A DNA stretch of 64,000 nucleotides from a virus: IMG/VR virus record IMGVR_UViG_3300024496_000011. The stretch is one strand, 5' to 3'. Under the pieces are notes generated by a model, which did no database searches, was not told the DNA's origin, and saw only the letters and a program-made list of their open reading frames with translations. The translations under genes and the position numbers were made by a program. Below, piece after piece: positions 1-64,000 of the stretch (positions are counted from its first letter, which is position 1; every line of letters begins with the position of its first letter).

Positions 1-91
1 AAAGATGATTTTGTTGTTCTGACATATCAATTCAACCTATTAAAAATTTATTTATCGCATACAACAAAACCTCCATGAGGAGGTTTCGAAG

Positions 92-739
92 TCACACGGA
101 AGGGGTTTGGTTTTGTATCGCCTTTAGTATTTTAGCGTCTTCTTCTTTCCATGTCAAGCGTTTTTGTAATCCACTATCAAATACAAGTAAATATCTGTGC
201 TTTCTACTCCGATCTCTCCATTCACCCTCTTGTCCTTTTATTTTTCCACGAGAGTGTTTAGTTCCGTCTGAATAATAGAAATCTTTTTTTCGATCCGTGA
301 GACCGTAGTACTTAAAGTTGCAAGCGCGATAAATTGTACCAGAATGGTGATCTGAATCAGCATAAGAAAGGATTGCTTTAACTTCAGTATCTTTCCGAAA
401 TTGTCTAATCGCCTTTGACACAAACCAAGAAGTGATGTTATATTCTCGTGACTGCGTACTAGGGTGGATGCAAAGTCTTGAGAGTTCAAAGAGTCCTTGT
501 TGTTCGTTTCTTTCAAGTCCAAATGCTCCTTTTGCTATTTCAGGTACTGGTAATCCAGTAAATATACAAACTCCTCGAAGACCGCCAATATTGAGAGGAG
601 AGAACTCATTTTTCTCAAAGAGTCCATAATTATATCCAGACTTAAAACTTTTGGAAATATCTTTTAAGTAATGATATTGCAATAAAAGATCTTCTGATTG
701 TTTCTTTGTTACTTTATCAATGTAGAAGTCGGACTTCAT
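92..739 (-). CDS. Mom-like (GNAT-fold) DNA modification protein
   Basis: ELSRLCIHP...AILSYADSDHHSGTIYRACNFKYYG resembles the Mu Mom family core (ELxR...YAD...GxxYxAxNF). Confidence 0.6.
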   Translation of the reverse strand: MKSDFYIDKVTKKQSEDLLLQYHYLKDISKSFKSGYNYGLFEKNEFSPLNIGGLRGVCIFTGLPVPEIAKGAFGLERNEQQGLFELSRLCIHPSTQSREYNITSWFVSKAIRQFRKDTEVKAILSYADSDHHSGTIYRACNFKYYGLTDRKKDFYYSDGTKHSRGKIKGQEGEWRDRSRKHRYLLVFDSGLQKRLTWKEEDAKILKAIQNQTPSV

Positions 740-909
740 TCAGGTTGCTTACACTCTAAAATATATTCCACAGTATTTGCTACATCATTCATAGCATCAC
801 GAAGGTGTGGTTGTTGTCCAGATTCTTGCTTCAGAATAGGTCTTGAATCATCAGTAAGAATCCAACGCCACTGTTTCATGGACTCACAATACCAAAGATT
901 AACTTTCAT
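736..909 (-). CDS. hypothetical protein (57 aa, MKVNLWYC start)
   Basis: ORF abuts the next gene with an ATGA overlap; internal Met at 909 chosen over the track start at 1020. Confidence 0.55.
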   Translation of the reverse strand: MKVNLWYCESMKQWRWILTDDSRPILKQESGQQPHLRDAMNDVANTVEYILECKQPE

Positions 910-1074
910 GTTTGAAGTGCTCCAATTCGACCCAGTTAAGGAGGGTTTGGAATGCACTGATAGAGGCAGGAGTGCAGTTATCTTCCTTAAGTTTTTGAAC
1001 ATAATATTCAAGTGCTTCAATGACCATTTGACGGTCTTGTTGTGAAATAAGTGACATTGGAGTTATAGAACTCA

Positions 1075-1145
1075 AGCCTCTAGACAGAATTGAACTGTCG
1101 TCTCCGCTTTACAAGAGCGGTGCATCACCACAATGCTTTAGAGGC
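1075..1145 (-). tRNA. tRNA-Thr(UGU)
   Basis: GCCTCTA/TAGAGGC acceptor stem, CCGCT-CTTGTAA-AGCGG anticodon arm, TTCAATT T-loop. Confidence 0.92.
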
Positions 1146-1148
1146 AAA

Positions 1149-1418
1149 TTAATCGACAGGCAACATTTCTGGATTTTCCAGTTCAAGTTCAAACATAAGA
1201 GGATGACACTCTTCCAACATCAAATAATATGATGCTTGATAAAGGTCTTCTGGTTCAAATCTTCTTTCGTTATCTGCTAATTTGATTAATTCCAAATCGA
1301 ACATTGATTCGTCTGGAAGGTCATCAAAAGTAAAAGGAATTTGATTTATGAAATACATCAGAACAATTTGGGTTCCGCGATTATACCAAATGTATCTGGC
1401 ATCAATACGGTATTTCAT
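1149..1418 (-). CDS. hypothetical protein
   Basis: 89-aa ORF between two tRNAs, preceded by a late-promoter-like TAAATA. Confidence 0.7.
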   Translation of the reverse strand: MKYRIDARYIWYNRGTQIVLMYFINQIPFTFDDLPDESMFDLELIKLADNERRFEPEDLYQASYYLMLEECHPLMFELELENPEMLPVD

Positions 1419-1458
1419 AAAGGTTCCGTACTTTTGTTTATTTAGAGGTAGAACCTCA

Positions 1459-1542
1459 TAGGAGCGGGGGGAATCGAACCCCCACGGTCATACGACCAGC
1501 AGATTTTAAGTCTGATACGGCTACCAGTTACGTCACGCTCCC
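1459..1542 (-). tRNA. tRNA-Leu(UAA)
   Basis: GGGAGCG/CGCTCCT acceptor, CTTAAAA anticodon loop, long variable arm, TTCGATT. Confidence 0.93.
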
Positions 1543-1550
1543 AAAAAAAC

Positions 1551-1754
1551 TTACGCTTGGTAAGTAATAGGATTATACTTGATAAACTCCCAAAATGTCA
1601 ACTTCATTTCTTTTTGTGACATTCCGCAGTGTTTTGCTGCTTTAGGGAGATTCCACTTTGCTGTAAAGAGTGCTTCATTTGCTTCTTTTACATTTTCGGG
1701 AGTGGTTTTGACTGGTTCCTCTTTGAGGTCTTTGTATGAAATTTTATAAACCAT
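1551..1754 (-). CDS. hypothetical protein, possible HTH (WNLPKAAKHCGMSQKEM)
   Basis: 67-aa ORF with HTH-like spacing. Confidence 0.6.
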   Translation of the reverse strand: MVYKISYKDLKEEPVKTTPENVKEANEALFTAKWNLPKAAKHCGMSQKEMKLTFWEFIKYNPITYQA

Positions 1755-1817
1755 ACTTTTTCAAAAAAGTAATAAGGGCAATTTTTACCGGGAAAATTTT
1801 TGGACCAAAAATGAAAA

Positions 1818-2000
1818 TTAAAGTGGATTTGCGTATGAGAGAGTCTCTTCATCCACTGCAGAACGAACAAACTCTAGCACATTCATAAATTCATCTACCG
1901 TATCACAGGTCACTTGCTTCTCTGACCCTTCGTTAGAATACAGATACACTGTACGCTTGATAGGGTCCACCACGCAGCGTGAGAGGTACTCGTCTTGCAT
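1818..2000 (-). CDS. hypothetical protein
   Basis: 60-aa ORF directly downstream of a sigma70-type promoter. Confidence 0.65.
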   Translation of the reverse strand: MQDEYLSRCVVDPIKRTVYLYSNEGSEKQVTCDTVDEFMNVLEFVRSAVDEETLSYANPL

Positions 2001-2025
2001 TCGGTCGTCCGTTGATTACCTAGGT

Positions 2026-2054
2026 ACTATAGGACCTTTGGGGTCATGTGTCAA
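2026..2054 (-). promoter_or_regulatory. sigma70-type early promoter
   Basis: TTGACA-N17-TATAGT on minus strand. Confidence 0.65.
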
Positions 2055-2361
2055 GGGTTTGTGGACGAGGCAGATCTCTTCTTTCTGCAAAAATCAAATA
2101 ATAAAAATCGGGGGGAAATCCATTTGTATCAATATGAACGGTCAATCCCTGAACTCTTTTAACAATCAATGACTGATTTGCTCCAATAGAAGTCAAATGA
2201 ACAGTTATTGTAGATGGATTAACTAAACCTTCCCATTCGGGAGGAAGATTAATATATTTTTGATTTAAAATACGACCTTGAACAAACAAAAGATGTTTAT
2301 CCGTTAATGGTTGTTCGTAATGAAGAGTTTTTGATTCATCTAAAGGATGTTGAAATTTCAT
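2044..2361 (-). CDS. stand-alone paralog of the C-terminal domain of 4418..5395 (tail-fibre-associated domain)
   Basis: F-x-HP...INLP.W..LV...TI.V.LT.IG..Q.L.V...IFAER.D shared with 4418..5395. Confidence 0.65.
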   Translation of the reverse strand: MKFQHPLDESKTLHYEQPLTDKHLLFVQGRILNQKYINLPPEWEGLVNPSTITVHLTSIGANQSLIVKRVQGLTVHIDTNGFPPDFYYLIFAERRDLPRPQTLDT

Positions 2362-3716
2362 AATACCACATTAGTTACAGTTGATACACCAAGATAGGTG
2401 AGTGCTTTATTATAAGTTATTATATCAGCACGATACGCAGATATTTGTTGTCTTAATCCCCAAATTTCAGATTGAATTTGCTTTCTTTCGTTCCTAAAAG
2501 TATTGGCGACATCTATTTTATAATTTAAAGTACTAATACCAGATGTAATATTAGTCTTCGCAGTATTTAGTTCTGTAATTGCATTTGTTAAATTAGTTTC
2601 TTGAGTTGGGCAAGGTGTTGATGTTGCCAATAAACTAGGAAGTTGAATTGCATCAACCGCAGTAACAAATCCAACGGCAACTCTTTGTCCGTTAAGATTA
2701 ACTGGATATGAAGTAAATCCAACAAGTGAATAATAAATTCCAGCACCAACATCAGGTTCAAAAGTGCTTGGATCTTCCTCATCTACCGCATCTGGATTCC
2801 AAGAAACTGGATTTGGATTTGATCCTGTATTATCATATGCAATAGAAACTCCAATTCCTATTGTACCCGTCGTCATAATTCCGATAGTCTGAGGAGAATA
2901 CGGATCTTTATCGGACTGAATTTCATAATCATCATAATTAAACTCAGTTGTAGATTTTAACACCGTAAAAGTCACATAAGATCCATCAGACTCTGGAGCA
3001 GAAGCAGTTTCTGTGGCAAAAGTATCAAGAGTTAAACTGGTAACTACAGATCCTGTAGTTATTCCGAGAATAGATCTATCCAAAGAAGTAGTCCCTATCC
3101 CAATAATATTACTTGAAGAAGGAAGAACACTTGATTTTGAAGAAGTAACTAATTGTCCTGTGCTAATTCCAATTGTAGAAGAAGATCCAACAACTGAAAG
3201 AACAGTAATTTTGTTTGATCCAAATGCAATCGTTCCTATGAAACTGGTAACAAAAGTATCACCAATATCCTTTGTTACTGGTTCATCATAATATTTAATT
3301 CCATATGCATTTTCGGGAGTATATCCAAAAGTATTATAATTACCATAAGTTGTAAACCCAACACCATCAAAATACTCAACATTTGGAAGTGTACCTGCAT
3401 ATCCAGCAAGAGAAAGTTGAGTTGCAACTAAAGTATAGGTTGTTCCAGCAAATCCAGTTTTTCTCCAAAAAACATCAGTCCTGCATCCTACATTAATACG
3501 ATTCTTATATGCAGCACCAACTGCTTCTATTTTAGCATTTACTGTTCTAACTTCTGATAAAACATCATTATCTAATGATGTAATAATATCGTCATACGCT
3601 CCTTTATTGCCATCAAGTTCGATAATTCTTTCAGAAGAATCCTCAATCGCACTATGAGCATCATCCAACTTAGTCTTTAAATCATCATTAAGAACTGTAT
3701 AATATCTTGGATCCAT
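2358..3716 (-). CDS. putative virion structural protein (Ser/Thr/Gly-rich core, coiled-coil ends)
   Basis: 452 aa; helical N- and C-termini around a beta-rich centre; lies in the tail module. Confidence 0.6.
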   Translation of the reverse strand: MDPRYYTVLNDDLKTKLDDAHSAIEDSSERIIELDGNKGAYDDIITSLDNDVLSEVRTVNAKIEAVGAAYKNRINVGCRTDVFWRKTGFAGTTYTLVATQLSLAGYAGTLPNVEYFDGVGFTTYGNYNTFGYTPENAYGIKYYDEPVTKDIGDTFVTSFIGTIAFGSNKITVLSVVGSSSTIGISTGQLVTSSKSSVLPSSSNIIGIGTTSLDRSILGITTGSVVTSLTLDTFATETASAPESDGSYVTFTVLKSTTEFNYDDYEIQSDKDPYSPQTIGIMTTGTIGIGVSIAYDNTGSNPNPVSWNPDAVDEEDPSTFEPDVGAGIYYSLVGFTSYPVNLNGQRVAVGFVTAVDAIQLPSLLATSTPCPTQETNLTNAITELNTAKTNITSGISTLNYKIDVANTFRNERKQIQSEIWGLRQQISAYRADIITYNKALTYLGVSTVTNVVL

Positions 3717-3743
3717 CTTTTTTCTACTTTTGAATATTTATTT

Positions 3744-4421
3744 TCATAACTCTAACCATTGTGAAGGGTGCGTTGACCCTTGATGATAATTAGAATGTTC
3801 TTTTTTTAAAGTGATTTTTATATCACCTGGAATTGTTATTCTTTCATCTCTTCTTTCTGTAAATTTTTGTGTAAAATGATGCACATGACTTGGAAACAGT
3901 AGTACGGTTCCTTCAATTGGCGTGATTGTATAATAATCGCAATTATATCTGTTAAATCCAAGAAGTAAGTTTCTTTGTTTTGATGTTTCAAATAATCCAC
4001 CAACAACTTCATTTTGATTGGATGGTTGATTTATGCAAAACTTATCAGAAGTTTCATCTGTATTCAAATAATACACGAAACTAATATTAGATTCATTGTG
4101 ATAATGTGGATTTAGTTCTGGAGTATCTTTGTCATGATATCCAATCCAGGATTTTATAATATGATAATCTAGTTTAGTATAATCAACATTCAAATGCGTC
4201 ATATACTCATCAATATTTCTTTTCAAGCTATCAAAAAAAATTTTATACTCTTTTTGGAGATGTAAAAATATTTTACCAGAAAACTCTGGACTTTCATTTT
4301 CATATCCATTAAACCAATATTCCTTTAAAACTTCCAAGTATTTGGATTTAAATTCTTTATGACAATCAACTTCTCCTTGATAAACAACTAGTGGAAATAT
4401 TTCATGTACCTTATTCATCAA
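3744..4421 (-). CDS. 2OG-Fe(II) oxygenase-like protein (TIGR02466-type)
   Basis: PHYHNESNISFVYYL...GTVLLFPSHVHH...RITI double-stranded beta-helix motifs. Confidence 0.75.
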   Translation of the reverse strand: MMNKVHEIFPLVVYQGEVDCHKEFKSKYLEVLKEYWFNGYENESPEFSGKIFLHLQKEYKIFFDSLKRNIDEYMTHLNVDYTKLDYHIIKSWIGYHDKDTPELNPHYHNESNISFVYYLNTDETSDKFCINQPSNQNEVVGGLFETSKQRNLLLGFNRYNCDYYTITPIEGTVLLFPSHVHHFTQKFTERRDERITIPGDIKITLKKEHSNYHQGSTHPSQWLEL

Positions 4422-5395
4422 CCACCATTAATAGTATATTCTTTATTATCTCCTGGATAGTCATTAGGTGTCAACCCCTCATATTCTGCAATATTTTTTG
4501 GCGTATCTTTTCTTTCCGCAAAAATAACGAAGTTGCAGTTGATAGGTCCACCAAGATTATTTCTTACAATAATACGTGTCCCCCATTCAATTTTATCAAC
4601 AAATAATTCCTGATACACTCCAATGGGTGTTAAAGATACTCCTATAGTCTCAACATCAACCAATTCTTTCCAGTAATCGGGAAGATTAATTATATTAGAC
4701 CCGCTAAGTTTTCCTCTAAAATAAACTTCTGCTGCAGGTCCTTCTATACAAATGTATCTTAATCGATGTTCACTCTTTGTTGGATGAGGAATATCAAATC
4801 CTTTTTTTGATGCAATTTTTGCTTTCAAAAGTGTAATTGTAGGACTACTGATTAATCCAGCAACAGTAAGTTTTCCACCTATTTTGACTAGTCCAGCTAC
4901 AGTTAATTTTCCACCAACATTTAATTTGGGTGCGATATTTGTTTTACCTACAACATTTACTTTGCCTATCCAATTTAGTTTACTTACAGCAGTTGTCTTT
5001 GGTGATATAAGTGAAACTGTTTTTGCATTAAAAATATTGATAAGTGTAGAGTTGATAGTCATTCCAACTGGACCACCCGCAGGATCACCAATCAAAAGAT
5101 CCGTTGGAGTAGGTGCAGATCCTCTACTACTCACCATCAAAATAGGTAGTGCATTTGTTTCTGGTGCTAAGTAGTTTTTGCTTCTACCTATCATCAAAGT
5201 TGCAGTAGGTCTTGGAAGAGGGTATGTAATAGGAGAACCGATTAACATTGGTCCTTCAACCCAAGCACTTCCATTAATAGGAGGAGTACCAGCACCACCA
5301 CCTAAAACAGTTGCGGGCAATCCAGGAACACCTCCAGGAAGGTTCGCTGTTACTTGAAATTGACCACCAACTAAAAGATTACCTAGATCGGGCAT
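4418..5395 (-). CDS. putative baseplate/tail spike protein with beta-helix repeats
   Basis: GGKLTVAGL repeats followed by the GFDIPHP...LRYICIEGP domain. Confidence 0.55.
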   Translation of the reverse strand: MPDLGNLLVGGQFQVTANLPGGVPGLPATVLGGGAGTPPINGSAWVEGPMLIGSPITYPLPRPTATLMIGRSKNYLAPETNALPILMVSSRGSAPTPTDLLIGDPAGGPVGMTINSTLINIFNAKTVSLISPKTTAVSKLNWIGKVNVVGKTNIAPKLNVGGKLTVAGLVKIGGKLTVAGLISSPTITLLKAKIASKKGFDIPHPTKSEHRLRYICIEGPAAEVYFRGKLSGSNIINLPDYWKELVDVETIGVSLTPIGVYQELFVDKIEWGTRIIVRNNLGGPINCNFVIFAERKDTPKNIAEYEGLTPNDYPGDNKEYTINGG

Positions 5396-5397
5396 TA

Positions 5398-6012
5398 TTA
5401 ACCTCCAATACTACCAATTAATTTTTTAAGACCATCAATAAATTGTAAAGGACTTACTGCTCCAGAAATAGGTCCAAAAATAAAATCACAATCCTCCAAC
5501 CAATTTCCAGGTCCTCTAATTTTAATATTTCCAGGAGAGGCAACTTGAACTTGTTTTTCTGCTGCAAGATTAATATTTGACGCTGCTTGAATATTAATAT
5601 TTGTTCTTGAATTAATTTCAATACCACCGTTGGCAGCAATTTGAACAAAACCAGTAGTATTACTACTACCACTAGCAATTAACTCAATGTCCTTTGCAAA
5701 TATTCTGATTCTACCATTTGGAGCACCTATAATCATATCACCATTTTTTGCATAGGTTACAAAAGAAACTCCATCAACAGGAGTGGTTCCACAAAGAATT
5801 TGGTATACTCCAGGGCATGAATTCCAAGTGGATCCATTAAATTTTCCAGAACTACCAAACCCCATAAAGTGATCAGATGCCTTAGATGGATTTGTATTGC
5901 GAATCAATGCTGCAAGTTTAGTTCCATCAAATGCAACATCACCAAATCTTAATTCACCTTGTGTTGTGCCTATACGAGAATAGTCCCAACTTGTTTGATG
6001 TCTATCACTCAT
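5398..6012 (-). CDS. gp5 C-terminal-like beta-helix protein
   Basis: GDMIIGAPNGRIRIFAKDIELIA...INIQAASNINLAA repeats; directly downstream of the gp5-like gene. Confidence 0.5.
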   Translation of the reverse strand: MSDRHQTSWDYSRIGTTQGELRFGDVAFDGTKLAALIRNTNPSKASDHFMGFGSSGKFNGSTWNSCPGVYQILCGTTPVDGVSFVTYAKNGDMIIGAPNGRIRIFAKDIELIASGSSNTTGFVQIAANGGIEINSRTNINIQAASNINLAAEKQVQVASPGNIKIRGPGNWLEDCDFIFGPISGAVSPLQFIDGLKKLIGSIGG

Positions 6013-8324
6013 TCTCTTTTACCTACACAATCTACAACTTCCAAAATTCCAACTCCAGTATCTCTTCTAGTAATTAAATTATTTCCTCTTAAGAATCTAA
6101 AGACTGGTTTAATTATTGCATTATATCCAGTATTACTATCTATACCAATCTCTGGAAGTTCAGTAAATCCTATACCAGTATTTTCTATAGTAATACCAAT
6201 AAGTTGACCATTATACCCAAACTTTGGAGTTAATTTTGTTCCATTATCTGGAGTAACAACAATTTTATCCCCATCTTTATATCCAAATCCAGGATCAGTA
6301 ATTTTAACATCAACAAGCTCAGATATTACGGGATAAATTCCTAGGTTTGGATCTTGAATATCTTCTGGAGGACACTCTGGAGCAGTGCTTGTCGTATCAA
6401 AAGCAGCAACAAATGGAGACTGTCCTGCAAACTGAACATAGTCACCTGTTTTGATTTGCATGATCTCACCAGGACTGTATGGATACTCCCAATTACCATC
6501 AGATCTTCTTATTGTTGATTGACATCTACTTGCCCATACTCTTCCATCACCTCCTCTACTTCCATCTGGTTTAGGTAGATAGTCAGTTCCACTATCAATC
6601 ACAACAATTTTAGTAATTCCTTTCACAATCTCTCCTGGTTTTGGTCCGATATCAGTACCACCAGTTCCTCCAACAATTCCACCAGTACCACCAGTACCAC
6701 CAGTACCACCAGTTCCACCACCAGTACCATCAGTTCCAGTTGTCGGTGGTACATAAGGAACATCACCAATTTCAGCAATAGCAACGGCACCTTTTCCTTT
6801 TCCACAAGAATCTTCAATATTCACAAATGGTGCTTTTGTATATCCATATCCAGAAGAAACAATATCTATACCTAAGATGTCACCTGCAGCACTTACAATT
6901 GCATTTCCAGTAGCACCTTTTCCACCTCCACCCCAGAATGAAATTTTTGGTGGTCCACAAAGAATTGGTCCAACATTACAAGAGTCACCAACACCAGCAA
7001 TCATGGAATTAATATCAAGATTAAACTTGAAATTATTCGGATCTACTATTGATGTCGCTGAAGAAATAATTGATTTTGCTGAGTTCATAATTTTACTCAC
7101 ATCCAAAGAAATTCCTGGAGAAGAAGATCCTTCTAAAGGACTCCATTCGGTAACTTCAGCACATTCTGCTTTCACATCACAAGTAAGAAAATCTAAAAGA
7201 GAAGAAATAGCATCAAGAATAGAATCAATTAATCCTTTAATAGCAGAAATAGTTCCCAAAACAGCATTTAGAATACCATTAACTGCAGATAATATCTGAC
7301 CAATTATCTGACCAACTAATTCAGTCAAAAACTTTTCGACCGCACAGGTTGCCATATTAACATAACGGTCAACAATAGAAGTTAAAAATTTCTCTATTAG
7401 TCCAGCAAGATTATCTAAAATTTTATTAAAGAGGCAAAGAATTAAATCAATTGCTGTTGCTTTTTTTTCTTGAAGTTGAAATCTTTGATTTAAAAATGCT
7501 GCTGCTTTTGCCTTATTAAGAGCCCAATTAATGCCCCTAATTACCATATCTTTTATATAACCAATCAACCATTTTACATATCCAGTTATTTTATCAGCAA
7601 ATCCATTGATTACTGATTTGGCTTCGTTTAAAAAGTTTTCTGCATTTGAAAGGGCACTATTAGGTCCATTGAGTTTATTTCTTAAAGCCTCAATGTCTTT
7701 CTTCATATTCTTAAGACCATTATTGATAGCATTACTATCAAAAGGTTTACATGCAGACGGAACAGCAAAATTTGAAGCTAACTTTGCAAAGTCATCATCA
7801 GACTGAGAAAACTTACAATCTGCTCCTGCTCCATTCAAGTTTGCAACTTTTGATTCCGCAATATTTGACGAAGGAACAACTGCCCATTGGCCAAGTCCAG
7901 CAGAAAATCCAGATTTTGGTGTGCAACCTTTTTGATTCTGACCTTCTTTCTTTTCAGGAAAAACACATAAAGAGTTATTAATTAAACTGGTAATATAGTA
8001 CTGCTTATTAAATCTACTCTTATGAATATTTACAAAAGAATCTGCAGCAAGTGGCATATACATCTGTAGACCAGCTTGCCCTGAAGGAAAATCAGTCTGT
8101 CTTATTGCATCAATTAACTGATCTTCTGGAGTATCTCCAGAATTTAAAAAACACAAACGAACCTTATATCTTTCAGACCAACCTACAGCATCTTTTCCCT
8201 TCTCACCACCGCGATTAGGAATACAAAATTGTTTATAGGTTTCGGCAGATATTTGACCTATTCCAATATATTCATACTCTTTATCAAAATCAAAGATATA
8301 AGGTTTGTTTGAGTAAAATGTCAT
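6009..8324 (-). CDS. gp5-like baseplate hub protein
   Basis: N-terminal divergent OB-like region (GWSERYKVR), helical middle, repeated I.V...G.GY motifs; 771 aa. Confidence 0.55.
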   Translation of the reverse strand: MTFYSNKPYIFDFDKEYEYIGIGQISAETYKQFCIPNRGGEKGKDAVGWSERYKVRLCFLNSGDTPEDQLIDAIRQTDFPSGQAGLQMYMPLAADSFVNIHKSRFNKQYYITSLINNSLCVFPEKKEGQNQKGCTPKSGFSAGLGQWAVVPSSNIAESKVANLNGAGADCKFSQSDDDFAKLASNFAVPSACKPFDSNAINNGLKNMKKDIEALRNKLNGPNSALSNAENFLNEAKSVINGFADKITGYVKWLIGYIKDMVIRGINWALNKAKAAAFLNQRFQLQEKKATAIDLILCLFNKILDNLAGLIEKFLTSIVDRYVNMATCAVEKFLTELVGQIIGQILSAVNGILNAVLGTISAIKGLIDSILDAISSLLDFLTCDVKAECAEVTEWSPLEGSSSPGISLDVSKIMNSAKSIISSATSIVDPNNFKFNLDINSMIAGVGDSCNVGPILCGPPKISFWGGGGKGATGNAIVSAAGDILGIDIVSSGYGYTKAPFVNIEDSCGKGKGAVAIAEIGDVPYVPPTTGTDGTGGGTGGTGGTGGTGGIVGGTGGTDIGPKPGEIVKGITKIVVIDSGTDYLPKPDGSRGGDGRVWASRCQSTIRRSDGNWEYPYSPGEIMQIKTGDYVQFAGQSPFVAAFDTTSTAPECPPEDIQDPNLGIYPVISELVDVKITDPGFGYKDGDKIVVTPDNGTKLTPKFGYNGQLIGITIENTGIGFTELPEIGIDSNTGYNAIIKPVFRFLRGNNLITRRDTGVGILEVVDCVGKRE
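6655..6745. repeat. 9-nt tandem repeats encoding a Gly-Gly-Thr linker
   Basis: ccaccagta repeated; protein TGGGTGGTGGTGGTGG. Confidence 0.8.
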
Positions 8325-8326
8325 TA

Positions 8327-8542
8327 TTAATCTTCGTAAACTCTACATTCTAAAGCTGCTGGATTTTCGTCACAATATAATTCCAGGGGTGTTGGATCAT
8401 GATCATCATCTGGGTGACTAACCTGATATTTTTCTAATGAATCAAGTTCACCTTCCAAGTGTCTTCTTCTCTGTGAACTTGTATTAGGATTATCAAGTTC
8501 ATCTCTATCATCATTAATGTGTTGTTGAAGTGATCTTTCCAT
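8327..8542 (-). CDS. cp12: CP12-like Calvin-cycle inhibitor
   Basis: C-terminal PLELYCDENPAALECRVYED matches the CP12 CxxxPxxxECxxY(E/D)D signature. Confidence 0.85.
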   Translation of the reverse strand: MERSLQQHINDDRDELDNPNTSSQRRRHLEGELDSLEKYQVSHPDDDHDPTPLELYCDENPAALECRVYED

Positions 8543-8553
8543 TTTAGGTTACC

Positions 8554-9825
8554 TTAAACTTTTACACCAAAAGAATCTCTAACTAGAGATAATCCAGTAT
8601 AAGTTTGTGTGGGAGAAATGTAATGACATAACTCCAATATCATATATATACCACTATCTTTGGGACTTCTAATCGGAGTATCCTTTGTAGACAGTTCTGG
8701 TAAGTCGCACTGAATAATATCTCCAGCATGTAAACTAAAGTCTGCTGGTATTTTGATTTCTGTCATAAAGTTTAATCTTTGTCGATAGTTTTGTATTGAT
8801 TGACCTATTGTTTCGGAAACATTGAAGTTTTCTTCTTTGGATTTTTTCAACTGTTGCTCCACAGAATCACCAGTTCCATATGCCATACCAATAGATTTTG
8901 GAGAAGCAAAGAAATTAGTTGGTTGTTTTGTATATTCGGTATAATCAGGAAGATCTAAACCTGCTAAAACTTTTCCAGCATCTTCAGCAATCAAAGGAGA
9001 ATTTTTTTCATAAACAAATTTGGTAAAATCAAAAGTTTCTGTAACAGATCCAAAGGCACTATAGTCTAACTGCTTTTCAACATCAGCAACTCTTACTGCA
9101 TTTGCATCTAAGATTTTATCATCATATCCTGCTGGTATTTCTTCATCAACTTTAAAGTTATAGATATATTTCTTGATTGGTTTCCCCTTAAATATCTCAT
9201 CTGCAGATTTGAAATGAAATCCTTTTGCAGTTTGCCAAAAGAAAAATCCAGCAGTCTTTCCACCTACCGTTGGAATTGCGATTGGTTGAAGTTCTAAGAT
9301 AACTTCAAATGGTTCTTTTCTTAATCCAAAATCAGAAAAAGTATTTAGAGTTTCACTAATGTCTAACTTCTTATCTGTTTTTAAATCATCCTTCAGAATA
9401 CTTTCAACTGTCTTGGAAATTTTACCGCTATATCTTTTCGTTACTCTATTCTTTAAAAGTTTATTATCTAAAAACTCTTTAGAAACAATTTGAGCAATAA
9501 AACTAGATGACTTAAAAGATCTTGTTTCAAAGTTTTTATGAGACAATCTTAATGAATTTCCGTCAGAAAAATCTAAAACATTTCCTACAGCATCAGTGTA
9601 CTTGAAGGAAACCTTTTCTCCTCCCTGAAGTTTAAGTGCTTCTGCTGCAGAAAGTCCAGATTGTCCAGTGTCAACAACGGCAGCACTAATTCTAATAGTA
9701 TGATCAATCATACTTTCACGATACTCAATTCTAGGAGCACCAGTTCTCACATCAAAAGAACTGCCACCAGTGTTTGATGATATTTCAAATAGATTTGCTG
9801 TAGATGCTTCCTTACTTCCAGGCAT
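8554..9825 (-). CDS. gp27-like baseplate hub protein
   Basis: 423 aa; FFFWQT..GFHFKS and late I.ADFSLHAGDII...SG.Y.I.EL.H pattern of contractile-tail hub proteins; synteny. Confidence 0.55.
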   Translation of the reverse strand: MPGSKEASTANLFEISSNTGGSSFDVRTGAPRIEYRESMIDHTIRISAAVVDTGQSGLSAAEALKLQGGEKVSFKYTDAVGNVLDFSDGNSLRLSHKNFETRSFKSSSFIAQIVSKEFLDNKLLKNRVTKRYSGKISKTVESILKDDLKTDKKLDISETLNTFSDFGLRKEPFEVILELQPIAIPTVGGKTAGFFFWQTAKGFHFKSADEIFKGKPIKKYIYNFKVDEEIPAGYDDKILDANAVRVADVEKQLDYSAFGSVTETFDFTKFVYEKNSPLIAEDAGKVLAGLDLPDYTEYTKQPTNFFASPKSIGMAYGTGDSVEQQLKKSKEENFNVSETIGQSIQNYRQRLNFMTEIKIPADFSLHAGDIIQCDLPELSTKDTPIRSPKDSGIYMILELCHYISPTQTYTGLSLVRDSFGVKV

Positions 9826-9849
9826 AGTTGTTATTTACCGTATTACTAT

Positions 9850-12800
9850 TTACACCACGGGTACAGGTGTTTCTATTGGGACAAAAGCAACTTTTTCAAT
9901 AAAGTAAATTGTGTCCGAAGTATCCGTCTTTCTTATGTCACTATTTGCAAAAGCAACTGTAGAAGAAGTTGGTTGAATTGGTGACAATGAAGCGTTTGCT
10001 CCAGGTCCTGCTGAGTTCCACAATAACCATTTACCATTTCTCCATTCATAATAACTTCCATCTGCTGCTCTTTTTTTCTCACCTTCTTTTGTTCCACTAC
10101 CCAATCCAAATTCTTTAACAGTTGCTCTGAGATATGTATTTGATGCATCTGTAACAGAAATTTCTTGATTTGTTCCTAAGAATCCTCCACCTTTTTTAAT
10201 AAATTTACCTGTTTCTGGGTCATAAACAACTCCTTTGTTACCTATTGGTGAAGGTGTTGATGTTGGTGGTTGGTTTGGTTGTCCTGGTGGATTTTGTTTA
10301 GGAGCAGATCTTAATTTTTCTACAGTTACATTGATAACTCCAGTAGAGTGACTTGCTATTTTACCAAATGCACCATGACTCAAATCTATTATTCTACCAA
10401 GTTTATCAAATCCACCAGTGTCATTAACTCTAACTACAACACTCTTACCATTTGCATTGTTTGTAACTTTTGCCCAAAATGGTTGTCTGCCGTCAAATCC
10501 AGGACTAATCATTGCAGCTGTCATTTTTTTAGAATCAAAAATTTCACCACTAGCAGTTTGTCTTCCTTCCCAATAACTATCATTTGGTCCCCCATAATAA
10601 CTTGCTTGTCCAGAAATCTTTTTTCCTGTTCCTTGTAAATCTGGAGGAACAACTGTTGCTTGTTGTCTTTGGTACTCAAGAATTTTTTGTGGATTTGCAG
10701 GTCCTCCACTTAAATGTCCAAGAAGATATAAGGTTCCTCTTTGATCTTGGATGATTGTTACATTTCCATACCCATCATATCTCGGATCTGTACCTTCTTT
10801 AACATACTTTACAAACTTAAGACCTCCAGTTAGTTTGATTGGCTTCCCTTCGGGCATTGCCCAATCTTCACCTGCGTGTGTTTTCCCCCATCTTGGACCC
10901 GGACCAGAAGTAATAACCCAAGAACTCATTGGTTTACCACCAACAATAATATTATCTCTAACATTGCTTGGAAGATCTGTTTTAGCACCTGTCAAATTTT
11001 CAAAGTGAATATGGGGACCTGTCGAGTATCCAGTTGAACCAACATATCCAATAACCTCACCTTTTACATCTATTCCATCCACACCATCTAATGAATCTCC
11101 CGGTGTAACTCCAGGAACAGTATCTTTACCATCCAAATTCAATTCTCTATTTAAGTTCTGAAGTATTTTTGATGCAGAACTCTCAATAGAAATTGCAAGA
11201 GCATTAGAAATAAATCTACCAATTCTTTCTCCAATACTTAACCCACTTCCAAGTTGCTTTGTTGGAACAGATCCACCATTTGCCATCGCAATGGTTTTGG
11301 AAATATCACCAAAAGAATTATTAAGTTCCATGTTTACTGCATTCTCAACAACAGAACCAAATACATCACCGATTGATCTTGCAAGTTTCTTATCTGGTTT
11401 TTGTCCGAGGGTCATGTCAATGCCAGCACCAAACATTGCACCAGCGAGTCCATTGATAGACCTCATCTTCTTCACATCTTCAGAACTTCTCTTCAGTGCT
11501 CTTAATGCGCTTTTCTTCCCTGGTTCATCTGTTCCATATAACTCTTCGATTCTTAATTTACCGCCAGAATCTTTTCCTGGTTGTGTTTTTTGAGACTGAA
11601 TTTTTGGTGGAGTTTTTCTTGGTATAGTTTTAAGTCTTCTACTAGGTTTAGATAAAGATTGATTTCTTCCACTAACAGTTCCACCTTGCGCTTTTGCTTG
11701 AACTGGTTTTGTATTATAACCAACAACAGTGTCATATAAAGCTTTACCAATCCAATCGCCAGCAAAACCACCAACAAACATTCCAACACCAGCACCAAGT
11801 CCAAATGTTGTTCCTCCAGCAAGAGCAATACCAATTCCTTGTCCTATAGCACTTCCCACTGCACCAGCAGCTGCTCTAGATGGTTTTTCACGAAACACAA
11901 CAGTATCAATAATAAAACCAATTAATGATCCAATAACTGGTACAGCAACCAATGATTTCAAAGATTGTTTTGCACCTTGAGTTGCTAACTGTTTTGTTGT
12001 TTGTTTTGCCGCTTGTTGAGCAGCGACTGATTGTTCAAATGTTAATTTTTTCCTTGCAAGTTGTGATGCAAAATCACCACCCGCTTTAGATTGACCGGGT
12101 AAACGATATCTTCCGGGAGTCATTGCAGTTCCAGCACCAAATCCTCCAGTTGGTTTTGGAACTACGCCACCTAAAGTTTTCGAAACACTTGCTCCCAAAC
12201 CACCAGCAGATCCACCTGGAGTTTTTGGCGCAGTGCTTGCAATCAACATTGCAGCACCAATTGCACCATTCAATACGACATTTAAGTTCTTTGAGAACTC
12301 ATCAAAAGTCTTCTGTGCTCCTTCTCCACCAATCTGTTTAACAAAGTCTCTTGTTTGGTCATATGCTTTATAACCACGATCAATAAAATCAACCACACCC
12401 TGAAGTAAATTTTTAGCAAATCCCTCAATAAATTTACCTACAGGTTCAAGAACTTTTCCAAACTCCATAAGTTTGGGAAGTAATTCTCCATATTGATTGA
12501 AAAGATAACCAAGTAAAGTAAATCCAATAAAACGATTAATTCTATCAAAGATACTTTGTCCAGGAATTGATCCTATGAAATCAGATTTAATATTATTTTT
12601 TTTAACTTTTTCTTCTAATTTTTTTTCTTTCTGTTCTCTTCTAGATTTTTCTTCTTCTTTTCTTTTTGTAGATGCTTCCCTTTGATCTAGTAAAAGATTG
12701 TTGTTTATAATCTTACTTAAACTTATAATTTTTTTCTTAACTACAACTAGACTTCCAGGTTCATCAGTTCCCTTTTTATCTACCGGTTTTAAATCAGAAC

Positions 12801-12912
12801 CTGTTATCTTTTTTACTGAGATACTTTTAACAGGTACAAGAAACTTTGGTTTCTCTATTGCACTACTTTCTTTACTTGGGGGTAAAAGTTTTTTGGAATC
12901 TATAACTGCCAT
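9850..12912 (-). CDS. tape-measure-like protein with M23-type peptidase and RlpA-like (DPBB) domains
   Basis: N-terminal coiled coil; GYVGSTGYSTGPHIHFE and HAGED motifs; ASYYG...TASGEIFD...TAA...VRVND.G...RIIDLS..AF. Confidence 0.7.
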   Translation of the reverse strand: MAVIDSKKLLPPSKESSAIEKPKFLVPVKSISVKKITGSDLKPVDKKGTDEPGSLVVVKKKIISLSKIINNNLLLDQREASTKRKEEEKSRREQKEKKLEEKVKKNNIKSDFIGSIPGQSIFDRINRFIGFTLLGYLFNQYGELLPKLMEFGKVLEPVGKFIEGFAKNLLQGVVDFIDRGYKAYDQTRDFVKQIGGEGAQKTFDEFSKNLNVVLNGAIGAAMLIASTAPKTPGGSAGGLGASVSKTLGGVVPKPTGGFGAGTAMTPGRYRLPGQSKAGGDFASQLARKKLTFEQSVAAQQAAKQTTKQLATQGAKQSLKSLVAVPVIGSLIGFIIDTVVFREKPSRAAAGAVGSAIGQGIGIALAGGTTFGLGAGVGMFVGGFAGDWIGKALYDTVVGYNTKPVQAKAQGGTVSGRNQSLSKPSRRLKTIPRKTPPKIQSQKTQPGKDSGGKLRIEELYGTDEPGKKSALRALKRSSEDVKKMRSINGLAGAMFGAGIDMTLGQKPDKKLARSIGDVFGSVVENAVNMELNNSFGDISKTIAMANGGSVPTKQLGSGLSIGERIGRFISNALAISIESSASKILQNLNRELNLDGKDTVPGVTPGDSLDGVDGIDVKGEVIGYVGSTGYSTGPHIHFENLTGAKTDLPSNVRDNIIVGGKPMSSWVITSGPGPRWGKTHAGEDWAMPEGKPIKLTGGLKFVKYVKEGTDPRYDGYGNVTIIQDQRGTLYLLGHLSGGPANPQKILEYQRQQATVVPPDLQGTGKKISGQASYYGGPNDSYWEGRQTASGEIFDSKKMTAAMISPGFDGRQPFWAKVTNNANGKSVVVRVNDTGGFDKLGRIIDLSHGAFGKIASHSTGVINVTVEKLRSAPKQNPPGQPNQPPTSTPSPIGNKGVVYDPETGKFIKKGGGFLGTNQEISVTDASNTYLRATVKEFGLGSGTKEGEKKRAADGSYYEWRNGKWLLWNSAGPGANASLSPIQPTSSTVAFANSDIRKTDTSDTIYFIEKVAFVPIETPVPVV

Positions 12913-15008
12913 TATGATGCTCCTACTAGATCAGAAATACCCAATGACAATGCAATTTTTGATCTGGAATCATTATTACTTGAAATAATGAACTCAGGAA
13001 TTTTAGAACCTCTCGGAATAGAAGGTGTTTTAGTAGGTGATTTAATGGGTGGCAATACTGTATAAGTTGTTTTTGATACGATCACACGAGGACCTGGAGC
13101 AGGTGCTTTGGATTGTGGACCCATAGGAAATCCCATTCTTTTAGCATCATCTAGAGTTGGACTAAATGCTGGTTCAGGAAAAGCCATATCCATAAGAACA
13201 CTACCAACTCCACCACCAAGACCTTTTAAAACTTTAGGAGCAGATGAGAAAGATCTTAATGGTCTTTCTATTGCCTGACGAATTGCAGGAGTTGGTCCGG
13301 TCTTTACCATATTTGGAGTGAATGCCTTGAATGGATTCCACCCTCGATATCCAGTTGCACCAGATTGAAATGCTTTATTACTTCTCGTAATTTGTAAGGC
13401 ATCGTCACCAAATAGTGTTTTTGGATTTGGATTTTTTCTAGCATACTGTCCAAGTCCACCAAACTTTGCAGTATTTTCATTTGGAACTCTTACATTTCTT
13501 CCACGATTCCACCAATTCATAAATCCACGCATAGGATTAAATCCACTCCCACTGCTAGATGAAGTAGGAACAGTGTTAGAACCAATCATTCCACCACCTG
13601 CAGCGAACTGAATATTGTTTGCTATCTTTGGAATATTAGTTCCGCCAGCTTTTTTATTTAAATCTAAAAAGAAATTTGCTCCATGCTTATCAACTGCCTT
13701 TTTAGACATCACAACTTCACCTGGTTGTGCAGCAATTAATTGTGTATCAGGACCAGCACCTGTTATTTTTACACCACTATCGTTAGAAATTCCACCACCA
13801 CCTTCAAATGCAATATCATTTACATCAATTTCCCTATCAACTAAACCACCACCAAAGAAGGATCTTTTACCAACTAATCCTCCCCCATTGTAGTACATAG
13901 CGGACGGAGTTGGCAACCCTATTGGATTTTTAGGTCCGCCTGGAGCATTTAAACTTTGATTTGCAAATGATGCTCCAAGTTTTTGATACCAAGGAGTTTC
14001 TTTACTTTGTAATGTTTTATCTATTTCTTTTTGAGACTTCTGAGTGAGAGGTTTCATTCTCTCAGATTCTTTTATTTTTACAGCTCCACCAATAGCGGCC
14101 GCTGTATATAAACTTAACCAAGGATTAGCAGCAATAAATCTTCCAATTTGAGGAATAAATCCTCTGAGCATTTTAAGAGTAGTTCTTACAAACTTACCAA
14201 AAGGTGTAGCAAATAATCCATATGCAGTCAGTAATGCAGGCCACCAATCCTTTAAAAATCTACCAAGAGATTTTACTTTATCTGCATTCTTAGGATCACT
14301 AAACCATTTTACAAGTTGATTAAATGCATAACCAAGCAAAGTAAACTTAATAAATCTAAAGATGCGATCAAGTATTCCTTGAGCTGGAGCAATAATTTTC
14401 TTTGCAAGTGACTTTAATTGAGTTAGAGGTTTTTCTAGATCCCCTTCGCGTTGTCTTCTTCTACGATCTTCAGATTTCTTTTTCTCTTCTTCTGTTCTCT
14501 TTTTCTTTTCCTTATTTTGAAGTGTCAAACTTTTTAAAATATCATCCAGTGCTTTTTCAATATCTTGTATATCCTTAGAAGAATCTTGTGTTTCTGTAGG
14601 AGTTACTGGAACAATCGCTTTACTTGCAAGAAAAAACTTGTCTCTAGAAATTTGTATTGGTCCAGTTGTACCTATAGTTTCTGCTGTTATTTTTTTCTTA
14701 TTTAATTTAAATCTACCAGTTTTGCCCTTTACTCTTTTAAATTCACTGACAAGTAACTCATCTTCTTCAGTAGAAAGTTTCTTATCAAAACTTCTTGAAG
14801 CAACTAATTTTTCTTTCAGAAGAGAAGTGTATGTACCATAGTCAATATCAAAAACATCCTCTATCCCAAGAAGTTTTAAAATTCTTTCATCTATATTTTC
14901 ATCAACAAGATCCGTTTCTTTAGTACCTTCATACAAAGCAAGAGCGGATTCTTTCTTAGCTTCCGCTCTTATACTTGCAAGTAGGTCGTCCAGATCGTCA
15001 GGTCCCAT
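12912..15008 (-). CDS. tape-measure/baseplate hub-like protein
   Basis: 698 aa; coiled coil plus GPDTQLIAAQPGEVVMSKKAV motif; N-terminal region paralogous to 9850..12912. Confidence 0.6.
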   Translation of the reverse strand: MGPDDLDDLLASIRAEAKKESALALYEGTKETDLVDENIDERILKLLGIEDVFDIDYGTYTSLLKEKLVASRSFDKKLSTEEDELLVSEFKRVKGKTGRFKLNKKKITAETIGTTGPIQISRDKFFLASKAIVPVTPTETQDSSKDIQDIEKALDDILKSLTLQNKEKKKRTEEEKKKSEDRRRRQREGDLEKPLTQLKSLAKKIIAPAQGILDRIFRFIKFTLLGYAFNQLVKWFSDPKNADKVKSLGRFLKDWWPALLTAYGLFATPFGKFVRTTLKMLRGFIPQIGRFIAANPWLSLYTAAAIGGAVKIKESERMKPLTQKSQKEIDKTLQSKETPWYQKLGASFANQSLNAPGGPKNPIGLPTPSAMYYNGGGLVGKRSFFGGGLVDREIDVNDIAFEGGGGISNDSGVKITGAGPDTQLIAAQPGEVVMSKKAVDKHGANFFLDLNKKAGGTNIPKIANNIQFAAGGGMIGSNTVPTSSSSGSGFNPMRGFMNWWNRGRNVRVPNENTAKFGGLGQYARKNPNPKTLFGDDALQITRSNKAFQSGATGYRGWNPFKAFTPNMVKTGPTPAIRQAIERPLRSFSSAPKVLKGLGGGVGSVLMDMAFPEPAFSPTLDDAKRMGFPMGPQSKAPAPGPRVIVSKTTYTVLPPIKSPTKTPSIPRGSKIPEFIISSNNDSRSKIALSLGISDLVGAS

Positions 15009-15174
15009 TTTGTTGCTGTTTTGTTTTTTCTTCTTCTAGATAATTTTTCAACATTGCAACATAAACATCCCTTTCCCAAGGCATCATGTTTTCAATTTCC
15101 CATAATGAATATTTATGATACTGAATCAAAGCAAAGTTCAACTTATAAAAATTTTCAAGGTCCATATGGACCAT
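14998..15174 (-). CDS. gp51: baseplate hub assembly catalyst (58 aa, missing from ORF track)
   Basis: MVHMDLENFYKLNFALIQYHKYSLWEIENMMPWERDVY; directly downstream of gp26. Confidence 0.85.
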   Translation of the reverse strand: MVHMDLENFYKLNFALIQYHKYSLWEIENMMPWERDVYVAMLKNYLEEEKTKQQQNGT

Positions 15175-15176
15175 AC

Positions 15177-15896
15177 TTATGCGAAAAAACTGGATAAACC
15201 CTCCAGAACAACTTCACTCTCAACTTCAGTTTTTGGATTCTTAACCTTCACTGAATGCGAAAGTTTAGGCATTGTTTCAAAGAACTTTTCAATCTGCTTG
15301 AACTGAGACGAATTCATTTGTTCTAAAAAGTCAATAAGTTCTTTCTTAGTGACATCGCCAGAAACCCAAATTTCATCTTCAGTATAAATTTTATCAATAC
15401 AACTTGCAACAAGATCAAAAGATTGATCCATATTTGCATCACCAGAAAAATCAAAATTATTTTTAATGAATTGATCCAATGAAGGATATTTCATTTCCAT
15501 AATAATATTATCATCTACTTTAATTTTATTTGTATGATCTTCATTCTTTTGAATTTTGATTTCATCAATATTAATTTTTACGGAAACATAAGTTTCCCCA
15601 TCATCCGGACAAATAATATTAACTTCGACTTCTTCTCCTACAGATTTACCTCGAATATTTAAAAAGAGATATTCAATATCAAAAGTAGGTAACGATTCTA
15701 CTTTAATATTTTTTGTTAGAATACAACTTTTAATTACATTTTTAATTGCTGTTGTAATCTCTTTGGTATTCTCGCTTTCTAATGCAAGAACAAGAAGTTT
15801 TTCTTCCTTAACTAAAAAAGGTCTATATTGAATTTCTTTTCCAGTAGAAGGAAGTTCCAACTCATATGTTGGTGTAGAGATCTTTGGTAAAGGCAT
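15177..15896 (-). CDS. gp26: baseplate hub subunit
   Basis: MPLPKISTPTYELELPSTG..I.YRPFLVKEEK...FDIEYLFLNIRGKSVGE. Confidence 0.92.
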   Translation of the reverse strand: MPLPKISTPTYELELPSTGKEIQYRPFLVKEEKLLVLALESENTKEITTAIKNVIKSCILTKNIKVESLPTFDIEYLFLNIRGKSVGEEVEVNIICPDDGETYVSVKINIDEIKIQKNEDHTNKIKVDDNIIMEMKYPSLDQFIKNNFDFSGDANMDQSFDLVASCIDKIYTEDEIWVSGDVTKKELIDFLEQMNSSQFKQIEKFFETMPKLSHSVKVKNPKTEVESEVVLEGLSSFFA

Positions 15897-15929
15897 AATG
15901 ACCTATAGATGTTTCAGTGTGATTATTTA

Positions 15930-16667
15930 TTAAGCAATATTTGGTGGCGCAAATCCCTCAAATCCAGCTCCAACAAATCCACCAACATTTCCAGGGAGTT
16001 GCTGTAAACCAAAATTATTTTGTAATGGGCTTTCGTTACCATTACTAGTATTAATAGTGTTTATATTATTCATAAAATATCTGATGTAACTGAAAGATAC
16101 TGTACATTTCAACAATTGTGAAGAGTCATAAGATACTGGCATTGAATTAATTGAGATTGGATATGCGCCAATAAAAGTATACTCAACAAATTTATCAAAA
16201 TCTTTTTCAAATTTTTGCACATACATATCAACTCTATAATCATCTGGAAATTTTACTCTGTAGTAATAATTTCTTTTTGCTTGATCTTTATATTGATCTT
16301 CACCTACAGACCAAGACATCCAAGTTTCAAAAAATTTGATGATCTTATAATCATGATCAACATAAAAAGTAAAATCTATTCTATCATCATATTGTCTTCT
16401 GTAAACATGTCTCTCAGTCACACCAGTGAAATCATTATTAATTTCATGAGTTGCTAAAGAAGATCCTGGAAGAGACGCTTCGGAGCAAGAAAGAGTTAAA
16501 AGTTCTGGATCAATATCAGACTGTCGATCACCAAAAAATTTTGCAGCTTTATTTTTAATTTCTGAAGTATTAAAATAAACTGCATAATGGGAAGTTAATG
16601 CAGGTCTTAATATCTTTGACTTAAGTTCCGAAGTTGGATTAAATTTTGGTGTTTGACCTGAAGGCAT
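15930..16667 (-). CDS. gp54: baseplate tail-tube initiator (gp19/gp54-like)
   Basis: CSEASLPGSSLAT...RRQYDDRIDFTFYVD...AYPISINSMPVSY tube-protein fold; synteny. Confidence 0.7.
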   Translation of the reverse strand: MPSGQTPKFNPTSELKSKILRPALTSHYAVYFNTSEIKNKAAKFFGDRQSDIDPELLTLSCSEASLPGSSLATHEINNDFTGVTERHVYRRQYDDRIDFTFYVDHDYKIIKFFETWMSWSVGEDQYKDQAKRNYYYRVKFPDDYRVDMYVQKFEKDFDKFVEYTFIGAYPISINSMPVSYDSSQLLKCTVSFSYIRYFMNNINTINTSNGNESPLQNNFGLQQLPGNVGGFVGAGFEGFAPPNIA

Positions 16668-16672
16668 TTGCC

Positions 16673-16680
16673 TATAAATA
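16673..16680 (+). promoter_or_regulatory. T4-type late promoter
   Basis: TATAAATA at the head of the plus-strand gp4-gp2-gp48-gp53 operon. Confidence 0.7.
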
Positions 16681-16696
16681 TTTTTACTTATATATT

Positions 16697-17131
16697 ATGT
16701 ATATGAAAAAGATAAAAACACATTCGTATATTTGGGATACAACTAAATTGTGTGAAACATTCAATGTTAATGGAGCAACCATTTTATCCGAAACGTATGA
16801 ATATATTTCCGGAAACCATTTTTCCGGAATGTTAGGCAAAAAACACTCAGATGAAACTAAAAAACAAATGAGTGAAATTGCAAAAGGAAGAAATATGAAA
16901 AAAGCAATTGAGTCTTCTTCAAAAAAAAGAAAAGGAAATCCTGCACATAATATAGGCTGCGAATATCCACAGTTTCAGAAAGGAGGAAAAATAATATCAA
17001 AAGATGGAAAAGTGGTAGAATTTAAATGCATATCCCACATATGCAAAAAATTAAATTTAAATCCAACACATCTAGGTCAGGTCTTATCTGGAAAAAGAAA
17101 ATCTCATAAAGGTTGGAAAAATGCCTCGTGA
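16697..17131 (+). CDS. NUMOD3-motif DNA-binding protein (homing-endonuclease-like, no evident nuclease domain)
   Basis: GMLGKKHSDETKKQMSE NUMOD3 motif; C-terminal ISHICKKLNLN...LSGKRKSHKGW HTH-like domain. Confidence 0.65.
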   Translation: MYMKKIKTHSYIWDTTKLCETFNVNGATILSETYEYISGNHFSGMLGKKHSDETKKQMSEIAKGRNMKKAIESSSKKRKGNPAHNIGCEYPQFQKGGKIISKDGKVVEFKCISHICKKLNLNPTHLGQVLSGKRKSHKGWKNAS

Positions 17132-17573
17132 CTCCAAGTATCATCAGGGATATTTTCATCCAAAAAATCCAGAAAAATATATTGGAAACTCCCAAAATAT
17201 AGTGTATAGAAGTAGTTGGGAACTAAAATTTATGCAGTGGTGTGATCGCTCACCTAATGTATTAAGGTATGGATCAGAAGAATTTTGTATTCCATATTAT
17301 AATCCAGTAAAACAAAAAGTATGTAGATACTTTCCAGATTTTATTATTGAAGTTCTTGAAAATAATGGAAAAACGCAAAAATATGTGATAGAAATAAAAC
17401 CAAAAAAACAAACAGTTCCTCCAGTTCAAGGAAAAAAGAAAAATAAAACCTATATTAATGAAGTAAATACTTATACAGTTAATCAATCAAAATGGAAATC
17501 AATTCAGGAATGGTGTGATGATCATTTAATTAAGTTTCGCATAATCACAGAATCTGAATTAGGCATAAAGTAA
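17121..17573 (+). CDS. gp4: head completion nuclease
   Basis: FHPKNPEKYIG...YRSSWELKFM.WCD...YFPDF...IEIKPKKQT. Confidence 0.93.
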   Translation: MPRDSKYHQGYFHPKNPEKYIGNSQNIVYRSSWELKFMQWCDRSPNVLRYGSEEFCIPYYNPVKQKVCRYFPDFIIEVLENNGKTQKYVIEIKPKKQTVPPVQGKKKNKTYINEVNTYTVNQSKWKSIQEWCDDHLIKFRIITESELGIK

Positions 17574-17962
17574 TGGAAATCAAAGGGTTCGGGCAATATG
17601 TTGATTCAGGTTCAAAAAGAGTTAATGATCTAAAAGCAAGATTAAAAAAATACAAGTATACTGAACCCGATGATATTATGATGACAATTATGGAAGTCTT
17701 TCGTGAGGGAGACTTCGTTCCTGATGTTGGAAAATATTATACCTTTATATACTCAGCAAAAACAAAAGGATTAAGATATGATGAGTTCCCTTTGATCGCA
17801 ACACTTTCAATAGAAAAGTGGGGATTTACTGGACTTAATTTTCACTGGGGAACAGTCAGAAATTATACTTGGTTTGAAGTAAATAGCAAATTATTAGAAG
17901 TTAAACAAAATGAAATTGACTATCTTCGTTCTCTCGAATATGCAAAGTTTAGAACTAAATAA
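17573..17962 (+). CDS. gp2: DNA end protector protein
   Basis: PDVGKYYTFIYSAKT...YDEFPLI...GFTGLNFHW. Confidence 0.8.
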   Translation: MEIKGFGQYVDSGSKRVNDLKARLKKYKYTEPDDIMMTIMEVFREGDFVPDVGKYYTFIYSAKTKGLRYDEFPLIATLSIEKWGFTGLNFHWGTVRNYTWFEVNSKLLEVKQNEIDYLRSLEYAKFRTK

Positions 17963-18041
17963 ATAAAAAACATCTATAAATGTCTCATACTCTACAAAAA
18001 ATTGAGATGACTCATCATCTTATGGTTGAGGGAGATTTCTA

Positions 18042-19367
18042 ATGGCAACTGTATATAAAGACACTCCACCCCAATATTTTAAACCAACTATACAAAATAA
18101 TTCAGTTAATGCACAAGGATATTATGTAACTGTGACTGATGGAGTGACAACTGTATTCAGAAAAGGTAAGAATGCATCAGGTCAAGATGAAATTATAAAT
18201 GTTGGAAGTATTCCAAAAGTAGGTAGCGGTGGATTTACAAATACTAGTAATGCAAGCAAAGAAGAAATACAATATTTTACTGCCAATGCAAGAAAAACAG
18301 TCAATGAGCAAGCAGTTCCTGTAGTAAGTAGAGGAATAGGTGGATCTGCTGGGGGAGGAAACGCTAAAATTAATCAAGTCTTAGGGACAAATTTAGCTTC
18401 AACATCAGCAAATCCTACATCAGGAACAAAACCTCCAGATCCACCACTATTACCTCAAGACATATCAGTGTCAATTCCTGACAGCGATATATCAAAATCT
18501 ATAGATGAAACTTTAAAGGTAAATTTAAGGTATCCTTTAGGAATAAATTCAAACGATCAAGATAGAATAAAGTTTAGTGTAAAACAAATTATAGGAAGAA
18601 CAGGTATTAATATTAGTGCAGATGCAAAATTTAATCTAGGAACTAGAGATCTCTCTAAACCATTGGGAACTGTTGTTTTGCCAATTCAACCATCAATTTC
18701 AGATAGCAATGGCGTTGATTGGGGCGGAGCAAATTTAGATCCAATTACAGCATATGCTGCAGCTTTATCGTTAGATATTGCTGCATCAGGAGGAAATATT
18801 GCAGGAGAAGTATCAAGAGCTTTAAATTCAGCTGCAGAAGAATTTAAAAAAGGTTTTGGTGGTCCAAATGATAAAGGTTACAAAAAAGCACTTCAAGTTT
18901 TCTTTGCTCAACAAGCAGTAGGAGCTCAAAACTTATTATCAAGAACTGGTGGAGCAATTTTAAACCCCAATCTTGAACTTCTTTTTAATGGACCAACATT
19001 AAGACCATTCAATTTTACCTTTAGATTATCACCTAGAAATAAACCAGAAGCAGAACAAGTAAAAAAAATTATAAATTTTTTCAAGAAAGCAATGTCAGTT
19101 AAAAAAGCAGCATCTGAAGTATTTTTAAAAGCACCAAATGTTTTTGAAATAGAGTATCAATCAGGAGATGGTAAGTTACACGAATCATTAAATAGAATAA
19201 AAACATGCGCTCTTCTAAATTGCGATGTTGATTATACTCCAGATGGAAGTTACATGACTTTTGATGACGAAAATAAAACAATGACCTCATACCAGTTAAC
19301 TTTAAGATTTAGTGAACTTGATCCAATCTATAATACAGATTATACAAGTCATTCAATAGGATACTAA
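18042..19367 (+). CDS. gp48: baseplate tail-tube cap
   Basis: ILNPNLELLFNGPTLRPFNFTFRLSPRN..EA..VKKII.FFK. Confidence 0.9.
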   Translation: MATVYKDTPPQYFKPTIQNNSVNAQGYYVTVTDGVTTVFRKGKNASGQDEIINVGSIPKVGSGGFTNTSNASKEEIQYFTANARKTVNEQAVPVVSRGIGGSAGGGNAKINQVLGTNLASTSANPTSGTKPPDPPLLPQDISVSIPDSDISKSIDETLKVNLRYPLGINSNDQDRIKFSVKQIIGRTGINISADAKFNLGTRDLSKPLGTVVLPIQPSISDSNGVDWGGANLDPITAYAAALSLDIAASGGNIAGEVSRALNSAAEEFKKGFGGPNDKGYKKALQVFFAQQAVGAQNLLSRTGGAILNPNLELLFNGPTLRPFNFTFRLSPRNKPEAEQVKKIINFFKKAMSVKKAASEVFLKAPNVFEIEYQSGDGKLHESLNRIKTCALLNCDVDYTPDGSYMTFDDENKTMTSYQLTLRFSELDPIYNTDYTSHSIGY

Positions 19368-19368
19368 A

Positions 19369-20037
19369 ATGTCAAGTTACTTCAGACAAGTTCCAGACTT
19401 TGAATATGTTAATAGAACTGCAGATGCAAAGAACATTTCAGACTATAGAACTGTAAAAAATCTTTTTAAACGCGGAAAACTAAGAGAAGATATTTTTGGA
19501 GATCTTCAATTTTTTACAAAATACAAAATCATTGGAAACGAAAGACCCGATAATGTAGCGTATAAAATTTATCAAGATGCTACACTCGATTGGATTATTT
19601 TATTGTCAAATAATATACTTAATGTTCAAACTGAATGGCCATTATCACAAATTTCATTTGATAATTATTTGATGGATAAGTATGGAACATACTCAAATAT
19701 AAATGCGGTTCATCATTATGAAACAAAAGAAATAAAAGATAGTAATGAAATCATAATAGTTCCAGAGGGACTTAGAGTACCATCCAACTTTTCAGTAACT
19801 TATTATGATCGTATCCTAGGAAGACAAATAAATCGAACAAATATAACTAAAGAAATTACAAATTATCAATTTGAAGAAAAAATTCAAAATGATAAAAGAA
19901 ATATATTTGTACTTAAACCTAGGTATCTAAATGTAATCTTAAATGACATGAATGAACTCATGAAATATAAAAAAGGTGCCGCTCAGTATGAGAGCGACAC
20001 CTTAAAGAAAGGAGACAATATTAGACTTTACACTTGA
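19369..20037 (+). CDS. gp53: baseplate wedge subunit
   Basis: YF...PDFEY...ERPDNVAYKIY.D..LDWIILL.NNI...VHHYET. Confidence 0.92.
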   Translation: MSSYFRQVPDFEYVNRTADAKNISDYRTVKNLFKRGKLREDIFGDLQFFTKYKIIGNERPDNVAYKIYQDATLDWIILLSNNILNVQTEWPLSQISFDNYLMDKYGTYSNINAVHHYETKEIKDSNEIIIVPEGLRVPSNFSVTYYDRILGRQINRTNITKEITNYQFEEKIQNDKRNIFVLKPRYLNVILNDMNELMKYKKGAAQYESDTLKKGDNIRLYT

Positions 20038-20985
20038 TCATTCTTCAGCAAGACGCTGGAAATAAGAAAGTGCATCATCTTCATCCTCATCTTCAGTAGT
20101 AATCTTTGGAAGAGAAGGAGACTTAGAACGAGCATAAGACTGCTCTAGTTCTTCTACAACTTTAGATTCAACGGAAGGAGATTGCTCATAACTAGCAAAC
20201 TCATCTTCCTGTTCTACAACTGCACGAGAGCGAGTCGGAGAAGAATTCTTAAGACCGAGAACAGTGTTCATACGGTTCTCAAGTTCTTCATAAGACTTGA
20301 ATTGATCAGGTGCAATAGTAGCAGCTAGAGAATATTGCTTCTTCCAGATTGCTTCAAGAGCATCATCATCACTAAGAAGAGGTTCGACAGGACCAAACTC
20401 AGACTTATCATAATTCCAATACCCATCTTTCTTTACGATCTTGAGTTTGAAATTAGCACCTTGCCAGAAGTCAAAAGGATTGATCGGAGTTTCATCCTCA
20501 AACTCAGGTTGCATTGCTTCCATGATCTTATCAAAGATCTTCTTACCATACTTAAACAGGAAGACTTTACCTTCGTTGGCAGGATTAGAAGGATCCTTCA
20601 CAACATAAATGTTGCTGTAATAAGAGAGTTTACGCTTTTGTTTGCGAACGATTTCTTTGTTTGCTTCGGTTCCACTATTCCAGAGTTGTCGGTTATACTC
20701 AGAAACAGGATCTTTTTGTCCGATAGTGGTCAGAGAGTTCTCAATATACCAACCACCAGGACCTTGGAATCCATGGGAATAAACTTTAGACCAGGGAACA
20801 TCTTCTCCTTCAGGTGCAGGAAGGAAACGAATCACTGCAAAACCGTTTCCAGTTTTATCCAGTTCTGGTTTCCAGAGACGCTCATCAGCACCCCCAGAAG
20901 TTGCACTCATCTTCTCCACTTCTTTTACCAGTTTAGAAGTCAGAGAACCAAGAGAGGATTGTTTTTTAAGATCAGCAAAAGACAT
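20038..20985 (-). CDS. gp32: single-stranded DNA-binding protein
   Basis: WKPELDKTGNGFAVIRFLPA...GPGGWYIENSLTT...FDFWQGANFKLK; acidic tail. Confidence 0.97.
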   Translation of the reverse strand: MSFADLKKQSSLGSLTSKLVKEVEKMSATSGGADERLWKPELDKTGNGFAVIRFLPAPEGEDVPWSKVYSHGFQGPGGWYIENSLTTIGQKDPVSEYNRQLWNSGTEANKEIVRKQKRKLSYYSNIYVVKDPSNPANEGKVFLFKYGKKIFDKIMEAMQPEFEDETPINPFDFWQGANFKLKIVKKDGYWNYDKSEFGPVEPLLSDDDALEAIWKKQYSLAATIAPDQFKSYEELENRMNTVLGLKNSSPTRSRAVVEQEDEFASYEQSPSVESKVVEELEQSYARSKSPSLPKITTEDEDEDDALSYFQRLAEE

Positions 20986-21035
20986 TAGATTACCTCGGAT
21001 TGTGTACGGATTTGGCTTTTGTGTACTTCGTTATT

Positions 21036-21380
21036 CTACAGGTCGGAACCTGTTTTGTCAATCTGTTCTTTCATCATCTCAAGCATCTTAGACATGTTAT
21101 TGAGAATTATAGTCATATCAGTACCAGGAGGCATTCCCATCATAATCGCAGAATTGACAACTCGTTCTTTCATCTCAACTGCTTCGGGATCATCAGATAA
21201 ACTCATTCTTGTATAAAGAACTTTTTGTTTATCTAAAAGAGTTTCAAGAACTTCAACATGTTGAAGTTTTTCTTCTTTGGTCATTGTAGGAAACTTGAAA
21301 ATGTTTCCGTAAATTTGTTCTTGAAGTTCTGCAATTTGAGTCATTTCTGCTCGGACAACTTCGGAACTAAAAAAACTCAT
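21036..21380 (-). CDS. conserved cyanophage hypothetical protein (DUF1825-like)
   Basis: MSFFSSEVVRAEM...LLDKQK..YTRMSLSDDPEA. Confidence 0.75.
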   Translation of the reverse strand: MSFFSSEVVRAEMTQIAELQEQIYGNIFKFPTMTKEEKLQHVEVLETLLDKQKVLYTRMSLSDDPEAVEMKERVVNSAIMMGMPPGTDMTIILNNMSKMLEMMKEQIDKTGSDL

Positions 21381-21976
21381 TGATCCTCCAGGACTATTTC
21401 TTTCAAAAGTTTTCGATAACGAAATACATCAATATTTAGAAATGGATTATATTTTTTAATTCTACGACTGACGGTTTCCCACACTGGGTCTTTAAGTTTC
21501 TTATCAAACTTATTCCCGAACAGGAATATCTTATCATATATCACTAGTGTTTCTAGGCTAATTTTCCCGCTCAGGAACTTTTTTAGAAGCGGTGGATGAC
21601 CCTTTGAACACTTAAAAACATCTTCAAATTTATTTTCTTCAAATAAAGATTGACTTTCTTCTTTGAAAACATAAGAAAGAGACTGTACTTTCTTCTGCCA
21701 ATTTTGATATCTTTCTTCCCCTTCTTTGATCATTTCCCCAATCCAAAGTGTTTCTGGATCAGGACATGAGACAAAGTTGGCAACAAAAAATTCTAGAACT
21801 TCTTTATCTGATTTTTGTCTTGAAATTTTTTCGAACCACATTCTGTCTTTGCGTTTATAAAAAGACTGAACGGTTGCTCTACTTTTACCACAATATTTAA
21901 AATAATCATAACTGTCTTTGGTAAAATGATTTTTCAAAGACAGATAACATTTGTAGGCATCAAAAGGCATCATCAA
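21377..21976 (-). CDS. gp59: helicase loader
   Basis: FDAYKCYLSLKNHFT...YDYFKY...FYKRKDR. Confidence 0.85.
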   Translation of the reverse strand: MMMPFDAYKCYLSLKNHFTKDSYDYFKYCGKSRATVQSFYKRKDRMWFEKISRQKSDKEVLEFFVANFVSCPDPETLWIGEMIKEGEERYQNWQKKVQSLSYVFKEESQSLFEENKFEDVFKCSKGHPPLLKKFLSGKISLETLVIYDKIFLFGNKFDKKLKDPVWETVSRRIKKYNPFLNIDVFRYRKLLKEIVLEDQ

Positions 21977-22230
21977 AAAATTAATTTTGCACGGGAGGTT
22001 TTTTTAAGAAAGTTCAATTCCATTGCTTCATACTTTATTTTTTCTTTCAATGGTTTTGATATGAGCTTTGGAACGGATTCCAAATCAATATTGTTTTGCT
22101 CACAGAAATAAACAATAGCATCAATATAATTCATTTCAGTATTAACCTGAACAAGATTTTCAATTTCTTGAGCAAAACTTGATGGGCAGAAGAATTTACT
22201 TTCTAACGCTTTTTCTAATTCATTCTCCAT
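21973..22230 (-). CDS. gp33: late transcription coactivator
   Basis: YIDAIVYFCEQNNID.E...KLISKPLKEKIKYEA..LNFL. Confidence 0.9.
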   Translation of the reverse strand: MENELEKALESKFFCPSSFAQEIENLVQVNTEMNYIDAIVYFCEQNNIDLESVPKLISKPLKEKIKYEAMELNFLKKTSRAKLIF

Positions 22231-22900
22231 CTGACCTAGTATTGTGATGTACAAATTCTTTGATATACCGAACTAATAGCTTAATATAATCGTCTTTGTT
22301 TCTTTTGTCAAATACCTTTACCTCTCCACCAGGAGTCACCATAAGTGTAATGAGTTTCTTAATAGGTATTTCTGTCAATTCATAATATGCAGCAGCATAA
22401 AACATTTCTTGAACAAAATAATTTTCAATCCACTTTTCTGGTTTAATCTTATCTGATGTCTTGAAGTCTATAACAGCAAGTTCACCTTCGTATTCTGCAA
22501 TACAATCGACTCTTCCCGCAAGTCCAAGATATTCTGAATAGAGTGTGCGCTCAATTGCATGAATATTATTTATCTTGTCCAAATATGGTTTTGCATGATG
22601 ATACATGATTTTTGTCATGGGTTGATAATCATTCCACACAAGTTCTTTGTTTTCAAGATAATCTTGACAGACTTGGTGAAAGTCAGTGCCTCTTGCAGTT
22701 GCTCTTTTAGTAATACGATTTGCTTCTTCTAAACCTACTCGATTTCTCCAATCAATAAAAATTTGTCGATTGTAAAAAGAAGTAACCGAAGTAATTGAAG
22801 GAACCCAATCTCCATTTGGAAGATTATAGAGACGAATCCCATTCATCTCTTTTTTATTTAATTCAAGTTCACCTAGGTAATTATGATGAATAAATGTCAT
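22220..22900 (-). CDS. PD-(D/E)XK exonuclease
   Basis: PSITSV...RGTDFH...LAGRVDCIAEYEGELAVIDFKTS. Confidence 0.88.
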   Translation of the reverse strand: MTFIHHNYLGELELNKKEMNGIRLYNLPNGDWVPSITSVTSFYNRQIFIDWRNRVGLEEANRITKRATARGTDFHQVCQDYLENKELVWNDYQPMTKIMYHHAKPYLDKINNIHAIERTLYSEYLGLAGRVDCIAEYEGELAVIDFKTSDKIKPEKWIENYFVQEMFYAAAYYELTEIPIKKLITLMVTPGGEVKVFDKRNKDDYIKLLVRYIKEFVHHNTRSDGE

Positions 22901-23649
22901 GCACCGATTTCCATTTTTGCGAGAATGTATTCTTTAACAAATCCTGAACGAACAATATCATCCACACTAAATTCAATAATATCAATTGATGGCATGATTC
23001 GAAGAATCTTCATGAAATCAACAATTCCATTTTTCTCATTTGTTTTGATGAGATCGGATTGAGTAGCATCACCACAGAAAAGAATTTTAGAATTCTCACC
23101 CACACGAGTAATGATTGAATCAAGTTCATGAAAGTTTAGATTCTGAAACTCATCGACAATGATGATTGCATTGTCTAGAGTTGTACCACGAATAAAAGAA
23201 GTGCTCCAGAAACTAATCGTACCTTGAGTTTTAAGATTTCCATAGAGCATTTCAAAAGAAGCTTCATCAGGCATTTCAAACATGTACTTCACCATGTTCT
23301 TATATGGAATCTGATAAAGACTTGACTTGTCTTCATGATCTCCAGGAAGGAATCCAATTTCACGAGTAGCAACCAAAGACCTTACGATATAAATTTTTTC
23401 ATAAGGACTTTTTTCATCGAGAACATCTTTGATTGCATTATAAAGTGCAATAAAGGTCTTACCAGTTCCAGCGCAACCATAAGCAACAATGTTTTTATCT
23501 AACTTATAAGATTTAAAAAACTCTTCTTGATTGTCAGTAAGAGGTTCAATATTTCTTATAATGTCGAGATTGATTGGTTTCTTTCTCTTCATTTGCCTGT
23601 TGCTCATACCAAATGGAACTGGATTTTTAGGGGTGTTTTTTCTAGGCAT
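22897..23649 (-). CDS. phoH: PhoH-family ATPase
   Basis: GCAGTGKT Walker A, IGFLPG, RGTTLDNAIIIVDEFQN, GDATQSDL. Confidence 0.96.
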   Translation of the reverse strand: MPRKNTPKNPVPFGMSNRQMKRKKPINLDIIRNIEPLTDNQEEFFKSYKLDKNIVAYGCAGTGKTFIALYNAIKDVLDEKSPYEKIYIVRSLVATREIGFLPGDHEDKSSLYQIPYKNMVKYMFEMPDEASFEMLYGNLKTQGTISFWSTSFIRGTTLDNAIIIVDEFQNLNFHELDSIITRVGENSKILFCGDATQSDLIKTNEKNGIVDFMKILRIMPSIDIIEFSVDDIVRSGFVKEYILAKMEIGA

Positions 23650-23650
23650 A

Positions 23651-23899
23651 TCAGACTGGTTTTACATTTGATCCTGGTACTTTTGATGCTTTGTATAGAA
23701 CATCATTCCATCCAGGGTGAGATTTTTTAAGTCTATCATAGATTTCACCGACTTCTCCTGAATTGGGACAAGTTGACGGATCTGACCAATCCCTATCCCA
23801 ATCTGGATTATCTATTTTCCACTGGTCCCAATCATGAACACTTAAAGTGACTTCTTTTTGTTCACCAGTCTGTTTATTAATAACAGGATATGTTGCCAA
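23651..23899 (-). CDS. conserved hypothetical protein
   Basis: MATYPVINKQTGEQKEV...GWNDVLYK. Confidence 0.75.
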   Translation of the reverse strand: MATYPVINKQTGEQKEVTLSVHDWDQWKIDNPDWDRDWSDPSTCPNSGEVGEIYDRLKKSHPGWNDVLYKASKVPGSNVKPV

Positions 23900-23928
23900 T
23901 GTTACTTCTCCATAGTATGTAAGGATAT

Positions 23929-24660
23929 TTATTCAATCGTAATTGAAGGAGCATCAGAGCATTCTGGACAGTCTTCACGAGTCCATCCAAGTGCTTCAGA
24001 TACCGCAGGGAACTGGCAAGTAAAGATACAACGAACAAGTTCTGCAATCTCCATATGTTCCTTCTGCGTACCGTGTGCAGAGCGAAGATCGATGTAATGT
24101 ATCCATGACCTTACAGAACCGGTCATATAAAGTCTTGTGGGGGTCGCCAAGGGCAGTACGAACCTTGCGCACTCCTTTGCTACTCCTTTCTCCAGAAGAC
24201 GGTTGTAGAGTCTCAGACCCTGCTCAAAATGAACGCGGATGTCTTCGGTCAGAGTCAGTTTCAAATAGTCAGGAATGTCATCAATAGAGTTCTGACGATT
24301 CTTATTGTCTTGACGACGAAGTTCTGGTAGCGGAATAGTTTTATTCAGAAGATTTGTGTCAGCATACCGTTGTGAAAATTCTTGATATGTGAAAGAACGG
24401 TGTCGTAAGATTTGAGCTGCTAGACCGCGAGTGGTGTTAATCTCTACGGTCATACTTGCTTGCTCAAAGATACTCCAGTGTTGATGTTGAATACAGTACT
24501 TAAGGAGACCAGAGAACTTTTCATTATCCTGATTAGCAGGATTAGAAACCCTAGCACAGTATGCCATATGTTTCTCTGCATCAGGAGTAACACTAATCAG
24601 TTTTACTTCTGGTTTCATAAATTCAAATTCTTCAGTCAGCATATCCATCGTCATCGTCAT
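23929..24660 (-). CDS. thyX: flavin-dependent thymidylate synthase
   Basis: QILRHRSFTYQEFSQRY ThyX motif; HWSIFEQA; true start probably near 24620. Confidence 0.95.
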   Translation of the reverse strand: MTMTMDMLTEEFEFMKPEVKLISVTPDAEKHMAYCARVSNPANQDNEKFSGLLKYCIQHQHWSIFEQASMTVEINTTRGLAAQILRHRSFTYQEFSQRYADTNLLNKTIPLPELRRQDNKNRQNSIDDIPDYLKLTLTEDIRVHFEQGLRLYNRLLEKGVAKECARFVLPLATPTRLYMTGSVRSWIHYIDLRSAHGTQKEHMEIAELVRCIFTCQFPAVSEALGWTREDCPECSDAPSITIE

Positions 24661-24832
24661 AAAATACTTCGTCGTAATCGTTTAGGTAAGGTGCAATTTC
24701 TTCATATCGTGGTTCTTGTGTATAAGAATCCACATCAGAATTAATCTCTGACTTGAGACATTCTACCAGAGACTCAAGGTTTCTGACAATAATCTTAAGC
24801 TTTTCTTGATTCATGTTTATCAACCTCGACAA
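24632..24832 (-). CDS. hypothetical protein
   Basis: 66-aa ORF downstream of the promoter at 24838-24866. Confidence 0.65.
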   Translation of the reverse strand: MSRLINMNQEKLKIIVRNLESLVECLKSEINSDVDSYTQEPRYEEIAPYLNDYDEVFYDDDDGYAD

Positions 24833-24837
24833 AGGTA

Positions 24838-24876
24838 ATTATACACAAAAAAAAGAGGGGAGTCAAGTCCCCTCTT
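24838..24876 (-). terminator. Rho-independent terminator with overlapping sigma70 promoter
   Basis: AAGAGGGG-N8-CCCCTCTT followed by U-tract; TTGACT-N17-TATAAT superimposed. Confidence 0.85.
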
Positions 24877-24879
24877 AAA

Positions 24880-24978
24880 TCATTTTGCTGCTACCAGAGT
24901 AGCAAGAGATGCTTTACGACGCCTCTCTTCTTTTTGCTTTTGCTCTTTAATGAGTTGAAGTGCATTAAGTTTTTTCAT
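24880..24978 (-). CDS. 32-aa basic peptide (MKKLNALQLIKEQKQKEERRRKASLATLVAAK)
   Basis: ATGA-coupled to the upstream DUF4278-like gene, GGAGAGG RBS-like sequence, followed by a terminator. Confidence 0.6.
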   Translation of the reverse strand: MKKLNALQLIKEQKQKEERRRKASLATLVAAK

Positions 24979-25127
24979 TTTGACCTCTCCATGGAAAGTT
25001 TATTTCCATTTTCATCAACATAAAACATGGTTCCACGATAGATTTCTACTCGCGGTTCTTGTTTAAATGATTGATTTGGGCGGTTAGCAGTATCATATTC
25101 GATACCACGATATACTACTTTTGACAT
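24975..25127 (-). CDS. DUF4278-like small protein (50 aa)
   Basis: MSKVVYRGIEYD...EIYRG repeated YRG motif; AAGGAG RBS; downstream of a Downstream-peptide-type RNA. Confidence 0.75.
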   Translation of the reverse strand: MSKVVYRGIEYDTANRPNQSFKQEPRVEIYRGTMFYVDENGNKLSMERSK

Positions 25128-25159
25128 TAGGTTTCTCCTTAATGGTTTAGGTTAAAGAG

Positions 25160-25210
25160 CGTTCCTTCAGTCGGCGTTTGCGTTCGCTATTTGCGAATAG
25201 CGAATGAACG
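25160..25210 (-). ncRNA. glutamine-II (Downstream-peptide) riboswitch-like RNA
   Basis: CGTTCA-[TTCGCTATT/AATAGCGAA hairpin]-CGCAAACGCCGACTGAAGGAACG; CGTTC/GAACG closing stem. Confidence 0.75.
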
Positions 25211-25213
25211 ATC

Positions 25214-25462
25214 CGTTCCGCGTCGGCTTACTTCCGTCCTATTAGGTTTTAGCACTTTACTATGAAGTCCTTTCGGAGTTCTAATAACAATCGGTCCTCT
25301 ATCTTTTGAATTACTACATCGTCGTTTTTAACGATGTCCATTAGTTCCATCGCGGTGTCGCAAGAAACTGCAACCTGTTGGATGCTAGATGCTTGTGGCG
25401 CTGAAACGAAGAGGAAAGGAACCCATGCTAAAAGCAAGAGTGCTTTAGTCATAGGATGAACG
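25214..25462 (-). ncRNA. glutamine-I (glnA) riboswitch-like RNA with an ORF in its P2 loop
   Basis: 5' CGTTCA-TCCTAT ... ATAGGA-CGGAAGTAAGCCGACGCGGAACG 3'; P1 CGTTC/GAACG, P2 TCCTAT/ATAGGA. Confidence 0.6.
25249..25452 (-). CDS. 67-aa protein with predicted signal peptide, nested in riboswitch-like RNA
   Basis: MTKALLLLAWVPFLFVSAPQASS hydrophobic leader. Confidence 0.6.
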   Translation of the reverse strand: MTKALLLLAWVPFLFVSAPQASSIQQVAVSCDTAMELMDIVKNDDVVIQKIEDRLLLELRKDFIVKC

Positions 25463-25509
25463 GTAGAGGATTATTATACCTCTAATCAACTTATATAGGA
25501 AGTTTTGTG

Positions 25510-25525
25510 TGTATTTCCTGATACA
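25510..25525. promoter_or_regulatory. NtcA-binding box
   Basis: TGTA-TTTCCTGA-TACA = perfect GTA-N8-TAC with T/A flanks, 32 nt upstream of a minus-strand TATAAT (25473-25478). Confidence 0.6.
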
Positions 25526-25530
25526 ATTTT

Positions 25531-25857
25531 TTACCTCTCAATATAACTTAATGTATGATTGGTAGCATAAAGTTGTTGGATAATTATATCGCATCCAATT
25601 TTAGGATTACAATCTCCACAAGTATAAACATCCACTGCTGCTTTACCTTCTTCAGGCCATGTATGAATACTAATATGACTTTCTGAAAGTAAACAAATTA
25701 CAGTAACTCCCTGTGGTTCAAACTTTTTTGAAATTGTTTGAACCACAGTAGCACCACTTGCAACTGCTGCATTTTCGAGTAAGTCTATAAGACAACGCTC
25801 GTCGTCCAAAAGGACAAACGAGCATCCATACAAGTTAAGTAGATAATGCTTTCCCAT
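25531..25857 (-). CDS. speD: S-adenosylmethionine decarboxylase proenzyme
   Basis: FEPQGVT...LLSESHISIHTWPE.G.AAVDVYTCG. Confidence 0.95.
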   Translation of the reverse strand: MGKHYLLNLYGCSFVLLDDERCLIDLLENAAVASGATVVQTISKKFEPQGVTVICLLSESHISIHTWPEEGKAAVDVYTCGDCNPKIGCDIIIQQLYATNHTLSYIER

Positions 25858-25864
25858 TTTGACG

Positions 25865-26047
25865 TTAGTTTTCTTCCGCTTCTTTTATTAATGAACTTAT
25901 AATATCTTCCGTACCATCCATCGTTTTAATAGTAAACAAAGATGACCTTTGATATTTTTTAATTTTTTTATATTTTTTAAGAAGTTTATTTAGTTCTTCT
26001 TTATAAATTGCTACTTCAATTTTTTCTTCACTAAAACCTTCACTCAT
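25865..26047 (-). CDS. hypothetical protein
   Basis: ORF within operon, ATGA overlap. Confidence 0.65.
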   Translation of the reverse strand: MSEGFSEEKIEVAIYKEELNKLLKKYKKIKKYQRSSLFTIKTMDGTEDIISSLIKEAEEN

Positions 26048-26397
26048 TTTCTTTTTTTCTTCTCGGGTTGTTTATATCCCCAAAGCTTTGGATTTGTTCT
26101 ACCATATCCAAAATCAATCTTTTTAACAGCACCTGGACCATACTTGTCATAGTACATATCAAAAAGATTTACTCGTTTGGGACAACGAGTTAAATCAATA
26201 TGTTCTTCACCATCAACAACATACCAAATCAAGTATGCATCGTTGGGAAGTGAAGAATCTTTTGCTTTTTCTACAGTAGTTTTTTCAAAAAGAATTTCAC
26301 ATCCATACTCATGAGGCAGAACTTTATTAATCTTGCTTTTATTTTCTGCCATTTTCTTTTTCGCTCCTACTGCTATACTCATGAACGACCACCCCAC
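26044..26397 (-). CDS. conserved hypothetical protein
   Basis: SLPNDAYLIWY...FDMYYDKYG...YGRTNPKLWG. Confidence 0.7.
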   Translation of the reverse strand: MGWSFMSIAVGAKKKMAENKSKINKVLPHEYGCEILFEKTTVEKAKDSSLPNDAYLIWYVVDGEEHIDLTRCPKRVNLFDMYYDKYGPGAVKKIDFGYGRTNPKLWGYKQPEKKKRK

Positions 26398-26966
26398 TGA
26401 ACATCGGGGTATGCTTCTTTTACATTTTCAAGAGTTATTTTGTATTTAGTTTGCAGTTTTTTATCTTTTGTAAGGATCAATAATTCTGCTTCTTTTGGAT
26501 GAAGTCCCTGAAGTAAATTGATAAACATCATCTCTCTACGAATTGTAGATAGACTGTTGTTTCCACCTTTTACATAGTGATATAAATTTTGATACTCTCT
26601 GCGAAGAGAGGTTCTGCCGCGAGCATTAAGATCCTGTCCAGTGGCAGATTCACCACCAGAAGCTTCTCTCATCAAATTCTCAGAAAGAGTTCCAGAATAA
26701 ACAGATTGCTCATCCGCATTTGCATAAGGAACATCACCTTCAGGAAGAAGAGAAACTACAGACTCATCAAAGTTCCAAATAAAAATAGTTTTTAAAGAAT
26801 CATGTTCATAAGTTTTTAAAACTTCAATCTTCTTTGCATTCGATCTCTGCTTTGAAGCAAGTTCCAAAATTTCAAATACAAAAGGATTTGGCGGAAGAAC
26901 TTCGATATTTTCTTCAGTCTTCTTCCTCGTCTTCGTCGGTGTAGTCATAATCGTAATCGTTTTCAA
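26379..26966 (-). CDS. conserved T4-like phage hypothetical protein
   Basis: LPEGDVPY...RREMMFINLLQGLHPKEAELLIL.KDKKL. Confidence 0.8.
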   Translation of the reverse strand: MKTITIMTTPTKTRKKTEENIEVLPPNPFVFEILELASKQRSNAKKIEVLKTYEHDSLKTIFIWNFDESVVSLLPEGDVPYANADEQSVYSGTLSENLMREASGGESATGQDLNARGRTSLRREYQNLYHYVKGGNNSLSTIRREMMFINLLQGLHPKEAELLILTKDKKLQTKYKITLENVKEAYPDVQWGGRS

Positions 26967-27147
26967 ATCGTACAGATACTATTTCGTCAGGTATTACCTG
27001 CCCATTTTCATCAAAAAACTCTGGATGCAAATATGGAGGTTTTGATTCCAATAAATGTCTATAAGTTAACCAACCTATTATACCTCCTACCATAAAAAAG
27101 AGCAATGTGAACATCGTGACGAATGTTATTACATATGCTGTTTCCAT
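26914..27147 (-). CDS. small membrane protein
   Basis: N-terminal TM segment, HPEFFDENG motif, acidic tail. Confidence 0.7.
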   Translation of the reverse strand: METAYVITFVTMFTLLFFMVGGIIGWLTYRHLLESKPPYLHPEFFDENGQVIPDEIVSVRFENDYDYDYTDEDEEED

Positions 27148-27165
27148 TTTTCTTCTCCAGAGAGT

Positions 27166-27405
27166 TTATTTTTTCCTAATATCAAAATGAAATTCTATAA
27201 AGAAATGAAACTCCCTACGGAATAGAGAAATCATTTTACCAAACTTCACTTGAAAAGTTTTTGGTTCTGGTAATTTTTTCCTCCTATTCCTAAGTAATAA
27301 TTCAATTCCCCGATTAATTTCGGGTTCTGATTTATTTAGTTTGCTTCTTTCGTCTTCCTGGTCTCTTATCATGATTATATCTCCAGGCATCCTCAAGAAT
27401 ACCAT
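27166..27405 (-). CDS. hypothetical protein
   Basis: INRGIELLLRNRRK...FRREFHF; start uncertain. Confidence 0.6.
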   Translation of the reverse strand: MVFLRMPGDIIMIRDQEDERSKLNKSEPEINRGIELLLRNRRKKLPEPKTFQVKFGKMISLFRREFHFFIEFHFDIRKK

Positions 27406-27691
27406 GCAGGTAATTTCTTATTTTTCTTGCTTGTGGTTTGGGAATGTGACCATATCCTTCACGAAGTTGTTTATGAATTTCATCAGATCCACCCTCAAGA
27501 TAATCGTCCAAATCCATCACAAGATTACTTAACTCGTGTGCTGTATTGCTTTCAATAAACTGTTCAACTTCTACTTTTTTAGTTCCACGAACTTTTAAAT
27601 AATCATAAAAACTCAAAACAAATTGTCCATTAAAAGCATAATCAATTGCTTTTTCCACATCGTTACAAACTTCGTAAAAATTATTATCCAT
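27332..27691 (-). CDS. conserved hypothetical protein
   Basis: QLREGYGHIPKPQARKIRNYL. Confidence 0.75.
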   Translation of the reverse strand: MDNNFYEVCNDVEKAIDYAFNGQFVLSFYDYLKVRGTKKVEVEQFIESNTAHELSNLVMDLDDYLEGGSDEIHKQLREGYGHIPKPQARKIRNYLHGILEDAWRYNHDKRPGRRKKQTK

Positions 27692-27927
27692 TAAACTAGT
27701 TTTTGCTCCTGAAGGTATTGAACAGTATCAGAACAACCACCAATGTGTTGATCATTAACAATCACTTGGGGAAAGGTAGATCCATTCCCAAATTCCGCAT
27801 AGAATTCTTCTCGCGTAAAATCGCTATTCAATTTATAAACTACATGCTGTAGTTGCGCCAACTCTAGCACTTGTTGAACTTTTGTGCAATATGGGCAACC
27901 ATCTTTTGAATAAACTGTAAACTTCAT
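27691..27927 (-). CDS. nrdC: glutaredoxin
   Basis: YSKDGCPYC, TFPQV, IGGCSD. Confidence 0.93.
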   Translation of the reverse strand: MKFTVYSKDGCPYCTKVQQVLELAQLQHVVYKLNSDFTREEFYAEFGNGSTFPQVIVNDQHIGGCSDTVQYLQEQKLV

Positions 27928-27947
27928 AATTGTTATAAAACTGAAAG

Positions 27948-28232
27948 TTATTTAGCGTTAACTGGAATTCCTTGTCCTTCAGGTAACCATACTTGTTGTT
28001 GAAGTTCCACATAAGGTAGTTCTTCTTTTGCTGCAGGTAAACCCAATTGACCAGGAAGCTGTTTATCTGTGGTTGATGTTACTGTAATAACTTGATCTAA
28101 AATAAACTTTTGTTTGCGATAACTTCTTTTATCCTTATCAAATCCAACTAACATCAATGCATCTTTTTCTTCTCCACAGTGAGCAATTACTCTACCTGTG
28201 GTTTTGTCAGTGACCACCCAATAATCATACAT
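27948..28232 (-). CDS. hypothetical protein
   Basis: 94-aa ORF. Confidence 0.6.
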   Translation of the reverse strand: MYDYWVVTDKTTGRVIAHCGEEKDALMLVGFDKDKRSYRKQKFILDQVITVTSTTDKQLPGQLGLPAAKEELPYVELQQQVWLPEGQGIPVNAK

Positions 28233-28451
28233 TCTTTTCTTGTGCTTTTGATTGATTATAAGTCTTTGCTGTCGGTCTGTAAAGTCCTGGCCATGTATCT
28301 CTAATGATTTCTGCGAGTTTGTATGGTGTTGTGGAAGTTATCATAAGTCTTGCATAACAGATAATATAAACATTATGATTCCAAAGAGTTGGAATAGTAT
28401 GAGAATAAGAAGCATAAAAAAAGGAGTTCAGAGAACTCCTTGTATTTATTT

Positions 28452-29513
28452 TTAGAGTGCGTTTCCTCGCGGCAGAACCTCTTCTGGGAACACAAAGTTC
28501 TCATGAGGTTGATCGACTGGTGCCATCCAAGCGCGAAGACCTTCATTTAAAAGAATATTCTTTGTATAGAAGGTTTCGAACTCAGGATCTTCTGCTGCTC
28601 TAACTTCCTGACTAACAAAGTCGTAAGCACGAAGATTGAGAGCAAGACCGATAATCCCGATAGAAGATGTCCAGAGACCCATGACGGGAACAAAGAGCAT
28701 AAAGAAATGTAGCCAACGCTTATTGCTAAAAGCAATGCCGAAGATTTGAGACCAAAATCTGTTCGCAGTGACCATACTATAAGTCTCTTCCTCTTGCGTG
28801 GGTTCAAAAGCTTTAAAAGTGTTTGCTTGATCGCCATCTTCAAAAAGCGTGTTTTCTACGGTAGCACCATGAATTGCACAAAGTAGTGCTCCGCCTAGAA
28901 TACCAGCAACTCCCATCATATGGAAGGGGTTGAGGGTCCAGTTGTGGAAACCCTGAAGGAACAACAGAAACCTGAAGATAGCAGCAACACCAAATGAAGG
29001 TGCGAAGAACCAACTGGATTGTCCCAGAGGGTACATCAGGAACACGCTGACGAACACAGCAATAGGACCAGAGAAAGCAATAGCATTGTACGGACGAATA
29101 CCTACCAGACGAGCAATCTCAAACTGGCGGAGCATAAATCCAATCAGGCTGAAAGCCCCGTGGAGCGCCACAAAAGTCCATAGTCCCCCAAGTTGGCACC
29201 ACCTGACGAAATCCCCTTGAGACTCAGGACCCCAAAGTAGAAGAAGAGAATGACCCATAGCGTCAGCAGGGCTGCTGACTGCCGCTGTGAGAAAATTGCA
29301 GCCTTCAAGATAAGAAGACGCCAACCCGTGGGTATACCATCCTGTGACAAACGAAGTGCCAGTAAGCCAGCCACCAAGCGCAAGATAAGCAGTGGGAAAA
29401 AGTAGTAGTCCAGACCAACCCACAAATACAAAGCGATCTCGTTTAAGCCAGTCATCCAGGACATCGAACCAACCTCTCTGAGAAATGGGCGGTGAAAGAG
29501 TTGAAGAAGTCAT
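28452..29513 (-). CDS. psbD: photosystem II D2 protein
   Basis: [19 protein letters not shown]...[10 protein letters not shown]. Confidence 0.99.
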
Positions 29514-29539
29514 AGCCTCCTATATCGTTTCTCATATTT

Positions 29540-29568
29540 ATCTTAACATTGCTTAACAAAGAAGTCAA
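29540..29568 (-). promoter_or_regulatory. sigma70-type promoter of psbD with HLR1-like direct repeat
   Basis: TTGACT-N17-TAAGAT; GTTAAGCA-AT-GTTAAGAT overlaps the -10. Confidence 0.6.
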
Positions 29569-29581
29569 TGAGTGTTTGTGC

Positions 29582-29677
29582 TCATCCCCAATAAATTACC
29601 GAAAGAGTGAATACGACAAACACAATGATTGTGAATCCCATCATACCTACACCTGCCCAGATAATCCAGGGTTCCAT
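29582..29677 (-). CDS. 31-aa single-pass membrane peptide
   Basis: MEPWIIWAGVGMMGFTIIVFVVFTLSVIYWG; not in ORF track (<60 aa). Confidence 0.45.
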   Translation of the reverse strand: MEPWIIWAGVGMMGFTIIVFVVFTLSVIYWG

Positions 29678-29693
29678 AGGATGATGTTGATTA

Positions 29694-30134
29694 TTATGAG
29701 ACATTGGTTTTATGCTTTTTAACATATTCTATCATATTCCTAATCAAATCAACATCCTCATTTACATATCCAATAGTTCTATTGCAGACATTACAGAGTA
29801 GACCTCTTACCTTACCAGTTTTATGGTTATGGTCAACATAGAAAACATCTACACCACCACCTCTACCAGATTTTCTACCTTTCGGGTCAGTAGAACCACA
29901 GACAGCACATTTATGTCCTTGTTTTTCTAGAAGATTATTATACTCTTCAATACCAATACCATAAACCCTTTTCAAGTTTTCATCTCTCTTTTTTATAGGG
30001 TCATAGTTTTCTTGTTGCTTTTTTACATAACATTTTTTACATTTACCATGATGTCCATAAGGAGTTCCATTCCTTACTGTCTGGTAAAATTCTGTAAGTG
30101 GTTTTAATTCGTTGCAAATTTTACAGGTTTTCAT
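29694..30134 (-). mobile_element. F-CphI-like free-standing homing endonuclease (endonuclease VII family)
   Basis: CxxC...CxxC N-terminus; LKRVYGI..EEY...Q..KCAVC...VDHNHKTGKVRGLLCNVCN; immediately downstream of psbA. Confidence 0.8.
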
Positions 30135-30160
30135 AGTCCTTTGATTAAGTTGTTAAAGTT

Positions 30161-30190
30161 ATTATAGCATAACTTTAAGTATTTAGTCAA
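30161..30190 (-). promoter_or_regulatory. promoter of the endonuclease gene (early plus late elements)
   Basis: TTGACT-N18-TATAAT with embedded TAAATA; TAAAGTTAT/ATAACTTTA inverted repeat around the -10. Confidence 0.55.
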
Positions 30191-30197
30191 GTAGTCA

Positions 30198-30228
30198 CAA
30201 AAAAAGACCTCTCGAAGGAGGTCTTAAA
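30198..30228 (-). terminator. psbA terminator
   Basis: AAGACCTC-CTTCGA-GAGGTCTT followed by U-tract. Confidence 0.85.
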
Positions 30229-30244
30229 AACTATTGAGTTTTTA

Positions 30245-31324
30245 TCAACCGATTGCAGGAGCAGTCAGAGCAACAGGAGTGTTCTGTGCAGTAGCAAGGT
30301 CCAGAGGGAAGTTATGAGCATTGCGCTCGTGCATTACCTCCATTCCCAGTCCAGCACGGTTAAGGACATCTGCCCAAGTATTGAGCACACGACCCTGACT
30401 ATCCAGAATGCTCTGGTTAAAATTCAGACCGTTGAGATTAAAAGCCATCGTGCTTACACCAAGAGCAGTGAACCAGATGCCAACCACAGGCCAGGCAGCC
30501 AGGAAGAAGTGCAGCGAACGGGAGTTATTAAAGGAAGCATATTGAAAAATAAGGCGTCCGAAATAACCGTGAGCAGCAACGATGTTATAGGTCTCTTCTT
30601 CTTGACCGAACTTGTAACCATAGTTCTGTGACTCGTTCTCGGTGGTTTCACGAACCAGCGAGGAAGTAACCAGAGAACCGTGCATAGCACTGAACAGAGA
30701 ACCACCGAACACACCAGCAACTCCAAGCATATGGAAGGGGTGCATCAGGATGTTGTGCTCTGCCTGGAACACAAGCATATAGTTGAAGGTGCCACTGATA
30801 CCCAGAGGCATTGCGTCAGAGAAGGAACCCTGACCAAAAGGATACACCAAGAACACTGCACTCGCAGCAGCAACAGGTGCAGAGTAAGCAACGCAGATCC
30901 AAGGACGCATACCCAAACGGTAGGAAAGTTCCCACTCACGACCCATATAGGCATAGATGCCGATGAGGAAGTGGAACACAACCAGTTGGAAAGGTCCACC
31001 GTTGTAAAGCCACTCATCTAGGGAAGCAGCTTCCCAGATGGGGTAAAAGTGCAGTCCAATTGCGTTGGACGAAGGAATCACAGCACCAGAGATGATGTTG
31101 TTTCCGTACATCAGAGAACCAGCAACTGGTTCGCGGATGCCATCAATGTCCACTGGGGGAGCACCGATGAATGCGATGATGAAACAAGTTGTTGCAGCAA
31201 GCAGACAAGGGATCATCAGCACACCGAACCAACCCACATAGAGGCGGTTGTCGGTTGAAGTTACCCAGTTGCAAAACTGTTCCCAAGTATTCGATTGTCG
31301 TTGTTGTGAAATTGTAGCAGTCAT
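30245..31324 (-). CDS. psbA: photosystem II D1 protein (intronless)
   Basis: [20 protein letters not shown]...[14 protein letters not shown]; continuous 359-aa ORF. Confidence 0.99.
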
Positions 31325-31443
31325 TGTTTTTAAAAGCTAAGTAGTCCATCAGGGAAATGGTGGAGATACTTATTTCCTAAACACCCTTAGTTTAGGATAT
31401 GAGAGACGATTTTATACTCCCTATAGGTCTCGGTTTGCGGAGA

Positions 31444-31524
31444 GTTTAACAATGTTGCAAAACATTAAAGATTCGTAACATTTGTTTACCTATTTATAAT
31501 ACACCCCTTTCAGAACTCTGTCAA
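31444..31524 (-). promoter_or_regulatory. psbA promoter region with HLR1-like repeats
   Basis: TTGACA-N17-TATTAT, overlapping TATAAATA, then GTAAACAA-AT-GTTACGAA. Confidence 0.55.
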
Positions 31525-31528
31525 GCCC

Positions 31529-34500
31529 CTATTTGGGTTTTTTCTGTGCTGCTTTGACTTTTTTATCAATATGAGGATTGCCTGTAGGAGGCATTGCCTT
31601 TGCACTCTCAGGATCTAGACGATTAAATCTATTAGCAACTTTTTTACCATCAACCAAATCTGAATGCATACCATTAACCATTTCTGGTGGTTTTTCTACT
31701 GGGAATCCTAATGGTGCTGGTTTTCCATCATAATACCCAGGAATTTTACCTAATACTTCTTCTGGAGATTTGAGTTTTTTTCTTTCTGAAATTAGTTGTC
31801 CTTTTGGTTCATAATGTGCCAGTCTAACAGGAGGTCCAGATGGAGTTGGTCCAGTATAAGGTCTTTGACCAGGATGTAATGGCTCTCCAGGAGCCCAAAC
31901 AGGAGCGATTGGTGTTGTTTGAGATGGTTTTGCATCTTTTATAGATGGCCAATTTTGAGCGATTTGAGTATCTTGATCCGAAGTAATTTCAACACCAGGT
32001 GTTTCACTACTTTCTCCAGGAGGAACTGCACCAGTTCCTGGAAATTCTGGTCCTAGAATTTTTTCAAGATATTCATCAGAAGCTTCAAGCATTTCTTTAA
32101 GTTTTTGTTGTTTTTCTTGCGGTGAAAGATTTGACAGGTTTGGTTCAGTGCGAATAAATACAGTTGCTTCTGGACTATCAAGAGAAACAAAAACATTCAT
32201 AGGTGCTCTTCTTTGAAAACTTATATTTGAGATTCCATAAGTAGCAGCACCACTAAACTGGAGATAAATTTGTTTTCCAATATAAATGTAATCTGCTGCA
32301 GTCATGTACCCTAAACCAGCAGGAGGTTCAGTAGATAAACTCCAATACTTAGTTCCGCCAGAAATAGGTCCAGGAGGTCCTTGAATGTTAGCATTAGGAC
32401 CCCACCCAATAGTGCTTCTTAAAATATTATCCCAAAAGAATCTACCCATACTATACCAAGATGGTTGAATAGATTGAGGATCTCTATTAATTATTTGATT
32501 ATATGGAACATTAATATAAAAATCAAGTATATTTGAATATGAAGACGTCAGAGGATAATTACTTATTCCAGAAACTGATAAAGTTTTTCCGATAAATTGC
32601 TTTCCATCATACCCATGACCATCACTCGTAATATCATAAAAATAAAACTGAACATTTTTTCCTTGTGCTTCTTTTGGCAAACTAAAAGATTGTTTAGTTA
32701 ATGAAGTTGGTCCAGAAGAACTCATTACTGTTATTTCACCAAATTCTTCAGTATCAATATTATAGTAAATTAAAACTAAATCTGATGCTGGTGTTACTCC
32801 ACCATTTGAATTATTTCCTCTCAAACCAGTTATTGAAATACTATCAACAGTGGAAGTATCTACTGGATTTAAAGTTGCAACTCGAACAGTATTTGAATCT
32901 TTTCCATTAAATGCAAGATAATTACTGCCAACATTAAACCCACCATTAATACCACTTCCAGTTCCACTATTAGAAATACGAGTGCTTGGGAGTTGACCAT
33001 AACTACCATAAGAATCACCCTGACCCAAGCTATAATAGATACTAGAATCGCCACCAGATAATGAAGTCAAGTCAGTGTCACCGGTAGCAGGAAGTGTTGT
33101 AGAAAAAACTCCCGAAGATGTCATTCCTTCTTGAACAACTTTACCTTCCATGTAATGTTTTTTATGTTTAGAAATATCTTTTTTCCAATTAATTTTTGAC
33201 TCCTCTTTTACTTTAAATTTCTTGGTCTTAGACTTTTCTACTTTTGCATCAATCTCTGGATTTTCTGTGGAGGGCATAAAATCAGCACTTTGAGGATCCA
33301 ACTTATTATAGTAATCAGCACGATCTCCAAATTTAGGATGCCATCCATTAATCATCTCAGGTGGTGGATCATTTGGATATCCTTTCTTTGCTGGTTTGTC
33401 TGGATAATCAATTTCTTTTTTCAATCTTTTTGATACCTTTTTAAATAGAGGATCTTTATCTACTTGAGCAGTTTCTTGTTCACCGATATATTGGGAAAAA
33501 AGTTTCTTATCATATTCATCAGCAATTTTACAACTTAAATCGGATTGCAAGATACTTTCTTTTTTTCCATTTTCATCGACAAGAAATAGTAGAGTATCTC
33601 CCTTCAATTCTTCTTTACGAATAACTTTATATTCTTTTTTATTTTTACCATCAAAATTTCCATACATGATTGTATTATTTTTATCACGACTAGTTTCAGT
33701 CATCCACTCCCAAGCATGATCAGCAGCACCAAGATGATCTAATATTTCATTTTTCTTTTCTTGAGACGATCTTTCATTTTTAGCATAATCATACTTCCTC
33801 CAGATATTTGGTTCTGGTTTGAACTCTTTTGGAATATCAGGAGTCTTCATTAGATTTTCGCCAATAGATCTAGTTCTTGGTTTATGCTTAAACTTTATCT
33901 TTGGTTCTTCTGGAAGAACATAAGGTTTTTTAATGTTCTTGAGGATTGATCTTGTTGATTCCGAAATAAATTTTCCTTCAGGATCATATGAATTTGCTAG
34001 ACCATATGTTTTAGTCTTAGGGTTCCACTTTGCTCCAGTAACTGGATTTTTATTAGGTGTCCAAGGTTCTATTGGTTGAACCCCACCACCACTACCACCA
34101 CCACTAGGAAGTCCGGGAGTTCTTACCACAGTTCCTGGATTTGGTCTACGACCTCCTCTCGGTTGAACATTTCCAGTTCTTGCGCCTCTATCAGCAACAT
34201 CCTTTGGGAGGGCAGTTTGAGTACCTCCCCAATCAGGAAAAGTTATTCCAGAACCTCTAGGAATTCTAACTGGTATAAGTGTTCTATTATCTGGAGCGTT
34301 TTTGCCCATACTACCAGAAGATCTTCCACCTTTTGAATAATCTCCAGCAACATTTTTATCACCAACCCAAACCCTATCTGGAACTAATCCAGTCTTTGTT
34401 GTTTTAAATCCATCATTTTTAATCTTGCCAGCAGCATCTTTACTTGTACCATGCCACTTTGTATCTATTCGAATACCTTTATTGGTTTTTGGTTTTGTTG

Positions 34501-35236
34501 AATCTTTTTTTGGAGGTTCTTTATCTGGATAGGGTCCATAAAGTTCATCTTCTTTTTTCTTTTTCTTTTTATCTTTATCCTTAGCAGATCCAGGAACAAG
34601 ATTAGGATCAAAACCACCCAGTCCAGGAGGAATTCTGTTTAGAATTTCTCTCGCCAATTCTTTAGCTGCATCTATCATGTCTCCAAGATACCTTCCCCAT
34701 TGATCTGCAGGATTTGAAGGTGGTCCAGGATAAAAAGCTCTGTATTGTTGCGTATTTCCATTTAAATATTGATCTCTATACCACTGTGCCTGAGCAAGTG
34801 TTAATTGACCATAACTATTAAGACTAGACCCATTCCAATTACCTATTCTACCGGTAATGGATCCAAGATTAACCATTCGCCTATCAGACTGTCTTACATA
34901 TCCAATAGTCGTAAAATTTCCCCACGCATACCACATACTCATCATTGGACCTAAGATATAGGAAGTATCGCCTGGAGGTTCAATAGTTAAGATACTTCCA
35001 TCCTCAGCAAACAACCCAGAAGTGTCTCTACCATTTTTAGTTGGATCGTCTTGAGTTAAATCTAAGGGAGCATTGATATTTTGCCCTACTATCTCATTTC
35101 TTTCAGGCTCTACAACATATATCCCTGCAGTATTATTCGTAGGAATTTCACTAAGCAACTGAAGTTTTTCATCAATCTGAGTTGATTTCAGATGACGAAT
35201 TGCTTTCTTAAAAGTATTTTTGCTCCTCTTACTCAT
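31529..35236 (-). CDS. large putative virion/internal protein with an ADP-ribosyltransferase-like insert
   Basis: 1235 aa; WHGTS...IKNDGF...VWV...A.DY segment; duplicated PPEM.NG.H...N.LDP.SA..MP.T.NP.ID.KV domain. Confidence 0.6.
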   Translation of the reverse strand: MSKRSKNTFKKAIRHLKSTQIDEKLQLLSEIPTNNTAGIYVVEPERNEIVGQNINAPLDLTQDDPTKNGRDTSGLFAEDGSILTIEPPGDTSYILGPMMSMWYAWGNFTTIGYVRQSDRRMVNLGSITGRIGNWNGSSLNSYGQLTLAQAQWYRDQYLNGNTQQYRAFYPGPPSNPADQWGRYLGDMIDAAKELAREILNRIPPGLGGFDPNLVPGSAKDKDKKKKKKEDELYGPYPDKEPPKKDSTKPKTNKGIRIDTKWHGTSKDAAGKIKNDGFKTTKTGLVPDRVWVGDKNVAGDYSKGGRSSGSMGKNAPDNRTLIPVRIPRGSGITFPDWGGTQTALPKDVADRGARTGNVQPRGGRRPNPGTVVRTPGLPSGGGSGGGVQPIEPWTPNKNPVTGAKWNPKTKTYGLANSYDPEGKFISESTRSILKNIKKPYVLPEEPKIKFKHKPRTRSIGENLMKTPDIPKEFKPEPNIWRKYDYAKNERSSQEKKNEILDHLGAADHAWEWMTETSRDKNNTIMYGNFDGKNKKEYKVIRKEELKGDTLLFLVDENGKKESILQSDLSCKIADEYDKKLFSQYIGEQETAQVDKDPLFKKVSKRLKKEIDYPDKPAKKGYPNDPPPEMINGWHPKFGDRADYYNKLDPQSADFMPSTENPEIDAKVEKSKTKKFKVKEESKINWKKDISKHKKHYMEGKVVQEGMTSSGVFSTTLPATGDTDLTSLSGGDSSIYYSLGQGDSYGSYGQLPSTRISNSGTGSGINGGFNVGSNYLAFNGKDSNTVRVATLNPVDTSTVDSISITGLRGNNSNGGVTPASDLVLIYYNIDTEEFGEITVMSSSGPTSLTKQSFSLPKEAQGKNVQFYFYDITSDGHGYDGKQFIGKTLSVSGISNYPLTSSYSNILDFYINVPYNQIINRDPQSIQPSWYSMGRFFWDNILRSTIGWGPNANIQGPPGPISGGTKYWSLSTEPPAGLGYMTAADYIYIGKQIYLQFSGAATYGISNISFQRRAPMNVFVSLDSPEATVFIRTEPNLSNLSPQEKQQKLKEMLEASDEYLEKILGPEFPGTGAVPPGESSETPGVEITSDQDTQIAQNWPSIKDAKPSQTTPIAPVWAPGEPLHPGQRPYTGPTPSGPPVRLAHYEPKGQLISERKKLKSPEEVLGKIPGYYDGKPAPLGFPVEKPPEMVNGMHSDLVDGKKVANRFNRLDPESAKAMPPTGNPHIDKKVKAAQKKPK

Positions 35237-35242
35237 TAACTA

Positions 35243-35785
35243 TTATTCCTCTATTGGAGTATTTATTATTATACTTGCATCAGAATATTCTACACAACCC
35301 TCTGGCCATCCAACAACAGTTATTCTATTATGAGTTGCATTTGAGTTTACAACTTCTATACCGTGCCAAACTGCAGGATTAATCCAAACAAATCTATTTG
35401 GTTTTGGTTCTATTTTTTCTACACTACAATTTTTAAATTTCAAGTACCCATCCCAAGAAGAGTTCCAAGATGGATGTAAGTAATAAACAAATCCACCAAA
35501 CTCACTATGATAACCACCATTATCAGAGGAAGATTCTCTATCAATTCCAGAAGGAAGAGAATTTATATAAGACCACATATCAATAGTATGTTCCCAATGA
35601 TCCTGCCAAATATTAATGGATTTCAATTTTTCCTTTATCCAGGAAATTGTTTGAAAATATATTTCACTTCTACCCTCAACAAACTCCCCAGTGTGAAGAT
35701 AGTCATTGATATTATTTTGAATGATGTTCCATTTTTGATTATCTAAAAAATTATCAATAACTACTACGGCAGTTCTTGTTTTCAT
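35243..35785 (-). CDS. 2OG-Fe(II) oxygenase (prolyl-4-hydroxylase-like)
   Basis: YHSE..FVYYLHP.WN..WDG.L...PKPNRFV.....WHGI...RITV. Confidence 0.75.
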   Translation of the reverse strand: MKTRTAVVVIDNFLDNQKWNIIQNNINDYLHTGEFVEGRSEIYFQTISWIKEKLKSINIWQDHWEHTIDMWSYINSLPSGIDRESSSDNGGYHSEFGGFVYYLHPSWNSSWDGYLKFKNCSVEKIEPKPNRFVWINPAVWHGIEVVNSNATHNRITVVGWPEGCVEYSDASIIINTPIEE

Positions 35786-35861
35786 ATATTATTACTTTTT
35801 AGATATTTATTTTACATCATCTTCCTAAATACTTCCAGTGTTTATCTACAATAATAAGAAA

Positions 35862-36326
35862 ATGAAAAGACTTCTATTAGCCTTTTCGTTATTCTTCGCA
35901 ATCCCAGTTAATGCTGCTGAAATTACATCTAAAATCACTGATTCCGTTCAATTGAAAGTTGATGGTGCTGCTGTTCAATCAACCCGAATTGGTGCTTCCT
36001 ATTCAGCGTCAGGAACCAATATCCAAGCAACATCCTTTGGGGGTGTTGGTGGTGCTGGAACCTACGACATTAATACTCCAGGTCAAGCATTTAGTTTTTC
36101 AGAAAGTATCATTGATGCAGATACTCCCGTTCTTAACCAAACGGTTACTAACCAAGGAACAATTACATCACCAAATCTTTATGGAGATAGTGTAACTCAA
36201 GTTGGTGGTGAGAAAGGAACTCTTGCAGGTACTCTTTCCCCAACTGGTGTTCCTACTGTTACTGCTGGTGGTGCTGGTACAAGTGCTACTGCTCAAAGAT
36301 CCATCGAATTAAGCGTATTCAAATGA
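35862..36326 (+). CDS. exported protein with signal peptide
   Basis: MKRLLLAFSLFFAIPVNA|AE; Thr/Gly/Ser-rich beta strands. Confidence 0.75.
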   Translation: MKRLLLAFSLFFAIPVNAAEITSKITDSVQLKVDGAAVQSTRIGASYSASGTNIQATSFGGVGGAGTYDINTPGQAFSFSESIIDADTPVLNQTVTNQGTITSPNLYGDSVTQVGGEKGTLAGTLSPTGVPTVTAGGAGTSATAQRSIELSVFK

Positions 36327-36688
36327 GACATTTAACTCCCGCTTTGCTTTTAGCAACGGGAGTCATTTGTACTCCCGTTTATGCTGAGAGTGTTGTACCC
36401 AATTTTACTAGAGGTACAATTAATGCAACAACAGAATCTACAACAAAAATTGTAGAAGCAATCCGCCAAGTTGAATATACTACTGGCGAATCATATACTG
36501 TAACTGGAACTAATATTAACATTCCTGGCGTTCCTCAAAGGGGTGCTGGTTATTCTGTGATGACTCAAGGTGCTCCATTCCAGTTCAGTGAAACCTATCT
36601 CGGTCCTGGAGTGGCAAAAGAAACATGGATAGATCGCACCACAGAAACCCAATCAACCACTACATCAATCTCTGTCTTTACACAATAA
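36323..36688 (+). CDS. exported protein with signal peptide
   Basis: MRHLTPALLLATGVICTPVYA|E; ATGA overlap. Confidence 0.75.
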   Translation: MRHLTPALLLATGVICTPVYAESVVPNFTRGTINATTESTTKIVEAIRQVEYTTGESYTVTGTNINIPGVPQRGAGYSVMTQGAPFQFSETYLGPGVAKETWIDRTTETQSTTTSISVFTQ

Positions 36689-37209
36689 TATCAACAGGGA
36701 CTGCATTTGCTCAAAGTACTCCTGCACCTAGTAATACAAACATTGCTGGACCAAGTGCAAGTGCTACAGGGAATGTAACTAACCAAGCGGTTCAAGTTCT
36801 TCAAGGACCTTATGCACTCAATACTTATGGTGGTGGAGTAAGTTGTCAGGGGGCAACTTTTTCAGTATCTCCATTTGCCATGAGTAGTAACAACAATAGC
36901 GATGACCCAGAATCCTTTGCATCACGCAATGGAAACTGGGGTATTTCTGCCGGTCTCAATATTCCATTAGATAATAATTTAATGAACTTGTGTAAGAAAA
37001 GAGCAGAAACTGAAATTGCTAGACAACAAGCAGAAACCGACAAAGCAAGATTAGATTTTGAACTTGTAAGATTATTGAAATGTGGTGAAGCATATAAGAA
37101 TGGAGTGATGTTCCATCCAGATAGTCCTTACTTCAAAGTTTGTGCAGATGTTGTTGTGAAGTACCCAAAAGTTGAGGATGTAGTCAATGGAACCAATACA
37201 ACTAATTGA
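36625..37209 (+). CDS. exported protein (beta-hairpin plus coiled coil, four Cys)
   Basis: TGTAFA|Q signal-like segment; NWGISAGLNIPLD. Confidence 0.7.
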   Translation: MDRSHHRNPINHYINLCLYTIISTGTAFAQSTPAPSNTNIAGPSASATGNVTNQAVQVLQGPYALNTYGGGVSCQGATFSVSPFAMSSNNNSDDPESFASRNGNWGISAGLNIPLDNNLMNLCKKRAETEIARQQAETDKARLDFELVRLLKCGEAYKNGVMFHPDSPYFKVCADVVVKYPKVEDVVNGTNTTN

Positions 37210-38071
37210 TAATCCAAATCTAAGACCAATAATCGGAAATAATCCGATTAACATACCAAATGCAAACATCAATAGAATATCTGGTCCGTCTGTAATTTCA
37301 ACTATAGAGAGACCCAATGTTCGTGCTGTAGAACAACCTGTAGTGCGTGGTCTTGAAGTTCCTGTAATTGATGTTCCAAATACTGCGATTAAATATCCAG
37401 TTATTAATGTTCCAACTCAAGCAGAGTTTGATGCTGCTGTAAAAGCAGAGAGAGAAAAACAAGCAGCAGAAGAGCAACAAAAAACAAGGGGACTACCTGA
37501 CACTACCCCCCCTCCTCAACTGCCTCAGGTTACTCAAACCCCCCTCACTCAAACTCCTGTACCTACTCCAGTTGCAGAAGTTCCAGCAGATAAACCTCAA
37601 CCAACCTTTACTGTCGGTGGAATCGATATTAATTTACCTGACCCTTCTCTTGTTGCTACGGCTGGTGCTGTCGCAGTAGTCACAACTGCTGCTACAATGG
37701 CATCCACAGCAGTTTTAAATGTATTGAAGAATGCTGCTGAACCATTTATCAAAGAAGCAACAAAGAATAAGTTTAAAATTAAAATCAAACAAGTTAAACC
37801 TGTTCTCCATTATGTGATGGCAGAAGCAGGTCATATTGATATTTTTGAATACTCAGCAGAAGGAACAAGATTAGTTGCTCAAGTTGATAATGTTGAACAG
37901 TACATTAGAGACCAAATAGAGCAAAACACACTTTACGAAATTGAAAATAAAGTAATCATTGATGAACCAATAAAAGATAAGTTCACAAAAGAAGGACAAG
38001 AAAGATTCAAACCTCTCTATGCCCCTCCTAAAAAGATTGCTAAAAAATTATCTGCTCGCTTGTCTTTTTGA
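37187..38071 (+). CDS. Pro-rich protein with a central hydrophobic segment
   Basis: 294 aa; LVATAGAVAVVTTAATMA segment. Confidence 0.7.
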   Translation: MEPIQLIDNPNLRPIIGNNPINIPNANINRISGPSVISTIERPNVRAVEQPVVRGLEVPVIDVPNTAIKYPVINVPTQAEFDAAVKAEREKQAAEEQQKTRGLPDTTPPPQLPQVTQTPLTQTPVPTPVAEVPADKPQPTFTVGGIDINLPDPSLVATAGAVAVVTTAATMASTAVLNVLKNAAEPFIKEATKNKFKIKIKQVKPVLHYVMAEAGHIDIFEYSAEGTRLVAQVDNVEQYIRDQIEQNTLYEIENKVIIDEPIKDKFTKEGQERFKPLYAPPKKIAKKLSARLSF

Positions 38072-38488
38072 TTCCAATAGAGAAAAATCTTTCTTTTTAG
38101 TTCCACCATCATATTCCCAAGCATATCCTTCATCAATCATCATTTGATTAACTGATTTCTTTTTATTGACTGCGGATACTTCAGCATCTCCAATAAACAA
38201 ATGTCCCAGAATTCTTCCGTACTTTTCGGTAGAATCTGGGAGTTCTGTTTTAACAATAATATCAGTTTGTCCATCTAACTTTTTCTTGAGCCATTCTTTA
38301 ACTTCAAGACCAAGTGCTTTTTCTTTTGCATCAGTTGTTCTGCTCTCTGGGGTATCGACACCAGCAAGACGAATTCTTTTTTCTAAACTTATATCAAACC
38401 CTAAATCTATTGACGCATCTATTGTATCACCATCTACAACTTTTAAAACTGATTTAATCCTATAAATGTATGGGTCTTTATCTGCCAT
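38048..38488 (-). CDS. thermonuclease (staphylococcal nuclease) family protein
   Basis: KVVDGDTID...RIRLAGVDTPE...EKYGRILG...VNQMMIDEGYA. Confidence 0.9.
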   Translation of the reverse strand: MADKDPYIYRIKSVLKVVDGDTIDASIDLGFDISLEKRIRLAGVDTPESRTTDAKEKALGLEVKEWLKKKLDGQTDIIVKTELPDSTEKYGRILGHLFIGDAEVSAVNKKKSVNQMMIDEGYAWEYDGGTKKKDFSLLESKRQASR

Positions 38489-38492
38489 TTAT

Positions 38493-39083
38493 TTAATTTG
38501 ATTTACTCTTACTATATATTCTTCCCTGAACCCATCCACATTCAGGAACTTCATTACGACCAAAAAGTCTTTCAACTTCACCATCATTCCACCACTTTCT
38601 CCCAGTCATATAATTTTTTCTTTTGTCCTTGAATTCTTGGGAACGAACTGCTCCTTTCTTATTTTGTGGTAGTTTTTCTATATGTTCCTTTGTTTTTTTC
38701 TTACCAGATAAAGCATTACTTATGTTTTCTCTATGAGATTTTGAAGCAGTCTTACCATAAAAAGGGTGATTTATACCACTCATCCTCAAACTATGAGATT
38801 TCTTTTGTTCTTCACTAATAATCTTACCAGAAGTTCCCTCACCACCATCAGTAAGGTTTCTCAAAATCCCAGTCCCATTATCTTTTCTACCATAAACAGC
38901 AATCATATAAATTTCGTGTTTGATTGCCTCTTGTTCTGTTAGATTTCTTTTTAGATATATTATTCTATCTTTACTTGGTAAAGGTACAATTCTTTTTTTA
39001 ACATACAATCTAAACCCTTTACCTTTACCGATGTAATAAGGTGTTCCGTCTTCCCGCAAGTATGCGTAAGTATAATATTCCAT
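38493..39083 (-). mobile_element. GIY-YIG homing endonuclease with NUMOD3 domain
   Basis: YTYAYLREDGTPYYIGKG...LRNLTDGGEG; HPFYGKTASKSHRENIS. Confidence 0.88.
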
Positions 39084-39085
39084 CT

Positions 39086-39168
39086 GCTTTGTTTGTGGTT
39101 ATAGTTATTTATACAAGAAAAGGAGCATTTCTGCTCCCAATCCTTTGCTTGAATAACCACAAACAAGC
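39086..39168 (-). promoter_or_regulatory. leader hairpin of the GIY-YIG gene enclosing a terminator-like hairpin and a late promoter
   Basis: GCTTGTTTGTGGTTAT/ATAACCACAAACAAAGC stem; GGAGCA-GAAA-TGCTCC-TTTT and TATAAATA in the loop. Confidence 0.7.
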
Positions 39169-39179
39169 ACTAATATTTA

Positions 39180-39722
39180 TCATCCAAGAATAGAATCTCT
39201 CCACTCTTCACTCATATTCACCATAATTGCTTCTGCTGCTTCTGGTGTTTCAGCATATCCTTCATCAAGTAAGTGTGAGAGGATGATGTCGTAGAGGTCA
39301 TATTGGTCAGAAAGTCCCTGCCTCTCAGCAGCATTTGACATTCTTCTTCTCATATCCTCTCTTTTTCTTTTTTTAATTTCTTCTGGACTTATCTTAGATG
39401 CTTTTTTTTCTTGTTGAGATTGATAATATTTCCCGTGAAAACCCGAACCTCCAATACTTCTTGCAGTGGGTTTTCCTTTACCTCTCCTTTGTTTATGTGC
39501 TTGCTGCCTATTTTGATTTACACTCGTATCACCGGATCTAACAATCATATCCAATCGTCTTCTGTTTTTTGGACTTAATCTATCAATATGTCTTTTGTCA
39601 CGAACATTCATTTTCTTCCAATCATCCATAGTATCATCAACTTTTGCTTCATCAAGTTGCTGTTGATTTTCAACAACTTCCATATATGCTTCTTGAAGAC
39701 TACGAAAATCTTGTGCGTCCAT
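39180..39722 (-). CDS. putative internal head protein
   Basis: MDAQDFRSLQEAY..V...LDEA N-terminus and DLYDIILSHLLDEGYA.T.EAA..IM.NMSEEW C-terminus; basic middle. Confidence 0.55.
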   Translation of the reverse strand: MDAQDFRSLQEAYMEVVENQQQLDEAKVDDTMDDWKKMNVRDKRHIDRLSPKNRRRLDMIVRSGDTSVNQNRQQAHKQRRGKGKPTARSIGGSGFHGKYYQSQQEKKASKISPEEIKKRKREDMRRRMSNAAERQGLSDQYDLYDIILSHLLDEGYAETPEAAEAIMVNMSEEWRDSILG

Positions 39723-39748
39723 TTTTATGAATACTTTTTAGGTATTTA

Positions 39749-39961
39749 TTAGAATGGCAACTTGAACTTCTCAGTATTTAGTTTAGGAATAGGTAGTTTC
39801 TCAAATGCTTTATTAACTTGATTCTCTACGACTTTACCAACAAACTCTTCTGGATTGTTGAGGATTGCTTCCGCTTTCTTATAAGTCACATAAGCACCGT
39901 AACAAAGTGCTCCACTAATTGCCAGACTCGTTGCTGACAGAATGATTGCTAGATTTTTCAT
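39749..39961 (-). CDS. small membrane protein
   Basis: N-terminal hydrophobic helix. Confidence 0.65.
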   Translation of the reverse strand: MKNLAIILSATSLAISGALCYGAYVTYKKAEAILNNPEEFVGKVVENQVNKAFEKLPIPKLNTEKFKLPF

Positions 39962-40063
39962 CTTTCATTTCCTCGTGTGCTAATCGTAGTATGTAGTAAA
40001 TTACATATGCAGTAAAGATAAGACCGCATCCCAATATTGTAACAACTCCCCACGGAAAATCCA

Positions 40064-40822
40064 TCAATACTTACCCTCAGTGCAATACTCAACTTTCTTA
40101 TTTGGATAATAAGGATACTTACCTTCTTGTGGTTTCATCCATCCACATCCAATTAACCAATCCATCGTCATTGGGGTAGGACGAATTTGTTCCCACAGAG
40201 GACCATTCGCACACATTTCTAACTTTTCTGCAGTCTGATTTGATTGCTCTTCTGCCCAGTTAGCATCTGCTTCCCAGGGAACAGCACGACTTTGCATCAT
40301 TGATTCATAAGTTAATCTAGTTTGCTTCATTACCCATGCAGGTATTTCAGAATCCTGATGTACCTGAGCCATAAAAGAAGTTTGTAGTCCACCACCCATA
40401 CAATCTTGTACAGCGTGCCACCCTTCATGTCTCATTGTTCCCAGAAACTCTCTAGGATCTTTGAGAAGTTGTTCATTCACGAAGAAACGATTATAGTTTG
40501 GCTTATATAATCCTACTGTTCTTGGAGTAAAGTATCTTTCCGGTGCAACATAAACAGGAACATTTACACCATCAAGAGCAGTAATAATTCTTTTTAGTTC
40601 TTCTCTGAACGGGTCAAAATCTGGATTCTTTAGTAGTTCAGAATCCACTGTGAGTTTCTCTATACCCTCAGTGCATTCTAGGAGAATCATGCAACCCATT
40701 GCCTCTGCACTATAAGGTCTTACTGTTGGTTGCTTTGGTTCCAGTGATGATGCAATAGCAGGAAATGCTAAGGATAAAACTAAACCAACTGAGGTGAACA
40801 ACTTTTTCATTCGTTCCACCAT
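40064..40822 (-). CDS. exported HExxH metallopeptidase-like protein
   Basis: signal peptide MKKLFTSVGLVLSLAFPAIA; TMRHEGWHAVQDC. Confidence 0.65.
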   Translation of the reverse strand: MVERMKKLFTSVGLVLSLAFPAIASSLEPKQPTVRPYSAEAMGCMILLECTEGIEKLTVDSELLKNPDFDPFREELKRIITALDGVNVPVYVAPERYFTPRTVGLYKPNYNRFFVNEQLLKDPREFLGTMRHEGWHAVQDCMGGGLQTSFMAQVHQDSEIPAWVMKQTRLTYESMMQSRAVPWEADANWAEEQSNQTAEKLEMCANGPLWEQIRPTPMTMDWLIGCGWMKPQEGKYPYYPNKKVEYCTEGKY

Positions 40823-41007
40823 CCTTCTTCTTTGTGTATCCAGACTTTCAAATCTTTTACATACTTTCTCAAGATCTGGGCCTGCTCTTCATGCCAAAAA
40901 TCACCCGTCTCCATGTGAAGACGGGTGTGATTATCTATAGCTTTGAGTATTTGGTGGATGGGAGCATTCCAACACTCTCGTTTTGGAGTGTTCCATTCTC
41001 TTGGCAT
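40807..41007 (-). CDS. hypothetical protein
   Basis: 66-aa ORF. Confidence 0.6.
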   Translation of the reverse strand: MPREWNTPKRECWNAPIHQILKAIDNHTRLHMETGDFWHEEQAQILRKYVKDLKVWIHKEEGWWNE

Positions 41008-41110
41008 TGGTATGTAAATGTGTAAATTTGATTATCACTTAAAAAATCAGTTTGACATAAGTTAGGTCCAACTAACACATGACCAACAATAGTCAAAGTC
41101 ATGAATTCAA

Positions 41111-41233
41111 TCATTTTTTCTTTCCACCATTCTTTGCTTTTTTAGCGTTAGCATTACCAGAGTTTTGCTTTTTGTTGTTAGAAGATCCAGCACCGCCAGA
41201 ACCTTTTTTACCTTTATTTGCAGACTTAGACAT
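41111..41233 (-). CDS. 40-aa Lys/Gly/Asn-rich basic peptide
   Basis: MSKSANKGKKGSGGAGSSNNKKQNSGNANAKKAKNGGKKK; coupled to the upstream stop codon. Confidence 0.5.
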   Translation of the reverse strand: MSKSANKGKKGSGGAGSSNNKKQNSGNANAKKAKNGGKKK

Positions 41234-41577
41234 TATGCTCCACCTGTGCGAGGTTGTACTTGACCTTCCAGAACTTCTACTCTTTCTTCAAGAGTTGGTT
41301 CCGATGCGGAAACTTCGGGAGTAGGTAGTTCAGGAAGAGATTCTACAACCTCTTCTCTTTTTGTCTCATCCTTTTTTTCATCATCATCACCACCCTTCTT
41401 CATTGTGTTAATACCAAAGGTTGCAGCAGATGCGGTGAAAACAGTAGCAATGAAAGTGGGGTCCATCTTAGATAGAGCACCAGCATAACTAGCAGTAAGG
41501 AGAGCAGCAGACCAACCCAAAATCGCAATGCGTATAACAGTACTCATACACTTTTCCTTTTTAGTTTGTGTTTCCAT
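41233..41577 (-). CDS. putative holin-like membrane protein
   Basis: two TM segments and a charged C-terminus; immediately downstream of the lysozyme. Confidence 0.5.
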   Translation of the reverse strand: METQTKKEKCMSTVIRIAILGWSAALLTASYAGALSKMDPTFIATVFTASAATFGINTMKKGGDDDEKKDETKREEVVESLPELPTPEVSASEPTLEERVEVLEGQVQPRTGGA

Positions 41578-41595
41578 TTGTTCCTTTGTGTGAGG

Positions 41596-42267
41596 TTAAC
41601 CTTTTTTCCAAGCTTCACCTTCTGCTTTTCTTCTACGAGCAAGTCCTGCTTCTACATTTGAACCAGGATTACGATAGAGGAATAACGCATCAGGAACCAA
41701 GTCCCATTCTTTATTCTTCAAGCGTTTAGTAATAGTATTAAAGTTATCACCACCGTAAAAACCGGCACCAAGATTATAAGCAAAGCTGAGCAGAGCGCCT
41801 CTTTTTCCATCTGACATTTCACTCCAATAAGGGATTTTTCTTAATGCAGGAAGAAACTCTTTCTTACACTGCTCAATTAAAAGTTCATCTGCTTCCGCCT
41901 GAGTGAGTGTATCTCCCATATGGAACGCTGAACCATCTTTCTTACGGGTTGAACCCCAACCAATCGTGATTGGAAGTCCTCCAGTAAGAGGATCGGGATA
42001 TGCTTTTAGATGACATCCCTCAAACTCTTTGATTAATTTGAGTCCCATCATTGGAACATCATCACCACCAACTACAGGTGCTGCAGCAGCGGGAGTGGAT
42101 GCTGGTGCAGCACTAGTCTTTTTTCCTCTGTAAATCTCCGCCCAATCAATATTATCTTCTAGATATTTGACTGGGAGATTATCTTCCAACCACTGAACTG
42201 CTTTAACATGATTAGGATTCTTCTCGTCATAGAATTTGAAGAAGTTATGAAGATCGATTCTTGCCAT
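41596..42267 (-). CDS. GH24 lysozyme (endolysin)
   Basis: LIKEFEGCHLKAYPDP...TIGWGST catalytic E/D/T; ALLSFAYNLG; GL.RRR.AE. Confidence 0.93.
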   Translation of the reverse strand: MARIDLHNFFKFYDEKNPNHVKAVQWLEDNLPVKYLEDNIDWAEIYRGKKTSAAPASTPAAAAPVVGGDDVPMMGLKLIKEFEGCHLKAYPDPLTGGLPITIGWGSTRKKDGSAFHMGDTLTQAEADELLIEQCKKEFLPALRKIPYWSEMSDGKRGALLSFAYNLGAGFYGGDNFNTITKRLKNKEWDLVPDALFLYRNPGSNVEAGLARRRKAEGEAWKKG

Positions 42268-42365
42268 TGTTGTCTCCGAAATACCGTTGATAAAGTTCGT
42301 TTGCTTCTAAATGCTTTCCGTTATTTGTAAGATCTTTAATCACCTTAAGCATCTTTCTTTTAAAA

Positions 42366-43037
42366 TTAATCGAAGATTCTTCCCCATCCATCGTTGCCTC
42401 CTGGACACCAACGGTGCTTAAGAACTGCTTTAGTATAAATGGTTTTCTTTCCGTTAGTTACAGGACCAGTGTAATTATCATTTAGTGATCCATATGGGTC
42501 ATTAACATAGTACCCTTTTCCATCTGGTGTCTTGCCGATTACAACACACATGTGCCCACCAGTAGGTGCAGAAAGAGAACCCCTATGGAGTATGCCAATA
42601 ACAACGGGCTTCCCAGCGTCCAGACTTTTATCGATATCAGCAAAAGATAAATTGTAACTAAAGTGTGACTTAACACCATAACCTGCCAGAACCTTCGTCT
42701 GTACGGCATGGTCCGTTGTATCACCAATTGCGAATACTTTCTTAACATATTCATCGTCGCCTTTGATACTGCCTGGCTTGAGGAAAGCAAGGCACATAGC
42801 ACACGATGAAGAGTTGCAAGTTCTATGTGCATCTCTGTAGTTGTCTACTTGGTTGAAGTATGGAACTGCTAGAACTGCTGGTGTAGGGGGCTTAGTTCTA
42901 AAAATTCCAATCCAATCAGTTTCCGCATCATCTAAAAACTGAGAGGGAAGATTATCTTCTAACCACTGGACCGCTGCAACATGATTTGAATTGCTATCAT
43001 CATAAAACTTAAAAAAGTTATGAAGATCTAGGGTCAT
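42366..43037 (-). CDS. C39-like peptidase/amidase
   Basis: VPYFNQVD...TCNSSSCAM...GGHMCVVIG...YYVNDPYG. Confidence 0.85.
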   Translation of the reverse strand: MTLDLHNFFKFYDDSNSNHVAAVQWLEDNLPSQFLDDAETDWIGIFRTKPPTPAVLAVPYFNQVDNYRDAHRTCNSSSCAMCLAFLKPGSIKGDDEYVKKVFAIGDTTDHAVQTKVLAGYGVKSHFSYNLSFADIDKSLDAGKPVVIGILHRGSLSAPTGGHMCVVIGKTPDGKGYYVNDPYGSLNDNYTGPVTNGKKTIYTKAVLKHRWCPGGNDGWGRIFD

Positions 43038-43103
43038 GGATTATCTCTATAAACACTGAGAATATTTATAAAAAAAGCGCCCCTTTGGGCGCTTTGATTA
43101 TTT

Positions 43104-43631
43104 TCAAGCAGTAACAGTTTCTCGAACCGTAGATTTCACATAATCAAGAACCACTTCTGGAGTAGTCGCTTCGTAAGGGTCGGTTTCTGCATTATCCCGC
43201 TGCCCATCCTCAACGAATAGTTTTTCGATGATTCCGTTATCCACGACTGCAGCATAACGCCAAGAGCGATCACCGAAACCAAGGTTAGACTTAGTGACAA
43301 GCATTCCCATAGAGCGTGTGAAATATGCATTGCCGTCTGGAATGAGTTTTACATTCTTGATGTTCTGATCTTGTGCCCAAGCATTCATCACAAACCCATC
43401 ATTAACAGAGATGCAGTAAATAGCGTCGATGCCACTACCAACAAAGTCGTCGTATTTCTCTTCGAATCCAGGTAGCTGATAGGCACTGCAAGTAGGAGTG
43501 AAAGCACCAGGCAGACTAAACAGGACCACACGCTTTCCATCGAAAAGTTCTGCAGTTGTACGATTTACAAACTCTCCGTTCTCACGAAATACAAATTCAA
43601 CTTGAGGAACTTGATATTGTTCTTTACGCAT
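43104..43631 (-). CDS. type II peroxiredoxin (Prx5 family)
   Basis: VVLFSLPGAFTPTCS...CISVNDGFVMNAW...PDGNAYF...RSWRYAAVV; GGAGG RBS before Met 43631. Confidence 0.93.
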   Translation of the reverse strand: MRKEQYQVPQVEFVFRENGEFVNRTTAELFDGKRVVLFSLPGAFTPTCSAYQLPGFEEKYDDFVGSGIDAIYCISVNDGFVMNAWAQDQNIKNVKLIPDGNAYFTRSMGMLVTKSNLGFGDRSWRYAAVVDNGIIEKLFVEDGQRDNAETDPYEATTPEVVLDYVKSTVRETVTA

Positions 43632-43642
43632 TTTAACCTCCA

Positions 43643-43750
43643 TCACCATACACCAGGAATGATTTGACCAGTAAGGGTATAAGAACCCATTGCGGCAACA
43701 ATACCAATCATTGCTGCCCAACCATTAATGCGTTCTGCGCGTTCGTTCAT
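43643..43750 (-). CDS. hli: high-light inducible protein (35 aa)
   Basis: [35 protein letters not shown]. Confidence 0.9.
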   Translation of the reverse strand: MNERAERINGWAAMIGIVAAMGSYTLTGQIIPGVW

Positions 43751-44025
43751 TGTTTTTCTCCTTGATAAGAATGTTTTTGTTTAAGTTCAGGATTTGGTTG
43801 TGAAGGAACAACTGGGTTCCTTGATTTGTTTTTAATGACGATGAAAGCATCGTTTTGGTAAGATACAGTTCCAAATGGTTTTGCCCATTTTGGATTTGCA
43901 TCTGGACTAGTAGGAGTTCCTGTGACTGCTACACCACCAATTTCAACTGAGATATCATCATCTTTATCCCATCCAAGTGTTTCAAGAGCAATAGCAAATT
44001 GCCCTAGCATACCAGCAGTACTCAC
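43747..44025 (-). CDS. conserved hypothetical protein
   Basis: 92-aa ORF with ATGA overlaps at both ends. Confidence 0.7.
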
Positions 44026-44315
44026 AGATTTTCTTCCTGTTCAGTAAGGATCACACAATCACTTGTGGGATAAGCAACGCAAGTGAGAACCCAACCTTCT
44101 GCTTGTTGATCATCATCAAGGAACGATTGTTCTTCGTTGTCAACGGTGCCAGAGATGAGTTTTCCAGCGCAGGCACTACAAGCACCTGCTTTACACGATG
44201 AAGGGAGGTCAACACCTGCCTCTTCTGCTGCTTCAAGAATGTACTGGTCATCAGCACATTCAATAGTGGTTTCTGTGCCATCAGGGGATTGGAGAGTGAC
44301 ATTAAAAACGGTCAT
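44022..44315 (-). CDS. petF: plant-type [2Fe-2S] ferredoxin
   Basis: [15 protein letters not shown]...LTC. Confidence 0.95.
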
Positions 44316-44401
44316 TAGTAAGTCTCGCAAATTTTTTCAACAGATGCTGCCAGTAATACAAAAAAGGCAACGGATGTTATTGTAAAGATAGTTGAAGTCA
44401 T
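44315..44401 (-). CDS. 28-aa membrane peptide
   Basis: [28 protein letters not shown]; TAATG-coupled to petF. Confidence 0.45.
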
Positions 44402-44410
44402 TGTCAACCC

Positions 44411-44620
44411 TCAGAAGATTCCGAAGAAGAGGTGCCCAGTGAGAGCATAAGAAATAGCGCCAGCAACAATGCCGACCATAGCCCAGCGTCCATTCATTTT
44501 CTCCGCTTTCTCTGCATAAGGTTCGATACCATAACGCTCAAGGGCTTCTTTGGTCATATACATCGCGGGTTCTTTGGCAAACATATTCATTTGCCCAAAC
44601 TCGTTTTTTGTTACGGTCAT
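44411..44620 (-). CDS. hli: high-light inducible protein
   Basis: AEKAEKMNGRWAMVGIVA..ISYALTG. Confidence 0.93.
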   Translation of the reverse strand: MTVTKNEFGQMNMFAKEPAMYMTKEALERYGIEPYAEKAEKMNGRWAMVGIVAGAISYALTGHLFFGIF

Positions 44621-44628
44621 TTTCGTTT

Positions 44629-44683
44629 ATTACGAATTGTTACACAATTATATAGCAAAAATAAAGGGGTGTCAAGCACCCCT
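44629..44683 (-). terminator. terminator with embedded sigma70 promoter and adjacent HLR1-like repeat
   Basis: AGGGGTG/CACCCCT stem with U-tract; TTGACA-N17-TATAAT; ATTACGAA-TT-GTTACACA at 44629-44646. Confidence 0.75.
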
Positions 44684-44715
44684 GGTAGTCATTTATACTT
44701 AGTTTTGTTAGGAAA

Positions 44716-45162
44716 TCAGAACTTCCAAGCAAGTCCAACAGTAGGAACAACGGAAGTACCATCAGTCAGAGCAACTTTCACATCAGCAAACACAACTGCA
44801 TGTTCCGCAAGTTGAGTTTCAGCACCTGCTTGAATATAACCAACTGTATCATTATCAAAGGTAAGAATACCAGCATCACCAAAAGCAGCACCACCACCCA
44901 GATAAACATTGGTGTTTTCTGCAACAGCGAGATCGTAGGTTGCGCCAATGGCACCTTCAACCTCGCTATTAATAGTCACTTGAGGACGGACAGAAAGAGG
45001 GAGATTACCTGCCTCTACACGACCAACAATAGTTGCTGCAGCACCTTGACCATCAGTGCCTACGGCAATACCAGGACCAACATAGGAACCTTCAAGACCA
45101 CCAGCAAGTGCTGAACCACCAGCAAAAACAGCAGTAGTAGTAGCAAGAATAATAGATTTCAT
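44716..45162 (-). CDS. small outer-membrane beta-barrel protein
   Basis: signal peptide, alternating amphipathic strands, terminal aromatic (VGLAWKF). Confidence 0.75.
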   Translation of the reverse strand: MKSIILATTTAVFAGGSALAGGLEGSYVGPGIAVGTDGQGAAATIVGRVEAGNLPLSVRPQVTINSEVEGAIGATYDLAVAENTNVYLGGGAAFGDAGILTFDNDTVGYIQAGAETQLAEHAVVFADVKVALTDGTSVVPTVGLAWKF

Positions 45163-45241
45163 AGTTTGTTCAACCCATTTTAAAGTTTACTAGTCTCATT
45201 GTGCGAGACTTGATACATTTTACATTTGCTTCGGGATCATG

Positions 45242-46042
45242 TCAAGTATTTTGTTGTGCAACAGAGTTTTCGGTTATTCGACCCAAATATGGATCATAAT
45301 TCATATATTCTCGAATATCAACATCTGCACCAGATTGTTGCCACCAGTTTAGCAATGCATCATGAGGACCTTTATGAAAAATATTAAGATGATCTGTATG
45401 GATTGTAGATCCCATATCCAAGTTATACAAGAATAGAGGAATTGTATATGTTTTACCGGTTTCCAAAATTGTATCTTCAGAAACTGCTCTTGGTTTTACA
45501 CCATTATCAAGTTTATATTTACTACCGCGAATATGATGCTTCATAAGTTTTGCAGCATGATGTCTACTGATTAAGTAAATTGCTGCGGAAAAATCATTAA
45601 TAAATTTCAAGTGCAATTTTACATGAATATCTCCAGTACAAATTGTAGTTAATTGCACGCAATCCCAATCATATGGAAGAAGTGAGAAAAATTCTGTCCA
45701 AGTAAAATTCCAATATCTGGCAATATCAAGATTTACATCATCTTCTAAAATTAAACAATATTCATCATTTGTATTTTCATAAAAATGTCGAATTGCTTTG
45801 AGATGAGACATACAACATCCCAACTCATTCTGAGATACATTATCAGGAATTCTTCCTTTTAAATGGGAAGATACATCATCAACCCTACCATCATAACCGG
45901 AAATGCGTGTATGATTTTCGATTTCCCAATACTTAAATTGATTTTCCATATACTCACGACGATGAGTATCTGCATCTAAATTTAACCAATAGATGTTAGG
46001 AAGATCTTTAAGTTTAAATACTGATTTGTTCTTATCCATCAC
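45242..46042 (-). CDS. glycosyltransferase family 25
   Basis: IYWLNLD...RR..M...ELGCCMSHL.A......CLILEDD. Confidence 0.88.
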   Translation of the reverse strand: MMDKNKSVFKLKDLPNIYWLNLDADTHRREYMENQFKYWEIENHTRISGYDGRVDDVSSHLKGRIPDNVSQNELGCCMSHLKAIRHFYENTNDEYCLILEDDVNLDIARYWNFTWTEFFSLLPYDWDCVQLTTICTGDIHVKLHLKFINDFSAAIYLISRHHAAKLMKHHIRGSKYKLDNGVKPRAVSEDTILETGKTYTIPLFLYNLDMGSTIHTDHLNIFHKGPHDALLNWWQQSGADVDIREYMNYDPYLGRITENSVAQQNT

Positions 46043-47586
46043 TGAAAATACTTGACAATGTTTTCTCTATTTCCTTTAATATAACCGATACATTCTTTTA
46101 AATCATCTGGAAGATTATTCCATAAATTTGCCATTTCTTGTCCAGCTTCATCTTTGTTATAATTTGTTCCTTGTGCATGTTGGATTTGATGATCATAATC
46201 TCTGATCACTGGTCTCTTCATAATAAAAGAAATTGCATTCATTACAAGATCCCAACCCCACCCCATTTTCATAGTCTCGGGAGTCATAATCTTTAAAAGA
46301 TCTCTCTTGTAAAAATCACCAATCACATCTTTATGAATAAACCATACTGTTTCATCAGTACACGCAACCATTTTAATATTAGAATCTTCAGATTCTAATC
46401 CTTCAATATCAGTCTGATCTGGAGTGTACCAAATGTTAGTTACATCCGGAGCATAAACTCCCCATTCATATAGATTATAATACTTTCTTGCATCATCAAC
46501 AAGTTGTTTCCAATTAGTATATTGAGTATCTCCTTGGATATGAAGTAAAACTTTTTTATCATCTTTAAAGAGTTCCAGTGCTTTAGTAAATTGAGATGTA
46601 AAATAAGCAGAGTCTCCAAGATTAACCCAACCTTCTCTAGTATTATTATCATCACTATTGATAACAGTAACATCATCAAATACTTCTTTCAGTGCATCTT
46701 CAATGGCACAAGTTTTTTCAAACTGACGATTCCAATTAAAAATGAATGGTTGAATATCCTTTACTCTAATTTGAGGAAATCTTTCCAAGTAACCTCTACC
46801 ATTAAGATCCGCATGATCTCCATGATCATTGCTAGTATTTAAATCCTGATAAAGAATCTCAACATAAGGATTTAAAATACGCGCATAGTTTGTAATGTTT
46901 GAAGACTTACCAATAATTGTTTTACACATTGACAAGGTAGTTGCATCAATCAAAACTTCATCACCAGCAAGAATTCTTTCGGCACTATTAGGTTCTGCTT
47001 GAATAGAATAATGAAGACCAGCAGTACTCATCGTGCGTTGATGATCATAATGATGAATTGTGATATCTAGGAAATAATTTTTAAATTCGTCAATTACATT
47101 ACTTTGATCTGTCGTAAGAAATATACAATCATATCCACCAGAATTAAACTCTTCTTTGGCTACCTTTAAGTATTTTTCAATAGCAACAAATTCAGTATGA
47201 CCAACTCCATCAGTTCCACGATAGTGAACACCCAAAGCATTTTTATATTTTTCTTTAGCAATACTATCAATTTTTGCTTGCATTCTTTCATTATAAGGCA
47301 AGTACTTGCGGTACTTATCCAAATCAAAGTCCCTAAAAGATGCCCAAGGATAGTCACAATCCCATCCATCTTGAGAATTAAACGCTTTATTGGCATCATC
47401 AGATACACGAGAGGAATCAAACCAATGATCTGGAGTTCCATACAACATAAACATTGATGGAGAAACGCAGACTTGATTAAGATCAACTCCTTTATTCTCA
47501 AGTGTTCTAAAACTTGTCAAAATAGTAAGATAGTTTGAGAGAAATCCGCGATGCATTCCCTCAACTAACTTAATCTCAAAACTCAT
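46039..47586 (-). CDS. two-domain glycosyltransferase (NodZ-like fucosyltransferase plus a second GT-like domain)
   Basis: GVHYRGTDG...IFLTTD...DATTLSMC..IIG..SN; C-terminal WGWD domain. Confidence 0.65.
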   Translation of the reverse strand: MSFEIKLVEGMHRGFLSNYLTILTSFRTLENKGVDLNQVCVSPSMFMLYGTPDHWFDSSRVSDDANKAFNSQDGWDCDYPWASFRDFDLDKYRKYLPYNERMQAKIDSIAKEKYKNALGVHYRGTDGVGHTEFVAIEKYLKVAKEEFNSGGYDCIFLTTDQSNVIDEFKNYFLDITIHHYDHQRTMSTAGLHYSIQAEPNSAERILAGDEVLIDATTLSMCKTIIGKSSNITNYARILNPYVEILYQDLNTSNDHGDHADLNGRGYLERFPQIRVKDIQPFIFNWNRQFEKTCAIEDALKEVFDDVTVINSDDNNTREGWVNLGDSAYFTSQFTKALELFKDDKKVLLHIQGDTQYTNWKQLVDDARKYYNLYEWGVYAPDVTNIWYTPDQTDIEGLESEDSNIKMVACTDETVWFIHKDVIGDFYKRDLLKIMTPETMKMGWGWDLVMNAISFIMKRPVIRDYDHQIQHAQGTNYNKDEAGQEMANLWNNLPDDLKECIGYIKGNRENIVKYFQ

Positions 47587-47587
47587 T

Positions 47588-47965
47588 TCAATCTCCTTTA
47601 ATTACACGATAACTATCTTCATCAAAATGTTGCGTTGAAAATTCAAAAAGTTCAGTATCTTCAAGAGCAATCATTTGATGTCTTAATCCACGATAAACAT
47701 GAAACTTATCTCCTTTATTCAGGGTCAGTTCATGTGCTAAAGCAATATCATCTTCATCATAATATTTTAACAAAATTTTTCCAGATTGTAAATAGAAAAC
47801 TTCATCTTTCAATTTATGAAAATGCCAGGAGCATCTTTTACCCTTAACAAAATATAAAAGTTTTCCACAGTACTCTTCTGAATTGACAATCCATTTTTCA
47901 AATCCCCATCCTTTAGGGACAAATTTAATTTCCGAAGAACTCATTTGCGTTAATTCCTTTGTCAT
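47588..47965 (-). CDS. cupin-fold sugar isomerase/epimerase-like protein
   Basis: VPKGWG.E.WI...SWHFH..KDE.FY...H. Confidence 0.8.
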   Translation of the reverse strand: MTKELTQMSSSEIKFVPKGWGFEKWIVNSEEYCGKLLYFVKGKRCSWHFHKLKDEVFYLQSGKILLKYYDEDDIALAHELTLNKGDKFHVYRGLRHQMIALEDTELFEFSTQHFDEDSYRVIKGD

Positions 47966-48263
47966 CTATGTAGACATCACCAGCAGGTTTACCCATAAAC
48001 AATTTGTGATATTTACAACCCCATTCTTTAAGTTGTAACTCTGTTATATATCTCAAATCTGACTCTGCTAGTTGTGCATTATTATCATATCTACCCATAC
48101 CTCGTGCAGTAAGATAAACAATGTAATGTCCTTCATCATAAAGTTGATTGATTACTTTTATCCTATCTCTTTTTGGTGTAGATGATGAATAACTATCGCC
48201 ATCAGATTTATCACAAATAGTTCCATCAATGTCAACAACGTATTTCATTAATGTCATCTCCAC
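47925..48263 (-). CDS. HAD-superfamily phosphatase
   Basis: VVDIDGTI, LTARG, GKP..DVYIDDK. Confidence 0.85.
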   Translation of the reverse strand: MEMTLMKYVVDIDGTICDKSDGDSYSSSTPKRDRIKVINQLYDEGHYIVYLTARGMGRYDNNAQLAESDLRYITELQLKEWGCKYHKLFMGKPAGDVYIDDKGINANEFFGN

Positions 48264-48981
48264 TTAAAACATAAGTCCCAAAGTTTTGAACTGCTATTGC
48301 AGCTGCCTTGTTAGCGTAAGGTATTGCTTTTTCTATCGTACCACACTCTAGGTAAAAGTAAACTAGTGCAGATAAAAAGGTGTCTCCCGCGCCACAAACA
48401 TCAAATACACTTACTTTTTCTCCAGGGTAAGTTATACCATCATATTCTGCTCCACCAGAACCTCTAGTAATGATAATGTTGTCATGTTTACTTTTTAAGA
48501 GTTTCGATTCATTATCATTAATCTTAATAAAACAATTTGACTCTGGGAGAATTGTCTTTTTACTATCAACAAAAACAGGAATTCTAGAGTTAAAAACTAC
48601 TTCAAATAATTTTTGTTGAGTAATAAATCCTTTGTCATAATCAGAAATAACCAATGCATCATATTTTTCATTTGGTATTTCATATTCCATTGGAGATAAA
48701 GGATCCTCAATATCTACGCGAAGAATTTGATGATTATATTTTTCATCAATATATCTTGTTTTATAAATTTTTTCTTTATTGGTTAGCATATAAACTTCCA
48801 TACCGAATGCTTGGAGATTATCTCTAACATTCCACGCCATCCCATTCTTACTTTCTTTTCTATGAAACTTAAGAATTGGCACTGGTGCTTCTGGATTTAA
48901 TCTTTCACAAGTTCCATAGACATATTCATCGACGCAACTATCTCCGATTAATAATATCTTGTATGGTTTTTGTTGTGGCAT
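48232..48981 (-). CDS. PfkB-family sugar-phosphate kinase (HldE/RfaE domain I-like)
   Basis: GDSCVDEY..G...RLNPEAPVP...SDYDKG...DVCGAGDTF. Confidence 0.9.
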   Translation of the reverse strand: MPQQKPYKILLIGDSCVDEYVYGTCERLNPEAPVPILKFHRKESKNGMAWNVRDNLQAFGMEVYMLTNKEKIYKTRYIDEKYNHQILRVDIEDPLSPMEYEIPNEKYDALVISDYDKGFITQQKLFEVVFNSRIPVFVDSKKTILPESNCFIKINDNESKLLKSKHDNIIITRGSGGAEYDGITYPGEKVSVFDVCGAGDTFLSALVYFYLECGTIEKAIPYANKAAAIAVQNFGTYVLSGDDINEIRC

Positions 48982-49336
48982 AATCTCCTATCCTATCAAA
49001 GAATATTAATTCAGCAGCATAATAAGAACCTATTACAGACTTACCTTTCCAGTCAGAACCAACAACCATTATATCAGGTTTAAAGGATTTTACCAAACCC
49101 TCAAGTTCTTCATCGCTAGAAAACAGTTTTACCTCATCCACTGCCTTTAGATTTTCTAGAAAAAATTTCCTTTCATCTTGATTATGTATGGGTCTTGTTG
49201 AACCCTTCTTTTCTTTTACTCTTTCATCAGTATCAATACCAACACACAAATAATCACCAAGACTTTTTGCATAATTCAAAAGTTCAAGGTGACCTCTATG
49301 TAGAATATCAAATGTTCCGTTTACAAAAATGTTCAT
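48938..49336 (-). CDS. sugar-1-phosphate nucleotidyltransferase (HldE/RfaE domain II-like)
   Basis: NGTFDILHRGH...VGIDTD..V...KG..RPI...KPD..V.G.DW. Confidence 0.9.
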   Translation of the reverse strand: MNIFVNGTFDILHRGHLELLNYAKSLGDYLCVGIDTDERVKEKKGSTRPIHNQDERKFFLENLKAVDEVKLFSSDEELEGLVKSFKPDIMVVGSDWKGKSVIGSYYAAELIFFDRIGDYATTKTIQDIINRR

Positions 49337-50129
49337 AACAGTTTTTAATCTCTTTTTCTAATCCACTAAACTTTATTCCAAAAGTTTTTAACAATTCACC
49401 AGAACCACAATACGACTTGTCCATCCCTTCTTCCAAAACAGTTACGGGAACTTTATATTCCGATAGACTGTTTATAATCCTAGAAACATCAGACAATTTC
49501 GTTTTTGTTTCATAAACTAAATTAACTTCCTTTGGTAAATCTTTTCTCAATTCAAGATATAAATCAATAACTTTTTTTGTATCTTCTATTCCAAAAAAGT
49601 CCATAAACTTATCCTTAAAAATAACAATTTCTTTCTTAAGGATATAATTTTTTATATTCACAGAGGTAAACATATTATCTGGAGTTTCTGGTCCAAATAC
49701 ATTAAAGAACCTCAAGTTATAAACATGATCCAATTGACGACATCTTTGTGATATAAGACACTTTGCAAAACCATAATAATCTTCAGGAATTATTTCTCCC
49801 ACTTGATTTTCTTTTGCAAGATAAATGTCTTTTTGTCTACCAAATGCAGCACCACTACAAAAATTAATCATTGGAACTTTTTGTGCTGCAAGGTTTTCAA
49901 ACATTTTCATATTTACATAAAAATCGTCAGGAATATCCTGACGAATTCTACGACCACCTTTAATTGCAGCGTGGAGAATAAAATCAATATTATTCTCCTT
50001 TACAAACAAATCAACCAGACCTTTATTTGTATAATCAACATCAGGATAAAAAACATCATGAGTTTTAAGAAGATGCGGTATGACTTCTCTCCCTAAAAAT
50101 CCACGATGTCCAGTAAAAAGAATATTCAT
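49308..50129 (-). CDS. NAD-dependent epimerase/dehydratase
   Basis: TGHRGFLG, YGFAK (YxxxK), LRFFNVFGP. Confidence 0.85.
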   Translation of the reverse strand: MNILFTGHRGFLGREVIPHLLKTHDVFYPDVDYTNKGLVDLFVKENNIDFILHAAIKGGRRIRQDIPDDFYVNMKMFENLAAQKVPMINFCSGAAFGRQKDIYLAKENQVGEIIPEDYYGFAKCLISQRCRQLDHVYNLRFFNVFGPETPDNMFTSVNIKNYILKKEIVIFKDKFMDFFGIEDTKKVIDLYLELRKDLPKEVNLVYETKTKLSDVSRIINSLSEYKVPVTVLEEGMDKSYCGSGELLKTFGIKFSGLEKEIKNCYEHFCKRNI

Positions 50130-50596
50130 CTACTTAGGTTAATATAGGAAGGAGAAGAACCATACAGAAATTCTTTAATATTAATGTCTTCTTTATCCTT
50201 TGGTCTAAAAGTTTTTATGTTTGGAAACAAAGAAAGAACTTGTTGGTCTTCACAAGCATAGTGAGAAAATCCACAAACTCCATAGTCATCATCTCTACCA
50301 CTTCCCACAAGTTTAACAGGGATATTCTCGTGGTTTACATAGTTGCGAATAAACTCAAATGGACGATAAAGAACAAATGGAGTAATAGAGTAAACAACAG
50401 GAATAATACCTTCCATTGCCATACCAACTGCCATACCGATCATAAGTTGTTCAGAAGCACCAGGATTAATAACTCTATTCGGAAACTCTTTTCTCAAATC
50501 ATCAAATAATCCATATCCAACATCACCAACCAAAAGAGAGATATTTTCATTCTCTCTCATTTCACTAGTTAGTAAATCTCTAAAAGTTCTTCTCAT
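50126..50596 (-). CDS. transketolase pyrimidine-binding subunit (short)
   Basis: NPGASEQLMIGMAVGMA.EG..P...YRPFEFIR...GFSHY. Confidence 0.85.
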   Translation of the reverse strand: MRRTFRDLLTSEMRENENISLLVGDVGYGLFDDLRKEFPNRVINPGASEQLMIGMAVGMAMEGIIPVVYSITPFVLYRPFEFIRNYVNHENIPVKLVGSGRDDDYGVCGFSHYACEDQQVLSLFPNIKTFRPKDKEDINIKEFLYGSSPSYINLSR

Positions 50597-51234
50597 AGTG
50601 CCTCCAAAGCAGATTGATATTGTTCCTCACTAAAGTTTGTATAATGTGCATGAAGACCTTCTAAACCATAATGATTTACTGTTGTCCTTACAAAGTTTAC
50701 ATATGGATTAAATGCTTTAATCCTATTTTCAAGATAGTCTAAGTCAACAGCATCATAAGCAGCCCATCCATTTGCGTTCACATAAATCTTGAGATTGTGA
50801 AGATTGTTCTCATAAGCAAAACGAAGTGCTTCCCACACAGAACCTTCTGCTGATTCGCCATCAGAAATCATACAGTAAACATTACGATTAGGATTTGCAA
50901 GTGCTCTTCCAACAGCAACTGTAATGCCCATTCCAAGACTTCCTGTTGAGCAATGAAGTTTTACAGTCTCATCTCTTTTTGGATGCTCTCCATATTTTTC
51001 TAGAAGTTCTTCAGCATTAAATCCAAAGTACTTTTCAAGAACAACATATAAAGACACTACTGCGTGACCATTTGAAAGAATAAAAATATCATCTTCATTC
51101 ATTTCACTATAGATCTTATCAATTAGGTCAAGACAAGAAAAGTAACTTCCTAGATGATGAAGTTGCTTTTCATAACAGATATCAAGAAGTCTCCTAGTCA
51201 GTTTTTCATCCGTCATAACCAAGAACTCCATCAT
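50593..51234 (-). CDS. transketolase N-terminal (TPP-binding) subunit
   Basis: HHLGSYFS...FILSNGH...STGSLGMG...SDGESAEGSVWEA. Confidence 0.88.
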   Translation of the reverse strand: MMEFLVMTDEKLTRRLLDICYEKQLHHLGSYFSCLDLIDKIYSEMNEDDIFILSNGHAVVSLYVVLEKYFGFNAEELLEKYGEHPKRDETVKLHCSTGSLGMGITVAVGRALANPNRNVYCMISDGESAEGSVWEALRFAYENNLHNLKIYVNANGWAAYDAVDLDYLENRIKAFNPYVNFVRTTVNHYGLEGLHAHYTNFSEEQYQSALEAL

Positions 51235-51916
51235 AAGTAAGTTTCATTGTCTTTTTACCAAGTGATTCAAGTCTTTCAATAACTTTATTCACATTCTCTT
51301 CCATCTTACCAACACCCTCAAAATCATGAACCTCAACATAGATTGCATCAATTTCTTTAATAGCGTCTTCGAATGATGGATCATGCACAACTACATTTTC
51401 AAATCCTTCAATGTCCATCTTTACAAAATTCACTCTCTTTTTCACAGTATTTTTAATAAAATCGGCAAGAGTTGTAGTAGGAACCATGACACTATCAGTG
51501 CCACCAGGATCAATACCATGACGAAGAAAAGAATTCATAGTCGAATTGCTACTATTCAACTGAAACTCTTCTTCTCCATTTTTAGTATGAATAGCAACTT
51601 GATGTGGAAAAATATTTTTTACCTTAAGACTTTTTAAAATATCTCCCATAATTTCAATATGAGATGGAGTTGGTTCTACTGCATATACTTCTTTACAGAT
51701 AGAACTCATATAAAGAGAAAACAATCCAATATTAGCACCAAGATCAACCATTACAACATCTTCATTGTCCTCAAGAAATGAATAAAAACCATCCTCAAAT
51801 TGATCAAGAATTGCAATTGTTTTTGAATGAGGTGTATTATGGTGCTCCAAAAACTTTTTAGATTTGGAAAGATCATATGTTTCAAGATCTTTAATTGTTT
51901 TCAAAATAACAGACAT
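51206..51916 (-). CDS. FkbM-family methyltransferase
   Basis: VDLGANIG...AVEP...FVKMDIEGFE. Confidence 0.9.
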   Translation of the reverse strand: MSVILKTIKDLETYDLSKSKKFLEHHNTPHSKTIAILDQFEDGFYSFLEDNEDVVMVDLGANIGLFSLYMSSICKEVYAVEPTPSHIEIMGDILKSLKVKNIFPHQVAIHTKNGEEEFQLNSSNSTMNSFLRHGIDPGGTDSVMVPTTTLADFIKNTVKKRVNFVKMDIEGFENVVVHDPSFEDAIKEIDAIYVEVHDFEGVGKMEENVNKVIERLESLGKKTMKLTYDGVLGYDG

Positions 51917-51917
51917 T

Positions 51918-52796
51918 TTATTCTCCTAAAATTGTTTGAATGTAATCGCGTACTTCTGATTTAATTATACCATATAACCAGTTATAATGGTCACCATATT
52001 GTTTAATAGTTTCCATTGTACCTACTCCAGCGGCATGAAGTATGCTTGTTCTCAATGGTTCTCCCGTAATTGGGTGATCAATATAAACAGAGTTGTCTTT
52101 TATGTAAAGATTTTTCCAACTCTCACAATGATCTTTTTCTCCCCACTGATTAACTATACCATAAGTTACACCACTTCCCTCTCTATCAATTATTTCACTT
52201 GTATACTTATCTTTTGCATGAAATATATGATTCCAAGTATCTTGTTCATTACGAATTAAGGGCCATGGTTTATAGGTAAAAGTTCTTCCATCACTTTGCT
52301 CAGCAACAAACTTATTAAAGTCTCTCCACTCATACCAAAATTGCTTATCATTTGAAGCAATAAATCCCGCATTAAGAAACTCATTTACACCTATCATTCC
52401 ACCATCGCCATATGGTTCATAAAAAGGACTTACACAAGGTTGTGCTGATCCTGCTTTACCAAAGAAGTTATTGTTTCTAACTCCTATCAATTCTGCATTT
52501 GAATCAATAACTTTATCAAGACTACCAATACAAAAAGAGTCTGCATCAATATGAATTACCATATCATAATCTTCAACTAAAGGAAGACATGTCACGACCA
52601 TCATCCAATCAGAAAACCTAACATTTTCTGCACCAAGCCAAGGATATTCTTTTGTTATATTTTTTGTATCCTCTGTCCCAAAAATATGAAAGTCTATCTC
52701 CGGATGAAAATGATTGATGAGTTTTTGCAACTTATCTGGTCTTAGATAAGGTGCATAGTCATCAGTACACCATGTAGAAACTGCAATCTTTTTCAT
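51918..52796 (-). CDS. GT-A fold glycosyltransferase-like protein
   Basis: IHIDADS (DxD), LNAGF, EQD..N resemble GT8-type motifs. Confidence 0.65.
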   Translation of the reverse strand: MKKIAVSTWCTDDYAPYLRPDKLQKLINHFHPEIDFHIFGTEDTKNITKEYPWLGAENVRFSDWMMVVTCLPLVEDYDMVIHIDADSFCIGSLDKVIDSNAELIGVRNNNFFGKAGSAQPCVSPFYEPYGDGGMIGVNEFLNAGFIASNDKQFWYEWRDFNKFVAEQSDGRTFTYKPWPLIRNEQDTWNHIFHAKDKYTSEIIDREGSGVTYGIVNQWGEKDHCESWKNLYIKDNSVYIDHPITGEPLRTSILHAAGVGTMETIKQYGDHYNWLYGIIKSEVRDYIQTILGE

Positions 52797-53416
52797 TTTA
52801 TTTTTTTGAAGATAGATGTAAGTATATTTGGATATGAATGCTCGGTCTTACGAATAGAGTCTTCAATATTTGTATGGTTAACATATTCATAATTTTGAGA
52901 CTCAACAAAACTCCTCAAAGATTTTTCATCAAAATGCCAGAGGTGTTCATCTGGTCTTCTATGCTTCCAATTTTCAAACCATTCATCATTAAAATTATGA
53001 CACCAAGGAACACTTATACAAATATAATCACACTGCAGTTTATCTAAAAAGTAAATATCATCAAAATGTTCTAAAGAATCAAAGAAACTAATGACATCAT
53101 AATGACTATCAAAGATATTATCTACAGTTTTAATTTTACTTGGCAAATTAACACCACTAACATCATACCCAAAACAATTTGGAATTATTTCACTACATGT
53201 TTTTAAAAAACTTCCATTCCCGTATCCAACATCAAGAATAGAATTTGGAACTTTACCTAGAGAACCTATAACAAATCCAAGTCTTAGATAAGACATATAG
53301 TTTGTCAATTCGCCATAAGAGTTATATCTAGTATCGACATATTTTTGATCATATGTAATTGGTTTGCATATAATCTGTTTTATTACGCCATTATCATCTT
53401 TTTGATAGTTTTTCAT
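52793..53416 (-). CDS. class I SAM-dependent methyltransferase
   Basis: ILDVGYGNGSFL...GYDV...YDVISFFDSLEH. Confidence 0.85.
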   Translation of the reverse strand: MKNYQKDDNGVIKQIICKPITYDQKYVDTRYNSYGELTNYMSYLRLGFVIGSLGKVPNSILDVGYGNGSFLKTCSEIIPNCFGYDVSGVNLPSKIKTVDNIFDSHYDVISFFDSLEHFDDIYFLDKLQCDYICISVPWCHNFNDEWFENWKHRRPDEHLWHFDEKSLRSFVESQNYEYVNHTNIEDSIRKTEHSYPNILTSIFKKIK

Positions 53417-54192
53417 ATTTTTTGATCATATTCAACGATAACCCAACGATTATCATTTAAATGGGAATTTACCAACAGCAATCCATTATCAGCTCTTAGA
53501 TCATGAAAATAAAGATCTGCTTTTAAGTCTAAAGGTAAAGAATCAACTAGACAAAATACAGAACTTGGGGAAACATGAATCTCTGTAGCATTTTCAATGA
53601 CTTTAATCCAATCTAATAGATTATCTGTTATATTATCTTTTATTTTTATGATTGTCAAGTCAGAGTTTTTGCCATTTCTCCAACCAAACATATCAAATTC
53701 ATATTCATCGCTTGCACTTGATGAATCGTGTACAAGAATATAATTTTTTACATTCCCAACTACTTTTTCGTAAAGATCATCCGCTCCCTTTATTTGTTTT
53801 GGTAATTTGAAATTACTATATCTTTCCGAATAAAGAACTTCTGCTTGTTCATAAAACTGTCTCTCAAAATTTATTCCAACCCATTTTGGGGGGCATTGTT
53901 CTCTTTCCAGATAAGTATAAATGACTTTATCATAACCTATTTTAAGGTAATCAAATTTAGTTTCAGAAGACCAATCAGAAACTTCTTTTTCAAGATTATC
54001 CCAATCATTATCAAATGCTTTTGGAATAATATTTGGGAAATCTTGATAGAGACAATCTATTGTGTTATAAAACTTTTTTCTGCATGGTAAATATAAAGTC
54101 TCATACTTTTGTGCATAATGATGCACCATACCATTACAAAGAAAATGATCACCCAAACCAGGATGATGATGAAGAATTAAATTTTTTTTCAT
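53413..54192 (-). CDS. hypothetical GT-B-like protein, paralog of 54192..54998
   Basis: HHHPGLGDHFLCNG...NFERQFYEQA. Confidence 0.65.
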   Translation of the reverse strand: MKKNLILHHHPGLGDHFLCNGMVHHYAQKYETLYLPCRKKFYNTIDCLYQDFPNIIPKAFDNDWDNLEKEVSDWSSETKFDYLKIGYDKVIYTYLEREQCPPKWVGINFERQFYEQAEVLYSERYSNFKLPKQIKGADDLYEKVVGNVKNYILVHDSSSASDEYEFDMFGWRNGKNSDLTIIKIKDNITDNLLDWIKVIENATEIHVSPSSVFCLVDSLPLDLKADLYFHDLRADNGLLLVNSHLNDNRWVIVEYDQKI

Positions 54193-54998
54193 TACATTAA
54201 ATGAGAGTATCTAACTATGTTCCAGCGATTAAATCCTGTTGCTAAACAATTTATTTGCTGCATAGTGTTATATCGAATATCATGATAAAAAAGTTTGGCA
54301 TTAATTTTAGTACATACACTATCAACAAGATGAAAAAATCCACTGTTTACACAATGTATCTCTCTTGCATTTTCAATTAGTTTCATATAAGAAAGAACAT
54401 TATTAGTTTGCCCCTTTTTAATTTCAATTACTTTGCTTGGAATTTTTTCATCAGGTCTCCAAGATGAAATTTCTATGGGATATTCATTTCTAAAACTTGA
54501 ATTTTTATGAACTACAATGTAGTCATTATTATCACCAACTAATTTTTCATAGACTTCATCAACATCAGGAATTTTTTTAGGCAAAACAAACTTTTCATAT
54601 CTATCTTTATAAAACATATTTGCTTGTTCATAAAACTGTCTTTCAAAGTTTGGAGCAAACTTTTCTGGATATGCTTCACCTTCTCCTCTTGGAGTATTTT
54701 TCCTCATCATTTCTCGATAATTTAAGTTCTCAAACCCAAGTCTTATAATTGGGTATCCCATCTGTTGAGCCCAAGGAAACATTTCTCTTTCAAGAGTTGC
54801 CCAATCATCATGAAAAGAATGAACAATAATATTTGGATAATCACTATACAAACATTCTAAAGTTTCAAAATACCTATGATGAGTAGGGATATGCAAACGA
54901 TCGGTCATTTTTACATATTCATGAACAATTGCATTACAAATGAAATGATCACCAAGTCCAGTATGATGATGAAAAACTAAATCAGAATATTTTTGCAT
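54192..54998 (-). CDS. hypothetical GT-B-like protein, paralog of 53413..54192
   Basis: HHHTGLGDHFICNA...NFERQFYEQA. Confidence 0.65.
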   Translation of the reverse strand: MQKYSDLVFHHHTGLGDHFICNAIVHEYVKMTDRLHIPTHHRYFETLECLYSDYPNIIVHSFHDDWATLEREMFPWAQQMGYPIIRLGFENLNYREMMRKNTPRGEGEAYPEKFAPNFERQFYEQANMFYKDRYEKFVLPKKIPDVDEVYEKLVGDNNDYIVVHKNSSFRNEYPIEISSWRPDEKIPSKVIEIKKGQTNNVLSYMKLIENAREIHCVNSGFFHLVDSVCTKINAKLFYHDIRYNTMQQINCLATGFNRWNIVRYSHLM

Positions 54999-54999
54999 A

Positions 55000-55842
55000 T
55001 TAGTTTAGATTACCAAATTCATCAAATTGAAAAACATTATTGACACTTCCTCGATAAAGATTCATCCATAAACCACAATTGCCCGTATGATTGACGACAT
55101 ATGAACATTCAGAAACACACCTAAGTGCAGAATCAAACCACTGCATCCAATCCATAGTATCTTTCCCTTCGTTCTCCATTACAGTGTTCATTGCATCTGT
55201 ACCGTAAGTCGAAGGAGTTTCTTCAAAGTGAATAACCATATCTCCAAGTTCATTTTTAAAATAATCTATAACTTGTGTCTGATCACTTTGAACTAAAACT
55301 TTTTTAGCAGAAGTTGCTTGTAAAAGTTGCTTAACCGCTATCAAATAATTTGAAGGATGCGATAAACGAACTTCAGTCCACTTATCAGTTCCTCTATAAA
55401 GAACAGAAATTGTTTCTGTAGGATTAATATTATATTTTTGCATTAAAAAATTTTTTCTTTCCAAAATTAAATCACTTGGATTAAAAAACTTATTAATTAC
55501 TTGATTATAATATTCAAAATCATAAAGTCCAAATTGCTTTTTATTTTCGTCAGGCAAAGCAACTTTTTTAAACAACTTTACTTTTTTATTAAAATCAATT
55601 TTATAAAAATCTGGGAAAATATCACGATTCTCATCTTTTTTGAATCTCTTGAATCCCATTGAATAATTAATTACATCAGGTTCTATACCATGACTTAATA
55701 AGATTAAGAGAGAAAGAAATGCTTGTGTTTGATTAGAATAAAACCCACAGTTCCACATGCAATCCAGCTGATTCATTTCTGGATGATTAATCGAACTGCA
55801 CCCCCCAGTAGATGCAGTATATTTACAATGTCGTAACTTCAT
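55000..55842 (-). CDS. NodZ-like fucosyltransferase-fold protein
   Basis: SVLYRGTDK...VQSD motifs parallel to 46039..47586. Confidence 0.55.
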   Translation of the reverse strand: MKLRHCKYTASTGGCSSINHPEMNQLDCMWNCGFYSNQTQAFLSLLILLSHGIEPDVINYSMGFKRFKKDENRDIFPDFYKIDFNKKVKLFKKVALPDENKKQFGLYDFEYYNQVINKFFNPSDLILERKNFLMQKYNINPTETISVLYRGTDKWTEVRLSHPSNYLIAVKQLLQATSAKKVLVQSDQTQVIDYFKNELGDMVIHFEETPSTYGTDAMNTVMENEGKDTMDWMQWFDSALRCVSECSYVVNHTGNCGLWMNLYRGSVNNVFQFDEFGNLN

Positions 55843-56924
55843 TTTAATTCAATTTGAGTTTTAATCCAGTTATAAGTTTTACGAATACCCTCTTCAAGAG
55901 TTTGAGAGTAATCCCAACCTAGTTTTTCGCGAATAAGATCATTGTTAGAATTTCGACCACGAACACCTAGAGGACCATCAATATGATTTTTTTCTACAAC
56001 TTTACCTGCGACTTTAGCAGCAGTATCTACTAGTTGATTAATAGTAACCATTTCTTCAGAACCAATATTCACAGGTCCAATAAAATCACTATCCATCAAT
56101 CTGCGGGTTGCTTCGATACATTCATCAATATACAAGAAGGAACGAGTTTGTAACCCGTCTCCCCACACCTCGATAGTTCCACCTTCCTCTGAAAGGTAGG
56201 CAACTTTACGGCAAATTGCTGCAGGAGATTTTTCCCTTCCCCCTTCCCAGGTTCCTTCAGGTCCAAAGATATTATGATACCGAGCAACCCGAACAGGGAT
56301 CCCGTGATTACGAGAATAAGCGAAAAACAACCGCTCTGAGAAGAGTTTTTCCCAACCATATTCAGAATCTGGTGCTGCGGGATATGCTGATTCTTCACGG
56401 CAATCTGGATTATTGGGATCAAGTTGATTATGTTCTGGATACATGCAAGCAGAACTAGAATAAAAGATTTTAGTCTGATAGTCTAGAACAGGTCGAACAC
56501 ATTCAGTACCATTATCTACACCATTAAAAGTTTCATTAAACTGACGCTGTGCTTCAAGAACATTAAGATTAATGGTTGCAGAGTTATGCATGATGTCTGC
56601 ATCATTTTCGCCAGTGAAAACAAATCCAGCACCACCCATATCTGCAGCAAACTGATAAATCTCATGGAAAGGGCGAATGTAACGATAAGGGACTGAATTA
56701 TAAAAATTACCCTGTTCGCCTTTGAATTCAAGGGTACATCGAACAAAACCCATGTCCCTCAAGTCTCCCAAAACAAATTCATCTGCTTCGGAAATTGAAA
56801 ACTCGGGATACTTAATATCAACTCCACGGACCCAATATCCCTCAGACTTTAATCTCTTTACCATGTGACTTCCAATGAATCCACCAGCACCTAATACAAG
56901 TGCAGTTTTCTTATAATCACTCAT
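55839..56924 (-). CDS. GDP-mannose 3,5-epimerase-like NAD-dependent epimerase
   Basis: GAGGFIGSH, QFAADMGGAGF, YSSSACMYP, YGWEK, RYHNIFGP. Confidence 0.88.
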   Translation of the reverse strand: MSDYKKTALVLGAGGFIGSHMVKRLKSEGYWVRGVDIKYPEFSISEADEFVLGDLRDMGFVRCTLEFKGEQGNFYNSVPYRYIRPFHEIYQFAADMGGAGFVFTGENDADIMHNSATINLNVLEAQRQFNETFNGVDNGTECVRPVLDYQTKIFYSSSACMYPEHNQLDPNNPDCREESAYPAAPDSEYGWEKLFSERLFFAYSRNHGIPVRVARYHNIFGPEGTWEGGREKSPAAICRKVAYLSEEGGTIEVWGDGLQTRSFLYIDECIEATRRLMDSDFIGPVNIGSEEMVTINQLVDTAAKVAGKVVEKNHIDGPLGVRGRNSNNDLIREKLGWDYSQTLEEGIRKTYNWIKTQIELK

Positions 56925-56950
56925 AGATCAATAAATTTCTCTTAGTATAT

Positions 56951-56989
56951 ATTATACAAAAAAAGAGGGGTTATGTAAACCCCTCTTTT
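56951..56989 (-). terminator. terminator with embedded promoter
   Basis: AAGAGGGGTT/AACCCCTCTT stem with U7; TTTACA-N17-TATAAT. Confidence 0.8.
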
Positions 56990-56995
56990 GAAAAT

Positions 56996-57396
56996 TCAGG
57001 CTCGCCACCAATTCTTTGACTGGAAATTGGAAACCAGGCGGAGAAAGAATTCCCCATCCGCACCACTTGCTCTTGAGAGAAGCAAGAAACTCATAGGGGT
57101 CATTTGACTCCACCACTTAGTTTTGAGAAACTAAGAAAAGTTGGGTTAACTTTGATATCTCGGTAATACCAAAGAATGCACATAAGAATAATACATCCCA
57201 AAGTTTTAGTTTAATAGCAAAAGGTATTGTGAGTAGTCCCCCAATAACTTTTATCATTAAACCGTATTTAAATTCTCCCCACAACATAGTTTGATAACCA
57301 ATTATAAGGAGAATGTTTCCAATCCACCGAAGCAAATCAGATTTAGACATAAGGGGTTTTGCTCCCGACCAGTGCTGTTAAAGTCCATCCGTGACT
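56996..57396 (-). ncRNA. manA-like structured RNA split by an ORF
   Basis: 5' AGTCACGGATGGACT...CTGGTCGGGA; 3' CTTGCT/AGCAAG, GCGGA/TCCGC, CTGG/CCAG stems, CCAATT/AATTGG pseudoknot, GGCGAGCCTG; family identity is from recall. Confidence 0.6.
57117..57350 (-). CDS. 77-aa multi-pass membrane protein inside the manA-like RNA
   Basis: three hydrophobic segments. Confidence 0.65.
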   Translation of the reverse strand: MSKSDLLRWIGNILLIIGYQTMLWGEFKYGLMIKVIGGLLTIPFAIKLKLWDVLFLCAFFGITEISKLTQLFLVSQN

Positions 57397-57398
57397 AT

Positions 57399-57638
57399 TT
57401 ACTCATCATCATCTCTCACATAACAAGGAACACGATCTGGATCTAACCATTTCGCATATTCAATATCTTCCATTGCAGTAGAACATTGTAAAACATTATC
57501 AAAAAGATAAATGTCATTCCAGCGTTTGGTATACTCGTTTTGTTTTTGCATACGGTAATCAGGTTTACCGTTGATTTCAAGGATACCCGCCTCAATAAAG
57601 CGATATCCTTCTCGTTCAAGAAGAACTTTTGTCTTCAT
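57399..57638 (-). CDS. hypothetical protein
   Basis: NGKPDYRMQK...WLDPDRVPCY. Confidence 0.7.
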   Translation of the reverse strand: MKTKVLLEREGYRFIEAGILEINGKPDYRMQKQNEYTKRWNDIYLFDNVLQCSTAMEDIEYAKWLDPDRVPCYVRDDDE

Positions 57639-57850
57639 GCCACCTCTACAGATTCGAGATCAGCAAGAACATATTCCATAAGCATTTCATAGTCATCTAG
57701 AGGATCACCAGAGAATACTACACCTTCGTTCTCATAGTACCGACGAACCTTTTTGTAGAGTTTCGGATTCTTTACATCAAGGTAGAAGTCACCGTTTGCT
57801 GCTCCACGAAGAGTTTGGATGTCTTTCTTGAATTTTGCTGTGAGAGTCAT
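57635..57850 (-). CDS. hypothetical protein
   Basis: MTLTAKFKKD...KNPKLYKKVRRYYE; downstream of the promoter at 57873-57901. Confidence 0.7.
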   Translation of the reverse strand: MTLTAKFKKDIQTLRGAANGDFYLDVKNPKLYKKVRRYYENEGVVFSGDPLDDYEMLMEYVLADLESVEVA

Positions 57851-57872
57851 TGTTTTGAATGTTGACCTTAGT

Positions 57873-57901
57873 ATTATAAGGGGTTGACTTGAAGAAGTCA
57901 A
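57873..57901 (-). promoter_or_regulatory. sigma70 promoter with palindrome
   Basis: TTGACT-N17-TATAAT; TTGACTT-GAAG-AAGTCAA inverted repeat. Confidence 0.7.
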
Positions 57902-57926
57902 GGTGGACAGTAGAGTTTCTGTCCTA

Positions 57927-57999
57927 TGCTCGTCAGGGGAATCTAACCCCTCTTCGGCGCTTTATGAGAACGCTGCATTCGACAGATTGCTAGACGAGC
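57927..57999 (-). tRNA. tRNA(CAU), Met or Ile2
   Basis: GCTCGTC/GACGAGC acceptor, GCGTT-CTCATAA-AGCGC anticodon arm; atypical TTAGATT T-loop. Confidence 0.8.
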
Positions 58000-58433
58000 G
58001 TTTGTAAAAATTGATTCCAAGAATTTCCATTATGGAGTTCTTGATGACAATTATGACATAAAAGATCACACTTGTCTATTTCTTCTTTTAGAGTTTCATA
58101 CTTTGTATTTCCAAATCTTCTAGCATCAAGATTTAGTTCTTTTTGTGATGGATCTCTATGATGAAAGCACAGCATTGCTGGTCTGTTTTCACCACACTGT
58201 TGACATTTTCCACCTTTATTTTGAATTGCTTCCCATTTTCTTTCATAAGAAACTCTTTTTTGTCTTTCGTAAGTGTTTCTTTGTACTTGTTTAGGTTTAT
58301 AGTTTGTGTCGTTTTTATAACGCCATCTTTGTCTACAAGCATTGCTACACCATTTTTTTAGTCGTCCTTTTGTGACTCTTTCATTTAATATATCACAACC
58401 ACAATTATGACAGGTAGATATTAAAGTAAACAT
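57990..58433 (-). mobile_element. HNH endonuclease
   Basis: CQQCG...FHHRDP...KCDLLCHNCHQELH; stop codon lies inside the tRNA(CAU). Confidence 0.85.
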
Positions 58434-58451
58434 ATTGGTGTTATGAATATA

Positions 58452-58478
58452 TACATAATTATTTATAAAAATTATGTA
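58452..58478 (-). promoter_or_regulatory. hairpin enclosing a late promoter upstream of the HNH gene
   Basis: TACATAATT/AATTATGTA stem with TATAAATA across the loop. Confidence 0.65.
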
Positions 58479-58479
58479 A

Positions 58480-58551
58480 TGGGAATACTGGGAGTTGAAC
58501 CCAGACTAAGCCCTTATAAGGAGCCCGCTCTAACCATTAAGCTATACTCCC
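58480..58551 (-). tRNA. tRNA-Ile(UAU)
   Basis: GGGAGTA/TATTCCC acceptor, CTTATAA anticodon loop, TTCAACT. Confidence 0.88.
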
Positions 58552-58590
58552 CTGAATCCAGATCTATAATAGCGGATCTGGAACGCTTTG

Positions 58591-58821
58591 TCAAGAACCT
58601 TCTTCGTGGTCGGTGTGTATTCGTATCACATCGTCGTCCACATCAGATTCTACTGCAAACTTTATGGTTTCGTTGTATGGAACAATCACTGCGCTTCTTT
58701 CTCCATCAGTAATAATAAACGATTCACCATTTTCTACTCTTTGTATTAGATTGTCAAAATCTGCTTGAAACTCTTCAACCGTAAATTTTTGGAGATCTGA
58801 AAGTTCTGGATACATTTTCAT
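58591..58821 (-). CDS. Phd/YefM antitoxin-like protein
   Basis: FTVEEFQADFDNLIQRVENGESFIITDGERSAVIVPY. Confidence 0.6.
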   Translation of the reverse strand: MKMYPELSDLQKFTVEEFQADFDNLIQRVENGESFIITDGERSAVIVPYNETIKFAVESDVDDDVIRIHTDHEEGS

Positions 58822-58839
58822 AAAGTGAAGTTTTATGAG

Positions 58840-58913
58840 TCGGGGTGACAGGATTCGAACCTGCGACCCTCTGCTCCCAAAGCAGATGCGCTACCAAGCT
58901 GCGCTACACCCCG
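58840..58913 (-). tRNA. tRNA-Pro(UGG)
   Basis: CGGGGTG/CACCCCG acceptor, TTTGGGA loop. Confidence 0.95.
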
Positions 58914-59026
58914 TTACTTGTTTTTGTGTATGTACATAATACCAGCAAAAGGTACAACTGTCAATCCCATTCCACAAAGAAAAAGAAAGAAAGGACTTGC
59001 TGCTAGGGTTTCAACCAAGTGGAAAA

Positions 59027-59227
59027 TCATCTTCCTCTCCAGTTCTTGTATTCATAATACATGTATTGGTCAACTTCGTCAAGTCCTTGTAAAGGGGCGT
59101 TAACATTCCAAATAGACCATTCTTTGCAAAACTGTTTAATATCTATATTGTTTACAATATTGTGCCCATACATTCTCACAAAAGAAGACATTGCAAAATT
59201 GTATCTTTGTTTATTTGACATATGCAT
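59027..59227 (-). CDS. hypothetical protein
   Basis: 66-aa ORF. Confidence 0.6.
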   Translation of the reverse strand: MHMSNKQRYNFAMSSFVRMYGHNIVNNIDIKQFCKEWSIWNVNAPLQGLDEVDQYMYYEYKNWRGR

Positions 59228-59295
59228 AATTAAGTCCCCAATAAATCCACAAACTAATTGTAGAAAAATATATTAAGGATAATACAAAAAGTGTT

Positions 59296-59409
59296 TTAGT
59301 CATCTTCTTCGTCCTCGTAAGTTGATGGTTCTTCAAAGAGTTCATCCATTTTCTGTTGAAAAACTCTTTGGTATAGTTCTTGTAAGTCTTCTTCGGTGAA
59401 TCTTACCAT
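59296..59409 (-). CDS. 37-aa acidic peptide
   Basis: MVRFTEEDLQELYQRVFQQKMDELFEEPSTYEDEEDD; AGAGAGA RBS-like sequence. Confidence 0.45.
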   Translation of the reverse strand: MVRFTEEDLQELYQRVFQQKMDELFEEPSTYEDEEDD

Positions 59410-59414
59410 TCTCT

Positions 59415-59615
59415 CTATAAGGATATTTTTAACCAGGGTAATAGAGGAGGAATAACACCAACTAATCTTAAAAGTCCCTCAGCAAATAAAGCAAGAACCA
59501 CCCAACCGACGCACATACTAATGATAGAAGCATTACGGTTGTGTCTTCTGATAGCATCATCGATCATCTCCTGAACTTCAGAACGGGTAATAAACTCTTC
59601 TTGTTCGTGCATCAT
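59415..59615 (-). CDS. small membrane protein
   Basis: TRSEVQEMIDDAIRRHNRNASIISM followed by a TM segment. Confidence 0.7.
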   Translation of the reverse strand: MMHEQEEFITRSEVQEMIDDAIRRHNRNASIISMCVGWVVLALFAEGLLRLVGVIPPLLPWLKISL

Positions 59616-59761
59616 TTCTCGTCTCCAAGAAACTTTGCAAGAGGATCTTTGCGGGTTTTTAAAATCTCACATGCTCTATAATAAAACATATTATTGGTGT
59701 TACCAGAGGCTTCAAAAGTTGCCTTGATCTTCACCCAATTTTCATAGGTGTGTTGATCCAT
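59612..59761 (-). CDS. 49-aa hypothetical protein
   Basis: MDQHTYENWVKIKATFEASGNTNNMFYYRACEI; ATGA overlap. Confidence 0.55.
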   Translation of the reverse strand: MDQHTYENWVKIKATFEASGNTNNMFYYRACEILKTRKDPLAKFLGDEK

Positions 59762-59874
59762 AGGTTTGTCCCTGTGATACTATTATATACTAATCACAGA
59801 CACTTCAAAGTCAACTTTTTGTGTTCATATCGTAACACTGTTGAAGAAATTATTAAATTTGTAAGTTATCTTAA

Positions 59875-59957
59875 CGGAAAGAACAGGAATCGAACCTGCG
59901 AGGGCGTTAACCCCAGCCGCTTTCAAGGCGGTGTCCTCGACCAACCGGACTCTTTCC
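59875..59957 (-). tRNA. tRNA-Ser(UGA)
   Basis: GGAAAGA/TCTTTCC acceptor, CTTGAAA loop, long variable arm. Confidence 0.93.
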
Positions 59958-59967
59958 AGTAATAGGT

Positions 59968-60219
59968 TCAACGAACCTCAAAATCCAAACGCTTTACTTT
60001 GCGTTGGCGTCTTGCCTCTTGCCAGGCAATATCTTGTGAAGTCAGAACATTTGATTTTTGTTCTTTCTGAATAGAGTTTAGCATAACAATACGAGATAAG
60101 TCAACTGCTGAAACTTTATCTCCACGGATCGTTGCCATATTAGGACATCCACAAGTGACTGTTTTTGATGGGTGTCCTGTTAATTCTTTATTGCAATCTT
60201 TGCATCTTATTGAAATCAT
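59968..60219 (-). CDS. Cys-motif hypothetical protein
   Basis: CKDC...CGCPN. Confidence 0.7.
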   Translation of the reverse strand: MISIRCKDCNKELTGHPSKTVTCGCPNMATIRGDKVSAVDLSRIVMLNSIQKEQKSNVLTSQDIAWQEARRQRKVKRLDFEVR

Positions 60220-60234
60220 TATTCTTCATCCTAT

Positions 60235-60669
60235 TCATTGTAAGTGAGACCTTAACATCCAAATAAACTTACCGTGAGACTCCATCAAATCTTGAACTAG
60301 ATTAGCAGTTGCATATTGCTTTTGTGCTTCGGATTCCTCTGAAATCTCTTGCATCATTTCACAAAACTTTTCATTATTTTCAAGAAGTTCTTGAAGCATT
60401 TCTCTTGCTCCAGATGAACTTGCTGCTTCTTTGATTTGAGTTACCTCAAGCATTCTCGAAAGAGAACTGAGAGGTTTTACATTCAAATAACGCATATGTT
60501 CTGAGAGACGATCGATCTCTTCAAACATAGTCTCATACTGACCACCAAAAAGTTGATGGAGTTGAGTAAAGTCTTCACCTACAACATTCCAGTGAAATGC
60601 CCAAGTTTTATGGAATAAAACAAAAAGCGATGACTGTGCATCACTCAAGAGTTTATAAAGTTTTTCCAT
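60235..60669 (-). CDS. dps: Dps/ferritin-like protein
   Basis: HKTWAFHWNVVG.DF..LH.LF..QYE......D..SEH...H.K..WML. Confidence 0.92.
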   Translation of the reverse strand: MEKLYKLLSDAQSSLFVLFHKTWAFHWNVVGEDFTQLHQLFGGQYETMFEEIDRLSEHMRYLNVKPLSSLSRMLEVTQIKEAASSSGAREMLQELLENNEKFCEMMQEISEESEAQKQYATANLVQDLMESHGKFIWMLRSHLQ

Positions 60670-60699
60670 TATACTCTTTTTTTATTTTTATTTATCAAG

Positions 60700-60772
60700 T
60701 GGGAGCAGAGGGATTCGAACCCCCGACATTCTGCGTGTAAAGCAGACGCTGCTACCGCTGAGCTATGCTCCC
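60700..60772 (-). tRNA. tRNA-Val(UAC)
   Basis: GGGAGCA/TGCTCCC acceptor, TTTACAC loop. Confidence 0.93.
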
Positions 60773-61183
60773 GTATTTAGGATGCCCACCGTTTTTATAT
60801 CTTCCACCTCTACTCTTATTTGGAGGTTGAGTTTTAAGAGAGTGGCAATTTGGACAGAGAACCTGCAAATTGCTTGGCGAATGATTAAATGGGTCATCGT
60901 CAATATGGTCGATTTCTAATGGAACTTTACCAGTATGGATATTAGTTCCAGACCAACCACATTTAGAGCACTTGTGTAGTGCTTCCTCCAAAAGATAGTT
61001 TCTTACATATTGCGATAAATTGTAAGAAGAACCACCTGAAACTAAACCTTGTTTCCATTCAGTAATATACTGATTTCTTGTGTGTTCTTGTTGACATTTG
61101 TTGTTACAATACTTACCTCTTTTATGATAAGGATTGTAAGTAAATATCGTAGAACAATTTAAACAAGTAGCGGTTTGTTTCAT
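60752..61183 (-). mobile_element. HNH endonuclease
   Basis: CSKCGW...LEIDHIDDD..N...NLQVLCPNCHSLKT; last 7 codons overlap tRNA-Val. Confidence 0.88.
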
Positions 61184-61188
61184 CAGTT

Positions 61189-61225
61189 TAGTAGAACACT
61201 TTATTATTTATAAGGTATTCTACTA
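61189..61225 (-). promoter_or_regulatory. hairpin enclosing a late promoter upstream of the HNH gene
   Basis: TAGTAGAATAC/GTGTTCTACTA stem, TATAAATA in the loop. Confidence 0.7.
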
Positions 61226-61226
61226 A

Positions 61227-61298
61227 CTCCCCCGACAAGATTCGAACTTGTGACCTGGAAATTAACAGTTTCTCGCGCTACCGCTGCGCCACAGGGGA
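61227..61298 (-). tRNA. tRNA-Asn(GUU)
   Basis: TCCCCTG/CGGGGGA acceptor, CTGTTAA loop. Confidence 0.93.
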
Positions 61299-61353
61299 AT
61301 AAGTGTAGGTGAACCAACCTACAGTTTAGAGATTGCTCTCAAGGTCTTTTATG

Positions 61354-61428
61354 TGCCTCTGGCTGGGAATCGAACCCAGTATCCAACTCCTTTGTCAGGG
61401 TGTCCTTACCAATAGACTACGCAGAGGA
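61354..61428 (-). ncRNA. non-canonical tRNA-like element
   Basis: intact D arm and T arm (CTGGG-TTCGATT-CCCAG), bulged acceptor stem, no 5-bp anticodon stem. Confidence 0.65.
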
Positions 61429-61540
61429 AATGGGAAGTATTAGAGGACTTCCCAGCAAGGGTGATCAATCCCTTGACCTATGAGAGTCCCATAGGATTTA
61501 GTTGGCGTCTTTCTATGCTATCTGCATAACGACTACCAAG

Positions 61541-61612
61541 AGCGAAAGACGAGATTCGAACTCGCAACAACCTGCTTGGAAGGCAGGGACTCTACCGTTG
61601 AGTTACTTTCGC
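61541..61612 (-). tRNA. tRNA-Gly(UCC)
   Basis: GCGAAAG/CTTTCGC acceptor, CTTCCAA loop. Confidence 0.93.
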
Positions 61613-61621
61613 AATGAGACA

Positions 61622-61650
61622 ATCATAAACTATTTAAGTTAGATTGTCAA
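61622..61650 (-). promoter_or_regulatory. sigma70 promoter for the Gly-Asn tRNA block
   Basis: TTGACA-N17-TATGAT. Confidence 0.75.
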
Positions 61651-61651
61651 G

Positions 61652-61733
61652 TGTCGATGAAAGGACTTGAACCTTCATGGATTGCTCCACTGGAACCTAA
61701 ACCCAGCGCGTATACCAATTCCGCCACATCGAC
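61652..61733 (-). tRNA. tRNA-Leu(UAG)
   Basis: GTCGATG/CATCGAC acceptor, TTTAGGT loop, long variable arm. Confidence 0.93.
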
Positions 61734-61830
61734 TAGATGGAGTAAGCGTAATATACCTCAAGGATATAACAGAGGCTTACCCTCTATCTTGCTACGGCAT
61801 TCTGGTTTATCTTTCCAGCGCAAGTAGCAA

Positions 61831-61904
61831 CGACTCAGGAGGGACTTGAACCCCCGACCAACTGCTTAGAAGGCAGATGCTCTATCCAACTGAGCTACTG
61901 AGTC
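61831..61904 (-). tRNA. tRNA-Arg(UCU)
   Basis: GACTCAG/CTGAGTC acceptor, CTTCTAA loop. Confidence 0.95.
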
Positions 61905-61922
61905 ATTTGTTTACCTGTATAT

Positions 61923-61949
61923 TGTATCACTCCTTAGGGCAGGTGTCAA
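61923..61949 (-). promoter_or_regulatory. sigma70 promoter for the Arg-Leu tRNA block
   Basis: TTGACA-N17-TACAAT; coordinates approximate. Confidence 0.65.
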
Positions 61950-62325
61950 CCCATGGAGCACATAACCTCATTTCACCTCCTAATAATTTTTGAGCTTCAG
62001 AGTTATCTGGAGCTTTCTCGATCAACCGTGGCAAAGGTACTCTAGGTGGATCTGAGTCTCTTGTCAAGCGTTCATAGTCACGAATCGCTTTATCCACATC
62101 ACGCTCAACCCTTCTATCCACTACACCAGGATCCTGAAGCAGTACATCGTTGATTATGGTGCCTGGGAACAGAGTCCTCTGAACCTCGTCTAGAAGGTCC
62201 CAGAGACGCTCCTGAGGCGCTCCAGTGCATTGGGAGAGGGTTGCTACGATAGCACTGAGTATGACGCTTATAAGGAGTATCTGCTTCTTATCTGGTTTCT
62301 TTTTTCCGAAGTTAAAATTGAACAT
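61927..62325 (-). CDS. hypothetical protein with an N-terminal hydrophobic segment
   Basis: 132-aa ORF. Confidence 0.65.
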   Translation of the reverse strand: MFNFNFGKKKPDKKQILLISVILSAIVATLSQCTGAPQERLWDLLDEVQRTLFPGTIINDVLLQDPGVVDRRVERDVDKAIRDYERLTRDSDPPRVPLPRLIEKAPDNSEAQKLLGGEMRLCAPWVDTCPKE

Positions 62326-62394
62326 AAAAAAAGAGGAGTAGCAACCACTCTCCTCTATTTATTATTCAGTTGTCATATTCTATATTTTATTGTA

Positions 62395-63048
62395 TCAAAC
62401 TTCTACCGTGATCAGTTTGGAAGCATACTCATGAGCATACGAAGTGCGGGCACCATGATGCCCCCAACCAATCCAACTATACGCATAGTCCATGTAACGA
62501 TTGATAGACTTGCCAGGAGTTTTCATCCTGTCTTCAATTCGTTGCCATTGAACCTCAGTCATTAGATAACGAAGTTGCGTGTGAAGTGATGATGGAGAAC
62601 CACCATACCTCTTAGCAAAATCACCCAATCCATAATATCTGTCGGCAGATGTCCATTGAATCAGTCCATAACCGCGACCGCAGTTATGCCAACTGGTTCT
62701 GCTACCACCTTCGCAAATGTTAGGAATAAAAGTTGATTCCTGACGGATATTGCCCATAATGGTAGCAAGGGCGTTTCTGTCTTTAATACCACGATCCTGG
62801 AAAAAATCCAAGGTAGCATTCTCATATTCATTACACCCTTTACAAATTAGCCTTTTCTCTTTTGGCTTTATTGGTGCAACCTCGCGGATTGCTGTCGTCT
62901 CTGGTTCAAACTCTTTAATAATTGAGTAAGGTTTTTCTTCCACTGGGGGAGGCGGACCTTGCAGTTTATAACTAGAGAAAGGCAGTGATGCCGTATTGGT
63001 TGTAACCATTGCCATAAGGGGAACGGCTACAGTAAAGAAGTTAAGCAT
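62395..63048 (-). CDS. phage tail lysozyme-like (Phage_lysozyme2) cell-wall hydrolase with an N-terminal hydrophobic leader
   Basis: LATIMGNIRQES...GYGLIQWT...R...QL.Y; start MLNFFTVAVPLM chosen. Confidence 0.7.
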   Translation of the reverse strand: MLNFFTVAVPLMAMVTTNTASLPFSSYKLQGPPPPVEEKPYSIIKEFEPETTAIREVAPIKPKEKRLICKGCNEYENATLDFFQDRGIKDRNALATIMGNIRQESTFIPNICEGGSRTSWHNCGRGYGLIQWTSADRYYGLGDFAKRYGGSPSSLHTQLRYLMTEVQWQRIEDRMKTPGKSINRYMDYAYSWIGWGHHGARTSYAHEYASKLITVEV

Positions 63049-63059
63049 TAAAATTAATT

Positions 63060-63122
63060 GAACTCTACATCCGTATAGAAAGGGGGTACACCCTTTTCTC
63101 AAAGGGCACTTTCCACGGCTCT
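63060..63122 (-). ncRNA. structured 5' leader RNA (family unassigned)
   Basis: nested stems GAGC/GTTC, CCGT/ACGG, GAAAG/CTTTC and GCCCTTT-GAGA-AAAGGGT GNRA hairpin. Confidence 0.55.
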
Positions 63123-63215
63123 AAATGTCACTCAAAGTCTCATTATAAGAAAACCCACCTTATGGTGGGTTATTAACATTATAAGTTTTTATTTAGATTT
63201 TGTCAATTGGTTGGA

Positions 63216-63437
63216 TTACCGAACATCAACTTCTTGCTCATCTGTCCAATCATCATCCTCCAAACAAAGATAATTCAGTTCTTGCATTCCTTCTGGGATA
63301 TTAATCCACTCATCAAATTCGGAAGCAATTGCAAGAGCATTAAGTTGATCCTCCATTCCACCATGATCTGCAAGGTGACGAATCCGATCAATAGACCAAT
63401 TCCTCACATAAGGAACTGGTTCAATCTGAGTTTCCAT
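63216..63437 (-). CDS. hypothetical protein (73 aa)
   Basis: METQIEP start avoids a long overlap with the upstream gene. Confidence 0.6.
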   Translation of the reverse strand: METQIEPVPYVRNWSIDRIRHLADHGGMEDQLNALAIASEFDEWINIPEGMQELNYLCLEDDDWTDEQEVDVR

Positions 63438-63867
63438 AATAATCTTTTCGGAAGTACCTGTTGAGGATGTTGCTATTGTAGTAGGCGGGTGTTCCGTTGT
63501 CAAGTGATTCTGTGAGAACTCCGTTGACGAATAACTGTCTCGTTTCTTCGAAGTTTGTTTTGCCCTTTGTTTTATGTAATGATAAGATAGTTCGACTAAA
63601 ATTTTCTCTGCCCAATTTGTCAATGTCTTCTTTAAGTTCCGGACAAGACCCATAGTATTCTTTCCAATTAGATTCTGATTTTACTTTTCGTTTTTTACCT
63701 TTTGGTGTTCTAAATTGCCAAAGGTATTTTCTACCAATATATCTCTTACCGTTTAGTTTATTTTCAATCAAATAAACAAATCCATAATGGTCTCCGATAT
63801 CTTCACTTGTGAAAGGATTCCCATTATAGATCCAAGGATTATCATAGTCAATATCTATACTCATCAA
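63421..63867 (-). CDS. GIY-YIG endonuclease (T4 EndoII-like)
   Basis: YGFVYLIEN..NGKRYIGRK...NWKEYYGS...F.R.IL...YNSNI. Confidence 0.75.
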   Translation of the reverse strand: MMSIDIDYDNPWIYNGNPFTSEDIGDHYGFVYLIENKLNGKRYIGRKYLWQFRTPKGKKRKVKSESNWKEYYGSCPELKEDIDKLGRENFSRTILSLHKTKGKTNFEETRQLFVNGVLTESLDNGTPAYYNSNILNRYFRKDYYGNSD

Positions 63868-64000
63868 TAATATCTAAAACCTCATTCAGATATTTATGAG
63901 CAAGTCCTTTCATATCCATTTCTGGTCGAATATGATCTTTGTGTAATTTATCTTTTAATTTTAAAACACGAACTTTAAGTTCGTCTTTGTTTATTTGATT
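63848..64000 (-). CDS. hypothetical protein (5' truncated by window edge)
   Basis: ...KDELKVRVLKLKDKL...AHKYLNEVLDIIDEYRY*. Confidence 0.55.
   Translation of the reverse strand, partial: NQINKDELKVRVLKLKDKLHKDHIRPEMDMKGLAHKYLNEVLDIIDEYRY

Follow-up and report, generated by a model that had tools for sequence, protein, structure and literature searches.

A candidate glutamine-I riboswitch predicted to fold around a 67-codon gene in a cyanophage operon leader

The window analyzed here, the whole 64,000-nucleotide stretch of IMG/VR record IMGVR_UViG_3300024496_000011, comes from a T4-like cyanophage of the family Kyanoviridae, and its nearest named relatives are Synechococcus phages. Downstream of speD (25857-25531, minus strand) lies a small operon on the same strand, consisting of a leader, an open reading frame of 67 codons (ORF67, 25249-25452), a DUF4278-like gene, a 32-codon ORF and a terminator. 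In minus-strand order, the leader reads CGTTCA (25462-25457), TCCTAT (25456-25451), ORF67, a 6-nt spacer, ATAGGA (25242-25237) and CGGAAGTA (25236-25229), followed by AGCCGACG, a single C, GGAACG (ending at 25214), GAT and an aptamer-like compact unit from 25210 to 25160. The DUF4278-like (IF17-like) small gene (24975-25127, minus strand), presumed to be the regulated gene, matches PHROG family phrog_5049 (E = 6.5e-8) and, below the cut-off of 25.3 bits, PF14105 (E = 5e-4, 20.8 bits). The last gene of the unit is the 32-codon ORF (24880-24978, minus strand), which overlaps the end of the DUF4278-like gene in an ATGA and for which searches of Pfam and PHROG returned no family. The operon ends with an intrinsic terminator-like hairpin and T-run (24853-24876, minus strand). 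A strong sigma-70-like promoter for the gene at 24832-24632 (TTGACT-17-TATAAT, 11 of 12 matches) overlaps this hairpin (24838-24876, minus strand), with its −35 box inside the terminator loop. Elsewhere the window carries a wcaG RNA (56994-57094, minus strand, 98.3 bits), a PhotoRC-II RNA (31362-31457, minus strand, 78.4 bits) and ten tRNA genes, mostly clustered at 58480-61904.

Two further features frame the leader. Between the compact unit and the DUF4278-like gene, a predicted hairpin formed by CUCUUUAA and UUAAGGAG (25135-25159, minus strand) hides AAGGAG (25140-25135), the ribosome-binding site of that gene; the minimum-energy fold and all constrained folds contain it, and its sequence is kept in most loci. 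At the other end, an inverted repeat, TAGAGG-TATAATAAT-CCTCTA (25464-25484, minus strand), lies just 5′ of the first aptamer strand. Its arms co-vary among loci (L004-L083; L001 803-817), being AGAGG/CCTCT, AGGGG/CCCCT or AGGAG/CTCCT, and other leader types have GTGTTA/TAACAC and AGGTATG/CATACCT. The TATAAT at its center (25478-25473) may serve the operon promoter as its −10 box, and in S-PM2 the equivalent palindrome is overlapped by a TTGACT-17-TATAAT promoter. The repeat may act as an RNA hairpin in transcripts reading through from speD, as a 5′ cap hairpin or as a DNA operator.

ORF67 starts with an ATG at 25452-25450, ends with a TAA at 25251-25249 and lacks a Shine-Dalgarno sequence upstream. 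A preceding sequence-only reading had described an intact ORF of 67 codons at this place, and the stretch 25452-25249 does read as one on the minus strand, with the frame kept in homologs. At least 250 homologs were found, of 66-70 amino acids and 62-100% identity. Thirty-five of the 67 residues are invariant in an 18-sequence alignment, cysteines C31 and C67 included, and the median pN/pS over 39 distinct nucleotide versions is 0.40. Along the hydrophobic N-terminal segment the second codon position stays conserved, and all indels are multiples of three, falling inside a variable stretch of ~70 nt that never gains a stop. Judging from these sequence comparisons, ORF67 is a real gene under selection. 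The signal peptide that had been proposed for its product is compatible with the sequence, in which K3, a 13-residue hydrophobic run and a variable linker can be recognized by eye. The protein has no Pfam family and no PHROG, tblastn against 50,697 named phage records gave no match, and the ESM Atlas holds look-alikes below threshold only. An AlphaFold2 model with a mean pLDDT of 56, in which a disordered N-terminus is followed by two helices, is too poor for a fold search.

The half-sites on either side of ORF67 had been read as a glnA-type aptamer with its P2 stem closed around the intact gene. This identification is strengthened by unsplit homologous aptamers in isolated relatives, since S-PM2, S-CREM1 and DSL-LC02 carry the same aptamer at the homologous place with a P2 loop of 3-4 nt. 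The S-CREM1 copy, CGTTCATCC-GAAA-GGACGGAAGTAAGCCGACGCGGAACGGAT, differs from the window only in the loop, and those of S-PM2 and DSL-LC02 are similar. Scored against RF01739, the unsplit copies reach 35.6 bits in DSL-LC02, above the 35-bit cut-off, and 24.4 and 20.4 bits in the others. DSL-LC02 also has another ORF, of 50 codons, which lies in the second unit's hairpin. In the window, cmscan at the gathering score finds no glutamine riboswitch, as had been anticipated for a split aptamer, and a permissive scan gives a sole RF01739 match at 25156-25212 (33.1 bits, below the 35-bit gathering score). Covariance-model scans miss the sensor because its stem, as predicted, closes around a whole gene.

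Read as one unit, CGUUCA, P2, ACGGAAGUA, P3 and GAAGGAACG agree with all upper-case positions of the family consensus. The core junction CGGAAGUA (25229-25236, minus strand) fits the upper-case RF01739 consensus ACGGAAGUA, which is matched exactly at A25237-A25229. A second exact ACGGAAGTA occurs at 44750-44758 on the plus strand; it has no flanking aptamer elements and was set aside as a chance match. In the solved glutamine-I aptamer (structure 5DDP), for which the ligand contacts are named, glutamine is bound by the C1:G59 pair (PMC6698751). C25462, the first base of the outer P1 5′ strand CGUUC (25458-25462, minus strand), would correspond to C1. On the 3′ side, GAAG (the loop-E side) and the strand GAACG (25164-25160), together at 25160-25168 on the minus strand, fit the Rfam consensus GAAGGAACG.

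P2 would be formed by UCCUAU (25451-25456, minus strand), which RNAalifold pairs with 25242-25237, and by the invariant AUAGGA (25237-25242, minus strand) that begins 6 nt past the ORF67 stop; the loop between the two strands measures 208 nt. The 5′ strand ends with the A and U of the ORF67 ATG, so the start codon does lie in the predicted stem as claimed, and the coordinates given earlier for CGTTCA-TCCTAT (25462-25451), ATAGGA (25242-25237) and GAACG (25218-25214) are all correct. Among 87 distinct ORF67 regions from viral contigs, CGTTCA, TCCTAT and ATAGGA are unchanged in 84. The other three regions are without the 3′ half and are the only ones with a mutated P1 strand (AGTTCA, that is, AGUUC in place of CGUUC). 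In 27 of 27 leader sequences, all six P2 pairs are standard and never vary. The suggested search for TCCTAT/ATAGGA covariation therefore confirmed conservation and yielded no covariation (zero variants in 27 leaders and 87 regions), a test that is uninformative rather than failed because both strands are invariant; the same holds for P1, which like the ORF-spanning P2 shows no covariation in the ORF67 family, since its pairs never vary. The distance from the stop codon to ATAGGA, on the other hand, differs among loci: at one extreme the two overlap, the stop TAG being part of ATAGGA, and at the other they are 8 nt apart. That the spacer varies and ATAGGA does not indicates that the non-coding 3′ strand of P2 is under a constraint of its own.

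The regions without the 3′ half belong to one lineage (L011, L012 and L016), which keeps ORF67 with the operon terminator directly after its stop and no longer has the 3′ half of the riboswitch, the inner core described below, the DUF4278-like gene and the 32-codon ORF. Expression of ORF67 thus does not need the sensor, because this lineage retains the gene without the 3′ half. The 5′ half-site reads AGTTCA-TCCTAT in L011, L012, L016 and L058 (~1489-1760 in each), which makes these contigs a natural deletion variant. A terminator combined with an overlapping promoter is also found directly 3′ of ORF67 in the L011 lineage.

CGUUC (25462-25458) has two possible GAACG partners in the leader, 25218-25214 and 25164-25160. 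The sequence-only reading had chosen the former, and here our analysis departs from it. The strand that follows the core junction, S1 (AGCCGACG, 25221-25228, minus strand), can pair in antiparallel fashion with S2 (CGCCGACT, 25176-25169), located just before GAAGGAACG. Three of the eight S1/S2 pairs change on both sides among 27 ORF67 leaders (A-U to G-C, G-C to A-U and G-C to U-A). Across 262 leaders, S1 and S2 occur in 25 combinations; pairing is kept in most of them, and a few carry extra mismatches. The variants include C-G and A-U end pairs as well as a shortening of both strands in step to AGUCG/CGACU, and the helix contains two conserved A.C mismatches. If S1 and S2 were folded as local mini-hairpins, as the Rfam model would read them, most variants would retain one pair. 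Given the S1/S2 helix and no pseudoknot, CGUUC at 25462-25458 has to pair with GAACG at 25164-25160, and 25218-25214 with CGUUC at 25210-25206. RNAalifold independently gives the outer P1 (25164-25160 with 25462-25458), the long-range P2 and the inner hairpin. The partner favored earlier, 25218-25214, is preceded by CGCG and not by GAAG, and the nested arrangement alone supplies every conserved element of the family, GAAGGAACG (25168-25160) included. On the strength of the compensatory changes, the outer P1 most likely closes with 25164-25160 and not with 25218-25214.

In this arrangement, P3 (25228-25221 with 25176-25169) encloses a second three-way junction, circularly permuted and less canonical than the outer one. 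Its P1 would be the hairpin GAACG-GAU-CGUUC (25206-25218, minus strand), a pairing given by RNAalifold; its partners were assigned from the S1/S2 topology because the strands are invariant. Its P2 would be the hairpin UUCGCUAUU-CGCA-AAUAGCGAA (25183-25204, minus strand), which shows compensatory changes at three pairs and holds no ORF in this phage. The inner core CGCAAA (25182-25177) follows, directly joined to S2, the 3′ strand of P3 (CGCCGACU, 25176-25169; together 25169-25182, minus strand). When the same sequence is split into two "tandem" units, the scores of both stay below threshold because each alone is without one conserved block.

Thermodynamics was also considered as a judge between the tandem and nested folds, and was replaced by covariation, since neither the long-range nor the nested fold is favored by it: the computed energies are −83.7 kcal/mol for the nested, −88.1 for the tandem and −93.6 for the unconstrained fold, nearest-neighbor values that omit tertiary and ligand contributions. 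The long-range P2, when forced, lies only 1.5 kcal/mol above the minimum-energy fold. In the unconstrained fold, CCUAUG pairs locally with CAUGGG and not in the long-range P2.

The coding sequence of ORF67 seems to carry a further constraint. Synonymous sites are nearly invariant at codons 36-45 and 58-62, and several codons are used at other conserved residues. Within the helices that RNAalifold predicts inside ORF67, synonymous heterozygosity is 0.07, compared with 0.28 elsewhere (P = 5e-5, Mann-Whitney test), a comparison that is partly circular because RNAalifold favors conserved columns. The frozen codon blocks are an observation independent of the predicted structure, and two of the helices show one compensatory pair each. 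These frozen sites suggest that the coding RNA also folds into helices that join the two strands of P2. The ORF67 RNA also has invariant blocks that resemble P1 and are complementary to each other, CAUGGGUUCC and GGAACUAAUG (25416-25425 with 25335-25344, minus strand), and a hairpin CAUCGUU-AAAAAC-GACGAUG (25313-25334, minus strand). GGAAC and GUUCC blocks in this RNA could pair with the P1 strands of the sensor and give alternative folds.

Contigs of four RNA libraries were compared with 24700-25950 for a look at expression. Two of them span 25123-25453 and 25132-25473 (the second ending in adapter sequence), another stops at 25466, and in one run a contig also continues through speD. These contigs, which cannot show strand, ends or level and may stem from DNA carry-over, hint weakly that ORF67 and both cores lie on one RNA beginning near 25466-25473.

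We then consider how widely genes are nested in such leaders. A sample drawn from viral contigs by the junction GGAACGGATCGTTCA alone, and thus blind to ORFs, contained 75 true leaders. At least one nested ORF is present in 44 of them, located in the outer P2 in 16, in the inner P2 in 34 and in both in 6. The ATG lies in the stem, 3-7 nt past CGTTCA, in 49 of the 50 nested ORFs; the exception (L118) has its own AGGAGG site. Stop codons are found in or beside the 3′ stem strand or within the conserved core. In one outer-P2 family the frame runs on across the core as far as the UAA of GUAAG, and its C-terminus IGRK and stop are encoded by GGACGGAAGUAA. The common family in the inner P2 extends over both the inner core and the P3 strand before ending at the UGA of GACUGAAGG, its C-terminus DAKAD and stop being encoded by GACGCAAAAGCCGACUGA. 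A common origin of the nested ORFs was examined with hhalign: ORF67 gave probabilities below 3% against the two other main families, and the short DAKAD family gave 69% against the L087/L146 type. At the level of profile comparison, there is no sign of a single shared origin for ORF67 and the other nested ORF families. In addition, the inner GAACG/CGUUC hairpin of L043-L047 (~1720-1770) carries a 45-nt insert in its loop, with a possible mini-ORF of 16 codons from CCTATG; if this is real, the leader RNA would have a third site of insertion.

In the interpretation that we propose, a composite glutamine-I riboswitch opens the small operon, with two hairpins of its outer aptamer stretched, one around a gene and the other around a second core. 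A ribosome initiating on ORF67 would cover the 5′ strands of P1 and P2, and one terminating there would cover the 3′ strand of P2 and the core. Translation of ORF67 and folding of the sensor would then be mutually exclusive, as both kinds of ribosome sit on sensor strands: the sensor would fold only while ORF67 is untranslated, and a folded sensor stabilized by glutamine would hide the ORF67 start. DUF4278 has been linked to glutamine riboswitches, which act as ON switches on DUF4278/IF17 genes (Klahn 2018; PMC6212724). If the sensor is an ON switch for the DUF4278-like gene, as at gifB of Synechocystis, one RNA would have a reciprocal output, high glutamine favoring the DUF4278 protein and low glutamine favoring ORF67; the ON behavior reported for such genes makes this the simplest reading. 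We regard this competition between the nested sensor and ORF67 translation, with opposite glutamine responses of the two genes, as fairly probable. A broader version is offered only tentatively, as a possibility somewhat short of probable: the leader would be a two-way device in which glutamine binding and the passage of ribosomes over the nested gene bear on the same helices, the synonymous sites of ORF67 would be shaped as a scaffold for P2, and nested genes, because about half of the leaders carry one, would be a general cyanophage design for nitrogen sensing.

The same observations have to be weighed against an insertion that is merely tolerated. The distal loops of P2 and P3 would accept extra RNA because they point away from the ligand pocket, small phage genes would have settled there for want of any other place at which a compact leader can take up DNA and keep its switch, the riboswitch would work normally, and ORF67 would be expressed independently of glutamine. 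This agrees with the solved glutamine-I structure, in which P3 projects sideways and P2 is a simple stem-loop (PMC6698751), with the occupation of the loops by ORF families of no detectable relationship, with the stand-alone ORF67 of the L011 lineage and with the L118 ORF that brings its own AGGAGG 15 nt into the loop. Against it, 49 of 50 nested ORFs, from several families, have their ATG inside a stem strand and no ribosome-binding sequence, and the stops fall within the conserved core or in or beside the stem strand on the 3′ side. Since a ribosome on the nested ORF must unfold the aptamer, full independence is hard to picture. The position of the AUG near the stem could still reflect mere genome compaction. 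Taken together, we consider a tolerated insertion without coupling rather unlikely.

It is far less probable that the insertion destroyed the upstream sensor, leaving 25212-25156 as the only working aptamer and the half-sites as decaying relics. Rfam does detect 25156-25212 alone (33.1 bits), and the thermodynamic fold need not join the halves of the upstream unit, but 84 of 87 regions keep both half-sites and the CGGAAGUA core unchanged while adjacent non-coding bases vary, and P1 decays only where the 3′ half has been lost. Moreover, the compact element is without the GGAAGUA core of the family, having GCAAAC instead, and its P3 strand pairs with the upstream unit through compensatory changes. 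Even harder to sustain is the idea that the 208-nt insert is no gene at all and forms a structured RNA domain, an extension of P2 in which one frame is open by chance. The almost frozen synonymous sites at codons 36-45 and 58-62 would fit such a domain, as would the RNAalifold helices in these blocks, of which two have a single compensatory pair apiece. Yet the frame is open in all full-length copies, indels come in multiples of three in a variable stretch of ~70 nt that never gains a stop, codon position 2 is conserved across the hydrophobic N-terminus along with two invariant cysteines, and the ORF was retained after the 3′ half of the riboswitch was lost. We consider this last account highly improbable.

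Riboswitch aptamers are usually taken as compact and non-coding, and genome annotation relies on that; re-annotation would be called for in about half of these phage leaders. If folding and translation compete as proposed above, one RNA would integrate a metabolite signal and ribosome occupancy, with opposite outputs for two genes. Cyanophages would then use glutamine, together with a homolog of a glutamine-synthetase inhibitor, to read the nitrogen status of the host during infection. A literature search found "tandem" glnA RNAs, with no ORF in an aptamer loop and no nested double core in the papers retrieved (PMC2864571, PMC9964418, PMC6212724 and PMC6698751), and it found no paper reporting an opposite-output logic of metabolite and ribosome occupancy for a riboswitch.

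The tandem RNAs have the same two-core leader. glnA RNAs are known to occur sometimes in tandem (Weinberg et al. 2010; PMC2864571), and the element of S-CREM1 has been annotated as a single glnA riboswitch (PMC9964418); S-CREM1, S-PM2 and DSL-LC02 carry the homologous element. In these descriptions the cores stand side by side and no ORF is mentioned, whereas covariation here places one core in the P3 of the other. With the glutamine-I family (RF01739, e.g., the gifB leader of Synechocystis; PMC6212724), the window leader shares CGUUCA, a predicted P2 closed by U/C...G/A, ACGGAAGUA, P3 and GAAGGAACG, as well as the three-way-junction logic and the place before a DUF4278/IF17-like gene. It differs in that P2 would close over 208 protein-coding nucleotides with a start codon in the stem, and P3 over a second core. 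The element consequently extends over ~300 nt, compared with ~55-60 for RF01739, and is missed by the RF01739 covariance model. The inner core, with CGUUCA, a hairpin, CGCAA and, further on, CGGAACGG, also resembles the consensus of glutamine-II (the Downstream-peptide motif, RF01704), and both are placed before small peptides of DUF4278 type. The S-PM2 equivalent scores 24.6 bits with RF01704, every score is below the gathering score of 33 bits, and a pseudoknot architecture of the RF01704 type is not evident in the leader.

A broader comparison is offered by RNAs in which the same bases serve both structure and coding. Homing-endonuclease or maturase ORFs sit in the loops of group I and group II introns, and SgrS/SgrT is a dual-function RNA. 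ORF67 resembles both in this double use of its bases. The hosts in those cases are a ribozyme or a small RNA, and the intron ORFs differ further from ORF67, which shows no sign of mobility functions; here the predicted host senses a metabolite and belongs to an mRNA leader, and the start codon of the guest gene lies within the sensor stem itself.

Follow-up and report, generated by a model that had tools for sequence, protein, structure and literature searches.

The window analyzed here is the whole 64,000-nucleotide stretch of the virus record IMGVR_UViG_3300024496_000011, and all features of the locus under study are read on its minus strand (Table 1). Along that strand, a promoter-like site and two conserved small genes are followed by a structured element that we call module A, a gene for a 77-aa membrane protein, a second structured element (module B), a wcaG RNA, a terminator with an embedded promoter-like site, and a gene for a wcaG-like epimerase. 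The first promoter-like site lies just upstream of an ATG at 57850, which is the likely real start of the first small gene. It is also overlapped by a 7-bp palindrome (TTGACTT-CTTC-AAGTCAA). Module A is followed, at a distance of 2 nt, by the start codon of the 77-aa open reading frame (ORF), whose last codons and stop are within the module B hairpin.

Table 1. Features of the locus, in minus-strand order, with the evidence for each; ranges are window positions.
Feature	Position	Strand	Evidence or remark
Sigma-70-like promoter of the small-gene operon (predicted), TTGACT-17-TATAAT	57873-57901	minus	consensus scan, 11/12 matches
Conserved small gene (phrog_552)	57635-57901	minus	T4-like gene cluster 249 in S-SM2
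Conserved 79-aa gene (phrog_481)	57399-57638	minus	T4-like gene cluster 250; comparison anchor
Module A	57353-57396	minus	covarying hairpin + CUGGU + G-rich/C-rich tail
Module A, hairpin AGUC-ACGGAUG-GACU	57396-57382	minus	followed by a linker
Module A, CUGGU	57372-57368	minus	
Module A, tail CGGGAGCAAAACCCC	57367-57353	minus	G-rich/C-rich
77-aa three-helix membrane protein gene (phrog_2318)	57117-57350	minus	dN/dS, family size, AlphaFold2
Module B	57096-57138	minus	covarying hairpin; overlaps 3' end of the 77-aa ORF
Module B, UUUC + hairpin CUUAGUU-UCUCAA-AACUAAG	57138-57116	minus	
Module B, UGGUG	57115-57111	minus	
Module B, tail GAGUCAAAUGACCCC	57110-57096	minus	
Canonical wcaG RNA (RF01761)	56994-57094	minus	98.3 bits, model 1-98 of 98
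wcaG RNA, P1	57086-57066	minus	covariation
wcaG RNA, first UGGYG (UGGUG)	57065-57061	minus	
wcaG RNA, P2	between UGGUG (57065-57061) and P3 (57030-57008)	minus	covariation
wcaG RNA, P3	57030-57008	minus	covariation
wcaG RNA, second UGGYG (UGGCG)	57007-57003	minus	
Composite intrinsic terminator + sigma-70-like promoter (predicted)	56951-56989	minus	sequence scan
Composite, terminator stem-loop	56989-56961	minus	12-bp stem, then T run
Composite, -35 TTTACA	56979-56974	minus	in terminator loop
Composite, -10 TATAAT	56956-56951	minus	17-nt spacer
NAD-dependent nucleotide-sugar epimerase/dehydratase, wcaG-like	55839-56924	minus	PF01370 1e-31, PF16363 2e-21

Rfam was searched in three ways: at the gathering threshold in the window, permissively (E <= 10) in 56850-57500, and across the whole 98.8-kb viral contig that holds the window. 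The gathering scores are 42 bits for wcaG (RF01761) and 55.2 bits for manA (RF01745). For comparison, we collected 10 cyanophage isolates and, with the upstream 79-aa gene as anchor, 80 IMG/VR loci; this gene has 448 related stretches in IMG/VR.

The 3' segment of the locus, which the original prediction had read as one half of an interrupted manA RNA, is a full-length wcaG RNA. It is the only one in the contig, where the Rfam search found zero manA, and the five complete phage genomes analyzed also have exactly one wcaG RNA each. In the alignment of relatives, 17 pairs of the P1, P2 and P3 stems show changes on both sides. The strings CCAATT (57030-57025) and AATTGG (57013-57008), earlier proposed to form a pseudoknot, are simply the two sides of P3. 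The real pseudoknot joins CUGG in J2/3 (57037-57034) to CCAG in the P3 loop (57023-57020); it is 97% paired in relatives, with covariation in three of its four pairs, and was annotated by the authors of the family as SS_cons_1 (Weinberg et al. 2010, PMC2864571). The UGGYG motif is described in Additional file 1 of the same paper, and the authors remarked that, being duplicated, it might be where a dimeric protein binds (PMC2864571).

A candidate second pseudoknot would pair GAG (57092-57090), located before UUU-P1, with CUC (57079-57077) at the start of the P1 loop. The two partners co-vary across relatives (GAG/CUC, AGG/CCU, UGG/CCA, CAG/CUG), a permutation test gave 3/2000, and this P1-loop pairing (57077-57092) was not found in the annotation of the wcaG authors. 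Other pairings were looked for. RNAalifold found no long-range pairing of the second tail (tail 2) with the wcaG RNA. A GGUGGAG/CUCCGCC pairing in the single-sequence minimum-energy fold was rejected, as it is what look-alike G/C hairpins are expected to give and covariation is absent. We tabulated the alignment by eye for variants of P2 linked to variants of the terminator stem, as would be a sign of an antiterminator, and saw no association. We also rejected a coding reading of the wcaG RNA, a 35-aa ORF at 56996-57103 with GGAG in front, as, judged by eye, the length of the P2 loop varies by non-multiples of three and S-SZBM1 has a stop in this frame.

Since 2010 the wcaG RNA has counted among the orphan riboswitch candidates, and cyanophage genome papers routinely label it as a regulator acting in cis on the sugar genes that follow. 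Our RNA has the classic context, as the epimerase gene is the first of a glycan island, and it shares with the described family (RF01761; PMC2864571) the P1/P2/P3 stems, the two UGGYG, the J2/3-P3-loop pseudoknot, the presence in a cyanophage and the position upstream of a wcaG-like epimerase. However, it is followed by a predicted terminator with an embedded promoter, which is hard to reconcile with simple regulation of the next gene from its 5'-UTR. This arrangement recurs: downstream of the wcaG RNAs, among 50 distinct contexts, a terminator is found in 46, a promoter-like site in 44, and both in 42. The terminator lies within 10-25 nt after the RNA. The spacer of the promoter-like site is 17 nt in 43 of 44 cases, the -10 box is TATAAT in 38, and the stems of the composite covary while the promoter boxes stay fixed. 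In S-IOM18, S-RSM4 and S-CAM1 the gene after the wcaG RNA is a tRNA. The presence of the composite implies that the RNA may form the 3' end of the upstream small-gene transcript no less than the leader of the epimerase gene. Since a terminator with a promoter nearly always comes after wcaG, the downstream genes need not depend on the wcaG RNA.

The composite at 56951-56989 matches, by its boxes and the overlapping stem-loop, the class of PeSL cassettes of T4-type phages (PMC2839356, PMC4122927), in which a sigma-70-like promoter is overlapped by a stem-loop terminator and small ORFs come and go. PeSLs differ from our locus in being dispersed repeats of coliphages and vibriophages, without a link to a structured RNA family, whereas the repeated elements that flank cargo in the window are RNA units specific to one locus. 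Composites of the same design, with a G/C stem-loop, a -35 box in or at the loop, a T run and TATAAT, are found at 56951-56989, ~44675 and ~24866, all on the minus strand. From their sequence, these three look like a recurrent PeSL-type terminator/promoter in this cyanophage.

The 77-aa ORF is a real, conserved gene of a small membrane protein. It has relatives in 204 cyanophage records (45-52% identity), its family comprises 445 protein clusters, all unnamed, and pairwise dN/dS values range from 0.10 to 0.24. AlphaFold2 models the protein as three long helices (pLDDT 85.5). Pfam gave no match to it, PHROG lists phrog_2318 as of unknown function, and a Foldseek search against the PDB returned nothing significant, with generic three-helix membrane subunits (MrpF, NuoK/NdhE; E >= 0.6) as its only matches. 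The ESM Atlas points to DUF6552, which is a lead only.

The surroundings of this gene are conserved to a large extent. We compared 47 distinct contexts in which the ORF occurs. A module A tail lies at most 40 nt from the start in 45 of them, a UGGUGGAG tail comes immediately behind the stop in 45, and the wcaG RNA adjoins directly in 35. The module A tail always ends 2-4 nt ahead of the AUG, and the last 5-9 codons of the ORF read into whichever hairpin comes next. ACG-2014f bears on whether the ORF could be an ordinary upstream gene lacking any 5' RNA, a possibility raised with the original prediction: its ORF directly follows the upstream gene, without module A. The 77-aa ORF can hence exist as an ordinary gene. 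In this phage (L002, 2181-2290), the ORF is followed by a single B-type hairpin and GUGGUGCG, which lead straight into a terminator, and the wcaG model scores 32.4 bits; this stretch resembles the array that we propose below, reduced to a minimum of one unit.

All strings quoted in the original prediction, as well as the ORF, are present on the minus strand. The 5' one, AGTCACGGATGGACT...CTGGTCGGGA, is at 57396-57363 and falls within module A. The hairpin of this module, with a 4-bp stem, a 7-nt loop and a linker of 9-12 nt, is 99.5% paired across 55 distinct copies, with 20 compensatory cells that include double changes from A-U to C-G and from U-A to A-U. The module also has a UGGYG-type motif, UGGUC, at 57371-57367. 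Its folding energy alone is no better than that of shuffled sequences (z = +0.89), so that its structural support comes from covariation and not from energy. No Rfam family covers it in the permissive scan of 56850-57500 or in the natural loci that lack the ORF. With a covariance model of module A, matches in its own contig and in five complete phage genomes are restricted to the neighborhood of wcaG RNAs; in these genomes, module A sits 35-290 nt upstream of the wcaG RNA and nowhere else. The proposal of a conserved RNA structure in the 5' segment hence holds, and when the ORF is absent this element abuts the rest of the array.

Module B consists of UUUC, a 7-bp hairpin, and then GUGGUGGAGUC...GACCCC. 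The hairpin is 96% paired in 43 copies, has 22 compensatory cells, and its G-U pairs are on the minus strand. In the permissive scan, the region gives a weak match to wcaG (57102-57180, 20.1 bits, E 0.24). The small hairpins in the tails of the two modules show zero compensatory changes in relatives.

The two modules have similar segments, and this similarity is at the origin of the idea that the ORF is an insertion. The 23-mers at 57370-57348 and 57114-57092 align with 20 matched bases and 3 gaps (score 13), a score reached by 0 of 2000 shuffles, and both are kept in more than 40 distinct relatives. That they both end in ATG is true in the window, but the second ATG is found in only 19 of 35 distinct relatives and is hence not conserved. 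The original prediction saw in them the trace of a single manA-like RNA that had been split by insertion of the ORF, with a hairpin duplicated at the site. This reading is favored by the conserved elements that flank the ORF on both sides and by the likeness of the 23-mers, and by nothing else. Against it, manA has no match at E <= 10 in 56850-57500 and none in the contig, in related loci or in natural loci lacking the ORF. The true manA RNA of RN05-S, set against the consensus, has zero elements in common with the two modules or with the wcaG RNA, and the 3' segment makes up a complete wcaG RNA by itself. Finally, both types of 23-mer occur in natural loci without the ORF (L006, L034, L068), so that they are neither an insertion scar nor a target-site duplication. 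The reading of a split manA RNA is thus refuted, and we give it practically no credit. What remains of the duplication idea is that the 23-mers would be paralogous copies of one RNA element: from the sequences, we infer that they are UGGYG plus small G/C hairpin segments of successive units.

The manA RNA (RF01745) occurs in the same group of phages, sometimes in the same genome region (RN05-S; S-CREM1, PMC9964418), and is also an orphan riboswitch candidate from the paper that described wcaG (PMC2864571). Unlike the elements described here, it is ~190 nt long, and is closed by the long-range pairing of its ends, for which the model uses a separate type of bracket.

What the elements around the ORF may be is suggested by genomes that lack it. 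In S-SZBM1 and RN05-S there is no 77-aa ORF, and module A, module B and the wcaG RNA are contiguous. When the contiguous A-B unit of S-SZBM1 was compared with 4227 Rfam families, the best was wcaG, with an end-to-end alignment, at 20.1 bits and E 0.041 in a search of 108 nt, which is below the 42-bit threshold. In this alignment, CUGGUCGGGA is placed on GUGGUGCGGA and UUUC-hairpin-GUGGUGGAG on UUUC-P3-GUGGCGAG, with P1 unpaired and P2 deleted. The raw alignment of the wcaG authors has rows where an A-type hairpin and CUGGUCGGGAUGGG...GACCCC are placed on P1/UGGYG/P2, and one row with a B-type tail in the P2 columns. The upstream unit further has UGGYG-type motifs after its hairpins, and its P3-like hairpin is framed by UUUC and GUGG. 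Its P2 stem could be formed only by short GGG...CCC or GUC...GAC pairings, without compensatory change. From their sequences, modules A and B resemble the halves of one degenerate unit upstream of the wcaG RNA; we call this unit wcaG-like and do not file it as a member of the family because its score is below 42 bits. The number of elements varies: L034, L068 and L071 have two A-type modules ahead of the wcaG RNA.

Our preferred reading, to which we assign a probability of about 0.6, is that the 77-aa ORF is nested in a degenerate unit of a tandem wcaG-type array that is followed by a terminator/promoter. The claim that an ORF lies inside a structured RNA would then stand in an amended form: the ORF is between P2-like and P3-like parts, and the RNA is a degenerate wcaG-like unit instead of manA. 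In sum, the original observation is confirmed and its interpretation is partly supported. We saw no pairing that would loop out the ORF on inspection. The canonical core of wcaG was already known, and the split upstream unit, together with the pattern of cassettes described below, seems to be new.

Some of the observations above fit this reading poorly. The upstream unit scores 20 bits where 42 are required, the shape of hairpin A differs from that of P1, the tail hairpins are without covariation, and ACG-2014f has the ORF without module A. One could therefore propose that each module is an independent accessory of the membrane-protein gene: module A would act as a structured leader for translation initiation, with GGGAG as the ribosome-binding site, and module B a protective 3' hairpin, whereas the ORF would be an ordinary upstream gene and the resemblance to wcaG superficial. 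The low score, the unlike hairpin and the case of ACG-2014f all agree with this view, as does the constant distance of 2-4 nt between the module A tail and the AUG. Yet both modules persist in loci that have no ORF (L006, L010, L034, L068), where module A, module B and the wcaG RNA adjoin one another. Complete genomes, some of them without the ORF, have module A solely next to the wcaG RNA, and the alignment made by the wcaG authors itself treats such elements as variants of wcaG. We thus regard accessory elements as a rather unlikely explanation.

The reading of a tandem array is further informed by what else is found between units. In related phages, different ORFs do occur at the unit junctions, as the survey proposed with the original prediction had envisaged. 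On other contigs, they lie between a B-type tail and P1 of the wcaG RNA. These cassettes include an ORF of 66-68 aa in four loci, a coiled-coil ORF (phrog_35121) in Bellamy, S-SM2 and L072, a 174-aa ORF between units, and a 187-aa ORF that replaces the end of the B-type tail (L082, IMGVR_UViG_3300045999_008996, 2014-2625). As a side observation, the N-terminus of the latter (..YYIGKGTGRR..) resembles by eye the motif of GIY-YIG nucleases; Pfam gave no support for this identity, and PHROG only a weak match to an endonuclease family. The presence or absence of the 77-aa ORF changes about six times on a tree of 450 nt of flanking genes, a tree of low resolution that recombination may affect, and at least two of the changes are forced by strongly supported branches.

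Homing-endonuclease ORFs sit in the loops of group I introns. Our locus is similar in that an ORF lies between conserved parts of an RNA and that there are natural variants with and without it. It differs in showing no evidence of catalytic RNA, splicing or mobility, and in that the host RNA unit is degenerate.

The exchange of cassettes raises another alternative, namely that the modules act mainly as patches of DNA homology, in the manner of PeSLs, for the exchange of cassettes in a hyperplastic region, their RNA structure being secondary. At least four different cargo ORFs at unit junctions and the patchy presence of the ORF on the tree are in line with it. So is the PeSL-type composite after the array, two more of which are in the window, and shuffling mediated by PeSLs is documented (PMC2839356, PMC4122927). 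But the fold of the RNA seems to be under selection, as the stems carry compensatory changes and have G-U pairs on the strand that is transcribed; the modules are found only at this locus, and are not dispersed in the genome like PeSLs; and an alignment of the tails has gaps and matches at only ~20 of 23 bases, little homology for recombination to act on. As the main role of the modules this is improbable, although it is compatible with a tandem array of RNA units and does not exclude it.

If these pieces are put together under the tandem-array reading, the locus could work as follows. An early-type operon on the minus strand would start at a promoter near 57901 and contain the phrog_552 gene, the phrog_481 gene, the 77-aa gene and the tandem RNA array. 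Each unit of the array would be made of a hairpin, a UGGYG-type pentamer and a small G-rich/C-rich hairpin, and the units would be homologous. The last two would form the canonical, complete wcaG RNA (56994-57094). The degenerate wcaG-like unit that precedes them would consist of a 5' part, module A, with a P1-like hairpin, CUGGU and a P2-like tail, and a 3' part, module B, with UUUC, a P3-like hairpin, UGGUG and a tail. In this phage and in most of its relatives, the 77-aa gene would fill the junction between A and B, where the J2/3 of the unit would be expected. The upstream transcripts would end just after the wcaG RNA, and the epimerase and glycan genes would use their own promoter.

As a working guess, the four UGGYG sites may be a multi-site platform for protein binding at the 3' end of an early transcript; a platform for ligand binding is a less likely alternative. 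Such a platform might tune termination, read-through or the stability of the transcript. The repeated units might also double as patches of homology for swapping small gene cassettes. One can generalize this to the whole family, in which wcaG would be the last two units of a tandem array, of variable length, of pseudoknotted UGGYG hairpin units, and would serve as a protein platform at the 3' end of early transcripts, with control of termination or of transcript fate, and as a scaffold for the capture and exchange of small gene cassettes such as that of the membrane protein, instead of being a stand-alone riboswitch in a 5'-UTR. This generalization is tentative, and we consider it more likely to be wrong than right.

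With regard to the current description of the family, the window adds an upstream A/B unit, not covered by the Rfam model and interrupted by a protein gene. Such extra units bring the number of UGGYG sites to four, not two, and in most relatives one of them embeds a conserved membrane-protein gene. The focus of study would hence shift toward protein binding and the fate of transcript 3' ends, beyond screens for ligands of the 98-nt core. The locus is also a clear natural example of the exchange of gene cassettes between RNA units.

These results have consequences for the annotation of deposited phage genomes, several of which lack the true 77-aa gene and have ORFs, probably spurious, annotated across the RNA. 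The true gene is unannotated in the records of S-SRM01 and ACG-2014f. Coding sequences of hypothetical proteins overlap the wcaG RNA in S-SRM01 (L001, 2255-2461), S-SM2 (L005, 2050-2244), S-RSM4 (L009, 2055-2168) and S-CAM7 (L003, 2290-2427), and they are probably spurious. The original prediction mentions another case of an ORF nested in a structured RNA, and either of two features elsewhere in the window may be the one meant. A PhotoRC-II RNA (RF01717, 78.4 bits) is found at 31362-31457 on the minus strand, and there are ten tRNA genes, mostly clustered at 58480-61904.
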